Source: Adineta vaga
Taxonomy: Eukaryota; Animalia; Rotifera
Direction of reading: 5' to 3'
Length of the DNA: 64,000 bases
Assembly: GCA_021613535.1 (NCBI GenBank)
Contig: CP075494.1
Span: 4,154,001 to 4,218,000 of the forward strand
Under the pieces are notes generated by a model that was not told where the DNA came from, did no database searches, and worked only from the letters and a program-made list of their open reading frames with translations. A program made the position numbers and the translations under genes. Positions 1-64,000 of this stretch are shown one piece after another. Position 1 is the first letter of the stretch; each line of letters starts with the position of its first letter.

Positions 1-2
1 TT

Positions 3-473
3 ATCGACCTCGAACCTTTTCTCAAATTAATTCCTTCGTTAGAATCATGTTGTAAAACTATTGAATTCGAATATTTAGAAGTGAATCATACCGGTGAACT
101 AATATTACCATCACTAAACGTTCTTAACTGCTGTACAAAATTAACTATAAAAACAAATTGTTATTCCAAATTTGGTCATTTAAAAGTTTTCTTAAGTCAC
201 TTTCCTGAAGTGAAGGAATTGATAATTGATAATGCACCTGCTGATGATCAATTGACAGCTGATCAGCTTGAAATCTTAGTAAGAAATCATTGATCAAAAC
301 TACTGAAATTTCAATGGATTTATCGTGACGCTTGGTTCGATCATAATGAATTTATGAAAGGATTTTCCCAATCTAAGTTTTGGTCAGAACAAGATGTCGA
401 ATGTTTATCTGTTTGTTCAAGGCGATGCAAACTTCAGTTAGATCGGAGTTCACAAATTATAAATGAATGCTGA
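3..473 (+). pseudogene. 3' part of an F-box/LRR-type protein gene with an internal TGA
   Basis: Frame 3 is open from the window start (IDLEPFLKLIP...). TGA at 291-293 sits in NH*SKLLKFQW, where Trp is plausible. Coding-like sequence continues to TGA 471-473. Confidence 0.45.
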
Positions 474-1581
474 TAATATTGCAATCTCTGTTGCCTTTTT
501 CCATTTTGAAAAGAAATATTTGCATTTATTATAATCAATAATTTCATAAAATTTCCGTCAGTTGACCAATACAAACGTTAGAGTATCTTTGTGAAACAAA
601 CAACTTGAGGGTGGATTTTATATTCATGCCACAAATGAACAAGAGCGATATGAACGTACAATTGAGCTTCTTACACGGGTTAACACTGGTTATGCACAAA
701 AGGTCCAAGAGTTAAAACATACTGACCGTATACTCACCATCAAGAGACTTAGAGGACTGGATGATGATTATTTTCATTAATGAAAACCGTCACTCTGTAT
801 GACAATCCTTTTTTTCTTTCCTTTTTGGCACAGATGCGTCTGGTTTTGACTTTGCTATATTATAAACAAGATAAATTGACAAAAATTAATCGAATAATGT
901 AGAGAGTGTGTGACTGGTGAGGTCGTGGGCATGAGATCATCAATCGACTAATTCGAATAGTTAACAAGCATTGCCATTTGATAGCATCTTTTATAGATCG
1001 GACAATCAAATCGATATAAGAGTTGATGCATATAGAAAAGCCTTGGTCACTTGCCAAAAGGGCAAGAATTCAAAGATTTCTCGAACGATTTCAATAGGTA
1101 ACTGTTCAAATGACTTTGAAGGCATCTTATTTTGACGAAGTAGTTTCAACAAACAGTGCATACTATTAAAACGGTATCAGAGACAATTCTATAGAGAAAA
1201 ATATGATTTTATGTTGGCTATTTCTTTGTTAACTTTAGGCAATAATAAAAAAAGAAGAATTACTATCTATTTAACCATCTGACGCACTTCAAAATGTTTC
1301 ACAGAATTATTTTAAAAAAATGACGTATAATTATGATGGAAATTTATTCTTTATCTAGGAAGTAAGGTGTTAGTAGTTATATTTATTCAACAAAAGATCA
1401 GTAAATATTAACAGTATCATATTAAGACAATAAAGGTATGTTGCTTTCATTGTGAAAAAATTGTGGGAGAGAGCGATACATCTTTCGTCGATCCCATCCG
1501 ACATCTGCTCTCTTCAGATGGTGAAAAAGAACAAGATTCAAGAAAACAAAGGCGATTGAACTTGTTTTATTAGAAAGTAAA

Positions 1582-3208
1582 TTAATGCGATGTATCGATC
1601 ATTGTATTTGTCATAGGTGTCACAGAGGATTTTATTTTATTTTTGCGTACAACGATAGAATGATATAGAAGTCGATAGATCAATTCACATAATTCAATGA
1701 CACTCAAAACACTCAATCCAATCCATCTAAACATATATACAGATGAGGTTGAAGAGAGAAAATTGTCTTACTTACAATCCTGTTTGTCCACCAATTGCAG
1801 AAAAAGTATCATTGAATGTTAATTTAGCTTCTTGATTGTATTCGATAGTATATTTACTACCACATGATATTTGCAGTTTCAAATAATTTCGATCGAAATA
1901 ATAATCAAAACGTTGTCCTATATCGCTGGGAAGTAAAACGCTGATATTTGATGAACTATTTAATATTAATTCTCGCCAATATTCTCGATCACCTTCTGAT
2001 GGAGCTCCTTGTGAACTGATCACTGTTTGAAAATCTATATGTTCACATTGCGATACACATCGTGAACACCATTGTGCCTGAAGATGATCATCGGACAACA
2101 ATTTTTGTTTGGCAAGAATTGCACATGCTAGTTGACTAGTAAATGAATTACAACCGATACTCGAAACAAGAGTATCATCTTGCGTTAGTACTTTTCGAGT
2201 AAAAAATGGAACAGGCAAAATACATGCACATTGAGAATATATATAAGATTGTTGACATAATTCCAGACATAAAGATTCCGAATATACAACATCAATCGAA
2301 GCATTTAGATCAACAAATGTTGATTCATAAAGAGCACGTAGATCATCAGCAACAGTCGTTGTACAATTTGTATAGGGTGCTGATAAAAATGTTGTTTCAC
2401 TTTTTTGGTAAGTTATCTGATGCGATGCACCTGGTCGAACATAAATACCCGATTCGGTAGGTACAGGAAGTTCATCATTAGCATGTAAAGTTATAATAAG
2501 ACCATTATCCCACCATATAGAAGGAAAAAAGAGTTCTTGCGGAACATAAAACATCAACGATAGACCTTCTTGTACAATGAGTGAATCACCAAAATCACTT
2601 ATTGTAAAGACTGATCCTGATGCTTTCCAATTAAATGTAAAACAATTACCCATAATTGGTGATATTGATATTGTAAATACATTTGAACAATCGATTCCAT
2701 TGTAACTGCATTTAAGTAAAATATCACTTAATTGAAAACCAATTGATAACAATTCATCTGTTTGATTTCGACTAAATAAATCAACAATTAATGGAATATT
2801 AAGTGAATTGAGAGTCGTTTGATTAAATGTTGAATTCGGTGATGTTAAACGATAGAAATAAGAAACTAATGATTTATTTATTTGATCGTAACGGTAAGGA
2901 TTTCCACTACAAACAGTGACAGCAGGAAATGGCATATGACGATCGAGTCGAATTTCCACTTTGGTTTGTGTTGGATAAGTATAATATTGTAAGACTGATG
3001 ATATAACAAAATAAAACATGACACCTAATGTGACAGTAAATGCACATATCCAAAAGATTCGATTAAATTGTGAATAAGCACGACCTACACTTCGTAATCC
3101 ATGTGTTGAAGTTGCAATTAAATAATCAATTACAATTGATTGACGACGTTGTTCAATAAAATGTTTTGAATTGGTAGTTGTACCAACGATATCATCCATC
3201 GATTGCAT
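1582..3208 (-). CDS. DEG/ENaC (ASIC-like) ion channel subunit, 2 exons
   Basis: STHG pre-TM1 motif, TM1, FPAVTVC, GNCFTFN and a Cys-rich thumb. A 49-nt GT-AG intron (1727-1775) joins IGGQTGL to WIGLSVLSVIE (TM2). Stop at 1582-1584. Confidence 0.92.
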
Positions 3209-3589
3209 ATTTAAAAATGAATATTTAAACTCTTTCAATTATTAAAAGTATTCATTCAAAGGAAGTTACCATAATGACATGTTCAATTTACTTTCACTTC
3301 TTTTGAAAAAAAATGAAATTCTACCCTCTTTTTCAGAATGATATTGACTAGATGTCATGTCTAATTAATGAAAATGGCAAGAAAAGGTTCAAATAAATTT
3401 ATTTCTTCATATATTATCTGATTCGTAGCTATATACAACCATACAATTATATGAGCAAAATCAATTACATTAGAAAAGGTGTTTCTTAGAAACATCCAGG
3501 AATCGTTCACTAGACATCTTGTCGATGTAATAAGTGCCTACAGTGTTCGAGTTTATTTGATCATATCTGGAAACTGAAGAATATTATTA

Positions 3590-5075
3590 TGTAGCCCTTT
3601 CAGGATGGGTGGTAGAGACGTGCATCAGAGTTATTTCGGAATCGACGTTGAGATCAACTAAATTTTTTGCCTATAGCACATTTTTAACATTAGAAATTTT
3701 TTGGGTTGAAACTTTTGTTCCCTGATGTTTTTGTACACAGAGGTATATTATGTATTGATGGTTGGAACTAACTGTCTCTGCGTTAAAGTATGCTCATTCT
3801 AGTGATACATACCTAACGTTACTTGCGTAATCAAGCTCTATTCTCCCTCTTTTCCGATCTGCATTAAACTATCGGACTGTATTATTCTGATTTAGTCTCT
3901 TTTAAATGTCATTTTCCCCCCATACACACGTATATGTCCCCGTTTTGGATCCGAGAAGTCGTAGGTCAACTACTGATAAACGATCATAACAACGATCTTT
4001 CAACAGATATCCATGATCGAATTGCAATGTGGGTTTATATATTTGAAATTGGTTTAGAGAAAATCATACGTTAGAAGTATATTCTTTCAACTTCAATGAA
4101 AGATAGAATCAATTAACTCTTGAAAATTTATTGTCCTTTTTTTGTTTCAGAAAAAGATTCCCATCCTGAAAAAGTTAAGAAAAAGATGAAGGCGTCTTTG
4201 GTCTCAATTCTGATTAAAGACGTTTTATAGCCTGAAAATTTCGCTTCTTAGAATTCTTGGAAAAACAGATTGGTAAGAAAGAGTAGACAAAATTGCATGT
4301 ACAATATAAGTTTCAAAGTGGATCCAAGATCTGTTGTGACATTGCAGAATAAGGACTTTCAGTGAACAAGTATAAGTTTGAAATCGGACTCTGTAACAAG
4401 GTATTATCAAATCCAAAAGAATAATGTCTCTTCAAACTAGTTTCTGATTTGGATAGAGCAAGAAAAAGTAGGCTATATAAAAGTCATTTAATTATTTAAA
4501 ATATAATATTTGTAAAGACTGCTAGGATCAAGAACTGTCTATTTCCTTTAAAAAGCCTGTAACAACTCAAATCAGTAGTCGTAATATTTTTCTTATTGCT
4601 CGGACAAAATTCAATAAAAGTATGGTATTCATGATCGGCGTGACGAGTTCTATGAAATTAAATACAAAACTTTGAAATTGAAGAAAAAAAAGTTTTTTTT
4701 TCGATTCCTGGAAATATTCAGGCAGAACAAGTTTGAAGTCAAATTTCAAAGTTTCGACCCAACAGAAAAGTCAGAAAGATATTCCTATAAACTTGCAATA
4801 GTCCTTGGTTTCAATCTCGTGAAATGCATGTTATCCGATACAAATTTTGATGCTGATCCCAAACATGATATGATTTTTCCGGGAAAACGAACTTTTCACG
4901 ACTAAACAATCTATAATTTGGACATATTTTTCCGTAGATATAAATAATATTTTAATTTTTTTGACAACCTTCCAATCTTTTAAAAACATAAATAATATAT
5001 TGCACTCTGACTTCAAAATTGTATTTGATTTCAATCAGGTGACGTGGTCGACCTGATCATACTCAAACCCGCAAT
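3590..5075. mobile_element. Probable degenerate non-autonomous DNA-transposon remnant(s)
   Basis: Non-coding stretch with MITE-like sequence texture and only spurious ORFs. Termini not resolved. Confidence 0.25.
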
Positions 5076-5099
5076 GATTATATTTAATCAAAATATTAT

Positions 5100-7197
5100 T
5101 CACAGCAATAAAGGAAAATAGAGATAATAGTCTTTGGAATGTACCATTGCCATTTTGCGATCAAAAATAATGTTTCAATTTGGCACAATTCATACGCGTT
5201 GCAATTCTGGTAAAATTTTCTGTTATACTTGCAAGATGACCGTATGAAATATAAATCTTGTTCAAACATGGTAAATATGCATTCGAATCGACTAGAAATT
5301 GTTCCACGTAGTCGATATGTACATTGCAATATTCAAGTTCGACCAGATGAGAAAATTCAATAATCGAAGGTTTATCTACATGTTTCTCTTTTTGTTCGTT
5401 GCCATTGGAAATAATCAGACGACTGAGTAACGGAAAAGAACGTGAAATTTGAGCAAAAAAGCTATGTTCAAATGGATGTAGCCAATCCTTTAGACGCAGG
5501 ACACGAATATTAATGAACATACCACCAGGAAAATTGTGTGTTATGGGACAGATACGTTCCAGTGGGAATGCAAGTGAATAAACATGACATCGAACTGAAG
5601 GATGAAATCCATAATCGATATAACAATCAACATCATATCCACTTTGCTTGAATCCATGTCGAATATCATCAGGTGTTGGTTTAGGATGTTCTTGATCAAT
5701 TCTGACACATTCATTAACAATATCGAAGTGAAATGTATGTAAACGTGGCATTTGACTGAGTATATAATTGTTCAAATAAGTACCATCAATGATAGAACCT
5801 TTTCCAGCAACACGAAGAGACAAAGTGAGTTGTTCCAAATGTGTCATTCGACGAAGGAGAGGTACCACTAGACTGTCAAATTCAGCTGTTCTATGATATG
5901 CATGTATGGAAAAACATTTGAGTTGAATTAAATTAGTCTATAAAAAACAGATGTTGTTATTGATTCAATAATAGATTGAATCGATATATCAAATTAAAAA
6001 AAACACGATTAATTTGAAGATATTCTTATACTCTTTCGACAAATGACGATCAGAGGTTTCGTTTTTATTTTACCAAATACCTCAAAAGCAGAGTGAACTA
6101 TTTTGATAGTTATCAGTACCATCTGGATCAGTTAGAATGGTTTCTCTCGACAGATATGCAACTAATTTCATAATGAATAAATCATGACTTAACAACAAAT
6201 CAAGAATGTGTAAGATTCTTTATGAATCTGCGTTCATCTAATCTTTCTATATTCTTAATAACTCTCTTTAGAGATAATTAATTCAACAGTTCTAGTCGAA
6301 AATGAAAAAAAAACATTCCTATCGGATCGAATACAGTTATTTACCATATTATCCATGATTTTCAATGAATGACGGATAATTCGTTGCGAACGTAATCTGA
6401 TCTGTACAGGATTATGAACATAAGTAAGAATGATAATTGATGTCTTTAATTGACTAAGACGACCGTCAAGTAAATAAATACAATCATCGATATTCTGCAT
6501 TTTAATGCGCAAATGAACAATACTCGACGAATAACATATTGGAGATGATAAACTAGTTAACAACGGTCCAGAAAACACATAAGTGTCACTAGTATCTATA
6601 TCCAAATATTTGAGATTTGTAAATAAGACAAAAATACGATTATAAGTGTCTGCGAATAGCTTTACATTTAATTGACCCAGAATATCAGAATCAATCGTTA
6701 AAACTATATCTGAAATTTGCTGCTTTAAAACCTGAATGAATGGAGTTTTTTCTAAAAACAGAGAATAAACAGAAAGGATTGTTTTACTTCTTTGACATCT
6801 ATGAATGAAATTAGATACCATTAAAGATTTGACAAGCCATACTCATTTCAAGATTAATCATAACAAGCTTGCGCAAACCAACATAGTTAGTAGAATGAAG
6901 GACACGTGGTAAGAAATATCCATGAAGAGTTAGAGATTCCACGTTACAGCGAATTCGAGGTAATATTTCCTTACAAAATCGATTCAGGATTGGATTGAAT
7001 TTCAAATCAATCATTCCATTTGGTTCGATTGTCATTAGGTCGACAAATCGGGTGAAACTTATATCACATGCCAGTCGATTGAGTTTCTCATTAACACCAA
7101 CCATAGAATATATAACATCGAAATTGTTGAGTTTTTTCAAAATATATAGCAAAATTTCGTTCGGTAGATCAACAATATTAACATTTGACTGATTCAT
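5100..7197 (-). pseudogene. F-box protein gene (bdelloid-expanded type), 3 exons, terminal frameshift
   Basis: N-terminal F-box (DLPNEILLYILKKL), exons ~7197-6818, ~6750-6345 and ~5936-5100. An apparent 2-nt deletion at ~5172 displaces the family-like C-terminus IIFDRKMAMVHSKDYYLYFPLLL*. Confidence 0.8.
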
Positions 7198-8049
7198 ATT
7201 CGTTCTGATTCATCATTCTTTCAACTGCTAAATATATATATAGCTGCGTTTCGTCGATATTCATGTATCACTTTTTCGACGTCTGCCAGAATCGGCATAA
7301 AGATATGTTAACGTTCGGTCAATCTGGTTCAATAATGGACAAGATTCATTTTGTTCGTTTACTCACATAAGATTAGAGGTTAAATAGATTGAAAAAAAAT
7401 AAAGTCGAATTAAGTAATGTGATTGGTGTTTTCATGTGACAACACCAATCACATTTCTCAATTTAGCTTTGTTTTTGATAGTCTGTTTAGAGTCTTACTC
7501 ACAATAAAAATTAAAAATGAATAATGAACCCTCGTGTGCATACCATTGATCACTGCAATTGAAATTGAAGAAGCGAAAAGTATCTTTCGGATTAGTTTTT
7601 GGTCTATTTCCCTTCTTTTCATTGAAATTTTAAACGACGGATGTCTGAGAACACTGTCGTCTGTATTTAGTTCCAGTGACGAATCTAGAGTTTTTATGAT
7701 GGAGAGGATCATACTGAAAAAAAAAATATAGTTTAAAGTCTTATTGGAGAAGTATCGGATACATAACGAAAAATAAACAATGAACTTATAACAAGTTTTG
7801 ATTTACTTTTAAAAATATTCGATTTTGAAAATATTCTTCTCTCATATTTGATCGTCGTGGTGATAGAATCAAGCCTGCATATGAGAATACTCGTTCTATA
7901 GGAGCTGATATATGAATGACTATGACTAATTTCATTGGTAATTATGAACAATATGCTTCAATAACTATCATAATAACATATGTGTATTGCAAATATTAAT
8001 ACAATGCTTTTTAGTGTAATGGTTTATGATGTTGTTCGTTTGCGTACAA

Positions 8050-8160
8050 ATGTACTGCAGTACCAGTACTGAGTGCAAATATACTCAAGTAATTGTACTT
8101 GAGTAAAAGTCCAAAGTACAACTTTGAAAGTACAAGTATGTTTACTCATACTTGCTTTCG
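8050..8160. repeat. Short palindromic TACTCAAGTA/TACTTGAGTA repeats, possible MITE subterminal remnant
   Basis: Hairpin tactcaagta-attg-tacttgagta near 8082-8105, among several AGTAC repeats. Confidence 0.35.
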
Positions 8161-9859
8161 ATCTCTGCACGTCTTATTCTCGCTATTTTTTAAATATGTT
8201 CTCCTGTTACTTGCTCCTGCTCTGTCTGTCTATTGATGGAAAGTGTTATTCTCTCTCTTTGGTCTTTTCAAATAGACGAAAGAATGTTTCGTCTCACCAA
8301 TATCAGTAACTTCAACGGGATACAGAAGAGAGAAAGAAAGGAATCAATATAAACGTGTTAGAATGCAATCGAAGGAGGAACAAAGAGAACATTTTTATCG
8401 TAGGAGAAAAAACAGCTTTTGAGAACGAAAATTTCAAAGTATAATATCTACTAAAAAACTTGCTTTCTTCATTTAAAAAGAAAATTTTATTATTAAGTTT
8501 AAAGAGAAAGATATGTACCCATTTCTGGCAATTAAGTGACTACTACTTGCACCAACTTTCCCGCTGCTAAATGGTTTTTCTTTTTAATATTTTTTTATTA
8601 AGCTTGATGTTGGGATATAATATGAATAAAACTAAATCTCGGACATTTTTTTTATGGAGAAAAATCAATACTTTTAATTGGAGAAAGAATATTCTCAACA
8701 AATACTGATCATCTTATTGATTACCTCAAATAAATACTATTTGTTTTCTTATCTCCATTTTACTTTTTCCGATTCTAATGTAATTTGTCTTTTAGTAAAG
8801 GCTGAGAGCAAAGAGCTTTTTCCATCCCCTTGCTCTAACAAAATGTTAATTAACAATAGCAATATTTCTAAAAAACGAATAATCATTCAGATGAATGATG
8901 GTTTTTTTTTCGTATGTCTATGTTACGTGTTTTATCGGTGGTGCGATGCATACTATCTTGAAAATTTCAAATTCTAAAAATATGTCTTTTTGTTAAATTG
9001 TATTTGCAAAAAAAGCGAGAACGTTAATTCTTTCATAATTTGATGTTTTGTGAAAACCTCAGGTTTTGTTCATTGAATAATTGACATTGAGTACGCTGTT
9101 ATCAAGCCAGTTAAGGTTAAACATTTCAAGATTACCTTTGTTACTAGGCAAACTATCAGACTATGATGAAATTTTGGTTATAAGAATAACAATTATCGAA
9201 CTACTGAGATCCTTTTTTCTTCGTTAAAACTTTCTCTCATATAAAGAAAATAATATTGAATAACTTCTCACTATTTTAAATGTAATAGATGACAAAAAAG
9301 TTCATGACAATAAATCGATCATCCTATTTATTGTAACAAAACGTTTTCGATAAAATTTCAGATCACCATAACGACTAAATTCAATGGATATTTAAGCACG
9401 GATTTGCTAGATGAACAATCATGTAGATTTTATTTTAGATTTTACATATACAACTCATTTTCGACAAAAGAATTAACTTAATCGTGTTATATTTATTTCT
9501 CCTATTATGATGAATTTTATTGTCATATATTTAAAGCACATAATCGTGTCTCGTTGTAATTTCAATTTGTGTTTCAAGGATTAGCTGTTGGTTGAGTACG
9601 CATTGATATTTATCGGTGAAAAACAAATTTCGATAAATAAATCTACAATATTTCTTAAAACGTCGACTTGAGTTGTCAATATTATCTTGCTAGCGATCAA
9701 TAACACTTGTCTTTGGTGAGTTATTTCCGTTCTTTTTTTCATTGAAATGAAAACACACGTGCTCAGGTAATTCGAGTAGGACGACGCTCCTTTATTATGA
9801 TTATAAATGATCGATCAAAACGTTAATCAATACATTATTTATTGTGTAGACGTCGTTCG

Positions 9860-10323
9860 ATGGCAGAACGTTTTCTTACACATATTGGCTATGTTGTTAA
9901 TATAAGAGGTAAATAAATCAAGTATCTATTGATAATATATAATAATCGTTTTAAATATTCAAATTAGAAAATATTATGAATCGCCTGAAGGATTTACATC
10001 CAAGGAAAAAACGATTCTATCCAGATGAATTTACTTCATGGGGTGTGTTCATTTTACTAATGGAATGCATTGGCACCATCTACGATTTAATAATGACAAT
10101 ACCAATTTATATATTAAATACTTTTTTCAACTTAAATCCTTTCTCATGTGCATCACTTTGTATGGGTGCAACTAGTATTGCAATTTCTGTTGGAATTGGA
10201 TTAGGTGTTGGACTCGGTGTTGGATTAAATTGTTCGAAAGCGTCGAATTTTTTGTTGAACACTACAAATATAACTGACACCACTACAATAGAGAGTTCTA
10301 CATCCTATTTGGATGATCTATGA
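9860..10323 (+). CDS. Small membrane protein with a glycine-zipper TM segment, 2 exons
   Basis: ATG 9860, phase-1 intron 9909-9967, TM segment SIAISVGIGLGVGLGVGL, Ser/Thr-rich tail. Confidence 0.7.
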
Positions 10324-10524
10324 TTAACAAACAGATTAACATTAAAATATACTTTTAAATTTGAATTGCAACTGACAAATAAACAATCTGTGTCTGAAAG
10401 CTCTTCCTCTAAATTATTATTTTCGTTATATTTTCTTTTTATTTCTTCAAAAAATAACCATTACATAATTTCAGATCTTTACACAAAAAATAAAATCTAA
10501 CCGATAAATAGAACTAAAATCGTT

Positions 10525-10802
10525 TCATGAACATCCAACTCCCGCTCCCACTCCAACTCCAACTGCAATACTTGTAATGGCAAGTGTCGCAGATATGGCA
10601 AAACAGAAACAACATGTCATATTTCCCAGATTACCCTGAATTATATTTTGAATAGCATCAAAAAGATCTTCCGTTGTTCCTAGTGCTTCTGTAAAATTAT
10701 TGCGTGTTCTTTAATACCATCCACCCATTGAAGAGACTGTTGAAAATATGACGGTATACGAATTGGTTGATTGTAGTTTATACCATCTACTGTTCTATTC
10801 AT
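10525..10802 (-). pseudogene. Convergent paralog of the glycine-zipper protein with an in-frame TAA
   Basis: Spliced translation MNRTVDVSSMGGWY*RTRNNFTEALGTTEDLF...TSIAVGVGVGAGVGCS*. Premature TAA at 10711-10713. Absent from the ORF track. Confidence 0.6.
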
Positions 10803-11634
10803 TATTTTTCCTCAAGCGTTGAAATAATATGCTTATCGAATATCAAAATTGAATCTACTAGGGATTTCTTACATATTTATTAGACGTAAAAAAAGAGGAA
10901 GTAGAAATGATAATCATGGTTTGGATTAGCCAGCGACTAGGTAAAGAAGGAGTACTCGATTATGAATATGCTGTTCTCTTTGTAGTCACATACTTTTGAC
11001 TAAGTCATTGTATATACGCCTGAGTTATCACAAAGGTATACACACATCAAGTTGGAAAAAAATCTGCTTATTTTGATAAACAAATACATTCTGTTTTTCA
11101 CTCATCTTGCGATACTTAAAATCATTCACGACGGTTGTATATGTGAATGAGGGACGGAACAATTACCTATAAAAACAATATTTTTACAAACAAGTGTCCA
11201 ATACTTCCGTCTCTATTATCTATTTTTCTTCGTTTCGATAGTTGTAGTCTGTTGATGATTATATTTAAAAGCATTTAAACCATATCAGTTCTGGTTAATT
11301 CTGAGAGTATTACTATATCAACTGATTCTTTTCGAGCATTAAACTCAATATCTAGTAGATTTCTTTTCATAATAGTTTAAAAGAAATGCAAATTCGTGTA
11401 CTCTATTGATGCATATATAATAATAATAATTATAGACATTCATGTCAGAAAGAAAAAAGAATGACACTATATGCAAAGAATGAATGAGTCATGTTTATTC
11501 TATTTCATAATTGAAACTGGAAAAAACCAGCTGAACAGAAGCATCCATATAAATTTAAAATGATTGTTAAGAATTTCTCAGGATAAATACAATTCCCGTC
11601 ATATCGGTACTATTATTAATATCAAAGAACAAAA

Positions 11635-14321
11635 ATGAATGATGACATGAAAGAAAATATTGTCTTAAAACGAACTAGACAAGCCGATTTCAATGTTAAA
11701 CATGACTTATCATTAACAAGAACCAATTGCGAACAGTTAACACTCGTGTGGTTAAATAGTCATACATGCTTACTAATGAATCTTATATTGATGATATTCA
11801 TTTAACAAAAGAAATCTTACGTAAATTTAATGATTATGTCGTTATGTTTGATAAAGAATCGGAATGTCTTACTTATATCAATTCAATTGAAAATGAAACA
11901 ATTCTTTTAATTGTAGCTGGTTCATGTGCAACAACCCATCTTCTCGTTGCATTACATACATTACAACAAGTTGATTGAATTCTTATTTTCTGTCAGAATA
12001 AAATCAAGTATGAAGAACTTTTAAAGAAAGATTATTATAAACTTATGGGTATATTTAATGAACAAATAAGTCTTGCATTGAGTATTAAACTTGCTATCGA
12101 ACTTGTCGATAGACAATCGACTATATTTTCTCTATACAAAATGCGGATAAACAAAAATCAATGCGTGATTTAAGTCGAGAAGTTGGCTCATTTATCTTTC
12201 TTCAACTTGTTAAACAAGTTATTAAACAAATGTTAATCAAGAATGATTCAACTGAGGAAAGTAAACAAGAAATGATCGATAAATGTCGTTTATATTATAG
12301 ACGAAATCCGAATGAATTGAAAAAAATTGATGAATTTGAAAAATATTATACACCTGATCAAGCTATTAAATGGTATACTCGAGATTCATTCATATATAAA
12401 CTGGTTAATAAAGCTTTACGAACCGAAGATATTGATGCATTGTATACATATCGATTTTATATTGTTGATCTTTGCACATGTTTAGCCGAGAATTGTCGAA
12501 TATTACGAGAACTCTCATCACATGTCCGTGTCTTTCGAGGTATGAAAATGTCCAAAGGTGGACTTCAACAATTTCAAGAAAGTATTGGTCATCACATTTT
12601 TGTCAATGGTTATTTTTCCACAAGTCGACAAAGATCCGTAGCTGAAATATATGCAGGAATAAAGGAACAAAATCATTTAGCATCAACTTCAAATATTTTG
12701 GAACCTGTCATATTTGTTATTGATATGGATTTAGATGCTTATCCTGATATAGTCCTTGCAGATGTAAGACATCTTAGTTCGTTTAACGACGAAGAGGAAG
12801 TACTTTTCGATCTTGGTACTGTATTTGAAATGAAATCCTTTGATTATGATGCTGAAAATTGTTATTGGATATGCCATATGAAAGCAAGTGATAAAGGTGG
12901 TGTTATAGCCAAAGAGTATCTTGATTTCAAACAGGCTGAATTGAATAAATCAGTGGATATAGAAATTGTATTTAGTGATTTATTACATGATATGGGTGAA
13001 TGGTTGAAATCTATTGCCTATTTTCAACGACTTGTTCTTCGTCGAACTCATGATCCACAACTTCATCTTGGTATTGCACGATCATATGATTCACTCAATA
13101 GAACTGATCTAGCTTTATCACATTTAAAACAAGCATATAGTTTAGCTATGGAAACTAATAATCAATGGCGTTCACTTGCAGCTAAAATTTGTCACTATAC
13201 TTGTCGAGTCTGTTATTCATGCAATAATTTTGTCGATGCTCTCGATTATAATAAGAAAGAACTTGGGTTATAGTATCAAGCTGGTGAAAAAGAAATTCAA
13301 GCAGGTATTGCGCTGACATTGGTCAGTGCTTGTTTGATATATTTCTTGAAATGTGAACCGGATATAAGTTTAGAATATATTCAACAAACGTTGCAAATTT
13401 TCGACAAGATATATTCATTTGATCGTCCTATTTGATCATCCTGATAAAATTACTTCATTTTGTTATATGTCACATTCATTGTATCTTAAAGGAGAATATG
13501 CAAACGCATTGAAATATATTCTTGATGGCATGACAATGCATGAAAAAATTCTTCCCAAAGATCACCCACAACTTTCGGTTGATATTACTTGTATTGGTAA
13601 ACTATTATACAAACAAGGAAAGCATGCTGAAGCTCTTCAACGACTTCGTTATGCAGCCGACACATACGGAAGACGTATGACAGACAATAATCGAACATAT
13701 GCCGTTATTCTTAATAATATAGGCAAAACGCTCTATCGATTGAATAGATTGGATGAATCTTGTACATATTACACTAAGGCGTTACAGTTTATTAAAAATC
13801 TATATTCAACAACATCATTAGATCATGCTGATTTAGCATATACATGGAAAAATATAGGTGAAATTCATATGGCAAGAAATGAGGCTACTGTAGCACTGGT
13901 ATTGTTTGAAAAAGCTCGAGATATGTATAGACGTTTGTTTTCTCTTCATGGTGACCATCGTGATATTGCCAAATGTTGGTATCTTATAGCCCAGACTCAT
14001 GTTATACTAGAGAATGATGCTGATGCATCGAATGCATTTGAAACTGCAATGCGGATGTGGAAAAACAAATTATCGAAATATCATCCTGATATGGCACTTT
14101 GCCATCGAGCAATGGGTGAATTTTATGCAGGTAGAGGAAATAATGTCAAGCAAGCAATTGAACATTTTCATGCAGCACTATTCATCTATGAAATGCAATT
14201 GGAAATAAACTGTATAGAACTACAATTCATACGAAACAAACTGACCGATCTCAGAAATCAACAAAAGAAAGACGTTTTTAAGAAATTAATTCATATTTCA
14301 GTTGAAAACTGGAGGAAATAA
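11635..14321 (+). pseudogene. ADP-ribosyltransferase (R-S-E type) plus TPR-repeat protein, disrupted
   Basis: WYTRDSFIYKLVNKALR, VFRG, FSTS, DEEEVLF, then TPR repeats. Frameshifts at ~11765, ~12140 and ~13420. Stops at 11976 and 13271. Confidence 0.88.
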
Positions 14322-15413
14322 ATAAATGAAGGATTTCTATTCAATTGCTTCTATATATCAATGCTTTGTGAATAATTTGAATGATGTCTATTTCACAAAA
14401 GATATTATTTCTGAAAAAGTCTTACACAAATCATACATACTCGTACAATGACAGGCATTGCTTTTTGTTTTTTTTAATTTTATTTGAGATTTTATGCAAA
14501 AGAAGCATTATTTCTATCTATTTTCGACTTCGACAATAATATCGGTATTGTAACAATAAACCAGCAACAGTGCTGCAGCTCTGTTTTCATCAGAATCATC
14601 TGTGATAAATTGTAGGAAAAAGAGAATTTTACCCACAAAGTAGAACACACCACCCATTCCAGCAAAAATTGAAATAAAAATGGCTTGAACATTAGTTCAA
14701 TTCGATGACAATACGTCTACCTAGGAAAGAAATTGTTCGTTGTTGTCGATAAATGTTCTTTTCTGTTGAAGAAAATACGAAGCCAATAATGTCTGATCTG
14801 TCTTTGCAATAACATTAGCAAAATACATACAAGATCCACAAATGAAAAGAAGACCACCAAATAAGTAGAATGTACCATGTAATTAAATGAGGATAATCTA
14901 GAAGATTTTCATGCAAATCTTCGACAGGTATATCTTTTTCTATTGATTCGAAAAATATATGACAAAAAAGGGGCGGGATTGAAACGACGAGATCAGTAAT
15001 TGCCTCTTTTTCGAACTTCGATACCTCATGTAAAAATAACGTAATATGAGCGAAGCAATCGTATTTTTTACGAAACTATATGGATTGTTACAACCTTCAT
15101 CGTTAGATAGAGCAAATTAAATTTTGTAAGATTTTATATTCCGCTTGTTGATGTTGATAATCGAAGCTAATATTTGGAAATCTACGTGTGATTTAGTTAT
15201 TGTTCATACAAAAGGAAAAATGAACAATTTATACTCGTAATTTTTCTTTCGAAAGTATTCATTGAGTAAATAGATTCGGAAGAAAGAACGAGTCATTTTG
15301 TTATCGTATCGAAAGTATGTTGTGATGCATGAATGAATATAGTTACATCGCACATGTTGGATTCTTTTTCTTTTCCTTCAATAAACATATACTGTATTAC
15401 ATTATTTAAAAAA

Positions 15414-15686
15414 ATGGTTGCTGACTACGAACAACCAAAAAACAGTTGCTATGAAACACACACAAATGCTTCAATACTCGCATCGGAAATTCCAATGAGA
15501 AGAAATACGGATTTTTTATCACAATTAAACGATTCATTAGAAGAAAGATTAACATCGAAATCACAAAAACCACTGCCACAACCATTAGATTATATCATTT
15601 GGTCTAGTTTATTAACAATTTTTAGTATATTGATTTTTGGTTTTGTTGTTACTGTAATTTTAATTGCTCTATACAAAGGATTGTGA
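15414..15686 (+). CDS. Small C-terminally anchored membrane protein, unknown function
   Basis: MVADYEQPK... with a C-terminal hydrophobic helix. Confidence 0.5.
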   Translation: MVADYEQPKNSCYETHTNASILASEIPMRRNTDFLSQLNDSLEERLTSKSQKPLPQPLDYIIWSSLLTIFSILIFGFVVTVILIALYKGL

Positions 15687-16119
15687 TTTAATGTTAATAA
15701 ATACACCACTTTAAGATAGTTGAAGGATGCAAATATAAATCTTACACTTTAATTATTAAACCGATTTTTTCAACGCTCAATGTTCTATTTGCCTAGAAAT
15801 TTCCTGATATTTTTCTGCAGTTTTTATCTCGTTTGCAGAATATTTTGCCTACGCAACATGTTTAATACATAGTCGAGATTTGAATCAACATTTTTCTGTT
15901 TTGACGATCTAAGAGCACGTTCTCCGCGACGGATGGCGACAAAAGTCAAATTTATCTTGTAATCTATCTAACTACAAACTTTGATAATTCATATAATCGT
16001 ATGAAGTCAAATGATTTGAGATCTCTTTTCTTCATACATCTGTATGTCACTTTGCTGACTAAGTTAAGATAAATTGTAAGTGGTGCCATCAATTCACAAC
16101 TTTGACGATAATATTACAG

Positions 16120-19030
16120 ATGCTAATACTGTTGAAAATATGCTCGATTGGTATTCTTTTGCCCTTCTCCTTTCGATTGGTTAATGGATATCATTTCCTC
16201 GGCGGTTCAATGACATGGAAGGTTTGATTGAAATTCAAAATTTTTTCTATCAATGTTTCTCTTTGTTTAGCCACGACATTTTCAACCGAAGCATTCCGAT
16301 TGGGTTAGTATTGATTTGGTACAACGATATGTATGGAAACAGCATGGACGAGAGTATTGCAATGATTGATCACGATATTGGCCACAGTATATAGGACATT
16401 ATCAAAAAGTAAAATGTCTGTCAGTGAACTGTCCGATAGATTATTATCCTACAATAAGCAGTCCATGCATAGCTTACAGCGAGCAGCATAAGTGGGGTGC
16501 CAGTGAGAAACGTAATTGGATTATAATTAAAAAGAACGCGTCATTTGAAATTGGTTTCCAAGGTATAGATTAGTATTTTCCTTCGATTACTCTGATGACT
16601 ATTAGTTTTTGTTCAAGAACCTGAATGGAGTAATGAATTGAACAAACATGAACCTTTGGCTGGATCTATTTCAACTTTCATTTCAACCATTCCTCGATCA
16701 AATGGTAAGATATCTGTTCAAAAAATTATTAGGAAGCCGATTGAGTTCATATTTCTGTTCATCAAAGTAATTTGAATACACCACCATCGACAATAATGCC
16801 GTTGATTCAGCACGTACGTTTGCATACTGTCTGGTCGTGGAAAATTCCTGTAGTTGATGAAGATGGTGATCTTGTACGGTGTCGATGGGCTAATTCAGCC
16901 CATGTGAATGAATGTGGAGAGTTCGATATTTTCTTCTAGATTTACTTTTGAAAATATCTTTTTCTGCTTTTGATAGTGTTTGCCGTCCACCACGAAATGC
17001 GCATTTGGACGGGGATCATTGTATTCTCAATTACACTGCAATGGAACAGAAATCTATAGTAATCGCAATAAAAATCGAAGATTTTGAACGGAACTCACCA
17101 CAAAAAAGTCTCTCAAGCACATCCTTACAATGCATAATCAGAGTTTCCTCAAAACCTATAAATTGTAGCCAACGTATGTTTTTGTATTACATTACAAATG
17201 TCTTATTTTGAGGATATTTGCAGCTCCTCAGTATGTGAATCAATCGAGAAATGATTCTACAGTGAACATATTTGAATGTGAGACATGGCGTGATCAGGTA
17301 CAGTTTTCCACGAGTTGCGAAAATGTCCATATAGAAGATGTTCAAACCATTAAACCATCAGGTAAAAGTTCATATTATTTCTGGAATTGTAATTACTTTA
17401 TAAATTTCTCTTTGATGCAGATATGATTATCAAAACTGCACAAGAAACTTCTAGTAGTCATTTGCATACAGTTAATATCACATGGACACTAATTTATGAA
17501 GACTTGGGTGGACATTCAGTATGCTTTCAGCCTGTAAGAATGTGTTTTGTTGAGAATCGAATGATAAATAATCATTTTGAGAAATTGCAGCTAGACAGTA
17601 TTGGACAATATGGCTCTTTTACATGTATTCAGTATTTAGTGATTGGTAATAACACGCTATGGAGGATGTCAGTAACTCATCGAATGATTTCATCACTGGT
17701 GATCTTCATAACTAACCATTTGATACATTGCAGAAAAGATCTGCGTATTATTTAGGAAGTATGATACCAGTTGGTCTAGTTAATTCAAATCAGAGTCTTT
17801 GGACATTCCAATATGGCCGGGTAATGAATTTGGTCGGATCAGTCGGATGCCTCTATTCGTTTTTATGCTGTATTGACGCACAACGAAGTCTATAAGATCA
17901 ATGTTCGAACAAATCTGACAGCTTTGAATCAATCAGAAACATTCTTTACATTTTCCACACATTTCAAATGGATTGAAGTAAGAGATCTTGCGCTTTTTCT
18001 ACAATAATCAAATCTATTTCTATAGGATGAGCAATACTATATTCTCTTCGACACGTATTGATACGTTCTTTTGTCGAATACATTGATTTAAAGGAATATA
18101 TTTTCTAGAGGTGTCTTGGTAGATAAAACACGATGTGGGCTAGTAAGCCGAGCAGTTCATGAACCATCTTTCTGGATATTTGAAATATTGTCTAAAAACA
18201 AGAGTAAGTTCATTCCATTTGACAAGTTTTTCGTCGATAAAAAATAAGTATTAATCAATAATTGTTATATAGGTACGAAGAGATCTTTATTCTTTGTTGC
18301 ACCTATATGTGAAGTTGGATCAGAATGTGATGTTTTCAAAAAATATTGTTCTCACGGAAATCCATGTCAAAATGGTGGTACTTGTGAAAATCGAAATACC
18401 CTGCTATACCGATACCGTTGTGCATGTTTACCAGACTTCAATGGTACCCATTATGAAATCGATAATCGACCATGTCATCCAAATTCTTGTTTGAACTATG
18501 GTCAATAATTATTTTTCTTGATCTTCTTTTCATTATTCTTCCTTATCTTTTGCAGGTAGTTGTTATTCCACATCGAGCACAACATTTAATTGTTTGTGTC
18601 CAGCACCTTGGGAAGGCCGTTTCTGTGAGACGAAAATCAATTATTGTCATGGTATAACTTGTCAAAATAGAGGAGTCTGTCAATCATTAACGAATAACTC
18701 GATTTGTAAATGTCTTGGTGATCATTATTATTATGGACGATATTGGGAGTTTACTACTACAAAGATTATTATCTACAAAGTTATTGCGAAATCATTTGCT
18801 TATGTGCTGTCATTGCTATGGCTGTTGTTGCTATTCTTGTTGTCGTTATGGATATATTGAAATACGGATTTGGTATTGATCCCGTGCATGAAGAACGTGA
18901 AAAACTTCGACAAGAGAGACGAGCGAAAAGACGTCACTTTTTAGTACGAAGGTATGGCTTTGTGAACAAAGTGGACGAATCACATGTTGCATCAGCTTCA
19001 TTTTCAGTCGCCATTGAAACGATCGCTTGA
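16120..19030 (+). pseudogene. Multi-exon integrin-beta-like/Sib-type adhesion protein with EGF repeats and TM, degenerate
   Basis: Signal peptide plus YHFLGGSMTWK; motif PVVDEDGDLVRCRWA...ECG; EGF repeats (CPAPWEGRFCE, CQNRGVC); TM followed by DILKYGFGIDP. Several stops and frameshifts. Confidence 0.7.
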
Positions 19031-19408
19031 ATTTTTCTCGTCTATTGATGATAATATTTGACAATAAAATACGTTACAAAATGAAATAGAAAGTTTCATG
19101 TTATAAATATAGGAGGTGACAAAAACGTTCGCATTTTGAACAAAAAGAGACTGTGAGTGAAAGTGAGATATACGCATACTGTTAAGAAGATATTTCAACT
19201 GAATATAACGTAACAGTAAGATAAGGGAGACATACTCTTTCGCATTTGTGATGTAAGTGAAGAACACACAAAAAAGAAAATGTTCTTTGCTTTCTTTCCT
19301 TTTTCCTTTTTCGTTCTCTCTTCATTTCAATGTTGAATAACGAGATGAAGTAAAAAAAAGCATCTGTCGTTATTTGTGTTCGTCATATAACGTAGTAAAA
19401 AAATAAGT

Positions 19409-20971
19409 ATGTCCGTCATTCGTGTGTTTCCAGAATCACATCTGAAAGATTCATCTGATCCTCATCATGTTCCATTATCTATATTGGATTCAACTGTCGG
19501 CCATTTTGCTCCTACCTGTGCTACATGGATATATAATCCACCAATAGATGGCTATGGAATATCAACACAACAACTCGTACTTGCCTTAGAGAAAAGTCTG
19601 AACGTATATCCTCATTGGGCTGGTCAGCTTCAATTCATGCCTTACAAACCAAATGAAGATCATACTCATCGTTTTGGACGTTTGAGCATTCTTTACGGTA
19701 CCAAGTCAGATCCAGGCGTCGAGGTAGTTATCATACATCGTCCAGAAACAATCTCATCTTTCGTACCTAGTGCAACGGAACGTGAAACAGGTCTTGGATG
19801 GTGGAATGCTGAAGAAGCACCTTTGATAGAACTAGTACCAAATTCTTCTTTCCTCGCGTTACATGATCTCATCCATTATGAAGGTTTACCAGCAATGTTG
19901 GTTCAACTCACAACCTTCGAATGCGGTAGTTTATCTATTTCAATAAAACTTGCACATCCATTGGCAGACGCTCAAACATTAATCGGTTTCGCGCATAACT
20001 GGGCAGCTATCACTCGCGCTTTAATTACAGGCAACTCGTTACCTTCATTAAATGTCGTTTTTGAGCCTCGACGGTTAGATCAAGCTGCAGCTGGCAACAT
20101 CGATGCATCCAATCCAAATCCTACATTGATTAAAATTGCTCGCGATCTTCCTTTACATCGCTACGACCGATGGGCTTCATCAGATGGATGTCCTTCGTTT
20201 ATGACAGAAGCCACCAAAGTTCCACTTGGCCTGGATATTAGTAATATAATACTTGAAAATCCGTTACCTTGGTCAGAATGGGATGTCAGTGCGCCAGTGT
20301 CTCATTATCTTATAAGTTTTACTGTTGATGAAGTAAAAGCGATGTGGGAAGAAGCTTCATTAAATTCAGACGTACAAATCAGTCGTCTTGATGCACTTCT
20401 GGCACATATTTGGATTCTTATTATTCGAGCACGAGAACTAGTATACGATCAACAACCCATCTATCTTAATGTAACACTTGGAGTTCGACCTCGACTATCT
20501 CCTCCTCTTCCCGAAAATTTTGTTGGTTCACCGATTATCCTTGCTAAAGTTTTCACTGTTGGTCTACAGCCTATCGGCAAAATAGCTCTATCCATCCGTT
20601 CTATTCTCTCTAAATTCAATTCAATGAATATAGGTGCCATGTTGCATGATTTAGCTTTTGAAATTAGTCCTCATCGAATATGGAATGCCTTCCTTGGTCT
20701 ACGAAATACTATTGTTACTTCTTGGTTGCGTTTGGAAACATATGAAATAGATTTTGGGATGGGTCTGCCGAGATTTGTGGATGCTTTTATGCCTAGTGTG
20801 GATGGTTGTGTGCATCTCATGGAGAACGGAAATACAAATGATGCGAAGAAAAAGAATTGGTATGACGAGACAGTGAGCGTGTCTTTACATCTTAGAACGA
20901 ACATAATGAACAAGTTACTTAATGATCCGGATCTTCGAAAATATAGGAAAAACTCTCATGAAGCAATATAA
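19409..20971 (+). CDS. BAHD/transferase-family CoA-dependent acyltransferase (fungal-like)
   Basis: Intact, intronless, 520 aa. HxxxD (HPLAD), DFGWG-like DFGMG and YPHWAGQL motifs. Confidence 0.9.
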   Translation: MSVIRVFPESHLKDSSDPHHVPLSILDSTVGHFAPTCATWIYNPPIDGYGISTQQLVLALEKSLNVYPHWAGQLQFMPYKPNEDHTHRFGRLSILYGTKSDPGVEVVIIHRPETISSFVPSATERETGLGWWNAEEAPLIELVPNSSFLALHDLIHYEGLPAMLVQLTTFECGSLSISIKLAHPLADAQTLIGFAHNWAAITRALITGNSLPSLNVVFEPRRLDQAAAGNIDASNPNPTLIKIARDLPLHRYDRWASSDGCPSFMTEATKVPLGLDISNIILENPLPWSEWDVSAPVSHYLISFTVDEVKAMWEEASLNSDVQISRLDALLAHIWILIIRARELVYDQQPIYLNVTLGVRPRLSPPLPENFVGSPIILAKVFTVGLQPIGKIALSIRSILSKFNSMNIGAMLHDLAFEISPHRIWNAFLGLRNTIVTSWLRLETYEIDFGMGLPRFVDAFMPSVDGCVHLMENGNTNDAKKKNWYDETVSVSLHLRTNIMNKLLNDPDLRKYRKNSHEAI

Positions 20972-21172
20972 CGAGTATCTTATTGATAGGTTGTCTTTGA
21001 TACAAGTTATTGTTTAAATAAATAATAAAAACGGGATATTTCGTAGCATAACGTAAAGTAAGTAGATGATGACAAAAGAAAATGATAAACGATCACAAAC
21101 AACAATAATAAAAGAAATAAAACTCCACACCCATTATATTATACAAGTATAAATATTGACTTTTGATTTCAT

Positions 21173-21958
21173 TCATACAAAAACGATATATAACTTTGGA
21201 AATATAGTTATCTGAATAAATAGAAGTGTTATGCAAATTGTATTTTTTCTAGCTTGATTTGTTTGTTGATTTGAACAATTCCATCCTTTCGGAGGAATGA
21301 AGATGGCTGGATCAAATTCTTCGACGACAACAGTATAATTTGTAAACCACAAATATTGATAGACATCGAAGAATGGTTGAGGTAATGTATGTTGATAAAT
21401 GAGACGTCCGTCAGCAGCATCTGTATCAGTAAACCAAGTGACAACATCAGTCGCACAATTCCATCGATAAGCTTTCGTTGTTTGATAGTAGAGTGTCGCA
21501 TTATATGAACATAATTCTGCAATCCAATTTTGTGAGAGTGTAGTAGGTTTTCCTGGATATGTAACACAGAATATTCCATTTTGTGTAACATTAGCATAGT
21601 ACTGATACATGTTGGAAGGAGCTGATGAAGCAAAAAGTGTATCATAGGGTGAAGGAAATGTTCCAGCAAAATAGAGATCATCAGCTCGAAATTTCTGATT
21701 GATCGAATCAATGATCTGATATAAAATACCAGAACCAGCTGGTAAATTACTTGTCATATTGATAAATTGAAAATGTGCAGTTGCTGTCCATCTTGGCGGA
21801 TATACAGGAGGATTAGGAGGTGTATCTTCTATATAAGGTACACTTGCCCGTCCGAATGACAAATCACGAATGAATCCATCCATGAGACAGTCGATTTTTC
21901 TCCATTTGAACATGAAGATGAACAAGAAAAAAATAATCTTTATGGATTGCAAATACAT
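21173..21958 (-). CDS. Secreted, possibly GPI-anchored, ependymin-related (EPDR/LolA-fold) protein
   Basis: Signal peptide, PPVYPPRW, DSINQKFRAD, C-terminal FDPAIFIPPKGWNC and a hydrophobic tail. Confidence 0.65.
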   Translation of the reverse strand: MYLQSIKIIFFLFIFMFKWRKIDCLMDGFIRDLSFGRASVPYIEDTPPNPPVYPPRWTATAHFQFINMTSNLPAGSGILYQIIDSINQKFRADDLYFAGTFPSPYDTLFASSAPSNMYQYYANVTQNGIFCVTYPGKPTTLSQNWIAELCSYNATLYYQTTKAYRWNCATDVVTWFTDTDAADGRLIYQHTLPQPFFDVYQYLWFTNYTVVVEEFDPAIFIPPKGWNCSNQQTNQARKNTICITLLFIQITIFPKLYIVFV

Positions 21959-22443
21959 TTTGTTAAAATCTACTATTGCTTATGAAATTCAGAAGACTAC
22001 ATGAGAAGGTCGTTTTATTTGTTGATAGTGAGATATTCTTGTACAAATAGTATGCGATACTGATAAGTAAAAGAAAATGTTCTCGTATTGAATCATAAGG
22101 ACAAATAGAATAAATGATAATGTTAAATAAGATAATGTCGATGAGGTGAGCGAGAAAGAGTGATGCATTAATTCATACCCACACCCATACCATGTTTATT
22201 GAATAAAAATAAAGAAAATCAAGAGCGAGATTAGTAAAAAATTTCCAGAATACTGCAAATGAATTAAAAATGAGAGCGTTTTAAAAACACATATAACTAC
22301 GAGATAGACAATATGATAAAAGCAGTTTTACTAAATACATTGTGTCCAGGATTGAAAGAAGATTGAGTAGAACAAAAAAAAATAGAAAATAGAAAAGTAT
22401 GGTCTGTTGATTCCATCTTATGAATTGTTGAATTGTTTTGTTT

Positions 22444-24861
22444 TCAGTTCACACTAAAAAGAATTCATTAAAAATTTAGCATTCATCAAATGAATATGAT
22501 AAACAGTACCTATTGATAATCTTACTTTTAACGTCAATAATTTTATCAACGAAAGGTACCATCTTCGGATGTTCACCTATTCGTCCAAACAGATGTATAC
22601 CATCGCAATATCCCATATGAGTACACACCATTCGAGGACAGATCTTATCAATTTTGACGTCCCAACGAATCTTTTTTTCATCCCAATGACGTTCGCATTT
22701 TTCTCGTGCTGGACAACGTTTGCACAACTCTTTCATATGTTCAACATATTTCGCCACGCGTTTTTTCATACATTTCTTCTTTTGAATGACATGCTTAATA
22801 CAGCATTGACATTTGTTGTTATCTTCTGAACATTGATCTATAAAAATAAATAAATAAATAAAGATTTTTACAATATGTTAGCTGCTGATTAAGTCCTACA
22901 CCACTCACCAATTGTTACTGTTTTAGTATTCGTTTCGTTTCCATTATCTTCACAACGTGCAAAGAAGTCTTGAATGGATGCTGTACTAAAACTGATTGTT
23001 TCCATTTTTATACTATCACCTTGAACAATTTGTTGGCAAAGTTTTTGAAAAGGTCCTAACATTGGACATATTTCTTTGTTCATTATGTTGATGTAAGCCT
23101 GATCATAATCATCTAAATGATAAGCGGCATTTTGTTCGCAAAAACCCATTGTTTGACAAGTATTTTTCACATCAAATTCATCCATCAAGAAACGAATATC
23201 TGCTGTTACTCCTGCAACAAATTGTAAACATTGTGTGACGTTCGATTTTGTGCATAGACTAGGCAAGTAAGATGTAAGTCGATCGATCACTTTTCTAGCT
23301 GCATCTTTACGAGGTTGAAAACGTTGAACACAAGCAGTACATTTCTCTTCCATATTTGAAGAACAATGATGGTTTACTGCACAAAATTCATCTGCTTTCA
23401 TTGAATGTAGATAATTATTCATGGTATTAAATTGTTTGTTAAACATTTCTTGACAGTTTTCTTTCGATGAATGATGTCCGCAAGTATCCATCAATGTTTT
23501 GTAAACTGTTTCCTAAAATAATTTATGTTATACATTCTTTCTTATAGAAATACAAATGATATTTACTAAATTATTGACATAGAATTTCGTAGACACTTGA
23601 ATGGCACTTTTGCAACATCACATTGAGTTCTATTTGCATCGATTTTAATCGATTGCACTTCCTTTTTGAAATATTTCTCGATCCGTGTTGTATCATTTTG
23701 AAGCATAGCTATATAAGTTTTGGCATAACGACGACTATCGACCGATGCAGAAATATGAATACAAATGGTTTGTAATTGTTCAAATTCATTGCAAATATTT
23801 TTAGTGAAGTAAGTGTCTAATTGTACATCAAGCAATAATTCGAGTAATAATGATGGTGAATCGACAGTAAAATCAATCTTTGATTTCTCCAATACTCCAT
23901 TGACATCATTATTTTCAGCTGTTTTCTTACAATAGCCAAGATGTTTACAAACAGCATGTGGACAAATATTTCCAATTTTTTTCAAGACACGACGTTCCTT
24001 TTCTCGAATCCAGTAACGGCAAAGATGTGGTCGACGTGAATGTTTACACATATGCAAACGTTTTCGAGCGATGTGTTTTACAATGTGACGAAGACGCATT
24101 TTTCTTCTTTCAACGTGCATTCTGCAGCATTGACATTTATCTTTACTTTTACTTGAACACTATGTGGAAATGTACATACAATGCAATACAAAAGAATAAG
24201 TTATGTATCGTCTTACGTCAATTTTCTCGTCGTCATCATCATTATCATTATGGTCAAGATCTATTTCACTGTAGTCATCGATTTTCTGACAAATCTGAGA
24301 GATTCCTATGAAAAGACATTCGAGAGTACATCATAAGTAAAATTATACAAAACTTACGGTTCCATTTTTTACATGTTCATAGATTTTTGCACCATATTCC
24401 GTGACCATTTCATGACACTAAAAATCAGAACAATCAGCCATTATGTAAAGCTCTGCTTGAACAACTAACCTGTTCAATGAGTTTTTCATCTGCAAGTTTT
24501 TTACAATCTCCATCTAAATAAATGCTGATTTCATTTGCAGATTTTTTCTGATAAATATGCAAATCATATGTAGCTCGAACTATAACGTTGCATAACATTC
24601 GTTCTTTATCATTGATAGATCCGTCATCAATTCCTTCTTCTGATGAATCTTTAATCATTGAAAATAGAGTGTCAGAAAAGAAAACAATATTTATTAGACG
24701 AAAGTTTACCGAATGATGTTTTAGGTGGTGGAAAAACAAATGCCGTTGTTCCGACCATCATTGTAGCAAAAACTATAGAAAAAATGAGAAAAATTCTTTT
24801 TCTAAATTCAATCAAATTTCTACATACTCAATAGAAGACCGATAAACGCGATCTTCCCCAT
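22444..24861 (-). CDS. Prosaposin-like multi-saposin (SAPLIP) precursor, multi-exon
   Basis: Signal peptide (MGKIAFIGLL...) and repeated saposin B Cys patterns (CxxC...C...C...VCxxLGYC) across ORFs 24739, 24120, 23494 and 22769, joined by short GT-AG introns. Confidence 0.85.
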
Positions 24862-25109
24862 TTTAATACTTATCGAACGATAAAACTATGACTTTTACGA
24901 TCGTAAAATAATAAATCTAGAAAACGATTATATAAGTATGGACTCTCCGAAGAGAAAAAAGAATACTAAAATGAAGGTTTATTATACATTTGTATGCGGC
25001 GGACGAGAACGCGAAAAGTTACGGATGAAAACATCTAGATTTGATCTATTACAGTAACAGGTAAAACTAAAGAACATAATGTCGCAAGAGAGGAAAGCAA
25101 CATATTCAT

Positions 25110-25115
25110 CACGTG
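25110..25115. promoter_or_regulatory. E-box CACGTG (CLEAR-like) ~250 bp upstream of the saposin gene
   Basis: TCACGTGG upstream of the ATG at 24861. Lysosomal genes are MiT/TFE targets in other animals. Confidence 0.25.
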
Positions 25116-25761
25116 GTGTGAACAACATCGAATATTTTCTCTTCACAATGCGAAGAAAACGATGGAGAAAAAAAATAAGACGTCATTTTTTTACGTTTCC
25201 TCATAAAAATTAATTGCGTCGTTGTAATAAAGAGTAAAAATAAAAAATGCCGAAGAAGAATGAAAATTAATCAAAATATATAGTATTTGTTTTCTGCAAT
25301 AGAAAAATATCGAGTTCACAGTAAATGTGCCAGTTGTATGAAAAAATGCAGTCTCCTATTATACCACTTGAACTTTGAGAAACGAACACAATTCTTTCCA
25401 TCAATCATACAGAAGATATTTTCTAACTACTCTTTTTAAACTTCTGATTAAAAGGAAAGTGAATTACGAATATACAATCAGCATTATTCTAATATAAAAT
25501 TATACACTTAAACTCAACGAAGGTAAAGAATATTGTTGTCATGTTTAGATGTACTATATCGACGTCGACGACAGAAAGTAGAAAAGAAGAGGCGTATGAT
25601 TCAAACGTATTCTTTGATGTAAGAAATAAAATCATTTATGCATACATATTGATGGTTAAACTTCTCAATAGCATACTCAGAGAAGGAAAAAGACATACTT
25701 CTTATTTCAACGTATTTGACCTCTCGTTTTAGATCGTTTTCTATAAAGAGAAAACAAGTTC

Positions 25762-26802
25762 ATGGCAACAATTCGTGTTCTTCATTTAGTTGGATCTTCT
25801 TACAATGATTTCTATTACGAATTATCATGCAGAAATGCTCGATGTAACTTAAATATGATACCAAATTTACCATTATTTCAAGACAGTCAAATTGCATTGA
25901 TTACACTTGATGGTTACTGGCGATTTCCTCCGACACTCAAATTAGAAGATATTGATGCTTCGAAACCGATGCCTCTCTCCGAAGCCATACAATTTATGAC
26001 AACGGAAAAAATTGATCTCGTCATGCCACACATGTATTGTATTCCTGGGATGACTCACTATCGCGCACTATTTGATTTACTTAAAATTCCTTATATGGGT
26101 AATAGTTCTGATGTCATGGCCATAGCAGCTCACAAAGGCAGAACGAAAGCCATTGTTGCAGCAGCAGGAGTCAAAGTACCTTTTGGTGAACTACTACGTC
26201 GAGGTGATGTTCCAACTCTTCCACCTCCAGCGATTGTAAAGCCTGCATACGGAGATAATTCTCTAGGAATGTGCCTTGTTAAACAAACTGTGAGTATGAA
26301 ACTGCTTTAAAAACAGCTTTTGAACATGCAGACGAAGTTATCGTAGAGACATTCATTCAACCTGGTCGAGAAGTGCGTTCTGGCATCATTGTCAAAGATG
26401 GTCAGCTCGTTGCTTTACCCCTTGAAGAGTATGCGATAGATCAACATGAACGACCGATTCGAACTCATGCTGAGAAATTTCCAGAACTAGATGCTGATGG
26501 TAAATTCCAAGGCTGGCCAAAAGATAGTATTCAACGGTACTGGATCGTCGACAGTTAATGATCCGATCACAGGAAAAGTTCAAGAGATAGCGAAGAAGTG
26601 TCATATGGCTTTAGGCTGTCGTCATTATAGTGCGTTTGACTTCCGAATTGACCCGTCCGAAGAACCTTGGCTTCTAGAAGCTGGTTTGTATTGTTCGTTT
26701 GATGGTGGAGGTGGAATTCCTTATATGGCAAAAGCTGCTGGAATATCTTTGGATGAATTATCGACGATAATGATTAAAGAAACATTAAATATGAGTTTAT
26801 AA
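25762..26802 (+). pseudogene. mysD: MysD-type D-Ala-D-Ala-ligase-like ATP-grasp (mycosporine-glycine:amino acid ligase homolog), two frameshifts
   Basis: LHLVGS, WRFP, MYCIPGMTHYRALFDLLKIPYMGN, AAAGVKVP, DNSLG, LGCRHYSAFDFRIDP, LEAGLYCSF. A -1 shift at ~26290 and a +1 shift at ~26556. Intronless. Confidence 0.88.
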
Positions 26803-27168
26803 TATTGAACTGGTTCACGTTGTATTGTCTTGCTTCCTAATTAGAATAAACAATATAGAAACTCTTGATGATAAGTAAAATCGAATGCGTTAACTGTTGC
26901 ATATCAGTGAGAGAGAAAGAAATCAGCCACACTCACAAGACTGAAGATTATTATACTTCAGACACTTTTTCTTTCGATTTAGGATTAAATATCAAACTCA
27001 TCGTATTCAATAGAGAGATAAATCATCATAATTAACTTGCCATTTTAGGAGTTGTCCAAAGTACTGTTCATATTGCCCGTTTACAAAAAAAATGTAACAT
27101 ATTTCGTAAACACAATTTATTTTAGTTTATATAATAGTCTAATTAGTTTGGGAGCAAATGAGATATAG

Positions 27169-27227
27169 AGGGTGTTGGTGTGGGTGTGGATTAATAGTAT
27201 AGCCTTACGCATCCACACCAACACCCT
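27169..27227. repeat. Short inverted repeat built from telomere-like GGTGT(G/T) units
   Basis: agggtgttggtgtgggtgtg ... cgcatccacaccaacaccct form arms matching at 18/20 positions. Confidence 0.7.
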
Positions 27228-28156
27228 AGATTCGCCGTCTCATTCTGCATCGATTTATGTACTATTTAAATTGATTTTGCAATGGGTCGATTTACGGTCT
27301 TATACGTCTCGTCCTTTAATATAAATTAAAAATTGCTTTTTGTATTTTCTCATTCATTTTTATAAATTTATTTTTGATAGTTATGTCATTACAAAACAGC
27401 GATAGTAGTACTAATGTATAAGTGGGTAACGAAGTGAGTAAATACTTTTCTCTGGTACCTACTCGCGAATGAAAGTCACACGACATTAGAGATAAGCTTT
27501 GAAGTAATGCAGCTGTGCCATAGTTACAATTAATTGTTTTCTCATGTTATAAATTAAAAAAGGATTATGTGAGTAGCGAAGAACATAAGAAAAATATATA
27601 GTTAAAATAAATTGAAAATTTGAATCGGTTACAGGTAAGCTTCAAAAAAGATGATTTTATTCACATAAGAATGCTATGCGTTGCCAGTATGTAAGTATAT
27701 TCAAGATCTAGTTAATTGAGTAATACATCATTTGATATTTATCGCATTAATTCAATAGAAGTCAAAATGCTGCAATACCCATCCTGATATCCTAAAAGCC
27801 CGAACTCGCTAATTTGATAAAAGGTTTTCAAAACTAAGGAAGTTAAATCTATAGACCGTTCTTCAAATTCACGAATTCCATATTTATAGTAGATAGTTAT
27901 AGGTATTGTGACATCCTTCAATTCTACTGAATTAACGGAATAAATATTAACTGAAAGATACCTAATTCACGCTCTAAAGATGTATAAATGTCAGCAATTT
28001 TCTTTGTAGATTCTATAACTTTTATATAGATTAGGCTCAAATCTAATTCAAGTTCTTTCAAGAGAACTAGACTGAAGTCTTGAACGAAAAGTGTCTCGTA
28101 TATTACAATATCAGTCGTAATAGAACTACTAACATTTTTTTAGTGGTACTTTCGAA

Positions 28157-30682
28157 ATGAAAATAATTTATTCATTATTATCCATTCTGTTCATAAAAAC
28201 ATCTTTTGGTGATGTATCTTATACTTGGACGTACACTTTTGATGCCAGTTCGACCATCCAGAATCCATTGAAAGGCTTTGTTCCTTACTATTATGGAACA
28301 AACTCGCAGCCTGCTGTCAATTTTCCGCATTCTATGGAAAATCAATACTTTCCAATGAAAAGTTTAATGGTTGGTCCAAACTCGTTTGATTTTTCTGCAA
28401 TCGATACTGTTTTGGTCAACGTTGCAAACAGAAATCACCACGCTATTGTCCGAGTATATGTTGATTATCCTGGAAGAAATTTAAGTGTATCACTACCAGA
28501 TTTTCTTTGGAATGGGCTTACGTACGAATTTCTTTTGTCAATGATCCATTAAAAAAACTATTTGAATTAATTTTATAGAATATACTCTGGAGCTTCGGGC
28601 CAAGGACTTTTTCCTGATTATAATAATGAAACTCTGATCAATGCTATGGTCACTCTAATTCACGCGTTAGGTCCGTTCTTGTACAAATATCTCTCATTTT
28701 TATCACATTTTTTAGGGCAAAAATATGATGGAGATAACAGAATTGGTTTTTGGCAAGTAGGTTTTCTTGGCCACTGGGGTGAATGGCATACCTATCCTAA
28801 TGCAAGTAATTTTGCTTCAACCGCTTACCAAAATCAAATTCTCTCTGCCTTTAATTCTTCTTTTACGAAAACAAAATTTCAACTTCGTTATTTTCATGTC
28901 ACTGGAAACAACAATGCGACAAGCTGGAATGTAGGATTTCATGATGATTCTTTCTTTCAAGATACTTATGGCGAAGCTTGGATGTTCTATGAAAGGAGTG
29001 TATCAGTAGGAGCCGATGTTCAATGGAGAAATCAGGTAAGTTTTACTTTGATTTTCATTCAGCTTACAAAGATTCATTCTTCATAGCCTATAGGAGGCGA
29101 AGTTCGTCCTGAATTAATGCCTTGTGTATTCGCAAACGATCCTGTAACGGCTTGTCCAAAAATAACTACACTGAAACCATTAAACTGGAGCACTTGTGTA
29201 CAATTGACTCACTCTTCTTATCAGTGGCTGTCGTACGCTTTCAAAAATCCTGGCTTTTCTGGATCAGACTATGATAGAGCTATCAATGGATCTATTATAC
29301 AAGGTTATTCCTTCTTCGTTCTGAAATAACTGCAAAAGAGATTACTTGTTCAGGAATGTAAGTTTATATTTTAGTAAAACCTAGTATCCAGGTCATCTAT
29401 TTAAGATATATAGACTGCAGAGTTAGTTTTCTTATGTAGAAATCCAGAAGATTTCTCTAGAAGAGAATATATTTTGAAAATCAAAAAAGACCTTTGCTAC
29501 TGTTTGACAACCATTTTGTGTATACGACTGCAAAAGATTCTTTTAGGTGATGTTTCACAAAAGCACATATACGATACGTTTTTCGCACTTGGACTCAGAG
29601 TGATCTCATATGAAAGACGAGAAGATTTAGGACTATCTTAATCGGATGAATTTCTTTTTTGAACTTACTCTTAGGAGTTTAGAATCTTTATAACAATTCA
29701 GTAACATCAATTTGTTTAGCGAGAAAACTGCAAGCTTAGTCAAGCAAATTGTGCCTAATGTTGTAGAGTCAGAGGCAAACATCCGATCGGTTCCAAAACC
29801 AATGACTATTTTCCAAGAAAGTCCGTCAATCGTTCTCCAGCCCATACCAGTGATAGAAAAAATACTTATAAAGTAGTCATATAAATATAGTATTAGTTCT
29901 TCATGTAAACTATTGATATCGAAAACTCTAAACTAGGTGCTTGAACTTTTTGTCTCTGCTATGTACGTAATACTTCGTGATAGATGTGTACTTTTCGATA
30001 AATGAGTACGAGAAGAAATGTCATTTTACTTTGATTTCGTAATTTATGCATTTCAAAGATAAAACAGCAACACGAAAACACTTTTCTACACAACTAGATG
30101 ACTTATTAAGGTCACTACAGTGCATACTATCAAAAGTTTTCACTTTTATAATGCCCTAATTGTTTTTTATAATCGTTTGTAATAAGATTAGTCAAATTCG
30201 TTAACTATGATTAGTTTTTCTCTAGTTCACATGTTGTGAGAGTCGGTGTTACGATGTTGAACGTCGGCGTTGCACCTTTTTACTATCCACTTATGCTCAA
30301 TACGAAAGCTGTTGATACTACAACCGGAGCTTCCATCTCATCTAAATCAATCTCTGTTCCAATCTCGAATCAACTCGATCAGAAGGCATTTGTTTACTAT
30401 TTCGACATGGTGGTCAATACTAACACAACTATACAGTTCTCCACTTGGCTTAGCAGTCCACATCTTGTTGGAAATCAAACGATTGTGTTTGCTATTTCGG
30501 ATGCTAGTGCTTCAGGGGTTATTCAACTTCCAGCAATATCTATTGGATCTTGTGCGACGATGAGCCTTACTGCTGCTTGCACATCTTACATTGCCAATGC
30601 TAAAGCAAATGGTACTCAAGGTACTACATACACCATCAGTTCCGATTCCAGTGTTTTCAATAACCCGTGCACCATGACTTAG
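28157..30682 (+). CDS. Secreted DUF4832/DUF4874-type clan GH-A glycoside hydrolase, 5 exons, one frameshift
   Basis: Signal peptide; NPLKG, RVYVDYPG, YDGDNRIG, GHWGEWH, GFHDDSF, PIGGEVRP and NVGVAPFYY. Introns 28522-28578, 28671-28715, 29036-29086, 29358-30225. A 1-nt deletion at ~29320. Confidence 0.85.
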
Positions 30683-31009
30683 AGCACCACTTCGAAAGCT
30701 ATTGAAATTGGGAGTGTGTTTAATTAAAATAAATTCATTTAAAATATAATTGAGCAGATGTCGATGATTATAATAATGATAATTAATGCAGTGAGGACGA
30801 GAATGGAAAAATAATAATAATAATATTTATTTATAAATTCTCGACTTTATTTGAAAGTCATCATCAGTTGACAATTATCTAGTATGTCAGATCTTTAAAA
30901 TTAAATATCTAGAATAACAGCTACCAAGATTATTCGAAATTATTTTTCTGAGAATTTTTGGTTGTCTGAATAATAGAAAATTTTATTTTTAAATGAGAAC
31001 AAGCATAAC

Positions 31010-32330
31010 ATATTAATGAGTTGTCGGCAGAGGATTGAGGGTGTGTAAACAGTCGCCATGGCCGGTTTCATCTTCAGCTAGGAAGACTCTTCAGATGGGT
31101 TAAATTTTTTATAATCCAAAGATCAACAAAGTCGACATCTAAGTTTATGTTTATTGCTTGAGATTTACTAAGGAGATTCTTGTTCAACTATATATATGGT
31201 GTTGTTTGAATAAATGGTGCAGAAGGGTAGCGGAATAATGTTAGCTTTTGTAACATGGATCGAACGAGATTTTTGGTAAGATATACAAAGTATACGAAAT
31301 TTGTACATGATTTCCAATTGGATAGTGTTTGTTATATATATATTTCAAAAGTACGAACGTTGTGGTTTATTTCTATAGGTTTGGAAAAAGAAGCAATTTA
31401 CGTTAGTGAAATAGTACAGGTAAGTTTTCGATTTAATCCATAGTTTTATGCAAGAAAAAGTTGGGCAGCGTATGGATCAAGCGAATCGAATGGTGTGGAT
31501 AGACATGTAGTCTCAGTGTCATGTAATTTAATATTTAAATTAAATAAGAAAGAAAGAGAGACGTTTTAAAAGTTTTGTTTGTGTCTATGTTCAGATAGTC
31601 CTTCAGCTGAAATCGTTCATGGAGATGTACAGGAACATTGATCTTTATTATTATCATTAACCGGTAAGTAATCTTAAATATATGATTCGATGATCTATAA
31701 TTACAATACAAAAGAAATCTGTTGGTATTTTTAATAAATTACTTTATATTTTGCTCTATTGTCTCGTTCTTTGATCGTACTTATTTCTTTATCATAGTCC
31801 CAAGCATAATCAATGTAGTACAATGATTGTGGACCAGTAATTAGATCTAAATTAGTTTATAACTTATTATGATTTAACTTCATTCTATATTGTGAACATG
31901 AATATGAATGTAAAAATGAAAAGAAACCTACTGTCATTGGGAAATACTTTTGCACTTGATTTGTCTGAGTGTTTAGTACAGAGTTTTCTTCGTATAATAA
32001 AGATAATTGATAATAGAAATACAAGAGTCGTTAAAATAATAGCAGTAATAACAAACAAATGTTGATATTGATGTAGAATATTCGTAAATGTATTTTTAGT
32101 ATTGATTGATGTTAATTAGACGAATAAGATGATAATAATTGTGGCAGAGTGTGTACAACAGTTGTCTTGGAAAGGGGACAACTTTCAACTAAAGGAGCAA
32201 CGGTAAAATTCACGAATAGTGGCTTAAACTTCATAGTATGCATCAACAATTGCCTTATATATTCATTCATGTTCTTGTTGGTGCGATCAGTATAATTCAT
32301 TCATCTATAAAGACTATAATGATGGCTCTT
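31010..32330 (-). pseudogene. 3' remnant of a single-pass membrane protein gene
   Basis: TM segment HLFVITAIILTTLVFLLSIIFIIRRK followed by short spliced exons containing stops. No upstream part found. Confidence 0.35.
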
Positions 32331-33059
32331 TTTTCGAAACGTATAGTACGAATACATATTGAACAATCAATAATAAATATGATTCAATTTTATAAAAGAT
32401 AAGGTCTTGAAAGTAAAAACTTATTGAAGTGAAAAGAAGAAACAGAACTAAATAAGGGTTACTACAAATTTCTTGTTAATCTTTCTCAAATATTATTTTT
32501 CCATATATTCTGTATAAATTAGAACAAAAAAAGTAGTTGCATAGTGAGAATAATGGAAACCGTCGATGTTGACATAAAATAAAGATACGAGTGTGTTCTG
32601 CGGATTAAGTTTCTAGAGCTAGTTTCAGAATGTTCAAAATCTTGATATCTTCTGCGTATTTTTTTTGTATGTTTCGGAATCCATTGGTTAGTTATTCAAG
32701 AATATAAAGTCATCAAAATTCTGATTGTTGTTTCGTAACAATTCTAAAGAGCATTTTCTGAGTCATGCCTTCTGTGAAATATAGACAAGATCTTTTATAT
32801 CTTGTTAAGATGTAGGTCAAACAGATGATATCTCATGATACTTTTGTACGTTCTGCTGATGACGTCACACATATATCGTATATGTATTTATCCATTCATA
32901 TTAGTCATATATTTACTCCCTTTCTTATATTAGGTTCTTTCCATGTATCATGTGTATTTTCCATACTTCTAGTCTTTCCTTAAATCTATTTAAACCCGAC
33001 ATTCATAAATAAACAGAGTCTTCAATCGTACATAAAATCATATTTCACAATCTTTCTGT

Positions 33060-33380
33060 TTGCGTTGTTTTCCCAGTTACTTAGTTCATGAGTAGCATGT
33101 CGATGAACTTTGTTACCTACGATCAAAGTCATTATTTACGTAAGTATAATGAGTAAATAGTTTGATTTTGTTGTTATTATTTTCTTCTTCTACTTTTGTA
33201 GAAGGATTTTTCGAGAGTATTAATGATGCATTGCACTTCGGTACCTCGATACGTTGTGCAGGATTGTCAGTTCTTGTGTCAATTTGTAACAACTCTGACG
33301 GATAATCTAATACTTCTAGAACGAGACTATTGTGCATGAGAAAAAGTTGTTTTTCATTAAGTATAAAAGACAACAATGAG
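33060..33380 (-). mobile_element. Degenerate Penelope-like (Athena-type) retroelement C-terminal remnant
   Basis: KLFTHYTY and frameshifted TLIVGNKVHRHATHEL resemble recalled C-terminal motifs of bdelloid Athena ORFs. Degenerate CCCACA repeats lie nearby at 33647-33706. Confidence 0.35.
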
Positions 33381-34485
33381 CTGTCAGATATATAATGAGA
33401 GGAGAATTTGTGAAATTAATTGTCGGTAAACGATGAAGGATATCTATAGAAGATTATTATCGAGAAAGAATCGAAAGAAATATACGACTTATCCATTGTA
33501 TAATAACATTAATTTGATATAACGTTTCTCTTGATTGAATACTTCGAATGTTGAGAGTACTGCAATGCATGTGCAAGACGATTATGAATAATATTGACAA
33601 ACATCTTGAGCGTGTGGTTTTGGGTGGTTGAGAATAACATGTGAAACCCACATCCACACCCACACCTATGCCAACATCACCGTCTTCATACATACTCACA
33701 CCCACTTTCATCTCGTTTTCTTACATATGGTTATTTCCAACTTGGTCTGATGTATTTATAGATAAGATTATTTTTCTTTCCTTTTCTTCAACCATCGTTA
33801 AGTTTGTTCTGCAATATATGAAAGTATTTCCTTATGTGTGTTGACTGTCTGGTGAGTCATACTACCGCGGTAATTTCCAACATTGTTGGAAGAATTTCCA
33901 TCGACGAATCATCGATGCAGTCTAGTTGATAAAATATCATGACTCTCAGTGACATATTTATTCTTTCAAACTGCTGAAAACAAGGAAGTATGGTTTGTTT
34001 CTATCATAAACTATTTATATGGTTACATGTTGGACTCTGTACAGTAAGTAAATAACTTAATATCTAGTGTAGCCATAGAGAAGGTCATAGGTAAGTAAGA
34101 TACATTATTTTTATTAGGTACTAGCGAAGGTACCCGATAATGGTCAAGAACCCTCCAGACTGAAACCTTCATATGTCAGAAAACGGCAGAAGACGCACGC
34201 AGGGTTGTCCTTAAAATGTTTAATTTCTACCACAACATATCCTGTCGCGCATATCTAGGATAGAACAACTTATACTATGTAGCATTCCAAATTCATCCGT
34301 CTCCTAACAGTTCCCTCTGCACACGTCATTCATTCTCGTTCAGATCCCCCTCCAAATCTATCTCAACTTTAGTTCGTACCTAAAAGACTTAGACTTCGGG
34401 TTACAATTTCGTCTATCGCGAATATACTCACACCCAACTATTATAGTAACACCTGGGTGAGATTTCACCCACGTCTTCCAACCTA

Positions 34486-35785
34486 CATAGGGTGATCCAA
34501 AAGTGCCCGGAACACCTCCTTTTTTATTGATTAAAGAAACTTAACAAACAACTTATTTCATTAAATGTTCGAAGTACTCGCCCTTGTTAGTTACACAAAG
34601 TTTCATTCGTTCAATCCATTTGTTAAATGTCTTTCGAAACTCATTTTGTGGTATTGCCGGAATCTCCTTGGTTACAGCTTCTTGTAAGCTTTTAGAATCA
34701 GAATAACTACCAATTGATGTTTTAAATAACCAAAATCGCCAAAAGTCTGATGGTGCTAGATCAGGTGAATATGGTGGATGAGGCATCAACATGACTCCTT
34801 CTTGTTGAAGAAATATTTTAACATCTTTTGCTTGATGTGATCTTGCATTGTCATGATGCAATTTGATTGCGTGCAAACCAGATTTTGGTCTTTGTTGTCG
34901 GATATTGTCGAATAAAGGTTTTAGACAATTATCTTCGTAATAAGCACCAGATATCGAGTCACCCTTATCAACCATGTGAATAAGCTCTGGGCCTGTAGTT
35001 CGGAAGAAAACTACAAACATGTTTTTCGCATCGTATTGGCTTCGTCTGACCACCGTTGGTGGACTTGCACCTTCAGAACACCATGCCATATTTGATTGCT
35101 TCGATCCAATACTACGATGGTAGATCCACGTTTCATCATCGGTGACGATATCGCACAATCTCCATTGGCCGGATTCCAGTTTTGCAAGATTCTGTTCACA
35201 AATTTATATTCGTTGTTGCTTCGCTTTTTCTGACCGTTCATGTGGTATCCATCTTGCACATAACTTTTTCAATTTTAATTCATCATGAATAATCCTATTA
35301 ATGGTACCATATGACAAACCAGTCTCAAAGACCATATATCTAATACTAATGTGTGGATTTCCATTAATTAATGCACGAATAACTTCAATATGTTGATCAG
35401 TAGTTTCGGTTACTGGTCGACCAGTTCTTGAATCATCTTCTAATGAAGTTCTACCTTCTTTGAAACATTGCACCCATTCGGCTACTGTATTATAAGATAC
35501 GTAACCATCACCCCATGCATTACACAACTCCTTCTGAATTTGCTTTGCGTTAACACCAAGTTTGAACCTTGTAAAGATATAGAACCGAATATGTGTTTTA
35601 TCCATCTGAAAATACACCATTGAAAATAAAACTGGCTTTAAATTCAGTAGAAGTAAACAAAAATGTCTAATCACGTCAGTTAATAGGTCGATCCTTACAC
35701 TATTCAAATATGAAAAACAAAATCCTCTATTTCGTATAAAAGAGAAAATCGAGAGCAGTTCCGGGAACTTTTGGATCACCCTAAG
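34486..35785 (-). mobile_element. Mariner (DD34D) transposon, full length, transposase inactivated
   Basis: 28-bp TIRs CATAGGGTGATCCAAAAGTGCCCGGAAC with 2 mismatches, TA TSD. WIPHE, DETW, HHDNA and YSPDLAPSD motifs with D34D spacing. In-frame TAA at 35204. Confidence 0.95.
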
Positions 35786-35904
35786 TATATGACCATTCCA
35801 ATCCTCCGCCGACCTTCGATGGAACCTATGCTAGCTATAACAGGGACTGAATCGACAGCGAACAGGCAGCCGAACGAACAAACAAACATTCTTCTTCATA
35901 CATA

Positions 35905-37577
35905 TTAGGTTGTTAAGAAATTTTTTGCGCTTTTCTGACATTTTCTTCTTTATTTGTTTTTCTTTTCTAAGAGAACCAGCCATCAACTATGTATGCATCG
36001 TTGGTATCTATGACTCATCGCCAACGATCTAGGAGGCAAAAGATGCTGCGCTCATGGAAGTCTACAGACCTCTGGGCAAAAAAAGTGATGGTGTCGACTT
36101 TTACGCCCTTCTCTTTGTCGAACTCCTGTCCACGCAAACAGTTTGAGAGAGACCGAAAGAAGTGATATTCTGTTAAAACCAAGTCTGGAGAATAAGGTGG
36201 AAGCGAAATGGTTATTCGAACCAGTTGCATTCATTTTTCGGGAGGTAACTTTTACACGTGAGGGCTCGTACACCCAATAGCAAGAGAATCCCAGTCAATT
36301 ATTCCTCTGATTCCTGCAGAACGCTCTACATCAACGTCTTGGAGTGGGAGTTCACTTTAGGCGTTACAACTCCCGTTTGACCGCTACTAAGGCATTGACA
36401 TCAACGTGTATGATTTACATAGAGGACCCACCTCTTATCTCCAGTAAAGAGACTACGCAGTCATTGATTATTACGATGGAACGTAATGAAATCCATGCAT
36501 GTGTTGGAGCTAATATAGCGACAATTCATGGGGAATTCACACCCCATATTTTCAACTCTTGCCTAACGCGCCCAAGTGTCTTTCTAGCGTAGTATGAGAG
36601 CACTCAAGCTGCTCTACTGAGCACCGTGTCGTTAAGCGTGAATCTTGTTTGATCAGCTGCTCTAAAAATTCGATATCAACTTTTGACCTACGTTCACTCT
36701 AGAAAAAAAGGAGCTTGACCGAACCGTCTAAAAAGGTTTCGTAGATGACAAAAAGCTTCCAAATGATTTAAAATGTCGAAAGAAACCAACATCCAAAACT
36801 ACGAAACCTTAAAGGTTCCGATTTAGTGCCCAGGCGAAGAACCATTGCTTCGAAACCTTTTTAAGTTTTGTGTAGACAGGAAAAAGGTTTGGTAGGATAA
36901 TACAAAACTTTTAGGTTTTCTACGACTCCACAAAGGTTTCGTATCGAACCTCACGATTTTATATGGTTTTATGCGGAACCTTTAAGGTTCGATAAGAAAA
37001 CTTTACGTATTAATTGCAAACCTAAAGATTGTGCATTTTCCTACCGAACCTTTTTTCTGTCTACATAAAACTTAAGAAAGTTTCGGAGCAATGGTTCTTT
37101 TCCTGGGCTCAAAATCGGAACCTGTAAGATTTCGTAGTTTTTTATGTTGGTTTCTTTCGACATTTTAAATCACTTGAAAGCTTTTTTTCATCTACAGAAC
37201 CTTTTTAGAGGGTTCGGTCAAGCTCCTTCTTTTTAGAGTGTTGATCTACGAGCTTATATTTTCTGTTGCGAAAGCGATCAAATCAATATCGCGCCGTACG
37301 GATAGGTATCAAACTTGACCTCATCGTACTGCATATTTGGTTCGTTGGTTCAGTCACTTTGTGACCCAAACCAAATTCATGGAGTAAAAGCGCCAAAATC
37401 TCTCTACGAAAGACGTTCATTTCTGCGCGTTTGCGTGCATCCATATCGGTCGATATACGTTCGTTCGGACGATAGTCACATCCTCTATCTATACCCTTAG
37501 TATCGAAACTACGAGAACTTTCTATAGTGCTGTACGATATTTTTCAAAAAAGCGCAAAAACTTTCTTAAAAACCTAA
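35905..37577 (-). mobile_element. Second, more decayed mariner element
   Basis: TIRs TTAGGTTGTTAAGAAATTTTTTGCGC and their complement, TA TSD. Transposase remnants LLHEFGLGH, IPHEL and PPYSPDL, with many stops. Confidence 0.9.
36695..37240. mobile_element. Palindromic (foldback) MITE, CMC/EnSpm-like, nested in mariner 2
   Basis: 546 bp with CACTCT...AGAGTG termini, 2-bp TT TSD and inverted arms over 200 bp. Splits the transposase N-terminus. Confidence 0.9.
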
Positions 37578-39268
37578 TATATAGACCGATAGAAGATAGA
37601 TGGATGATGCACAGCGGGAAATGAATACTGGTTTGAAAATATTTTATGGTTTTCTACGCTAATATATTACTAGTGATAATTGATTAGTAGAATCTAATTG
37701 TCCGAATTTTTTTAGATGTTGATGCAAGTTCTCATATATCCAAGACACCGATGAATTCAAACATTCCATTGCTATCGAAAGTAAGAAAAAATACCTTCTA
37801 TTCCGTGATGTTGGACATTGCGGAATCACTTCTGAACAGTGCTGCTACCATCTTAAGGATGTGTATCTATATGATGGGGAATATGATGTTGTTGCAAAAG
37901 TATTTTCTTTAAAAGCAAATTAATTTGTGGAACATCAGTGTTAGTGACTATTATTATTATGAAGGTATAGGATTTTGTCATTAGAAATATACAGTCCATA
38001 CCTTCATGATAAATTCCTTTATAAGAGCATCCTTCCTATTCCCAAAAAGTTACACATTCCTGCACAGCCTTCACACCCAGAATCGAGTGCCAGCAATTCC
38101 GGAATACACGAAAACATCATTCACGGCATATACAACCCACTGCCAGGAAATCCTGCACCGATGCACCATCTATATCGATATCATCACACGAACCTCGTGG
38201 TTATTCCAGCCTATTCCAGAATCGAAAGCCCATGTGAGATAAGAAAATCATCGTTTTGAACAATACAGTGGAATTCTGGAGTTCGTGCAGATCCGCAATC
38301 ACCGGGAAATGCAGGAATCCCTGGTCATTGCTGCCTATTCCAGAATTACAACTGCATACTGTATAACCAAATGATCATCTATCATGGATTGATAGTTCTC
38401 AAAAGCGAAGTATTTTATTTGATTGATTTCGCGAAAAGCGAAATTACTATAGCAATCAAAACTGAGTTTGATGCATTTCGAAGATTTCGTATGTACGGAT
38501 GGATGTGGTCCACTGATAGCAAGCGGCTGTTTTAAAGTAATATGGCGCGTATGGGAGATAGGCATTGGATGTCTCGGCTCGTGATGATGTTATATGATGC
38601 CTGTCACGAACCGGAAATAGAAAACTGGATTGGTCAAAACGTTGTTTGCTGCAATGCGCGAGTTTAGTATGTTAAGAGATATCCTCTACCACTCGGTAGC
38701 ATGATCGGATGATCTGAGTTTTAAATTCAGTAGCTCGCGGTGTCTTTCAATAGAGATGTGCAGTGCTGGGTTTGTCCACCGACCGAGCCTTCCGTACACC
38801 CTCACTTACAACAATCTAGAACATACAGAAACTTCAAATGGGTACTGATGTCACCTAAACACTATCTTATGAAGCAGTATTATCCTTTAAAGTATCTACG
38901 TACTTCTATCCTGTAGCTGAACATTGACAAAACAGTTATGACGGTATCGACAGGTATAAACAGAAATTCGTGATCATCGCATATTACTGTAATTCCAGAA
39001 TTGCCAAAAGGAATTGCATATCCATTCTCATGTTAATTCTTATAAATATCTCGATAAATGAAGCATTTCCGGAATAGGATGACTGCTCCTTTATAGCTAT
39101 ACTTCCATCACAAATTCTTATGTAATTCAGCTGTACATCACTATATCATTGATGGAATGCATTGTTGTTTGATTGAATTCTCTAGTCTTTTCAGCGTCTG
39201 TTAATGAGTCTATTGCGATAGTTGAATTTGCCACAAAATCAAATCCCCCATTAGCTCACACAAACACA

Positions 39269-41128
39269 ATGTTCGACATCGCGGAAATTTTCGAAATAGT
39301 TCCTTTCTATTTTCTTAATAATTATATTTTAGAGCTCGGAAAAACTAGTTGGTTTTGTTGTAAGAAATCAAGATATGATTGGTTTGACATTTTTCTGCGG
39401 AATATGTTCACTCATATTACGTGATCCTGTACAATTGCTTTGTTCTCATCGACAATGTAAATCTTGTGTGGAATCAAGCGATGGGTAAGAATATCGATCT
39501 ATCATGATATACTTCGTATTAAAATCTACCTATTTATTTACAAGGGAAACGATAAAATGTTCAGAATGTGATAAAAATAGTGCAAAGAAAACAGTTAAAA
39601 TAAAAACATTGTTTTCATTCCATTATGTTCATCATCCATTTTGTTTTTCTAGGTCTTTCTCGATAAGGGTTTCAAAAATGATATGAAAACATTGAAAATT
39701 GTTTGTTTTCTTTGCGGATGGAGTGGATTATTGAATGATTATGAGGTATAAATTAACGCCAATCAGTGTGTCGTCTATTGCTCTTTAATAAAGTAGTTTC
39801 TAATGAATTATTTTGCTTTAGAACTTATGTCATTAATCTTCTCAACATAGATGTTTTTTTATTTTTATAAGAACCATCTTGAGGAAAAGCATCCCAATCC
39901 ATCATGTGAATCTTGCGGCGACAGCTTCGATTCGGTGAATAGTCTTGTTTTGCATCAACAAAATGAATGTGACAAAAAACTTGTTGCTTGTTCTCTGAAA
40001 GATTTCGGCTGTTTTGAGCCGATAGAACGAGTACATATGCAGGATCATTATCTATCGGAACGACATCAAAACGCAATAGGTACTTGTGTACGTTATATCA
40101 TATTCAAACTCACAGATCGTCAGAAACAAAATGAGTTGACAATGGATATTGGCAAAGAGCCTCATCCAGTTACGACCATGACAACAACAATGAATACAAC
40201 TACTCAGTTTCAAACAGTATATGAAACAATTAATGTTCTTGCTGACGGAATTCAAGTGTTGAATGAAGATACGCAACGGCTAAGTGATAAATCACTTAGA
40301 GTGAATAATGATATAACGCATTTACACCAAGATCTTGAAACAGTTAAACTGAGCGTTCAAGAACAGAATATATTTTTGAGTGGAATCAAACCTAGTCAAG
40401 ATATTCTTAGTCAAGATGTCGCATCACTCAAAGAAAAGATCAATGATATGCAAAGTGTTTCTTATGATGGAACATCTATTTGGAAAATAAGAGCAGTTGC
40501 AGAGAAAATGAGTAAAGTTTTTTTTTGGCTTTTCTATTTCTATTCCTTTGAATTCAATGATCTATTTGTAGATGATGCACAATCAGAGCGACAAACTTCA
40601 ATTTATTCTCCACCATTCTATTCATCAATTACAGGATACAAGATGCGAGCACGTTTGTATCTTCATGGAGATGGAAATGCTCGTCGTACACACATGTCTT
40701 TATTTTTCGTTCTAATGCGAGGTAAACACGACCATCTCTTAAGATTTCCATTCTCGTACAAAGTAACCTTTTGTCTGTACGATCAAACACCTGCACAAAG
40801 ACATATCATCGATTCGTTTCGACCTGATATAAAATCGAATAGTTTTCAACGACCACGATCTGAGATGAATATTGCTAGTGGAATACCTAAATTTGTTCCA
40901 TTGGCAATAGTTGAACAGGAAGGAAATTCATATATTCGTGATGATACAATGTTTATCAAAATAATGGTTGATTTTGGTGATTTACCTAAAACTATCTTAC
41001 CGTACGCATTGAGTCTTAATCCTGGATTACCAATGAACGTTCAACAACAAATGATTACACACGAAACAAAACGACAATCAAAACAGAAGGATACGACAAT
41101 CAATCTTTGTACCACAATTAATCATTAA
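39269..41128 (+). CDS. TNF-receptor-associated factor (TRAF): RING, zinc finger, coiled coil, MATH
   Basis: RING exon (CGICSLILRDPVQLLCSHRQCKSC) from 39333, TRAF zinc finger, MATH motifs (SPPFY, GYKM, HMSLFFVLMRG, NIASGIPKF). In-frame 60-nt intron ~40512-40571. Start codon tentative. Confidence 0.9.
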
Positions 41129-41899
41129 CATATTCAAGTCTCTTTTAGCGATCCGACACTATTTACTCCCGAAGAAAAACATTTTTCTCCTTAAACAAGA
41201 TTAATTTAAAAATGTCAATGAACACTAATGATAAAATTATCAGTATGATGAAGTTCACATCATCTTTTCGTTCAAATGTTTTCTTTCTAAATCAGTCACA
41301 AAATATAATCAAGAGAGAATACGCTGAAATGACTCAACAATAACTTATATATGTTTCAGTAAACATTTCTGTAAAATTGAAAATATTTCGCTAAATGAAA
41401 AACGAAATGTTGAGTGGTAAACAATTCATATAATTCGTGATGAAAAGATTCGAAAATACTTGATCTACTGCTTAAAAAGATTGATGAGAGACTGAAGAGT
41501 TCTTCATATTAACGCAGTAGAATAAAACAAGATTTTTAATCAAAAAGAAAACATATTCATTTAAGAGTTTCATTTAGTAGAGAGAAAATAAGTATGTATG
41601 AGGTATTTTAAACAGGGTATTCGTAGAAGTGTTTCTATTCTTTTGTTAATCGTTTCACACTCGTAAATCAATAAATACAACGACGAGGTAAATTCGTACG
41701 TCTTCGTGGATCAATTACCGTTGTGGTTGACAATTCCAGTACCATTTTTGTAGCTAACTTAAGAAATTATCGAGTAATATTATATTGATCAAATTCAGCA
41801 GTGGGAAACATAATAATCAACGACACTTCCGGCACGGAGCTAAATCGATTCTCGTCAAGTAAGTATATTATACTCATTAACTCATGTTCCTATTAAATT

Positions 41900-42330
41900 G
41901 TTTTTCTGTCTTTCAGTGGCAAGTATGAGTATGAACACGAATGATGATATCTATATATTAGATAATAAACTTGCATGTTTGACCAAATGGGCAGCAGAAG
42001 TTGAAACAGGTTCTATGGTTACTGATCGTGGCGCATTCATCTATTATTACAATGGTTATATGGGAATGTTTGTTAAATCATAAACACTTATTTTTTGCAT
42101 TTCTGATACAGACAATCATCGAATTCAAATGTGACTTCGCCTGGAGCTATCAATGGTATAACTGTAGCTAGTAAAACACGTGTCTCCAGTAGTGCACTAA
42201 TAATCAATTGAATACTCCGATAAAATTAATTGTAGACAGAAGTGGATCAATGCATACGGGAGAGACAGGAAATAATCGAATCATGTTTTGAATGACTGGT
42301 TCTACTATATGGCATAGCCATTGTTGGCAG
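41900..42330 (+). pseudogene. NHL-repeat (beta-propeller) gene remnant
   Basis: ISDTDNHRIQM*, GAINGITVA, NQLNTP, ETGNNRIMF* with stops and frameshifts. Confidence 0.7.
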
Positions 42331-42930
42331 TCAGAATAAGTGTATTCAAAATTTTCTTGTTATCTGTTGTAAGTTTAACTTGCTTTTATCTGAGGGAGTT
42401 TTATTTTGCACAAATATTGTTTTCTAGCATCCATCATGATAACGACAATAACAATAATACTAATGCCATTGAGCACGACATCAATTGTTATAACAACATC
42501 AAGTAAGAATACTTAAGTTATATGATATTTTTGTCTGCATTGGCACCATCATGACTGTTCAATCAAACACATACCCTATAACATTAGCAAGTAAGTGAAC
42601 AACTCGTTAGAGAAGATTAATGGCAGGAAGGGGTACAGCGTAAATATAAGTGTGCATCATAACCACGTGACTAATTGTTCTACTTAGAACAATTCAAAAT
42701 ATAAATAATCTTTTCTAACTAGATAATTCAACAATCGTTTTGCCATCGTTAAAAAGAGATATGCGACTTCCACAACAACATCAACAACACTCTCAAGATT
42801 GATCCACATATATTTAACTTCAAACATATGTTATATTGTTTTCTCTCTACCAATATTTATTTTTATTATTATATAATAAAAGAAATATATATTCTTGTTT
42901 TGATTAAGTAAGAAAATCATATTTAGTAAA

Positions 42931-43559
42931 TTATTTTCCATAAGGACGTCTTGCATCGCCTTTTTCGCCACCTTTTCTATCATTTCCTTTTCTTGTTTGT
43001 CCCTTTTCATGCTTTCCTTTAGTTGATGGACGTGCATTGTTTGTATGTTCTTTGCCACCACCTCTAGTTCGCGAACCGCCACGAGCTCTTTTCACTCGAT
43101 ATCTAAAATACATTTATTAGAGTTATTTGGATTTTTTATACGCATGTTTCCTTCTCTATTCAATTATAACAGAATTTTCGCAGGAAATAAAGACGTCTGC
43201 TTGTCATGCTTCAATACAAAGAAAACTATAAAGTTCCATGAGAATGACTTACTGTGTAGAAGAAGGATGTTCAAGATACAGTGTTTCAAATTGATCATTG
43301 ATGGCAACATTTAGTAATTCTATAGAAATATAAAACATGTTATCGAGGTCATAGTCCGAAAATAGAAGAAGACAAATTGACGTGTTTCACAGGAAACAAG
43401 TTGTCTTCCATCGACTGATTCATAGCATGTGCTTTTGAAAGAGACATGATATTTTTTTATATTCAATACTGTACCTGCAGTTTCTTGTTCATTCGATTCT
43501 GCAGCAAAATTAGCAATAATTAGTATTGCAACAATGAACATGGATAGTAAATATCGCAT
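42931..43559 (-). CDS. Secreted prepropeptide (138 aa): signal peptide, pro-region, RVKR furin site, 51-aa cationic peptide ending YGK
   Basis: Exons 43559-43382, 43319-43253 and 43102-42931 splice in frame (417 nt) via GT-AG introns. Confidence 0.8.
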
Positions 43560-44160
43560 TATACCAGTTGAAACTTACACAAGTTAAATATAAAGAAGAA
43601 GTGAAGAGTGTTATTTTTTGATGAAATTTATATACAATTTCTAATTTGCGTAATCGATCGCATAGAACATTCCATCATACTTTATCAAAAGGTCGAAATT
43701 TAATATTTTCTTTATTTCTTCTGTGTATTTATACAATCTATGAATCATTTAAGTTCGATATCTATAGATATTTCACTTCTGTTTGTTTAGTTCTAATGGG
43801 AAGTACTCCATATTTTCTATTGTGATGGAAATACATCTCAGTCGTTAAAAATAGGCAATATGGATTTTATACTGTTATGATAGAAATATTAATAGCATCA
43901 TTAACGCTGTTCTTAACATCGAATCATTCCTAAACGTACATTCCAGTGCGTGCTAGTGATAATTTGTTCTGCAGTAAAAAAACACGTGGCTGCGTTTTTT
44001 CTTTCTAGTCACATGTTACTGTGATAAAATTTTGTTGTAATTACGAAACACTGCACTGTAGTTGTGACAGATTTTTATTGCAAATACGAAAAACTGTGTT
44101 ATATTGATGTGTAATTACGAGAGGACAGTTGCAGTTGTATATAAATACACTGTTATTTGA

Positions 44161-44250
44161 TCTTGAGGGTTTGTGTGTGTGTGAATGAATTTCGCATCTG
44201 AATCTACACTCATATCCACATAGGTATTCTCGCCCGCATCCTCATCCAAC
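44161..44250 (+). repeat. Dispersed short TCTTGAGGGTGTG-type element
   Basis: Shares its 5' end with the copies at 52851-52901 (minus) and 55951-56005. Confidence 0.5.
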
Positions 44251-44389
44251 ATTCTTTTCTTACTGTTGTATTTGATTCTTTGTATAATAGAGTCATTTTT
44301 TTATGCTTACTCTTCCTTTTAGATTTTTGATAGACATATAATTGTGATAGAATAAATTTAGAATCATCTATATCAAGCAAGACCTCGTA

Positions 44390-45346
44390 ATGAAAGTAAA
44401 GTACATTAATATTCATGCTAGTGATCTATTAAACACCGCCAATGTTATGTCAGTAGCACCGATTCGAGAAATCGATGATGAAATCGTTCTATGGCGTCCC
44501 TTCTTCGATGTTCTTTCACAACCAGTTCAAGACTATCTAGTTACCCTCAAGTATAAAGTAGAAGATGATTTTGCAATTCCTTATGTATCCAAAACTCCAA
44601 TGTCTGACGAATTGAATCACTTGTTGATGTTATATAACGAATCCTTCGATTACCAACATCATCATGATGAGAAAACGATGGGACTTGCTAACATCATACC
44701 TGTACCTAAGCAATATAAAGACGAAATGACTGAAATCACGAACATTCGTCTACAAAGTGATCGCCCGATTAAGAACTTTCTTCAACACGATGCATTTGAA
44801 TATTTACTCCCGTTGATAAGAAGGGCCATGGTTTCTCATCCAAACTGGTTCGTAAAATTATCCGCACAATCAAGTAAACATGATATCAATATCAAAAGTG
44901 TTAGCACTGCTGAAGATGTATTGGATATAATCACAAAAAGTCCTACACTATACAAAGTCGAATGGCAACGGCAAAATAAGTCAACTTACATTATTCTTAA
45001 ACCATGGAATCCCTTGATTAGTAAATATAATGAATTCCGTTTATTCGTATGGGGAAATAAAATCACAGCGGCTACACAACAACATTGGTATGTATCGTTG
45101 GATCATTCACAAGAATATACTGACACAGTCATGAAAGTTATCAATGACTATAGACATTCTCCAAAACTACCCGCAAATTGTGTACTAGACGTAATCATAT
45201 TAGAAAATGCAACACTACTAATCATTGAGCTTAATCCATGGATTTGCTCTGGCAGTGGTTTATTCGAATGGGCAATGGATTACAAAGTACTATTCGGTCT
45301 TGAAGAAAACTCAGAGTTAAGACTTGCAAACATGAGTGTGTCGTGA
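44390..45346 (+). CDS. Cdc123/R2K-clade ATP-grasp protein, intronless
   Basis: WFVKLSAQSSKHD, LKPW, EFRLFV, TQQ, IIELNPW and SGSGLFEW motifs. Confidence 0.8.
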   Translation: MKVKYINIHASDLLNTANVMSVAPIREIDDEIVLWRPFFDVLSQPVQDYLVTLKYKVEDDFAIPYVSKTPMSDELNHLLMLYNESFDYQHHHDEKTMGLANIIPVPKQYKDEMTEITNIRLQSDRPIKNFLQHDAFEYLLPLIRRAMVSHPNWFVKLSAQSSKHDINIKSVSTAEDVLDIITKSPTLYKVEWQRQNKSTYIILKPWNPLISKYNEFRLFVWGNKITAATQQHWYVSLDHSQEYTDTVMKVINDYRHSPKLPANCVLDVIILENATLLIIELNPWICSGSGLFEWAMDYKVLFGLEENSELRLANMSVS

Positions 45347-45444
45347 TCAGTTCATTGAGAATTCGTGACACGTATCTTTTCTACATTTATTTTAGAAACA
45401 AAAATATCGTATAGAAAGTCAAATACTTTAAGGTTGAGCTTGAT

Positions 45445-46487
45445 TCAGCGTCCACTATCTATCACGATTTGTATTTCGACATGGTTTGGAACAATCCGAT
45501 TTTGTCGACATCGATTGATATAAATATCATACAAGACATATTTTGCTTGACGACGAAATCGTTTCGATACACAAACATAAGTGAAGAATGAATTCTAAAG
45601 AAAAATGGTGAAGAGAAGTTGAAAATATTCATTGAATAAAAACTTCTTACACCATGGGTTACAATAAATAACGTAAAAGTAAAAGCATTGATAAGATTCA
45701 ACTGAGCAAGAAAAACAGGATCATAACTTGTATTTAATGATGAAAATGCATTTGAAATCAAAAATGGAATATAAGTACAAACATAAACACAAATTTCCAC
45801 TAGAACCATCACTGTTAATTGTTTATCTAATTCACGTCGAATAAGTGGATTTGTTCGCGTTGTTAATGTTCGTGCATTTCGAAAAGACATGATACCAAAT
45901 ATTACTGCAATCAATGGTAGAACAGTTCCAAATGTAAAAAAATATCCATAAACATAATATTGAAGAAAAGTAGGATTTGATGAAATACAAGTAGCTGTGT
46001 TTGATGATGATAATTGATTGAAAAAGATCAGAAAAGATATTGCATGAAGCATGCAAATAATGGTAATGATTATTGTAACACGATGAGCAACTTTAATATT
46101 TGACCATTTTTGCCAATAAGGTCGAGAACAAGTGGCAAAATACTGATCAATTACCGCTAGGCATAAACATATAATTGCACTTAAATAACTGAATCCAATA
46201 AGGGAAGTTCGAAGTCGACAGAAATAAAATAAAACCGATGTCCAATTAATAGGAAATGCCATTGACATAACGTTGAATGATACACCGAATAACAATCGAA
46301 TGAAATTAAATGAGGACATTGACATCAAATAAAATGCACAAGAATTTTGTCGAAATGTTTTCAGACTAAGAAAAACAATGACACTAAATAGTTCACTGGT
46401 AATACCAAGAATACAAATTGGAATTGCAACATATGTTGAAAATAGTGATCTGGCATTAAAAAGTGATGTGATATATTCGGAACTCAT
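45445..46487 (-). CDS. Rhodopsin-like GPCR, 2 exons
   Basis: Seven hydrophobic segments with CAFYL, CLAVIDQY and RRELDKQLT. Intron ~45596-45650. Tail RFRRQAK. Confidence 0.88.
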
Positions 46488-47529
46488 CTTGAAAATTTTG
46501 CAATGGAATATGGTGAGAATGCTGATGCTTATGAAATAGTTTTGTCTATTTTTTTGATGGAAAAAGAAGATTTTTTCATACGGAATAATGAAAAAAGTGG
46601 TCGTCATTATGTTTCTATAAATATTTTCTAACAATTATGTATCGAGTTAAAAAGTCATGAAATAATTATATATTTTTACAAGCGGTGTTTTGTGTTCTAT
46701 AGCTCTATAGTTTAATCACGTTGAAAACACATACAAGAAAAAGATGTGCCCTTTTGAAACCTTCGGTACTGCGATAATATGACAATGTCATGAGATAATG
46801 AAAATATTTTGCTTCTGCTTTCTCTTATAATTTCTACAGTATTGTATCTATGATAAATGAATGAAATTTTAAATGAAAATATATCATTTAAAATTGGCAT
46901 TGAATAATACATGTATATGTAATGTTAAAATGATTATCTATTCAGATTAGCTGATATTGCCTCGATCAATATTTTGACATTATATTTGTTCAAAGTGCGT
47001 TATTTTTGTATACCTTCAGATACAAAACTGTGTTGAGTAGTGTTTGAATTTGTAAAAAAAATAACACGCAATATGTCAGCAAAATTTGAAATACACATTT
47101 ATCTTTCATATTCGTCTACAAGCACACTATTAATCCTTCAAATACCTTTAAGTACTAGTGTCATTAAAGGTCATTTCACCTGTATTGCATGATCGTATCA
47201 ACTAAGTCATATTTGCGCGCAATTGCAGAAAACAGTATGGAAGACAGAAGAAAACCTGAACTCTATTGTATGAGTAATTAACTAATAAGATATGAGACGA
47301 TGAACATTCATATGTAATTGTAGGGCAAAATATACTACTTTTATTATAGAGACGATAATGAGATTAACGAAAAATAGAAAATTTAAAACCAATGCGAATA
47401 AACAAAGAGAGGTGGGGTTAAAAGCGATATGAACATCAAATAGTTATTGTTAGTAGTATTGCAATTTGTTATGAATAAATAAGATGAATATGATAAGAGA
47501 AAAGAGCCTGAATTACAATTGTGAACCAA

Positions 47530-47862
47530 TTAAATCTTTCTGACTTCAATCTGTTGGCTTCTAGCATTTGTTCTTGTATCATAACGATATAACAGTTTGT
47601 CGTTATCACCTGTAATCTCGGCGCTTAATGTAAAACCATAATCAGGCACTTTACTTGCTACTTCTTCGTCATATTCGACATTGAAACTTATTGGAAATGC
47701 ATCTCCTTTTTTCAAAGCTATTGTTTGTTCACCAAGGGTAATAGATGGTGCATCCATGCGAGCAGTATTCTGGACCTTTACTGTTAATGTTTCATTGCCG
47801 TTGAATGTAACAGCTTCACAACCATTTTTTCCAATAACGACGCCTGTTGCTTTTCCGGACAT
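47530..47862 (-). CDS. YbaY/YscW-pilotin-like protein lacking a lipoprotein signal
   Basis: LTVKVQNTARMDAPSITLGEQ, FPISFNVEYD and LSAEI...KLLYRYDT follow the YbaY family pattern. Confidence 0.75.
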   Translation of the reverse strand: MSGKATGVVIGKNGCEAVTFNGNETLTVKVQNTARMDAPSITLGEQTIALKKGDAFPISFNVEYDEEVASKVPDYGFTLSAEITGDNDKLLYRYDTRTNARSQQIEVRKI

Positions 47863-48204
47863 TTTTATTTTTAAACGATGTGACTTTATGTGCACAAGGA
47901 CAGATCGAAACGTATGAGTATTTACACGGCAGTATCTTTCTTTTCTTTCTCCGCGTGGCGTTCGAGGGACACTTTACTTTTATCCATACGTTTTTTTTAT
48001 CTCGAAAAGGATGAATAGAAATAATTTGCAATTAGTTTTTTTTCGGATTTTGCAAGTATACGTCATAGAAATAAATATTATATTTAAAGGGTTAACTATT
48101 CTTTAGAACTTGTATATGCTTAATACTTTGTGTAAAAAAAGTTTCATTCTAAAAATAATTTATCGATAATAGAGTTTTTTTATCCTTCTAGCAAGGTGTC
48201 TAAC

Positions 48205-48423
48205 TTACTTGCAGTGGATGATCTCGATATTCTACAAGTGTTCAATGATAGTATGAATATAATTTTTTGCACTTTCGATATATGATTTCATCGAACCTGT
48301 ACAATCCAGTGCAAACGCATGATCTAAATGGATTTCTTCTAAGAAAATCTTGCTGAGAATGGGCAAATCATGTTTAGTTAATTCAAGTCGAGCCACTTTT
48401 TCGATTTCAATAGATGAAGACAT
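48205..48423 (-). pseudogene. Orphan first exon of a vWA-domain (vwkA-like) gene
   Basis: MIDAS-like ALDCTGSM..YI, then a stop and a splice donor. No downstream exons. Confidence 0.55.
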
Positions 48424-48708
48424 ACAAATTTGTCTAACTCAATAAAAAAAGAAGTAAATATCTGAAATATACGTATAGTTGCACTTTATGTACCATTTTG
48501 TACTACTTGTTTTTATATTGAGTTATGCAAGCTATTTTATTATGAGCAGTGAGTCATAGGGAATCATAAGGGTGAGAGCGAGGATGTGAATCAGAGTTCA
48601 GCCTCACACCCTCGCAAGTTATATAATTCTTTTTCATGTCAATATCTTTTTATTTAAACATTCTAGGCAATAAACAGCGTGATTAAATAAATAAAAAAAG
48701 AACTATTT

Positions 48709-49135
48709 TTATAACATTTCTAATAAAGATGATTGTTTATTCAGTAAATCATCTTGTTTTGTAAGAATATCTTTTGGGGATCCATAATCTTGAATTAATC
48801 CTTTATTCATAACAAGAATTTCATCACTATCCATAATTGTATTTAATCGATGTGCAATTGTTAAAATAGTTTGATTATGAAATTTCTCTCGTAGAATTTC
48901 TTGAATAATTTCATCTGTTTTTCCATCGACATGTGCAGTTGCTTCATCAATTAATAAAATTTTACTTGGTTTCAAAATCGCTCGTGCAACACATATCAAT
49001 TGACATTCACCGACACTAAAATTACTTCTATATTCTGCTATTTGAATATCTAAATTCTCAATTTTAGTCTTCAATTGAACAGCTTCTAATGCTTTCCTTA
49101 ATTGTTCATCGGTATAGTGTTGAAATGGATATATG
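48709..49135 (-). pseudogene. C-terminal NBD2 fragment of an ABCC/MRP transporter
   Basis: NFSVGECQLICVARAIL, LLIDEATAHVD and LTIAHRLNTI. Upstream gene body absent. Confidence 0.8.
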
Positions 49136-50287
49136 TATCCAACGATACCAAACAGATTCCGCCCAATCTAATGCATTCGGTTTACAATTATTTGAAGAGA
49201 TTTCTTTTGTTTTTTCTTCCGTCATGTTTGAAGAATAAGAATATCTGAAATAAGTATAAACAGATTTGTCTGTTCGATACGTTTTAATATATGAAGAGAA
49301 GACGAATGAAAATAAACGGTCAAAGGTCGTTTAGTCGTTCGATAAGTTCGTTGATTTTATTTTTAAACAATTGGATAAAAAAAATCGAATCGTTCTTCTT
49401 TAAATTGGAGAATCAAAGGGTTTTATAGATTTATGATCATCATGATAAAATGTATACCTTGTTTTATAATCTTTTATATTCACTTATGTTTTTTTTTACT
49501 TTATGGAAGATCATGAGAGAACAAAATCGAATTATTAACGATATTTATTTGTTCTTATATATTTCAAATATTAAATGAGATAATGCCATGACTTATTCAG
49601 ATTTTCTGTTTATACAAATTGATCAAATCATTATATCGAGTTCATTTTTGATAGAGATTTATTGAATAAATCTTGTTTTTGAGATATATATGATAACAAA
49701 TAAAATATAGTCGAGAGAATTATTTTATCTGCTAAGAAAATGAAATTTAATCTTTTCCCTATTGTCTGAATTTCAAACTGTAAGAAATAATTCTTTATAT
49801 TATTCAATGAGAAGGGAACATAAAGTGGTGAACAGATCGTTAAATGATATTTCGATGATAACAACAGTTATTGTTGGAAATGGTATTAAAGATTCTGCTT
49901 TGGGTCTGCTTAATATCTATCTTCGAATCTTCATTGATGAGAACTTTGATTTATATGTGATATTCATGAATTCGTGTTATTTATATCTTTCAAGATGGAA
50001 GAAAATGATGAGAAAGGAATATATCTATATACATAGATAATCTTATTAAGCCTTCGAAGAGAAAAGTTAATCTATTTTTATACTATTGTGTAATTCATTA
50101 ATTTATGATAGAATTTTCATGAAAAATTCAAGCTGATATTTTCAAATTCTTTTTACTCTTCTCACATTTGACTGGACTCTTTCTTTCGCTCAATATGTTA
50201 CCTAAATATACTAACTATATTTACATAAACAGATCTTTCTTTCGATAAAATAATCGATCTTTCAATCTTCATCAACGAAGAATTCAG

Positions 50288-50933
50288 TTAAACTACTGTC
50301 TGTTGTGGTACCAGCCCTCGCATTGCTTCATCGTACGTAGGAGGTGGAACTTCGAAAATCGTTGTTGAAAATTGTTCATTTCGATTAGTTACTATTGATG
50401 GTGATTGATGTTGATGTGCATTCATACTCTTTTGGTAACAACATCGTCCAAATGCATGAAGTAATATTGCGGGAATAAGTAACATGTATCCAATTAATAA
50501 TAAATGATGTGCTTTTGATTTCGATGGTTTATTCCATTGCCAAGATCCTTGACGAATGAATTGTTTATTTGATGGACCATAACATAAATATATTCCATTG
50601 ATCTACAAACAATCAACATCATTAAATAAATAAGAAAAAGAGAATTTTTACTTTAAATTTATCCATTTCAATCAAAGTTGATTGATTTGTTCTTGTTACA
50701 ACTGATGCAATTGACACATCAACTAACATTTGATTTTTATCCATTGCCGTAACATTCCAATGAAAATAAATCATTTCATATCTTTCTATTGTGTTAATAC
50801 CTTTCAAATAGCATTCATATTCTTTGAAATAGTCCACTTTTCTTCGTTCATTCGAGCTCCACACAAGCAAAATCAATGCACAAGTATACAAAACGATAAT
50901 CACACTCAAAACATAAAATCGTCTACCATCCAT
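50288..50933 (-). CDS. Two-TM membrane protein with a C-terminal PPxY motif, 2 exons
   Basis: TM, Cys-containing loop, TM topology. Intron ~50603-50651. PPPTYDEA motif. Confidence 0.7.
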
Positions 50934-51039
50934 GTTTAATCTCGATAATATAACTTATACGATTATTCTTTCATCCTATTGTATAAACCTTAAAGGAGAA
51001 GAAAAACGCGTCGTGCATCAATGACGATACGATAAACAC

Positions 51040-51927
51040 ATGACAATATTTGATATGGCGACGAAGACGAATAGTTATTTATTTAATATCAATAACTTAA
51101 ATTCTGATGAACAGACGAAATTTCATACAGTTTATAATGATTTAAAATCTCGTTATCAATCTTATTCGGAATATAAACGAAATTTAATTGGAAAAGATCG
51201 ATTTAATGAACAAGAAGAAGAGAATGAATGGTGTTATGAATTGTTTCGATTTCTTCGTGCTCGAAAATGGAATATTTCAAATACGATTAAATCTCTTCTT
51301 GAAATGATCCAATGGAGAATTGATAATCATGTTGATTCGATTCTTTATAATCCATCTGTTCAACAACGAATGGATCATTTTCGAAAATGTGTTCCAAGTA
51401 TTTACCATGGTTTTACTAAAGTTCAACGACCCATCTATATGGAAAAAACTGGTCAAATCGATATTGATGAAACTGTGAATAAATTTACTAATGAAGAATT
51501 AATTCAATGTCATATTTATTGGTTAGAATATAGTTGTCATCTAGCTCGTGAACATAGTCGACAGATTAGACAACATATTGAAAGTATTGCATGTATTTAT
51601 GATTTACATGGATTAAAAATGGAGGTTAGAAAATTACTAAATACATGCAAGCAATGTCTTTACATTGATGATAATTATTATCCTGAACGTTTAGGACAAT
51701 TATTTGTTGTAAATCCACCGACGATATTTCCCGCACTTTGGAATTTAGTTAAACATTTTATTGATCCAGTAACGAAAAGAAAAATTATGGTTTTAAAGAA
51801 GGGAAACGAAACAACGATGACTTTATTACAACATATTGATTCAGATCAATTACCATGTGAATATGGAGGAACATGTCGAACCTGTTCAACTTCTCCGGAT
51901 TGTCTTCCTATTCATCAGTCGAAATGA
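51040..51927 (+). CDS. SEC14/CRAL-TRIO lipid-binding protein
   Basis: LFRFLRARKW, DLHGL, NYYPERLG, FIDPVTKRKI and LPCEYGG motifs. Confidence 0.93.
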   Translation: MTIFDMATKTNSYLFNINNLNSDEQTKFHTVYNDLKSRYQSYSEYKRNLIGKDRFNEQEEENEWCYELFRFLRARKWNISNTIKSLLEMIQWRIDNHVDSILYNPSVQQRMDHFRKCVPSIYHGFTKVQRPIYMEKTGQIDIDETVNKFTNEELIQCHIYWLEYSCHLAREHSRQIRQHIESIACIYDLHGLKMEVRKLLNTCKQCLYIDDNYYPERLGQLFVVNPPTIFPALWNLVKHFIDPVTKRKIMVLKKGNETTMTLLQHIDSDQLPCEYGGTCRTCSTSPDCLPIHQSK

Positions 51928-52199
51928 AGACAAAAAACTAACATTCATTGAGAGACAATTAAATATTTCATCCCAGCAGTACATTTTGATCTTTATTGTT
52001 AGTTAGATGAAGCATATGTAAAAGTTCTAATATCGAATTGCTCATTTTTTAATTTCTTTCTAACACATAAAATGAATGTATGCAATAATTTGCTTTGAAG
52101 AAAACAAAATACCATCCGTCTTACATTGAATCTTTATGTTTTTGCTCGACCAACACTTATTCGTGATAAATCATGTTCAGTTTACTTTTTCTTCTCAAC

Positions 52200-52740
52200 A
52201 TACTTTAGTTTATTTATTATATTTATTGTGCGCTTTCAAAATCAAGATTGCGATATTTACATAGTTCACGAAATGTTCATTTACGATGATTAGTGGTTGG
52301 CTTTCTTCCTATTGTCATATGATTATCTGCTATGGTATTATAACTGCTGTTGGTTTTATTTGGAAAGAGTGTTTCAAAATGCAATGGTCGAACTACATTC
52401 TATCGTAAATTTTATATGCAAGTTTGACATATGACTTGGTATGAAATATCTCCATCGGTTTTTTGCTTCTATCTGGTCATCTAACATTGAAAAATATTCG
52501 TTCCAATAGGTACTCAACATCATCGATTGATTCGACTTGCACAAAAACATCTGACTAGTCAAACGTTGAATGTCTTAGCATTAATTGTACATTCAAGTGG
52601 TTTCTATTTGCAGACATTAACAGCTTCGGTTTTTCGAAAAGAATTTATCAAACTTATTCGTTGCTGTTGGCATCAACATTAAAACGAAATTCAAATGACT
52701 TTTAACGATGACACATCGATCATTAATAAGAACTACGAGA
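52200..52740 (+). pseudogene. GPCR remnant
   Basis: TM7/helix-8-like SGFYLQTLTASVFRKEFIKLIRCC. Upstream sequence broken. Confidence 0.4.
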
Positions 52741-52850
52741 AAAACTTTAAGAAAATTCACAAAGTGTATGAAAAAAAAGTGAATATATAATAAATAATTA
52801 TGAGCAAATACTGTTTTCTGGAATTCGTACAGATCGTTCTACTGAAATAA

Positions 52851-52901
52851 TGCGGGTGTGGTCAGGGGATAAAAAAAATACACTCACACACACCCTCAAG
52901 A
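52851..52901 (-). repeat. Dispersed short TCTTGAGGGTGTG-type element
   Basis: Reverse complement aligns with 55951-56005. Confidence 0.55.
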
Positions 52902-52927
52902 AAAGTGTCTTATTAATAATAAATGCA

Positions 52928-53252
52928 AATCAATTGAACTTTTTTGCTTCTAGCACTTGTTCTTGTATCATCACAATATAGCAGTTTGCCATTATCATCT
53001 TCAATTCTTGCGCTAATTGTAAAACCATAATCAGGCACTTCATTTTGCTACTTCTTCGTCATATTCGACACTGAAACTTATTGGAAACATGTCTCTTTGA
53101 TTCAAATCAATCTTTTGTTAACCAAGGGTAATAGCTGGTGCACCCATACGAACAGTATTTTCGACCTTTACGGTTAATGTTTCATTGCCGTTGAGTGTAT
53201 CAGCTTCACAACCATTTTTTCCAATAACGACGCCAGTTGCTTCTCCGGACAT
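52928..53252 (-). pseudogene. Second YbaY-like copy with TAA and frameshift
   Basis: Close nucleotide paralog of 47530-47862, including an upstream block (53295-53360 similar to 48010-48070). In-frame TAA at ~53119. Confidence 0.85.
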
Positions 53253-53658
53253 TTTTGTTTCTATATGTAATATGATTTTCTGTATAGAGAAAGCATGAAT
53301 AGAAATAAAATGTAATTATTGTTGTTTTTTTTTCGGATTTCCCAAGTATACGTCATAAAAATCAATTTCGATACTCATACGACATTGCATATTGAAGACA
53401 TATGCGCGATGGTGGGGGTAAACATTCAGTATGGATTCATATCCACGAACCTTTACATCTTCAAGATATTGTTTTTCAAAAAAGAAAGAAAAAGAATTAC
53501 GTTTGAAAAATCATCAAAAATCTTTCACATATGAATTTGTATTTTCTGGAATGTCCTTAGAAGACAAAAAAATGTTTTCATTCTAAAAATATCTAATGAT
53601 TAGGGATTTTTATATTTCTCTTCCATAATATTAATGAAACGATCTCCTATGTCGATAA

Positions 53659-55812
53659 TTACCGATAGTGGTACTCGAAAAAACTCTCTACTAGTATTTT
53701 TCTATGTTTTCGAAAAATTTTATGTATCCATTGCTCAAATAATCTACAATGGTGACAATGATAATACTTTTCAACAGTAAAAGGTAGTGGAACACCTGTA
53801 GTATACAGCTTTTTAGCGCGCTTCCACGGCAACCAGATTGTATAATCGATCTTAAAAAGATTTGGCATAACTGGTAATGTTTCTGTTGTCGTTAACAAAT
53901 CGGTGTGTGAAATTTCGATAGTACCATCTAATGGCAACTGTTCATCAATCTCTATCAAATTGAATGGTAATGGAACTAGATAACTAAGAACTTTCTGTTT
54001 CAGTTCTGGATTAAGTTTGCAAACAAAGGTTATTCCATCCAGTGGATTGAATATCAGTTTCTAAACTACTAAAACTCTTAGAAATCGCTGCAAAATATGA
54101 TGATAGACGGCGATGTAATCCTTCCGAAAAACTAACCTTGTTCTCATTTAATTCTTTAATGAAATTTCTTAAACAAGATAAATATCTTTGTTTTGTTCCA
54201 TCACTTGTTACATTTTGAAGATCCTCACCGATCCATAATCTCTTATAGATTATTTCTGACATTTCCCTCTGCAAATAAAATGTTATATGGTGCTTAATAT
54301 AATCTAGTTGACGACGAACTGACTGCGCAAATAAATCCATATGATATTGAACTTTAGTAGCATATTGATCGATTGTTGAATAAAGATGTTCAGCTTGTTT
54401 TTGTCTCAATTTTTCTTTTAATATTTGAAAGAAACCATCAAAAATAGTTTGTAGATTGTCAGTGTGTATTAGATTATGAAGAAACAATTCGGTATTCGGA
54501 AGTTCTGCTATCCTAGTTATGTCTATTATAACTCGACTTAGATGTTTCGATATATCATTAGCTTTATCTCTCAAATTCGATCATAACGTTTGATAGTTTG
54601 CATCCTTGTATCGGTCAGGATCTATTTTAGAAGAAACTTTCTGTAAAGTTGACCACTAATAAGTTTCTTAGATTTTCTTACAATCATTTTCTAGGAACGA
54701 TTTCCATTGTTTCACTAATACTGAGAATGCTTTTAAACATTTTTTCTCTCGACGGATGCAACTTATTTACGAGCTTTTGTTCTAACACAGACCATTCCGA
54801 ACGATTACGCTTATTCTCCACATAGTATACGGGTAAATCATCGATACATCTATGCGCATACGATGTAGAAAAGCGATATAATGAAGTTTTATCAGGTACT
54901 GTTCTAAGTTTTATTTTATAACCCTTTTTTATTTCTTCATCGTTACCGTTTGTGTTTTTGTTCTCTTCTACAACACGGTTGTAATAAGTTATTACTATGC
55001 TTAAGTGTTTTGTTGAAGTCGATGATGGAAGTAAACCTTTGAGAAAATTAGGCTTAAGAGCATCACGACCATCACCTCGAACAACTTGTACTAATTGATC
55101 ACAAACTACAGCAGTTTCATTTGCTCGAATTGTCATTGCTTCATAACCATCGCCGTAACCAGGTATGTCAAATAGTGTCGTATCACTACTCAAGTTTTTG
55201 AATGGATCATAAATGTATATCTTATCGACGATAGGCCACCATCGACCTTTCATACTGGCAAACTGATACAAGTGATCTTTAAATGCTTCCATATCATCAG
55301 CCAGATATACTTCGTATCATTCATTCATTTTCTTGAAGACATCATCAGGTAATGTATCGAGAGAAGCTATACTAATATTTTCACTTCCCCAAAGGCATCT
55401 TTGTTTTAACTGAAAAGCTTTTACATCATCTGAGAGTGACATCTCTCCATCTCGTTTTGCTGCTTCCATTGTTTCTTGAACATTTTCCGATTCAAATTTC
55501 CATTGATCTTTTGCAATAAAGAATACCATTAATTGATAATATGTATGTTTCTAAGATGATTTCACCGAAATTGACGCTGTACAACTTTTCTCAGAATCAG
55601 TTGGTAACAATTCATCATCGAGGATAGAATTGAGAAGAGATGACTTACCACTTCCAGCATTTCCAACAATACCAATTGCCTTTTGTTTCATACTTTCACT
55701 TAATGCCATGATTTGTTCCAAAATCGGCCTAACTTTGATCATTAGAATTCAAATTTATTTCCTTAAATGTCGATGATAGTTGAGTCTGGTCGTCCGCTAA
55801 CCGTTTTAGCCA
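53659..55812 (-). pseudogene. Dynamin-like/SLIP-GC-type GTPase, fragmented
   Basis: G1 GNAGSGKSS, G2 SCTA, G3 DIPG and a helical C-terminal region. Multiple frameshifts and stops. Confidence 0.75.
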
Positions 55813-55950
55813 TGTCACTGTTACTGATTAGAGTGCAACGATGAGTTTTCTCTTAACGATACTAAATTAAATGAAACATGCATAAGTATTAAAAGTTTTT
55901 TTTTGTCGTGCGTGCTGCAATACTTTATACTACACAAATCAATTATAGCA

Positions 55951-56005
55951 TCTTGAGGATGTGGGTGTGTGTAGATTTTTTCCTGATCCTCACCTCAAAC
56001 TCAAC
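55951..56005 (+). repeat. Dispersed short TCTTGAGG-type element
   Basis: tcttgaggatgtgggtgtgtgta...cctgatcctcacctc, related to the copies at 52851 and 44161. Confidence 0.55.
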
Positions 56006-56416
56006 AGTCGAATGAGAAGAAGAACGTTGGATTGATATATATGTTCTATATAATTTCATATTTATTAAAGAAATGTTTTTTCCCATTTGATGTAATTATA
56101 CGATTTATTAAAAAGTTAACAGTTTGATTTTATCAAGGAAAGTTTCTCTTTTACTAATATTTCATTTCGCCTACGACGACGTGACTGTATGATATGTGAA
56201 ATATCATGACATGTGTAGACACATGATATGTTTCGTTCTTCTTCAGTCACGTATGACTCTTCCTTATATTTAACTGTTTCTTTTTCATTCGAACACATAT
56301 CAACAAACAAATTAAATTTAACTTCCATACTATGTATTACACTCAATATATGAGTATGTAAAACAAATTGTGGTTTTTTTTTCTTCTTCAAATTTGAGTT
56401 TTGCTTTTTAGCCTAT

Positions 56417-57451
56417 ATGGATTCTCCTTATCAGTTCCTATTACAAGATGGCTCGTTCCGAAAACAAACAGTTTATATTCAAGATGAATCGTATACATTA
56501 CTTGATCAATTGGGTCAAGGAAAATTCGCTTCTGTATGGAAATCCAAAACGCGAAATGGTATTTACAGTTCTTTTCTCAGTCGATAAATATGAGATTTAT
56601 GAAATTTCTAGGTTATTATGCTGCAGTGAAAATATTTGATTTTAATCATTCAAGAAATAATATTAATTCCAATCAACGTATGAATTCATTTGAAAATGAA
56701 GTTAGAATGATTAGTCGATTAAAAAATGAAATAGATTATATTGTTACTTTGTATACATTTGATATTGATCGACAAAAACAAATGGGTTATATTGTAATGG
56801 AATTAGGAAATACAACATTTAAAGATCAAATTCAATATTTTCATCAAATGCATCATAAATCATCTCGAAATGGTTATGATTATATTTCAGCATTTCAAAG
56901 AAAAGATATTTGGATTCAATTAGTTAATATTATTTGCGCACTTTATCGAAATCATATAGTAAATCATATAGTTTATCTCTAAAATGAATTGTTTTTTTCT
57001 TTCAATAGGTTCATCGTGATTTAAAACCAGCTAATTTAGTATTCTTTGGTTCAACATTAAAACTTGTTGATTTTGGTATAGCTCAAGATGCATTTTCACA
57101 GTAAAGTTTCTATTATTCTACGTATTTATTCACTCTTCATCTTCGTTTTGTAGATATAATCCACATCAGCGAGGTGGTAGTCATCCTTACAGTGCACCAG
57201 AATGTTTTTCACATCAAATGCCTATAACATCAAAAGCTGATATCTGGTCAATAGGGGCTATTTTATATTATTTAACTTATGGGAAAAGTCCTATTTACGA
57301 AAGTTCACAACCACCGACAGGTATTCTACCAGCTCAATCAACTCTTGTTCAAAATATTCTTTATCATTGTCTCCAACGAAATCCATATACACGAGCAAAT
57401 CATAATTGGCTTATTGAACATCCATTAACTAAAAGTGATGCAATATTTTAA
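56417..57451 (+). CDS. Protein kinase (Mps1/TTK-like), 4 exons
   Basis: GQGKFASV, AAVK, HRDLKPAN, DFGIA, APE and DIWSIG motifs. Introns ~56560-56611, 56959-57008, 57101-57153. Confidence 0.88.
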
Positions 57452-58446
57452 ATTGATTTTTGTATATAATATTGAAACAAATAAAGAAACTATTTTTGAA
57501 TATTCAAAAAATGTGTTTTATAATATTCCTAACTTTAAGATTTGTATCATTTTTTGCTTTCGACATTCTTCAGTTGAATTGCTTTTATTAGCTTTTAAAG
57601 TAGCGAGTAGGACCGAACAACAGAAAGCAGTTAAATGGATAAAGAAATTATATAGATAATATAAATTGATATGTACTGACAAATAGTCCTGCAAAATGCG
57701 CTACAATCAACATTAGAAGAACAACAAATTGTCAAGTAAGCTTCAAAATGACAGAGAAAGTTTGATAATTCTTTCATTCCACATTAGTTTTTTATGAAAC
57801 AAATGTTTGCCTGTCAATGTCAATTCCTGAAAATACTCGAGTCTGATTTTTAATCATTTCACTCTTTCAACATCACTTATCACTACTACATCTTCAATCT
57901 TTATCATCTATGAAAAAATTGACCACTACATAGTGCACTCAACAATCATGTCATTATTTTTCTCTTAGTTAGCGAACTCTTTCAAATGCTAACCGATACT
58001 ATACCGTATGCTTATTATATATTCACTCGAACCATAGTATATCATCAACACGACTTGGGTATGTAATTGTGACGCATGTATCTTACTCGTATTTGTTTGA
58101 TATCTCTATGGGATGGTATCGTTCATCGCACCATGCCAATATTTCTCATTGTTATACTTAGGATAATACTTCGCATCCAATAACGAATTGATGCTTATGT
58201 ATATTGCTGGTACAAGTGGTCTACTATCGTCATTCATAGAATCTAGTTTTGATAATGACAGTTTGTTTTTTCTCTATTGTACTATTTTATTCACTCGATT
58301 TACAACTAATCTTCTTTCATTGTCAGACTTACAAAACAAAATGTATAAATGTTTCAAACATTAAAGACAAATTGCCGTAAAAAATGATTATGATATACGA
58401 AAATATAGATATATTTTTTTTGAAAATACAAAATAGTGTCAACAAT

Positions 58447-59391
58447 TTATGTCATTGTTGCTACTACTCTATTTGGCTGTCGATTTAATATTTTCATTAG
58501 GGACGTCTTAATTGGATCTGTAAGTTTAAACAAGGCAATAATGATAAATAATAATGCAGTATCAATAAATGTAAGAGCAATACGAAAATGATATATGGGT
58601 GGTTGAGAAAAAAATCCCATAAATATAAATATGGTGTACGGCATACCAAGTATCAATAAAATAGATACAAGTATAATGATTCTCTGTACCATTTTCAATT
58701 CTCTTTGTGCACGAACTAAAGTATTTGCAGATGCGACATGTTTAGTCATTTCTTTAACATATTGAATTAATTTAAAGTAAATAAACATAATACCACTCAT
58801 TGGTATCAAATATATATAAATTATATTATAAACTGCGACGATTGAAAGATGAAGAGGCATTTGACATATTTGATTATTAACATGATATACAATTTGACCC
58901 GTAAATAAATGTGGAAAAGCAAATAGAAAACTAAAAATCCATGTTAAGATAATAATAAAACATTGCACTTTTTTCGATTGCCAAAATAATCGAGATGGAT
59001 AAACAGCTGTTATATAACGATAAATAGCTTGTAATAGATAAGAATAAAATAAAACAGCACATGCAACATAACTCATAAAACCACGAAAGACACAATATGA
59101 GTCTTGATATTGTCTTTGATGAATATCATTTTTAAGAGTAAATATATCCATCCATAATACAACGCTTGCAAAGAAAAGTCCAGCGAGACATGAATTAGTA
59201 ACAAGTATCATGGAAACTGTATGACATATTCTATCCAATATAACAATAACTAAAAATACTAAAGTCAACATAATAGCTAAAGTAAGGCATACGATCGTGA
59301 TAATATCAAGCGGAATAAACCATGATTGATTATTTATTATAGTAGAATTGAAATTATTTAATGTCGAAGATATGAGAAGTGTTGAATTCAT
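58447..59391 (-). CDS. Rhodopsin-like GPCR, intronless
   Basis: Seven TM segments with LQAIYRY, ICQMP, RELKMVQRI and TDP. Confidence 0.9.
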   Translation of the reverse strand: MNSTLLISSTLNNFNSTIINNQSWFIPLDIITIVCLTLAIMLTLVFLVIVILDRICHTVSMILVTNSCLAGLFFASVVLWMDIFTLKNDIHQRQYQDSYCVFRGFMSYVACAVLFYSYLLQAIYRYITAVYPSRLFWQSKKVQCFIIILTWIFSFLFAFPHLFTGQIVYHVNNQICQMPLHLSIVAVYNIIYIYLIPMSGIMFIYFKLIQYVKEMTKHVASANTLVRAQRELKMVQRIIILVSILLILGMPYTIFIFMGFFSQPPIYHFRIALTFIDTALLFIIIALFKLTDPIKTSLMKILNRQPNRVVATMT

Positions 59392-60542
59392 TTTTGGAGA
59401 ATAGAAAGAAATTTCTTTTTATTTTAGAGCTTATGTGACTTTTACAGATTTTCTCTGAAAAAACTTTCCTTGATTATAATTATATTTCTGGTCCTTTGAT
59501 GAGTATCATAATTATGATGTCGCTTTCATATATGTACGTCTGATTATTTCTACCTGAATAAATTAGTTTCATGCCAAAAGAGAAAGAAAAATATCTGTAA
59601 GTAAAACGTGTGAATGATCAAGATAGTCCGATGTGCACTGTTTCGCGACTATAGATTGTTAGAAGTCAAGTATAACTTATTAATTATTTGGATTTCCATG
59701 TGACAACATCAAGAGATATAAATGTATGTAATACAAGAAAAAGACAGAACAATATAATGATTATTAATACTAAATGATAAGGAAAAAATCCAATTAAATT
59801 CGAATTCAATCGAGAATGTAGTCAAATCTTTCATAAAATCACCTTTCCGTTAATGATTTATAATAAAATAAACTTTTTATATATCTGAATCTTACAATTT
59901 AGTGACAGACTGAGTTTAGATACCGTGTTTTTAAGTGTCTTTCAAAGATATTTAATAAGTATCAACATATGACTCCTGTTTTCCAAGTGAGAATTTACCC
60001 AGTTGTTGCTGAAGAATACAATTTTTGTCGTTCTTAACAACACATACGTCATTAAAGTATGTTTTACGTTTCTACAAGGCATGCTCAAATAAAGAAAAAG
60101 AAAATAGTGGGTAATGACGTTTTCAAGCAAGTGGTTGAATTAAAAAAAACTATTCAATCTGGTGAAGAACGTACACTTTTTCTGACGCAGGTACAGTTCT
60201 TTGAGATTTCACACAAAAGTGATGAAATGCGATATGAATTTTTAGGGACGTAAAAGTACAACCCAACCGTCTGATATAGTTGGTTCTTTTAAATTTATTT
60301 TTCGTGCTGATTATCGAAATAATAAACGTGAACATATGTACGAATGTGAAATACCCAATTCTCAGTTAAGAGTTAGTGTGAGAAATCGTCGAAGTGATGG
60401 TAAACGTCCACGTGACACATAATTTGTTGTTGAAATACGAATTTCTTCTTCAAACAGATCGATATACCTAGATTGTTTTTTTCTTATTTGAAAAGGTACA
60501 TTTGTTCGTTATCGAAAAGAACGTCGAGATCGCATTTAAGAA

Positions 60543-60842
60543 ATGCATCGAAATGGTGTTTCGAATATATCTACAACAGCGTCACTTGGTAACAGTATGA
60601 CATCCACTGCGTCCTCATTGTTCGCATCTAACTTTAGCAATAATCAAAATTCACCAAGTTGGATAATTGATGAAAAATTTGTGAATAATGAAACTTACTC
60701 TTGTGTTATTTGTATGGATACTTATGTGAAAAATGAACGTGTTCAAGGCATGCCAAAATGCACTCATTACTTTCATCCGAAATGTATTCAAGCTTGGCTT
60801 GTTGGAAGCAAAAATTGTCCTGTTTGTCGATCAGAAATGTAG
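60543..60842 (+). CDS. RING-H2 domain, likely the last exon of a partly decayed E3 ligase gene
   Basis: CVIC...CTHYFHPKCIQAWL...CPVCR. Upstream exons (60060-60540) contain stops. Confidence 0.7.
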   Translation: MHRNGVSNISTTASLGNSMTSTASSLFASNFSNNQNSPSWIIDEKFVNNETYSCVICMDTYVKNERVQGMPKCTHYFHPKCIQAWLVGSKNCPVCRSEM

Positions 60843-61146
60843 AACTCTCCAGTTTTGCTTTTACTATTATCGATATCTATTTTTTTCATTCGATTTAAGA
60901 TAGTATTCGAGAATAGAAACACTTTCAATCTTTAAACGACTGTTTTCATACAAATCAAGATCAATCAATGTTGGTGGAAGTAATGATACTAGAAATGCAA
61001 GAGCTCGAGGATAAAGTTATTTTATTTTGAGATGTTAAATAGCTGTTGTTTGCAGAACAAGATCTAACTCTACAGCAATCTCTTTGCTTATCAATAATTT
61101 CGCTAACATACTAAAAACGGCCTCTCAATGAAGGACAATCGAAACA

Positions 61147-61450
61147 TCAAGCGATATCATACGTGTCATCCGAATACAAATCTTCAAAGGTCATTGGTTT
61201 GAAAGAAACGAGTGCACGTACTATTTCAAAATTAAATTTATCGAAACGAATCAAGAAATATTTAATCGTATTGTTGTTTTTGAGTATATCATATAAGATG
61301 CGAACTTTGTTATCATTTTCGAAAGTTGAATGACTTAGAAGCATTCGATTGACATTTTTTACTGAATAAAAGACATCAACGGCATCGAGTTTGTTGAAAA
61401 TTATCAATAAAATCTCATTGGGTAAATCGAGTATGTTGAAGTAATTCATA
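61147..61450 (-). pseudogene. Truncated F-box gene
   Basis: MNYFNILDLPNEILLIIFNKL, paralogous to the gene starting at 7197, internally deleted. Confidence 0.65.
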
Positions 61451-63195
61451 ATTATATTATTCTGATCAAACTCACTGAACATATTCTTCTTTATATATAT
61501 ACATCCTTTTTTCATATATAATGATCGCTTCTATAAAAAAAAAGTTGAGAGGTCAACACACCTAGAAAATGAATTAGCGTAAAAGGTGAGAATTAGGCAA
61601 CGCGATTGCTCATCATGTTTCAAATCGTCTAAACGAATTGATTCAATGTGAAATGCGCCGATAATACACAATAAAATATATTCATATTCAATTTACTTTG
61701 GACTTCTAAAAACATTTGCCACAAACAGATTAAATTTAATTATCAGAAGTGGAGTTTTTACTCGAAGATGATGTGTTTTATATTATTTGAAAACTGTCAC
61801 TAAAATGAATAGGTCAACTGTTTACTCATTTCTGCTAGTCTTTCTATGTATTTTATTCTTATGAAAGCATGTTGAATTGAAATCATCGATTTCACCTAAG
61901 CAAGGATGAGTTTTAATTGTTTTAATAAATCAAGTATGACAAGTTTATCATTCGGAGAAAGAAGATATCAATGAAACGTTTCATTTGATTTATACTTGAT
62001 ACCAGTCATATGTTGCACCATTGATCACCATAAATGTTGATTACTGACTTCTATCTAATGTTCTATACTGTATATATTTTAAGTTGAAAAATAAAAGTTT
62101 AAAAGTTGCCACTGGTTGAGGCGTCAACGCAAATGAGTCGTTGTTTAATTACCAGGCTGTTATCAAGACAGATAAATATGTTAGTCAGTGTCTAAACATA
62201 ATTATTTATGAATATAGATGCTAATATAGAAGAGATGATTTTGTCCGGATCTAAGATCTCCATTTGATCGACTAAACAGAAAGAATGAGAATTACATTCG
62301 TTCATATATCTATTCCTAAGGTGTCGGCAATGCGAATTTCGAGTGAATATTTTTTTAAATTTTTTTCGTTTCATCCGATAGAGTTTTAGGCGCTGCTCAC
62401 GAATATTTACTTTTTAACCTATTAGCAAAATCTTCCTTCCGGTCGAAAAATACGAAATATTTCAGAACAGTCAGTTTTAAAGAAAAGTGTGTTTTTTCAC
62501 GAAATATGTGATAATATCTACTTTGTTGTACGTTTTCGATTTTGAAACTGATTTTGCCTGATTCAGCAGCACAAGCCGAGTCTAAAAAGTTTCTAGCTGG
62601 TCACCAGAATCATCGGCATTTCTAAAATGTTTGTAAACGTATAGATGATAAGAAAGTTAATTTAAGTCACCGTAGTTCGTATCTGACTCTAACCTAAGAA
62701 CGTTTTATAGTAGACGAAAAAGGACAAGACTATTTTAAGATCTGTTGGATACATATTTATATGATATAGATATAGAAAAAAAAAATCTCCAAATAAAAAT
62801 CTTACGATAAAATTGTGCAATATATGTGAAACGAAAAGAAATGGAGAAACAATTTTAAAGTACACTGCCATTTTACCTGCTGTTGTAGAAAAAATAGAAG
62901 AAAATCTCTACCAATCGAACAGTGAGTATTGTGTTTGTTGTGATTACATCATATTAATTTCATCGTAATAAATAAATATGTAAATCAAATGAAAAGAAGT
63001 GAGTAGAGATTATAACATAAATTCAAAGATATACAAGTTGTCATCATCGTTCTCAATTGCATTCTAATAGATAATTTAGTAGTTTTTCTCCAGAAATAAT
63101 ATTACAAAAATCTTGATGTAACGACATAAACTTATATTAAGATGAAGAATATCCTTTAGATTTCATCGAATAACGTCAGTTTGACGAACGAGATT

Positions 63196-64000
63196 ATGGC
63201 TAGTTCGCGAAACAAATCTAATATGTCTTCAAAATGTATAAAATGGATGTGGAATTCCAATACAGATGCATTCTCAAAGTCAGATTCACCCAATTGGTGT
63301 TATTTTACAGATGCCGAAAATATGATTATAGAAGAAGCGTTTATAGCTCATAAAACTCATGCTATGCTGGACGACTATCATATCGACTTCAAGAATAATA
63401 TGCAGATTTCTAACAACGATGTTAATAAGCAACGACCAGTTAAACGAAAAGTATGTGATGAAAATGAAAGAATTCTACGAGAAGATAGATTCCTTCCGAA
63501 TCCTGTCGCTCCAGATCGTCCTTTTGGTGAACGATATGGTTTTATTTCACCTTTTATAAAAGAAGCAGCCTACTCTCTTAACATTCGCCGAGGTGAATTA
63601 CCTTCTAAAAATAAATCGATCATTCCAATAATTGTAGAAAAAGCAGCTCTTGGAATTATTGAAGAAGGTAAGAAAATGGGCAAACACAAGGAAGCTGAAA
63701 GCATAGCAAAGAAGTTGAAAGATACAAAGAATCTTGGAATGGATAAAGTCTGGCGATGTTGTGCATATCTGTATACTTTAGAGACTTTTCTGTATAAGAA
63801 AATAAATGAAATTATGCGATTGATTGGAGACAAGGAGCATGAACAAATTTGGAAAAGTAAAATAGATACGTTGGGCCCATATTGTCTACTTCTGTGGGAT
63901 AATCCATTTAATAAAAAAATGATTCAACCAAATACAATTTTGTATCGAGGAGCTAATGTACCTGATCATTTATTAGCATTATTTAAAGGTGATGATTCGA
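63196..64000 (+). CDS. WWE-domain plus ADP-ribosyltransferase protein, runs off the window end
   Basis: Open frame from ATG 63196, not in the ORF track. WWE (KWMW...WCYFTDAENMIIEEAF...IDF...QRPVKR), then LYTLETFLYKKINE, LGPY and LYRG. Confidence 0.88.
   Translation, partial: MASSRNKSNMSSKCIKWMWNSNTDAFSKSDSPNWCYFTDAENMIIEEAFIAHKTHAMLDDYHIDFKNNMQISNNDVNKQRPVKRKVCDENERILREDRFLPNPVAPDRPFGERYGFISPFIKEAAYSLNIRRGELPSKNKSIIPIIVEKAALGIIEEGKKMGKHKEAESIAKKLKDTKNLGMDKVWRCCAYLYTLETFLYKKINEIMRLIGDKEHEQIWKSKIDTLGPYCLLLWDNPFNKKMIQPNTILYRGANVPDHLLALFKGDDS

Follow-up and report, generated by a model that had tools for sequence, protein, structure and literature searches.

Whether an animal can perform the last step of mycosporine-like amino acid (MAA) synthesis with a ligase of its own, and whether the gene for that ligase is alive, are the questions raised by a locus of Adineta vaga, a bdelloid rotifer. 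The window, by which we mean the whole 64-kb stretch analysed (C5:4154001-4218000; positions below count from its first letter), lies in a chromosome-scale contig of 16.9 Mb, C5, of an assembly of 100.8 Mb in 6 contigs. On its forward strand, at 25762-26802, is an intronless coding sequence of the mysD type, recognised from its open reading frames (ORFs), a read-supported ORF, matches of its pieces to PF07478 and NCBIfam models, and a tree. The reference holds it in three pieces: 25762-26310 (182 aa, ending in TAA), approximately 26289-26558 in a second frame, and 26491-26802 in the first frame again. With both reference indels corrected as independent contigs have them, it encodes 346 aa. We put at roughly 0.7 the probability that, as its sequence suggests, this is an acquired, duplicated and intact rotifer mysD, encoding a predicted MysD ligase with altered specificity.

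Family, origin and genomic company

External family, homology and structure scores refer to the three reference pieces or to intact relatives (the A. vaga paralog P0001 and the A. ricciae protein P0023); the joined ORF was used in scripts only. The earlier note had read a MysD pattern in the protein's motifs, and LHLVGS, CIPGMTHYRALFDLLKIPY, LGCRHYSAFDFRIDP, LEAGLYCSF, THAEKFPELDADGKFQGWPKD and SFDGGGGIPY are indeed all found in it, the first four being conserved in cyanobacterial MysD. The window protein shares 62-65% identity with proteins of Nostocales mys clusters, and it keeps 74 of the 81 columns that are invariant in 44 cyanobacterial MysD. The intact paralogs keep 73-75 of the 81, and a dead copy on contig C3 keeps 51 of the 66 that can be assessed. 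Four of the seven changed invariant residues (A126G, L249F, K255D and V318G) recur in other rotifer copies, and three of these four fall within two substrate-side loops.

The intact paralog P0001 (346 aa; L002:1492-2532, or C5:4322900-4323940) lies 143 kb from the window gene, and the two proteins are 67% identical. Its matches include hundreds of Nostocales proteins labelled ‘D-alanine--D-alanine ligase’ (63-69% identity) and rotifer-type proteins (64-77% identity), the named members of which are from A. ricciae and A. steineri. All three of the cyanobacterial relatives examined belong to mysA-mysB-mysC-mysD clusters, recognisable as a DHQ-synthase-like, a Methyltransf_3, an ATP-grasp and a Ddl-like gene. 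Against the rotifer paralog, Nostoc MysD score 478-505 bits in pairwise comparison, whereas the true D-alanine--D-alanine ligases (Ddl) of those same genomes score 25-30 bits.

An IQ-TREE phylogeny of 75 proteins, rooted on a cyanobacterial group of 40-43% identity, unites all rotifer-type sequences in a single clade (100/100); the named ones are from A. vaga, A. ricciae and A. steineri, and about 20 others are assumed to be rotifer-type from the tree and their common loops. This clade is nested inside Nostocales-type MysD with support of 100/99 and 99/93. Scytonema hyalinum branches off first, and the rotifers are then sister to a Nostoc sp. FACHB-892 group joined with a Stigonema group. Also among these MysD is that of Nostoc sp. 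PA-18-2419 (locus L043), an experimentally characterised enzyme that, when expressed, produced mainly porphyra-334 (PMC11983340). A first tree, rooted on true Ddl, made the rotifers seem paraphyletic; that rooting was unreliable, its branches exceeding 6 changes per column. By family, then, the window protein is a MysD and not a cell-wall Ddl: the placement of the rotifer clade within cyanobacterial MysD and the pairwise scores both agree with the earlier note here.

Within the rotifer clade, the window protein, whose paralog lineage we call b, pairs with A. ricciae P0023 (100/98), and P0020 joins next (100/97). Lineage a, consisting of P0001 and A. ricciae P0004, stands apart from it, and the dead A. 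vaga C3 copy falls with A. steineri P0024 in a third lineage, c. The topology demonstrates that one mysD was acquired from a Nostocales-type cyanobacterium by an ancestor of the sampled rotifers, and that it then duplicated in rotifers into at least three paralog lineages.

Neither mysA, mysB or mysC nor relics of them occur within the 64-kb window, even at relaxed thresholds. Their absence here had been remarked on before, and a genome-wide search found them elsewhere. The closest mys gene is 141 kb from the window copy, which is solitary and unclustered, unlike mysD in bacteria; persistence of mys clustering would not be expected in an animal genome. An ORF for a BAHD-type transferase lies about 5 kb upstream of the window mysD. 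On contig C4, locus L021 carries a mysA of two exons, with 56% identity to Nostoc MysA across residues 1-403 of 409 (55-67% being the range of identity to the Nostoc protein), an adjoining O-methyltransferase gene whose product is 29-33% identical to MysB, and a two-exon mysC (46% identical). On C5, paralog a stands head-to-head with a mysC-like gene of 453 aa, and C3 has a decayed mysD-mysC pair and one solitary mysC. Thus mysA, mysB and mysC co-occur with mysD in the same genome. With this gene content an endogenous supply of mycosporine-glycine is plausible, and the animal is more likely to make the substrate itself than to take it from its diet.

Specificity loops and the reaction catalysed

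Product choice in MysD depends on two omega-loop residues, L249 and A257 of Np.MysD. Enzymes with an X-A pair make mostly shinorine (characterised pairs L-A, C-A and Y-A), and those with an X-S pair make mostly porphyra-334 (F-S, Y-S, A-S and M-S) (PMC11983340). We took the positions from that study (PMC11983340) and used the Nostoc sp. PA-18-2419 enzyme, a Y-S type, as the anchor of the omega-loop alignment. In this alignment the omega loop of the window gene, THAEKFPELDADGKFQGWPKDSIQRYW, is encoded at 26463-26543, with specificity position 1, probably Trp, at 26514-26516 and specificity position 2, Tyr, at 26538-26540. The resulting W-Y pair, common to the window protein and its A. ricciae ortholog, is of neither characterised type (X-A or X-S); its position 2 immediately precedes an invariant Trp and is unambiguous, while position 1 shifts with the placement of the gap, being Trp or else the Gly before it, which would give G-Y. 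The pair is Y-Y in P0020, Y-H in paralog lineage a and W-H in lineage c. Among the 44 cyanobacterial MysD it is mostly F-S, L-A, C-A or Y-S, with M-S, A-S, L-S, L-Y, L-G, S-G and others also present.

The differences extend beyond these two positions. In all rotifer copies the omega loop has one extra residue and reads ‘KFPE’ where cyanobacteria have ‘KLKQ’ or ‘KLQQ’, and a C-terminal loop is Gly-rich, SF(D/G)xG(G/S)GI, as against SFAPKSVI in cyanobacterial MysD. In the window gene this second loop is SFDGGGGIPY, encoded at 26695-26724, aligned with SFAPKSVIS in cyanobacterial MysD. The substitution V318G is fixed in rotifers at a position where Val is invariant in the 44 cyanobacterial proteins. 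No solved MysD structure was found, the best PDB matches being Ddl/VanA entries (2DLN, 1E4E, 4FU0) at 84 bits or less. From the alignment to these matches and structural work on DdlB, we take the C-terminal loop to be the probable counterpart of the Ddl/VanA segment that binds the carboxylate of the second substrate.

Divergence of the omega loop and of SFDGGGGIPY from MysD had been suspected from the window alone, and THAEKFPELDADGKFQGWPKD and SFDGGGGIPY are in fact unlike every one of the 44 cyanobacterial MysD compared. The divergence is conserved throughout the rotifer clade, and is therefore functional and not a product of decay. Part of the remodelling was inherited from the donor lineage, because the nearest cyanobacterial sisters (P0021, L040 and L041), which are located in mys clusters, already have KFP and a Tyr at position 2. 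Judging from these loops, the amino acid added by the window enzyme probably differs both from the Ser or Thr used by characterised enzymes and from that used by the Y-H and W-H paralogs.

A ligase of this family would be expected to use ATP, as cyanobacterial MysD does, to activate C1 of mycosporine-glycine as a phosphate intermediate, onto which an amino acid would then be condensed to give a disubstituted MAA. Mycosporine-glycine would be supplied through mysA, the O-methyltransferase gene and mysC of the rotifer itself, on C4, and the remodelled loops facing the amino acid (the W-Y pair, the extra residue, KFPE and SFDGGGG) would shift which amino acid is used. A wider proposal is that bdelloids make their own MAAs through a captured pathway of Nostocales type, in which three MysD lineages yield MAAs foreign to the donor and the window product is distinct among them. 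We offer this tentatively, as a possibility that falls well short of an even chance. If true, there may be novel rotifer MAA structures, possibly linked to tolerance of UV, desiccation or radiation.

The main rival to a MysD ligase of altered amino acid specificity starts from the same loops. It holds that the window protein is a neofunctionalised descendant of MysD, ligating some amine other than an amino acid or working on a different carboxylate or enone scaffold. Remodelling of both substrate-side loops in every rotifer copy would suit such a change, as would Tyr or His at position 2 in place of the product-correlated Ala or Ser, a pattern matching nothing characterised. The window copy is also unlinked to other mys genes, and it has the BAHD-type transferase ORF 5 kb upstream. 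However, KFP and Tyr already occur in the sisters within mys clusters, the remaining active-site scaffold is conserved, and the genome has retained mysA, mysB and mysC. We therefore think a change of substrate class unlikely, and continue with the reading of a MysD ligase whose amino acid has changed.

Intactness and transcription of the window copy

Contigs from four public runs were aligned to window positions 24800-27800, and three of these runs, from three studies, cover the gene: X5, a DNA run with two haplotype contigs, and X11 and X17, which are RNA-like. The fourth, X1, the closest DNA run by shared words, has no contig over the gene. The runs were seen as assembled contigs, in which rare variants are dropped, and X5 may be from another strain. 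The reference lacks one base at 26290/26291 and has one too many at 26553/26554; together the two breaks restore the starting frame, and there is no further stop. All of the X5, X11 and X17 contigs insert a base at the first site and drop one at the second, so that reference support is 0 at both and the reference indels are found in 0 of 4 contig alleles. At the first site, the independent contigs have the codon GCA or GCT (Ala) or GTA (Val), and the inserted base is present in both X5 contigs (14.3 and 10.2 of a depth of 24.5). At the second they have GTT (Val) or ATT (Ile), one base being left out in both X5 contigs (16.6 and 16.1 of 32.7).

Both indels coincide exactly with heterozygous SNPs, whose alleles are C/T and G/A, and the reference ‘AGTT’ at the second site looks like a merger of the A and G alleles. 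Because the breaks are located on heterozygous SNPs, they are most likely assembly artefacts, that is, consensus errors, and at worst one null allele. When the changes listed for the contigs were applied to the window sequence by script, they gave a 1041-nt ORF of 346 aa with 0 stops, and the two alleles of the window protein differ by 4 residues. A possible 27-nt intron, the GT..AG stretch at 26290-26316, was ruled out, as conserved residues would be lost with it and it is retained in the RNA contigs.

Evidence for transcription comes from the shape of the contigs. One X17 contig joins 24772 to 24828, skipping 55 nt whose minus-strand sequence is GTATGT...TAG, a GT..AG spliceosomal intron of the upstream neighbour gene; because of this skip, X17 is RNA. 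The X11 contig (1196 nt) spans 25735-26872 and 27179-27228 only, and is thus gene-sized with short untranslated ends, unlike the X5 DNA contigs, which run continuously across both flanks. We regard the X11 contig as transcript-like and the RNA label of its run as tentative, X17 alone having direct splice evidence. The start of the X11 contig at 25735 makes 25735-25761 a probable 5' UTR. The 3' UTR, 26803-26872, contains AATAAA at 26845-26850, and the ends or branch points of the RNA contigs fall at 26872-26874 (the X17 contig at 26874, the X11 piece at 26872). Beyond it, the X11 contig and one of the X5 DNA contigs have 8 letters in place of a 306-bp segment of the reference haplotype (26873-27178). 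As the same skip occurs in DNA, an intron was ruled out, and the difference is an indel allele.

The gene also has the marks of a host gene under constraint. The window mysD is the syntenic ortholog of the intact A. ricciae P0023: MysD at 8001-9041 of that locus corresponds to window 25762-26802, and the flanks are collinear, with the A. ricciae gene at 3748-4503 matching window 21163-21860 and the one at 4880-7050 matching 22581-24631. GC3 is 0.27 in the window mysD, compared with 0.38-0.42 in two Nostoc mysD genes, and the whole window is 32% GC. The dN/dS ratio between the window gene and its A. ricciae ortholog is 0.12, with dS (approximately 1.25) near saturation, and it is 0.18 against P0020; these ratios establish that the window mysD has been under purifying selection. 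Synteny, GC3, dN/dS and the kept invariant residues therefore exclude both contamination and long-standing pseudogene status.

A recent loss is a different matter, and the reference may simply be correct, in that the window copy or the reference haplotype has been inactivated recently, with the other allele or a paralog providing the function. Both frameshifts do stand in a chromosome-level reference, another copy, on C3, is clearly dead, and the contigs differ from the reference by a further 5-6 substitutions and so may represent another haplotype. Yet no contig allele in three runs from three studies has either indel, the indels fall exactly where consensus errors typically arise, and the copy has no stops besides them, in a lineage with high constraint. 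We judge recent inactivation improbable, more so than a change of substrate class. Whatever the status of the reference haplotype, an intact, transcribed allele of the window mysD exists, and the gene itself is probably undamaged. The earlier note had described a repaired protein of about 346 aa, and the contigs' own changes yield just that; its premise that the gene needs repair holds for the frameshifted reference and probably not for the gene itself, as the independent contigs are free of either indel. The intact expressed copy on which its reading hinged is found at the window locus itself, in RNA and DNA contigs, and a second intact paralog lies 143 kb off.

Labels, significance and known systems

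An ordinary bacterial D-alanine--D-alanine ligase, recruited into D-amino-acid metabolism, is what database labels would suggest for this locus: the top family matches are Ddl models and many homologs bear the name at source. The scores contradict it. PF07478 matches window pieces 2 and 3 with 18.7 and 25.8 bits and the intact paralog with 78 bits, and NCBIfam Ddl models give the window pieces 15-47 and the intact paralog 92-99 bits against curated cut-offs of 243-310. In a genome search with TIGR01205 (cut-off 245.65), the window scored 27.9 and the intact paralog 90.6 bits; with the same model in Nostoc genomes, true Ddl score 372-382 and MysD 86-97 bits. The rotifer protein groups with MysD in the tree and the so-named homologs are located in mys clusters, making a genuine Ddl very improbable. 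The suspicion that ‘Ddl’ annotations hide this pathway is justified, in that such labels cover MysD enzymes in animal and cyanobacterial genomes alike. Least credible of all is cyanobacterial contamination of the assembly, which an intronless gene 62-69% identical to Nostocales proteins might suggest but which is contradicted by its position inside a 16.9-Mb contig between host genes collinear in A. ricciae, by the 55-nt spliceosomal intron of its neighbour, by host-like GC3, and by rotifer copies that form their own clade at no more than about 65-69% bacterial identity.

Animals are, to our knowledge, generally thought to obtain MAAs from food or symbionts, cnidarians being the known exception, and gadusol is synthesised by vertebrates. 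A full-text search, with coverage that excludes most subscription journals, found no paper on mys genes in rotifers, and for rotifers and MAAs together it returned ecological mentions only; a paper on the A. vaga stress transcriptome does not mention Ddl, ATP-grasp or sunscreen terms. By family and alignment, the window protein is a MysD with specificity determinants outside the characterised types, encoded in an animal and one of several paralogs, with all rotifer copies traceable to a single acquisition from a defined cyanobacterial subgroup. If the mys pathway proves complete, host-integrated, transcribed and selected, rotifers would be a third animal lineage making its own sunscreen, and a clear case of horizontal transfer supplying a multi-step pathway. 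The diverged paralogs, with their new specificity-loop patterns, offer natural variation by which the residue-to-product rules used in MysD engineering could be extended. For counts of functional foreign genes in this genome it matters that what looks like a pseudogene in the reference is most likely an artefact of assembly.

Among known systems, the cyanobacterial MysD of Nostoc punctiforme (NpF5597) and Nostoc sp. PA-18-2419 resemble the window protein in their length of about 345 aa and their Ddl-type ATP-grasp domain. The window gene differs in being solitary, in an animal, adapted to host codon usage and triplicated into paralog lineages, and its product differs in the extra omega-loop residue, KFPE and W-Y, and in having SFDGGGG rather than SFAPKSV near the C-terminus. 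The nearest bacterial sister group, the uncharacterised MysD of the Nostoc sp. FACHB-892/P0021 subgroup, has the highest bacterial identity, about 65-69%, and like the window protein it combines an omega-loop KFP with Tyr as the second specificity residue (L-Y). Unlike the window protein, these enzymes have neither the additional loop residue nor an aromatic residue at position 1, and their C-terminal loop is not Gly-rich; they are bacterial and clustered, in the order mysA-mysB-mysD-unknown-ATP-grasp. Canonical Ddl (the DdlB and VanA family) share a fold family and an ATP-grasp chemistry proceeding via an acyl- or enol-phosphate intermediate; similarity to them is remote (25-38 bits pairwise), the rotifer protein falls under all curated Ddl cut-offs, and the substrates differ.

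The closest parallels within animals are the cnidarian four-gene MAA pathway and the vertebrate EEVS/MT-Ox gadusol pathway, both of which are sunscreen syntheses encoded by the animal, partly through genes of microbial origin. The rotifer case differs from them in its lineage (Rotifera, Bdelloidea), in what appears to be a separate acquisition from a Nostocales-type cyanobacterium, and in a last step that would be carried out by a MysD-type ligase multiplied into diverged paralogs.

Distribution of mys-type genes in the genome

In the A. vaga assembly, two contigs each carry mys-type genes spread over approximately 100-150 kb, at G000:C5 4.18-4.32 Mb and G000:C3 13.62-13.76 Mb. The C5 region holds a solo mysD (b, the gene under study at window 25762-26802 on the plus strand) and the mysC/mysD a pair. 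On C3 the mysD-mysC pair is dead, and the same region carries an unpaired mysC together with a Ddl-like ORF. Additionally, mysA/B/C are found on C4 and a broken-looking mysC on C1. This spread suggests ohnologous regions that have undergone differential loss.

The Ddl-like ORF (L032; G000:C3:13762305-13763324, minus strand) is a 365-aa open frame that scores 192 bits on the D-alanine--D-alanine ligase model TIGR01205, nearer canonical Ddl yet below the cut-off of 245.65 bits. It has a very long branch in the tree and an odd composition, and bears no relation to the MysD clade. In addition, a Ddl-like fragment is located at C5:2488435-2489146.

Genes and repeats flanking mysD b

Approximately 5 kb upstream of mysD, a Pfam search identified a 520-aa BAHD-type acyltransferase ORF without introns (window 19409-20971, plus strand; PF02458 ‘Transferase family’, 85.7 bits), which looks like a further foreign-type gene. 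A minus-strand gene also lies upstream, and a contig from the RNA-like run X17 skips its 55-nt GT..AG intron (24773-24827), confirming that transcripts of this gene undergo splicing and that the run is indeed RNA. On the 3' side of mysD, 8 letters stand in place of the 306-bp segment 26873-27178 in an RNA-like contig (X11) and in one contig of the DNA run X5, and because RNA-like and DNA contigs alike have this replacement, the segment is an indel allele. It adjoins an inverted repeat (27172-27240) and lies near a high-copy repeat (27228-27306) with a depth of 122 in the DNA run X1. Farther along, two neighboring minus-strand ORFs at 34553-35779 with Mos1/mariner-type transposase domains (HTH_48, HTH_32, DDE_3, Transposase_1) are a broken mariner element.

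Cyanobacterial relatives

The bacterial subgroup nearest the rotifer genes is found on metagenomic cyanobacterial contigs (L029/L030) that encode the MysD protein P0021. Their cluster order is unusual, running mysA-mysB-mysD and then an unannotated 459-aa gene and a 442-aa ATP-grasp, and in the alignment the two omega-loop specificity residues of this subgroup's MysD are L-Y, outside the characterized pairs. Among loci L125-L127 and L157-L164 are a third Ddl-family class, present in Nostocales genomes and scoring 117-124 bits on TIGR01205, and a MysD-like group from other cyanobacteria. The latter is just 40-43% identical to MysD, and differs from it in the omega loop.
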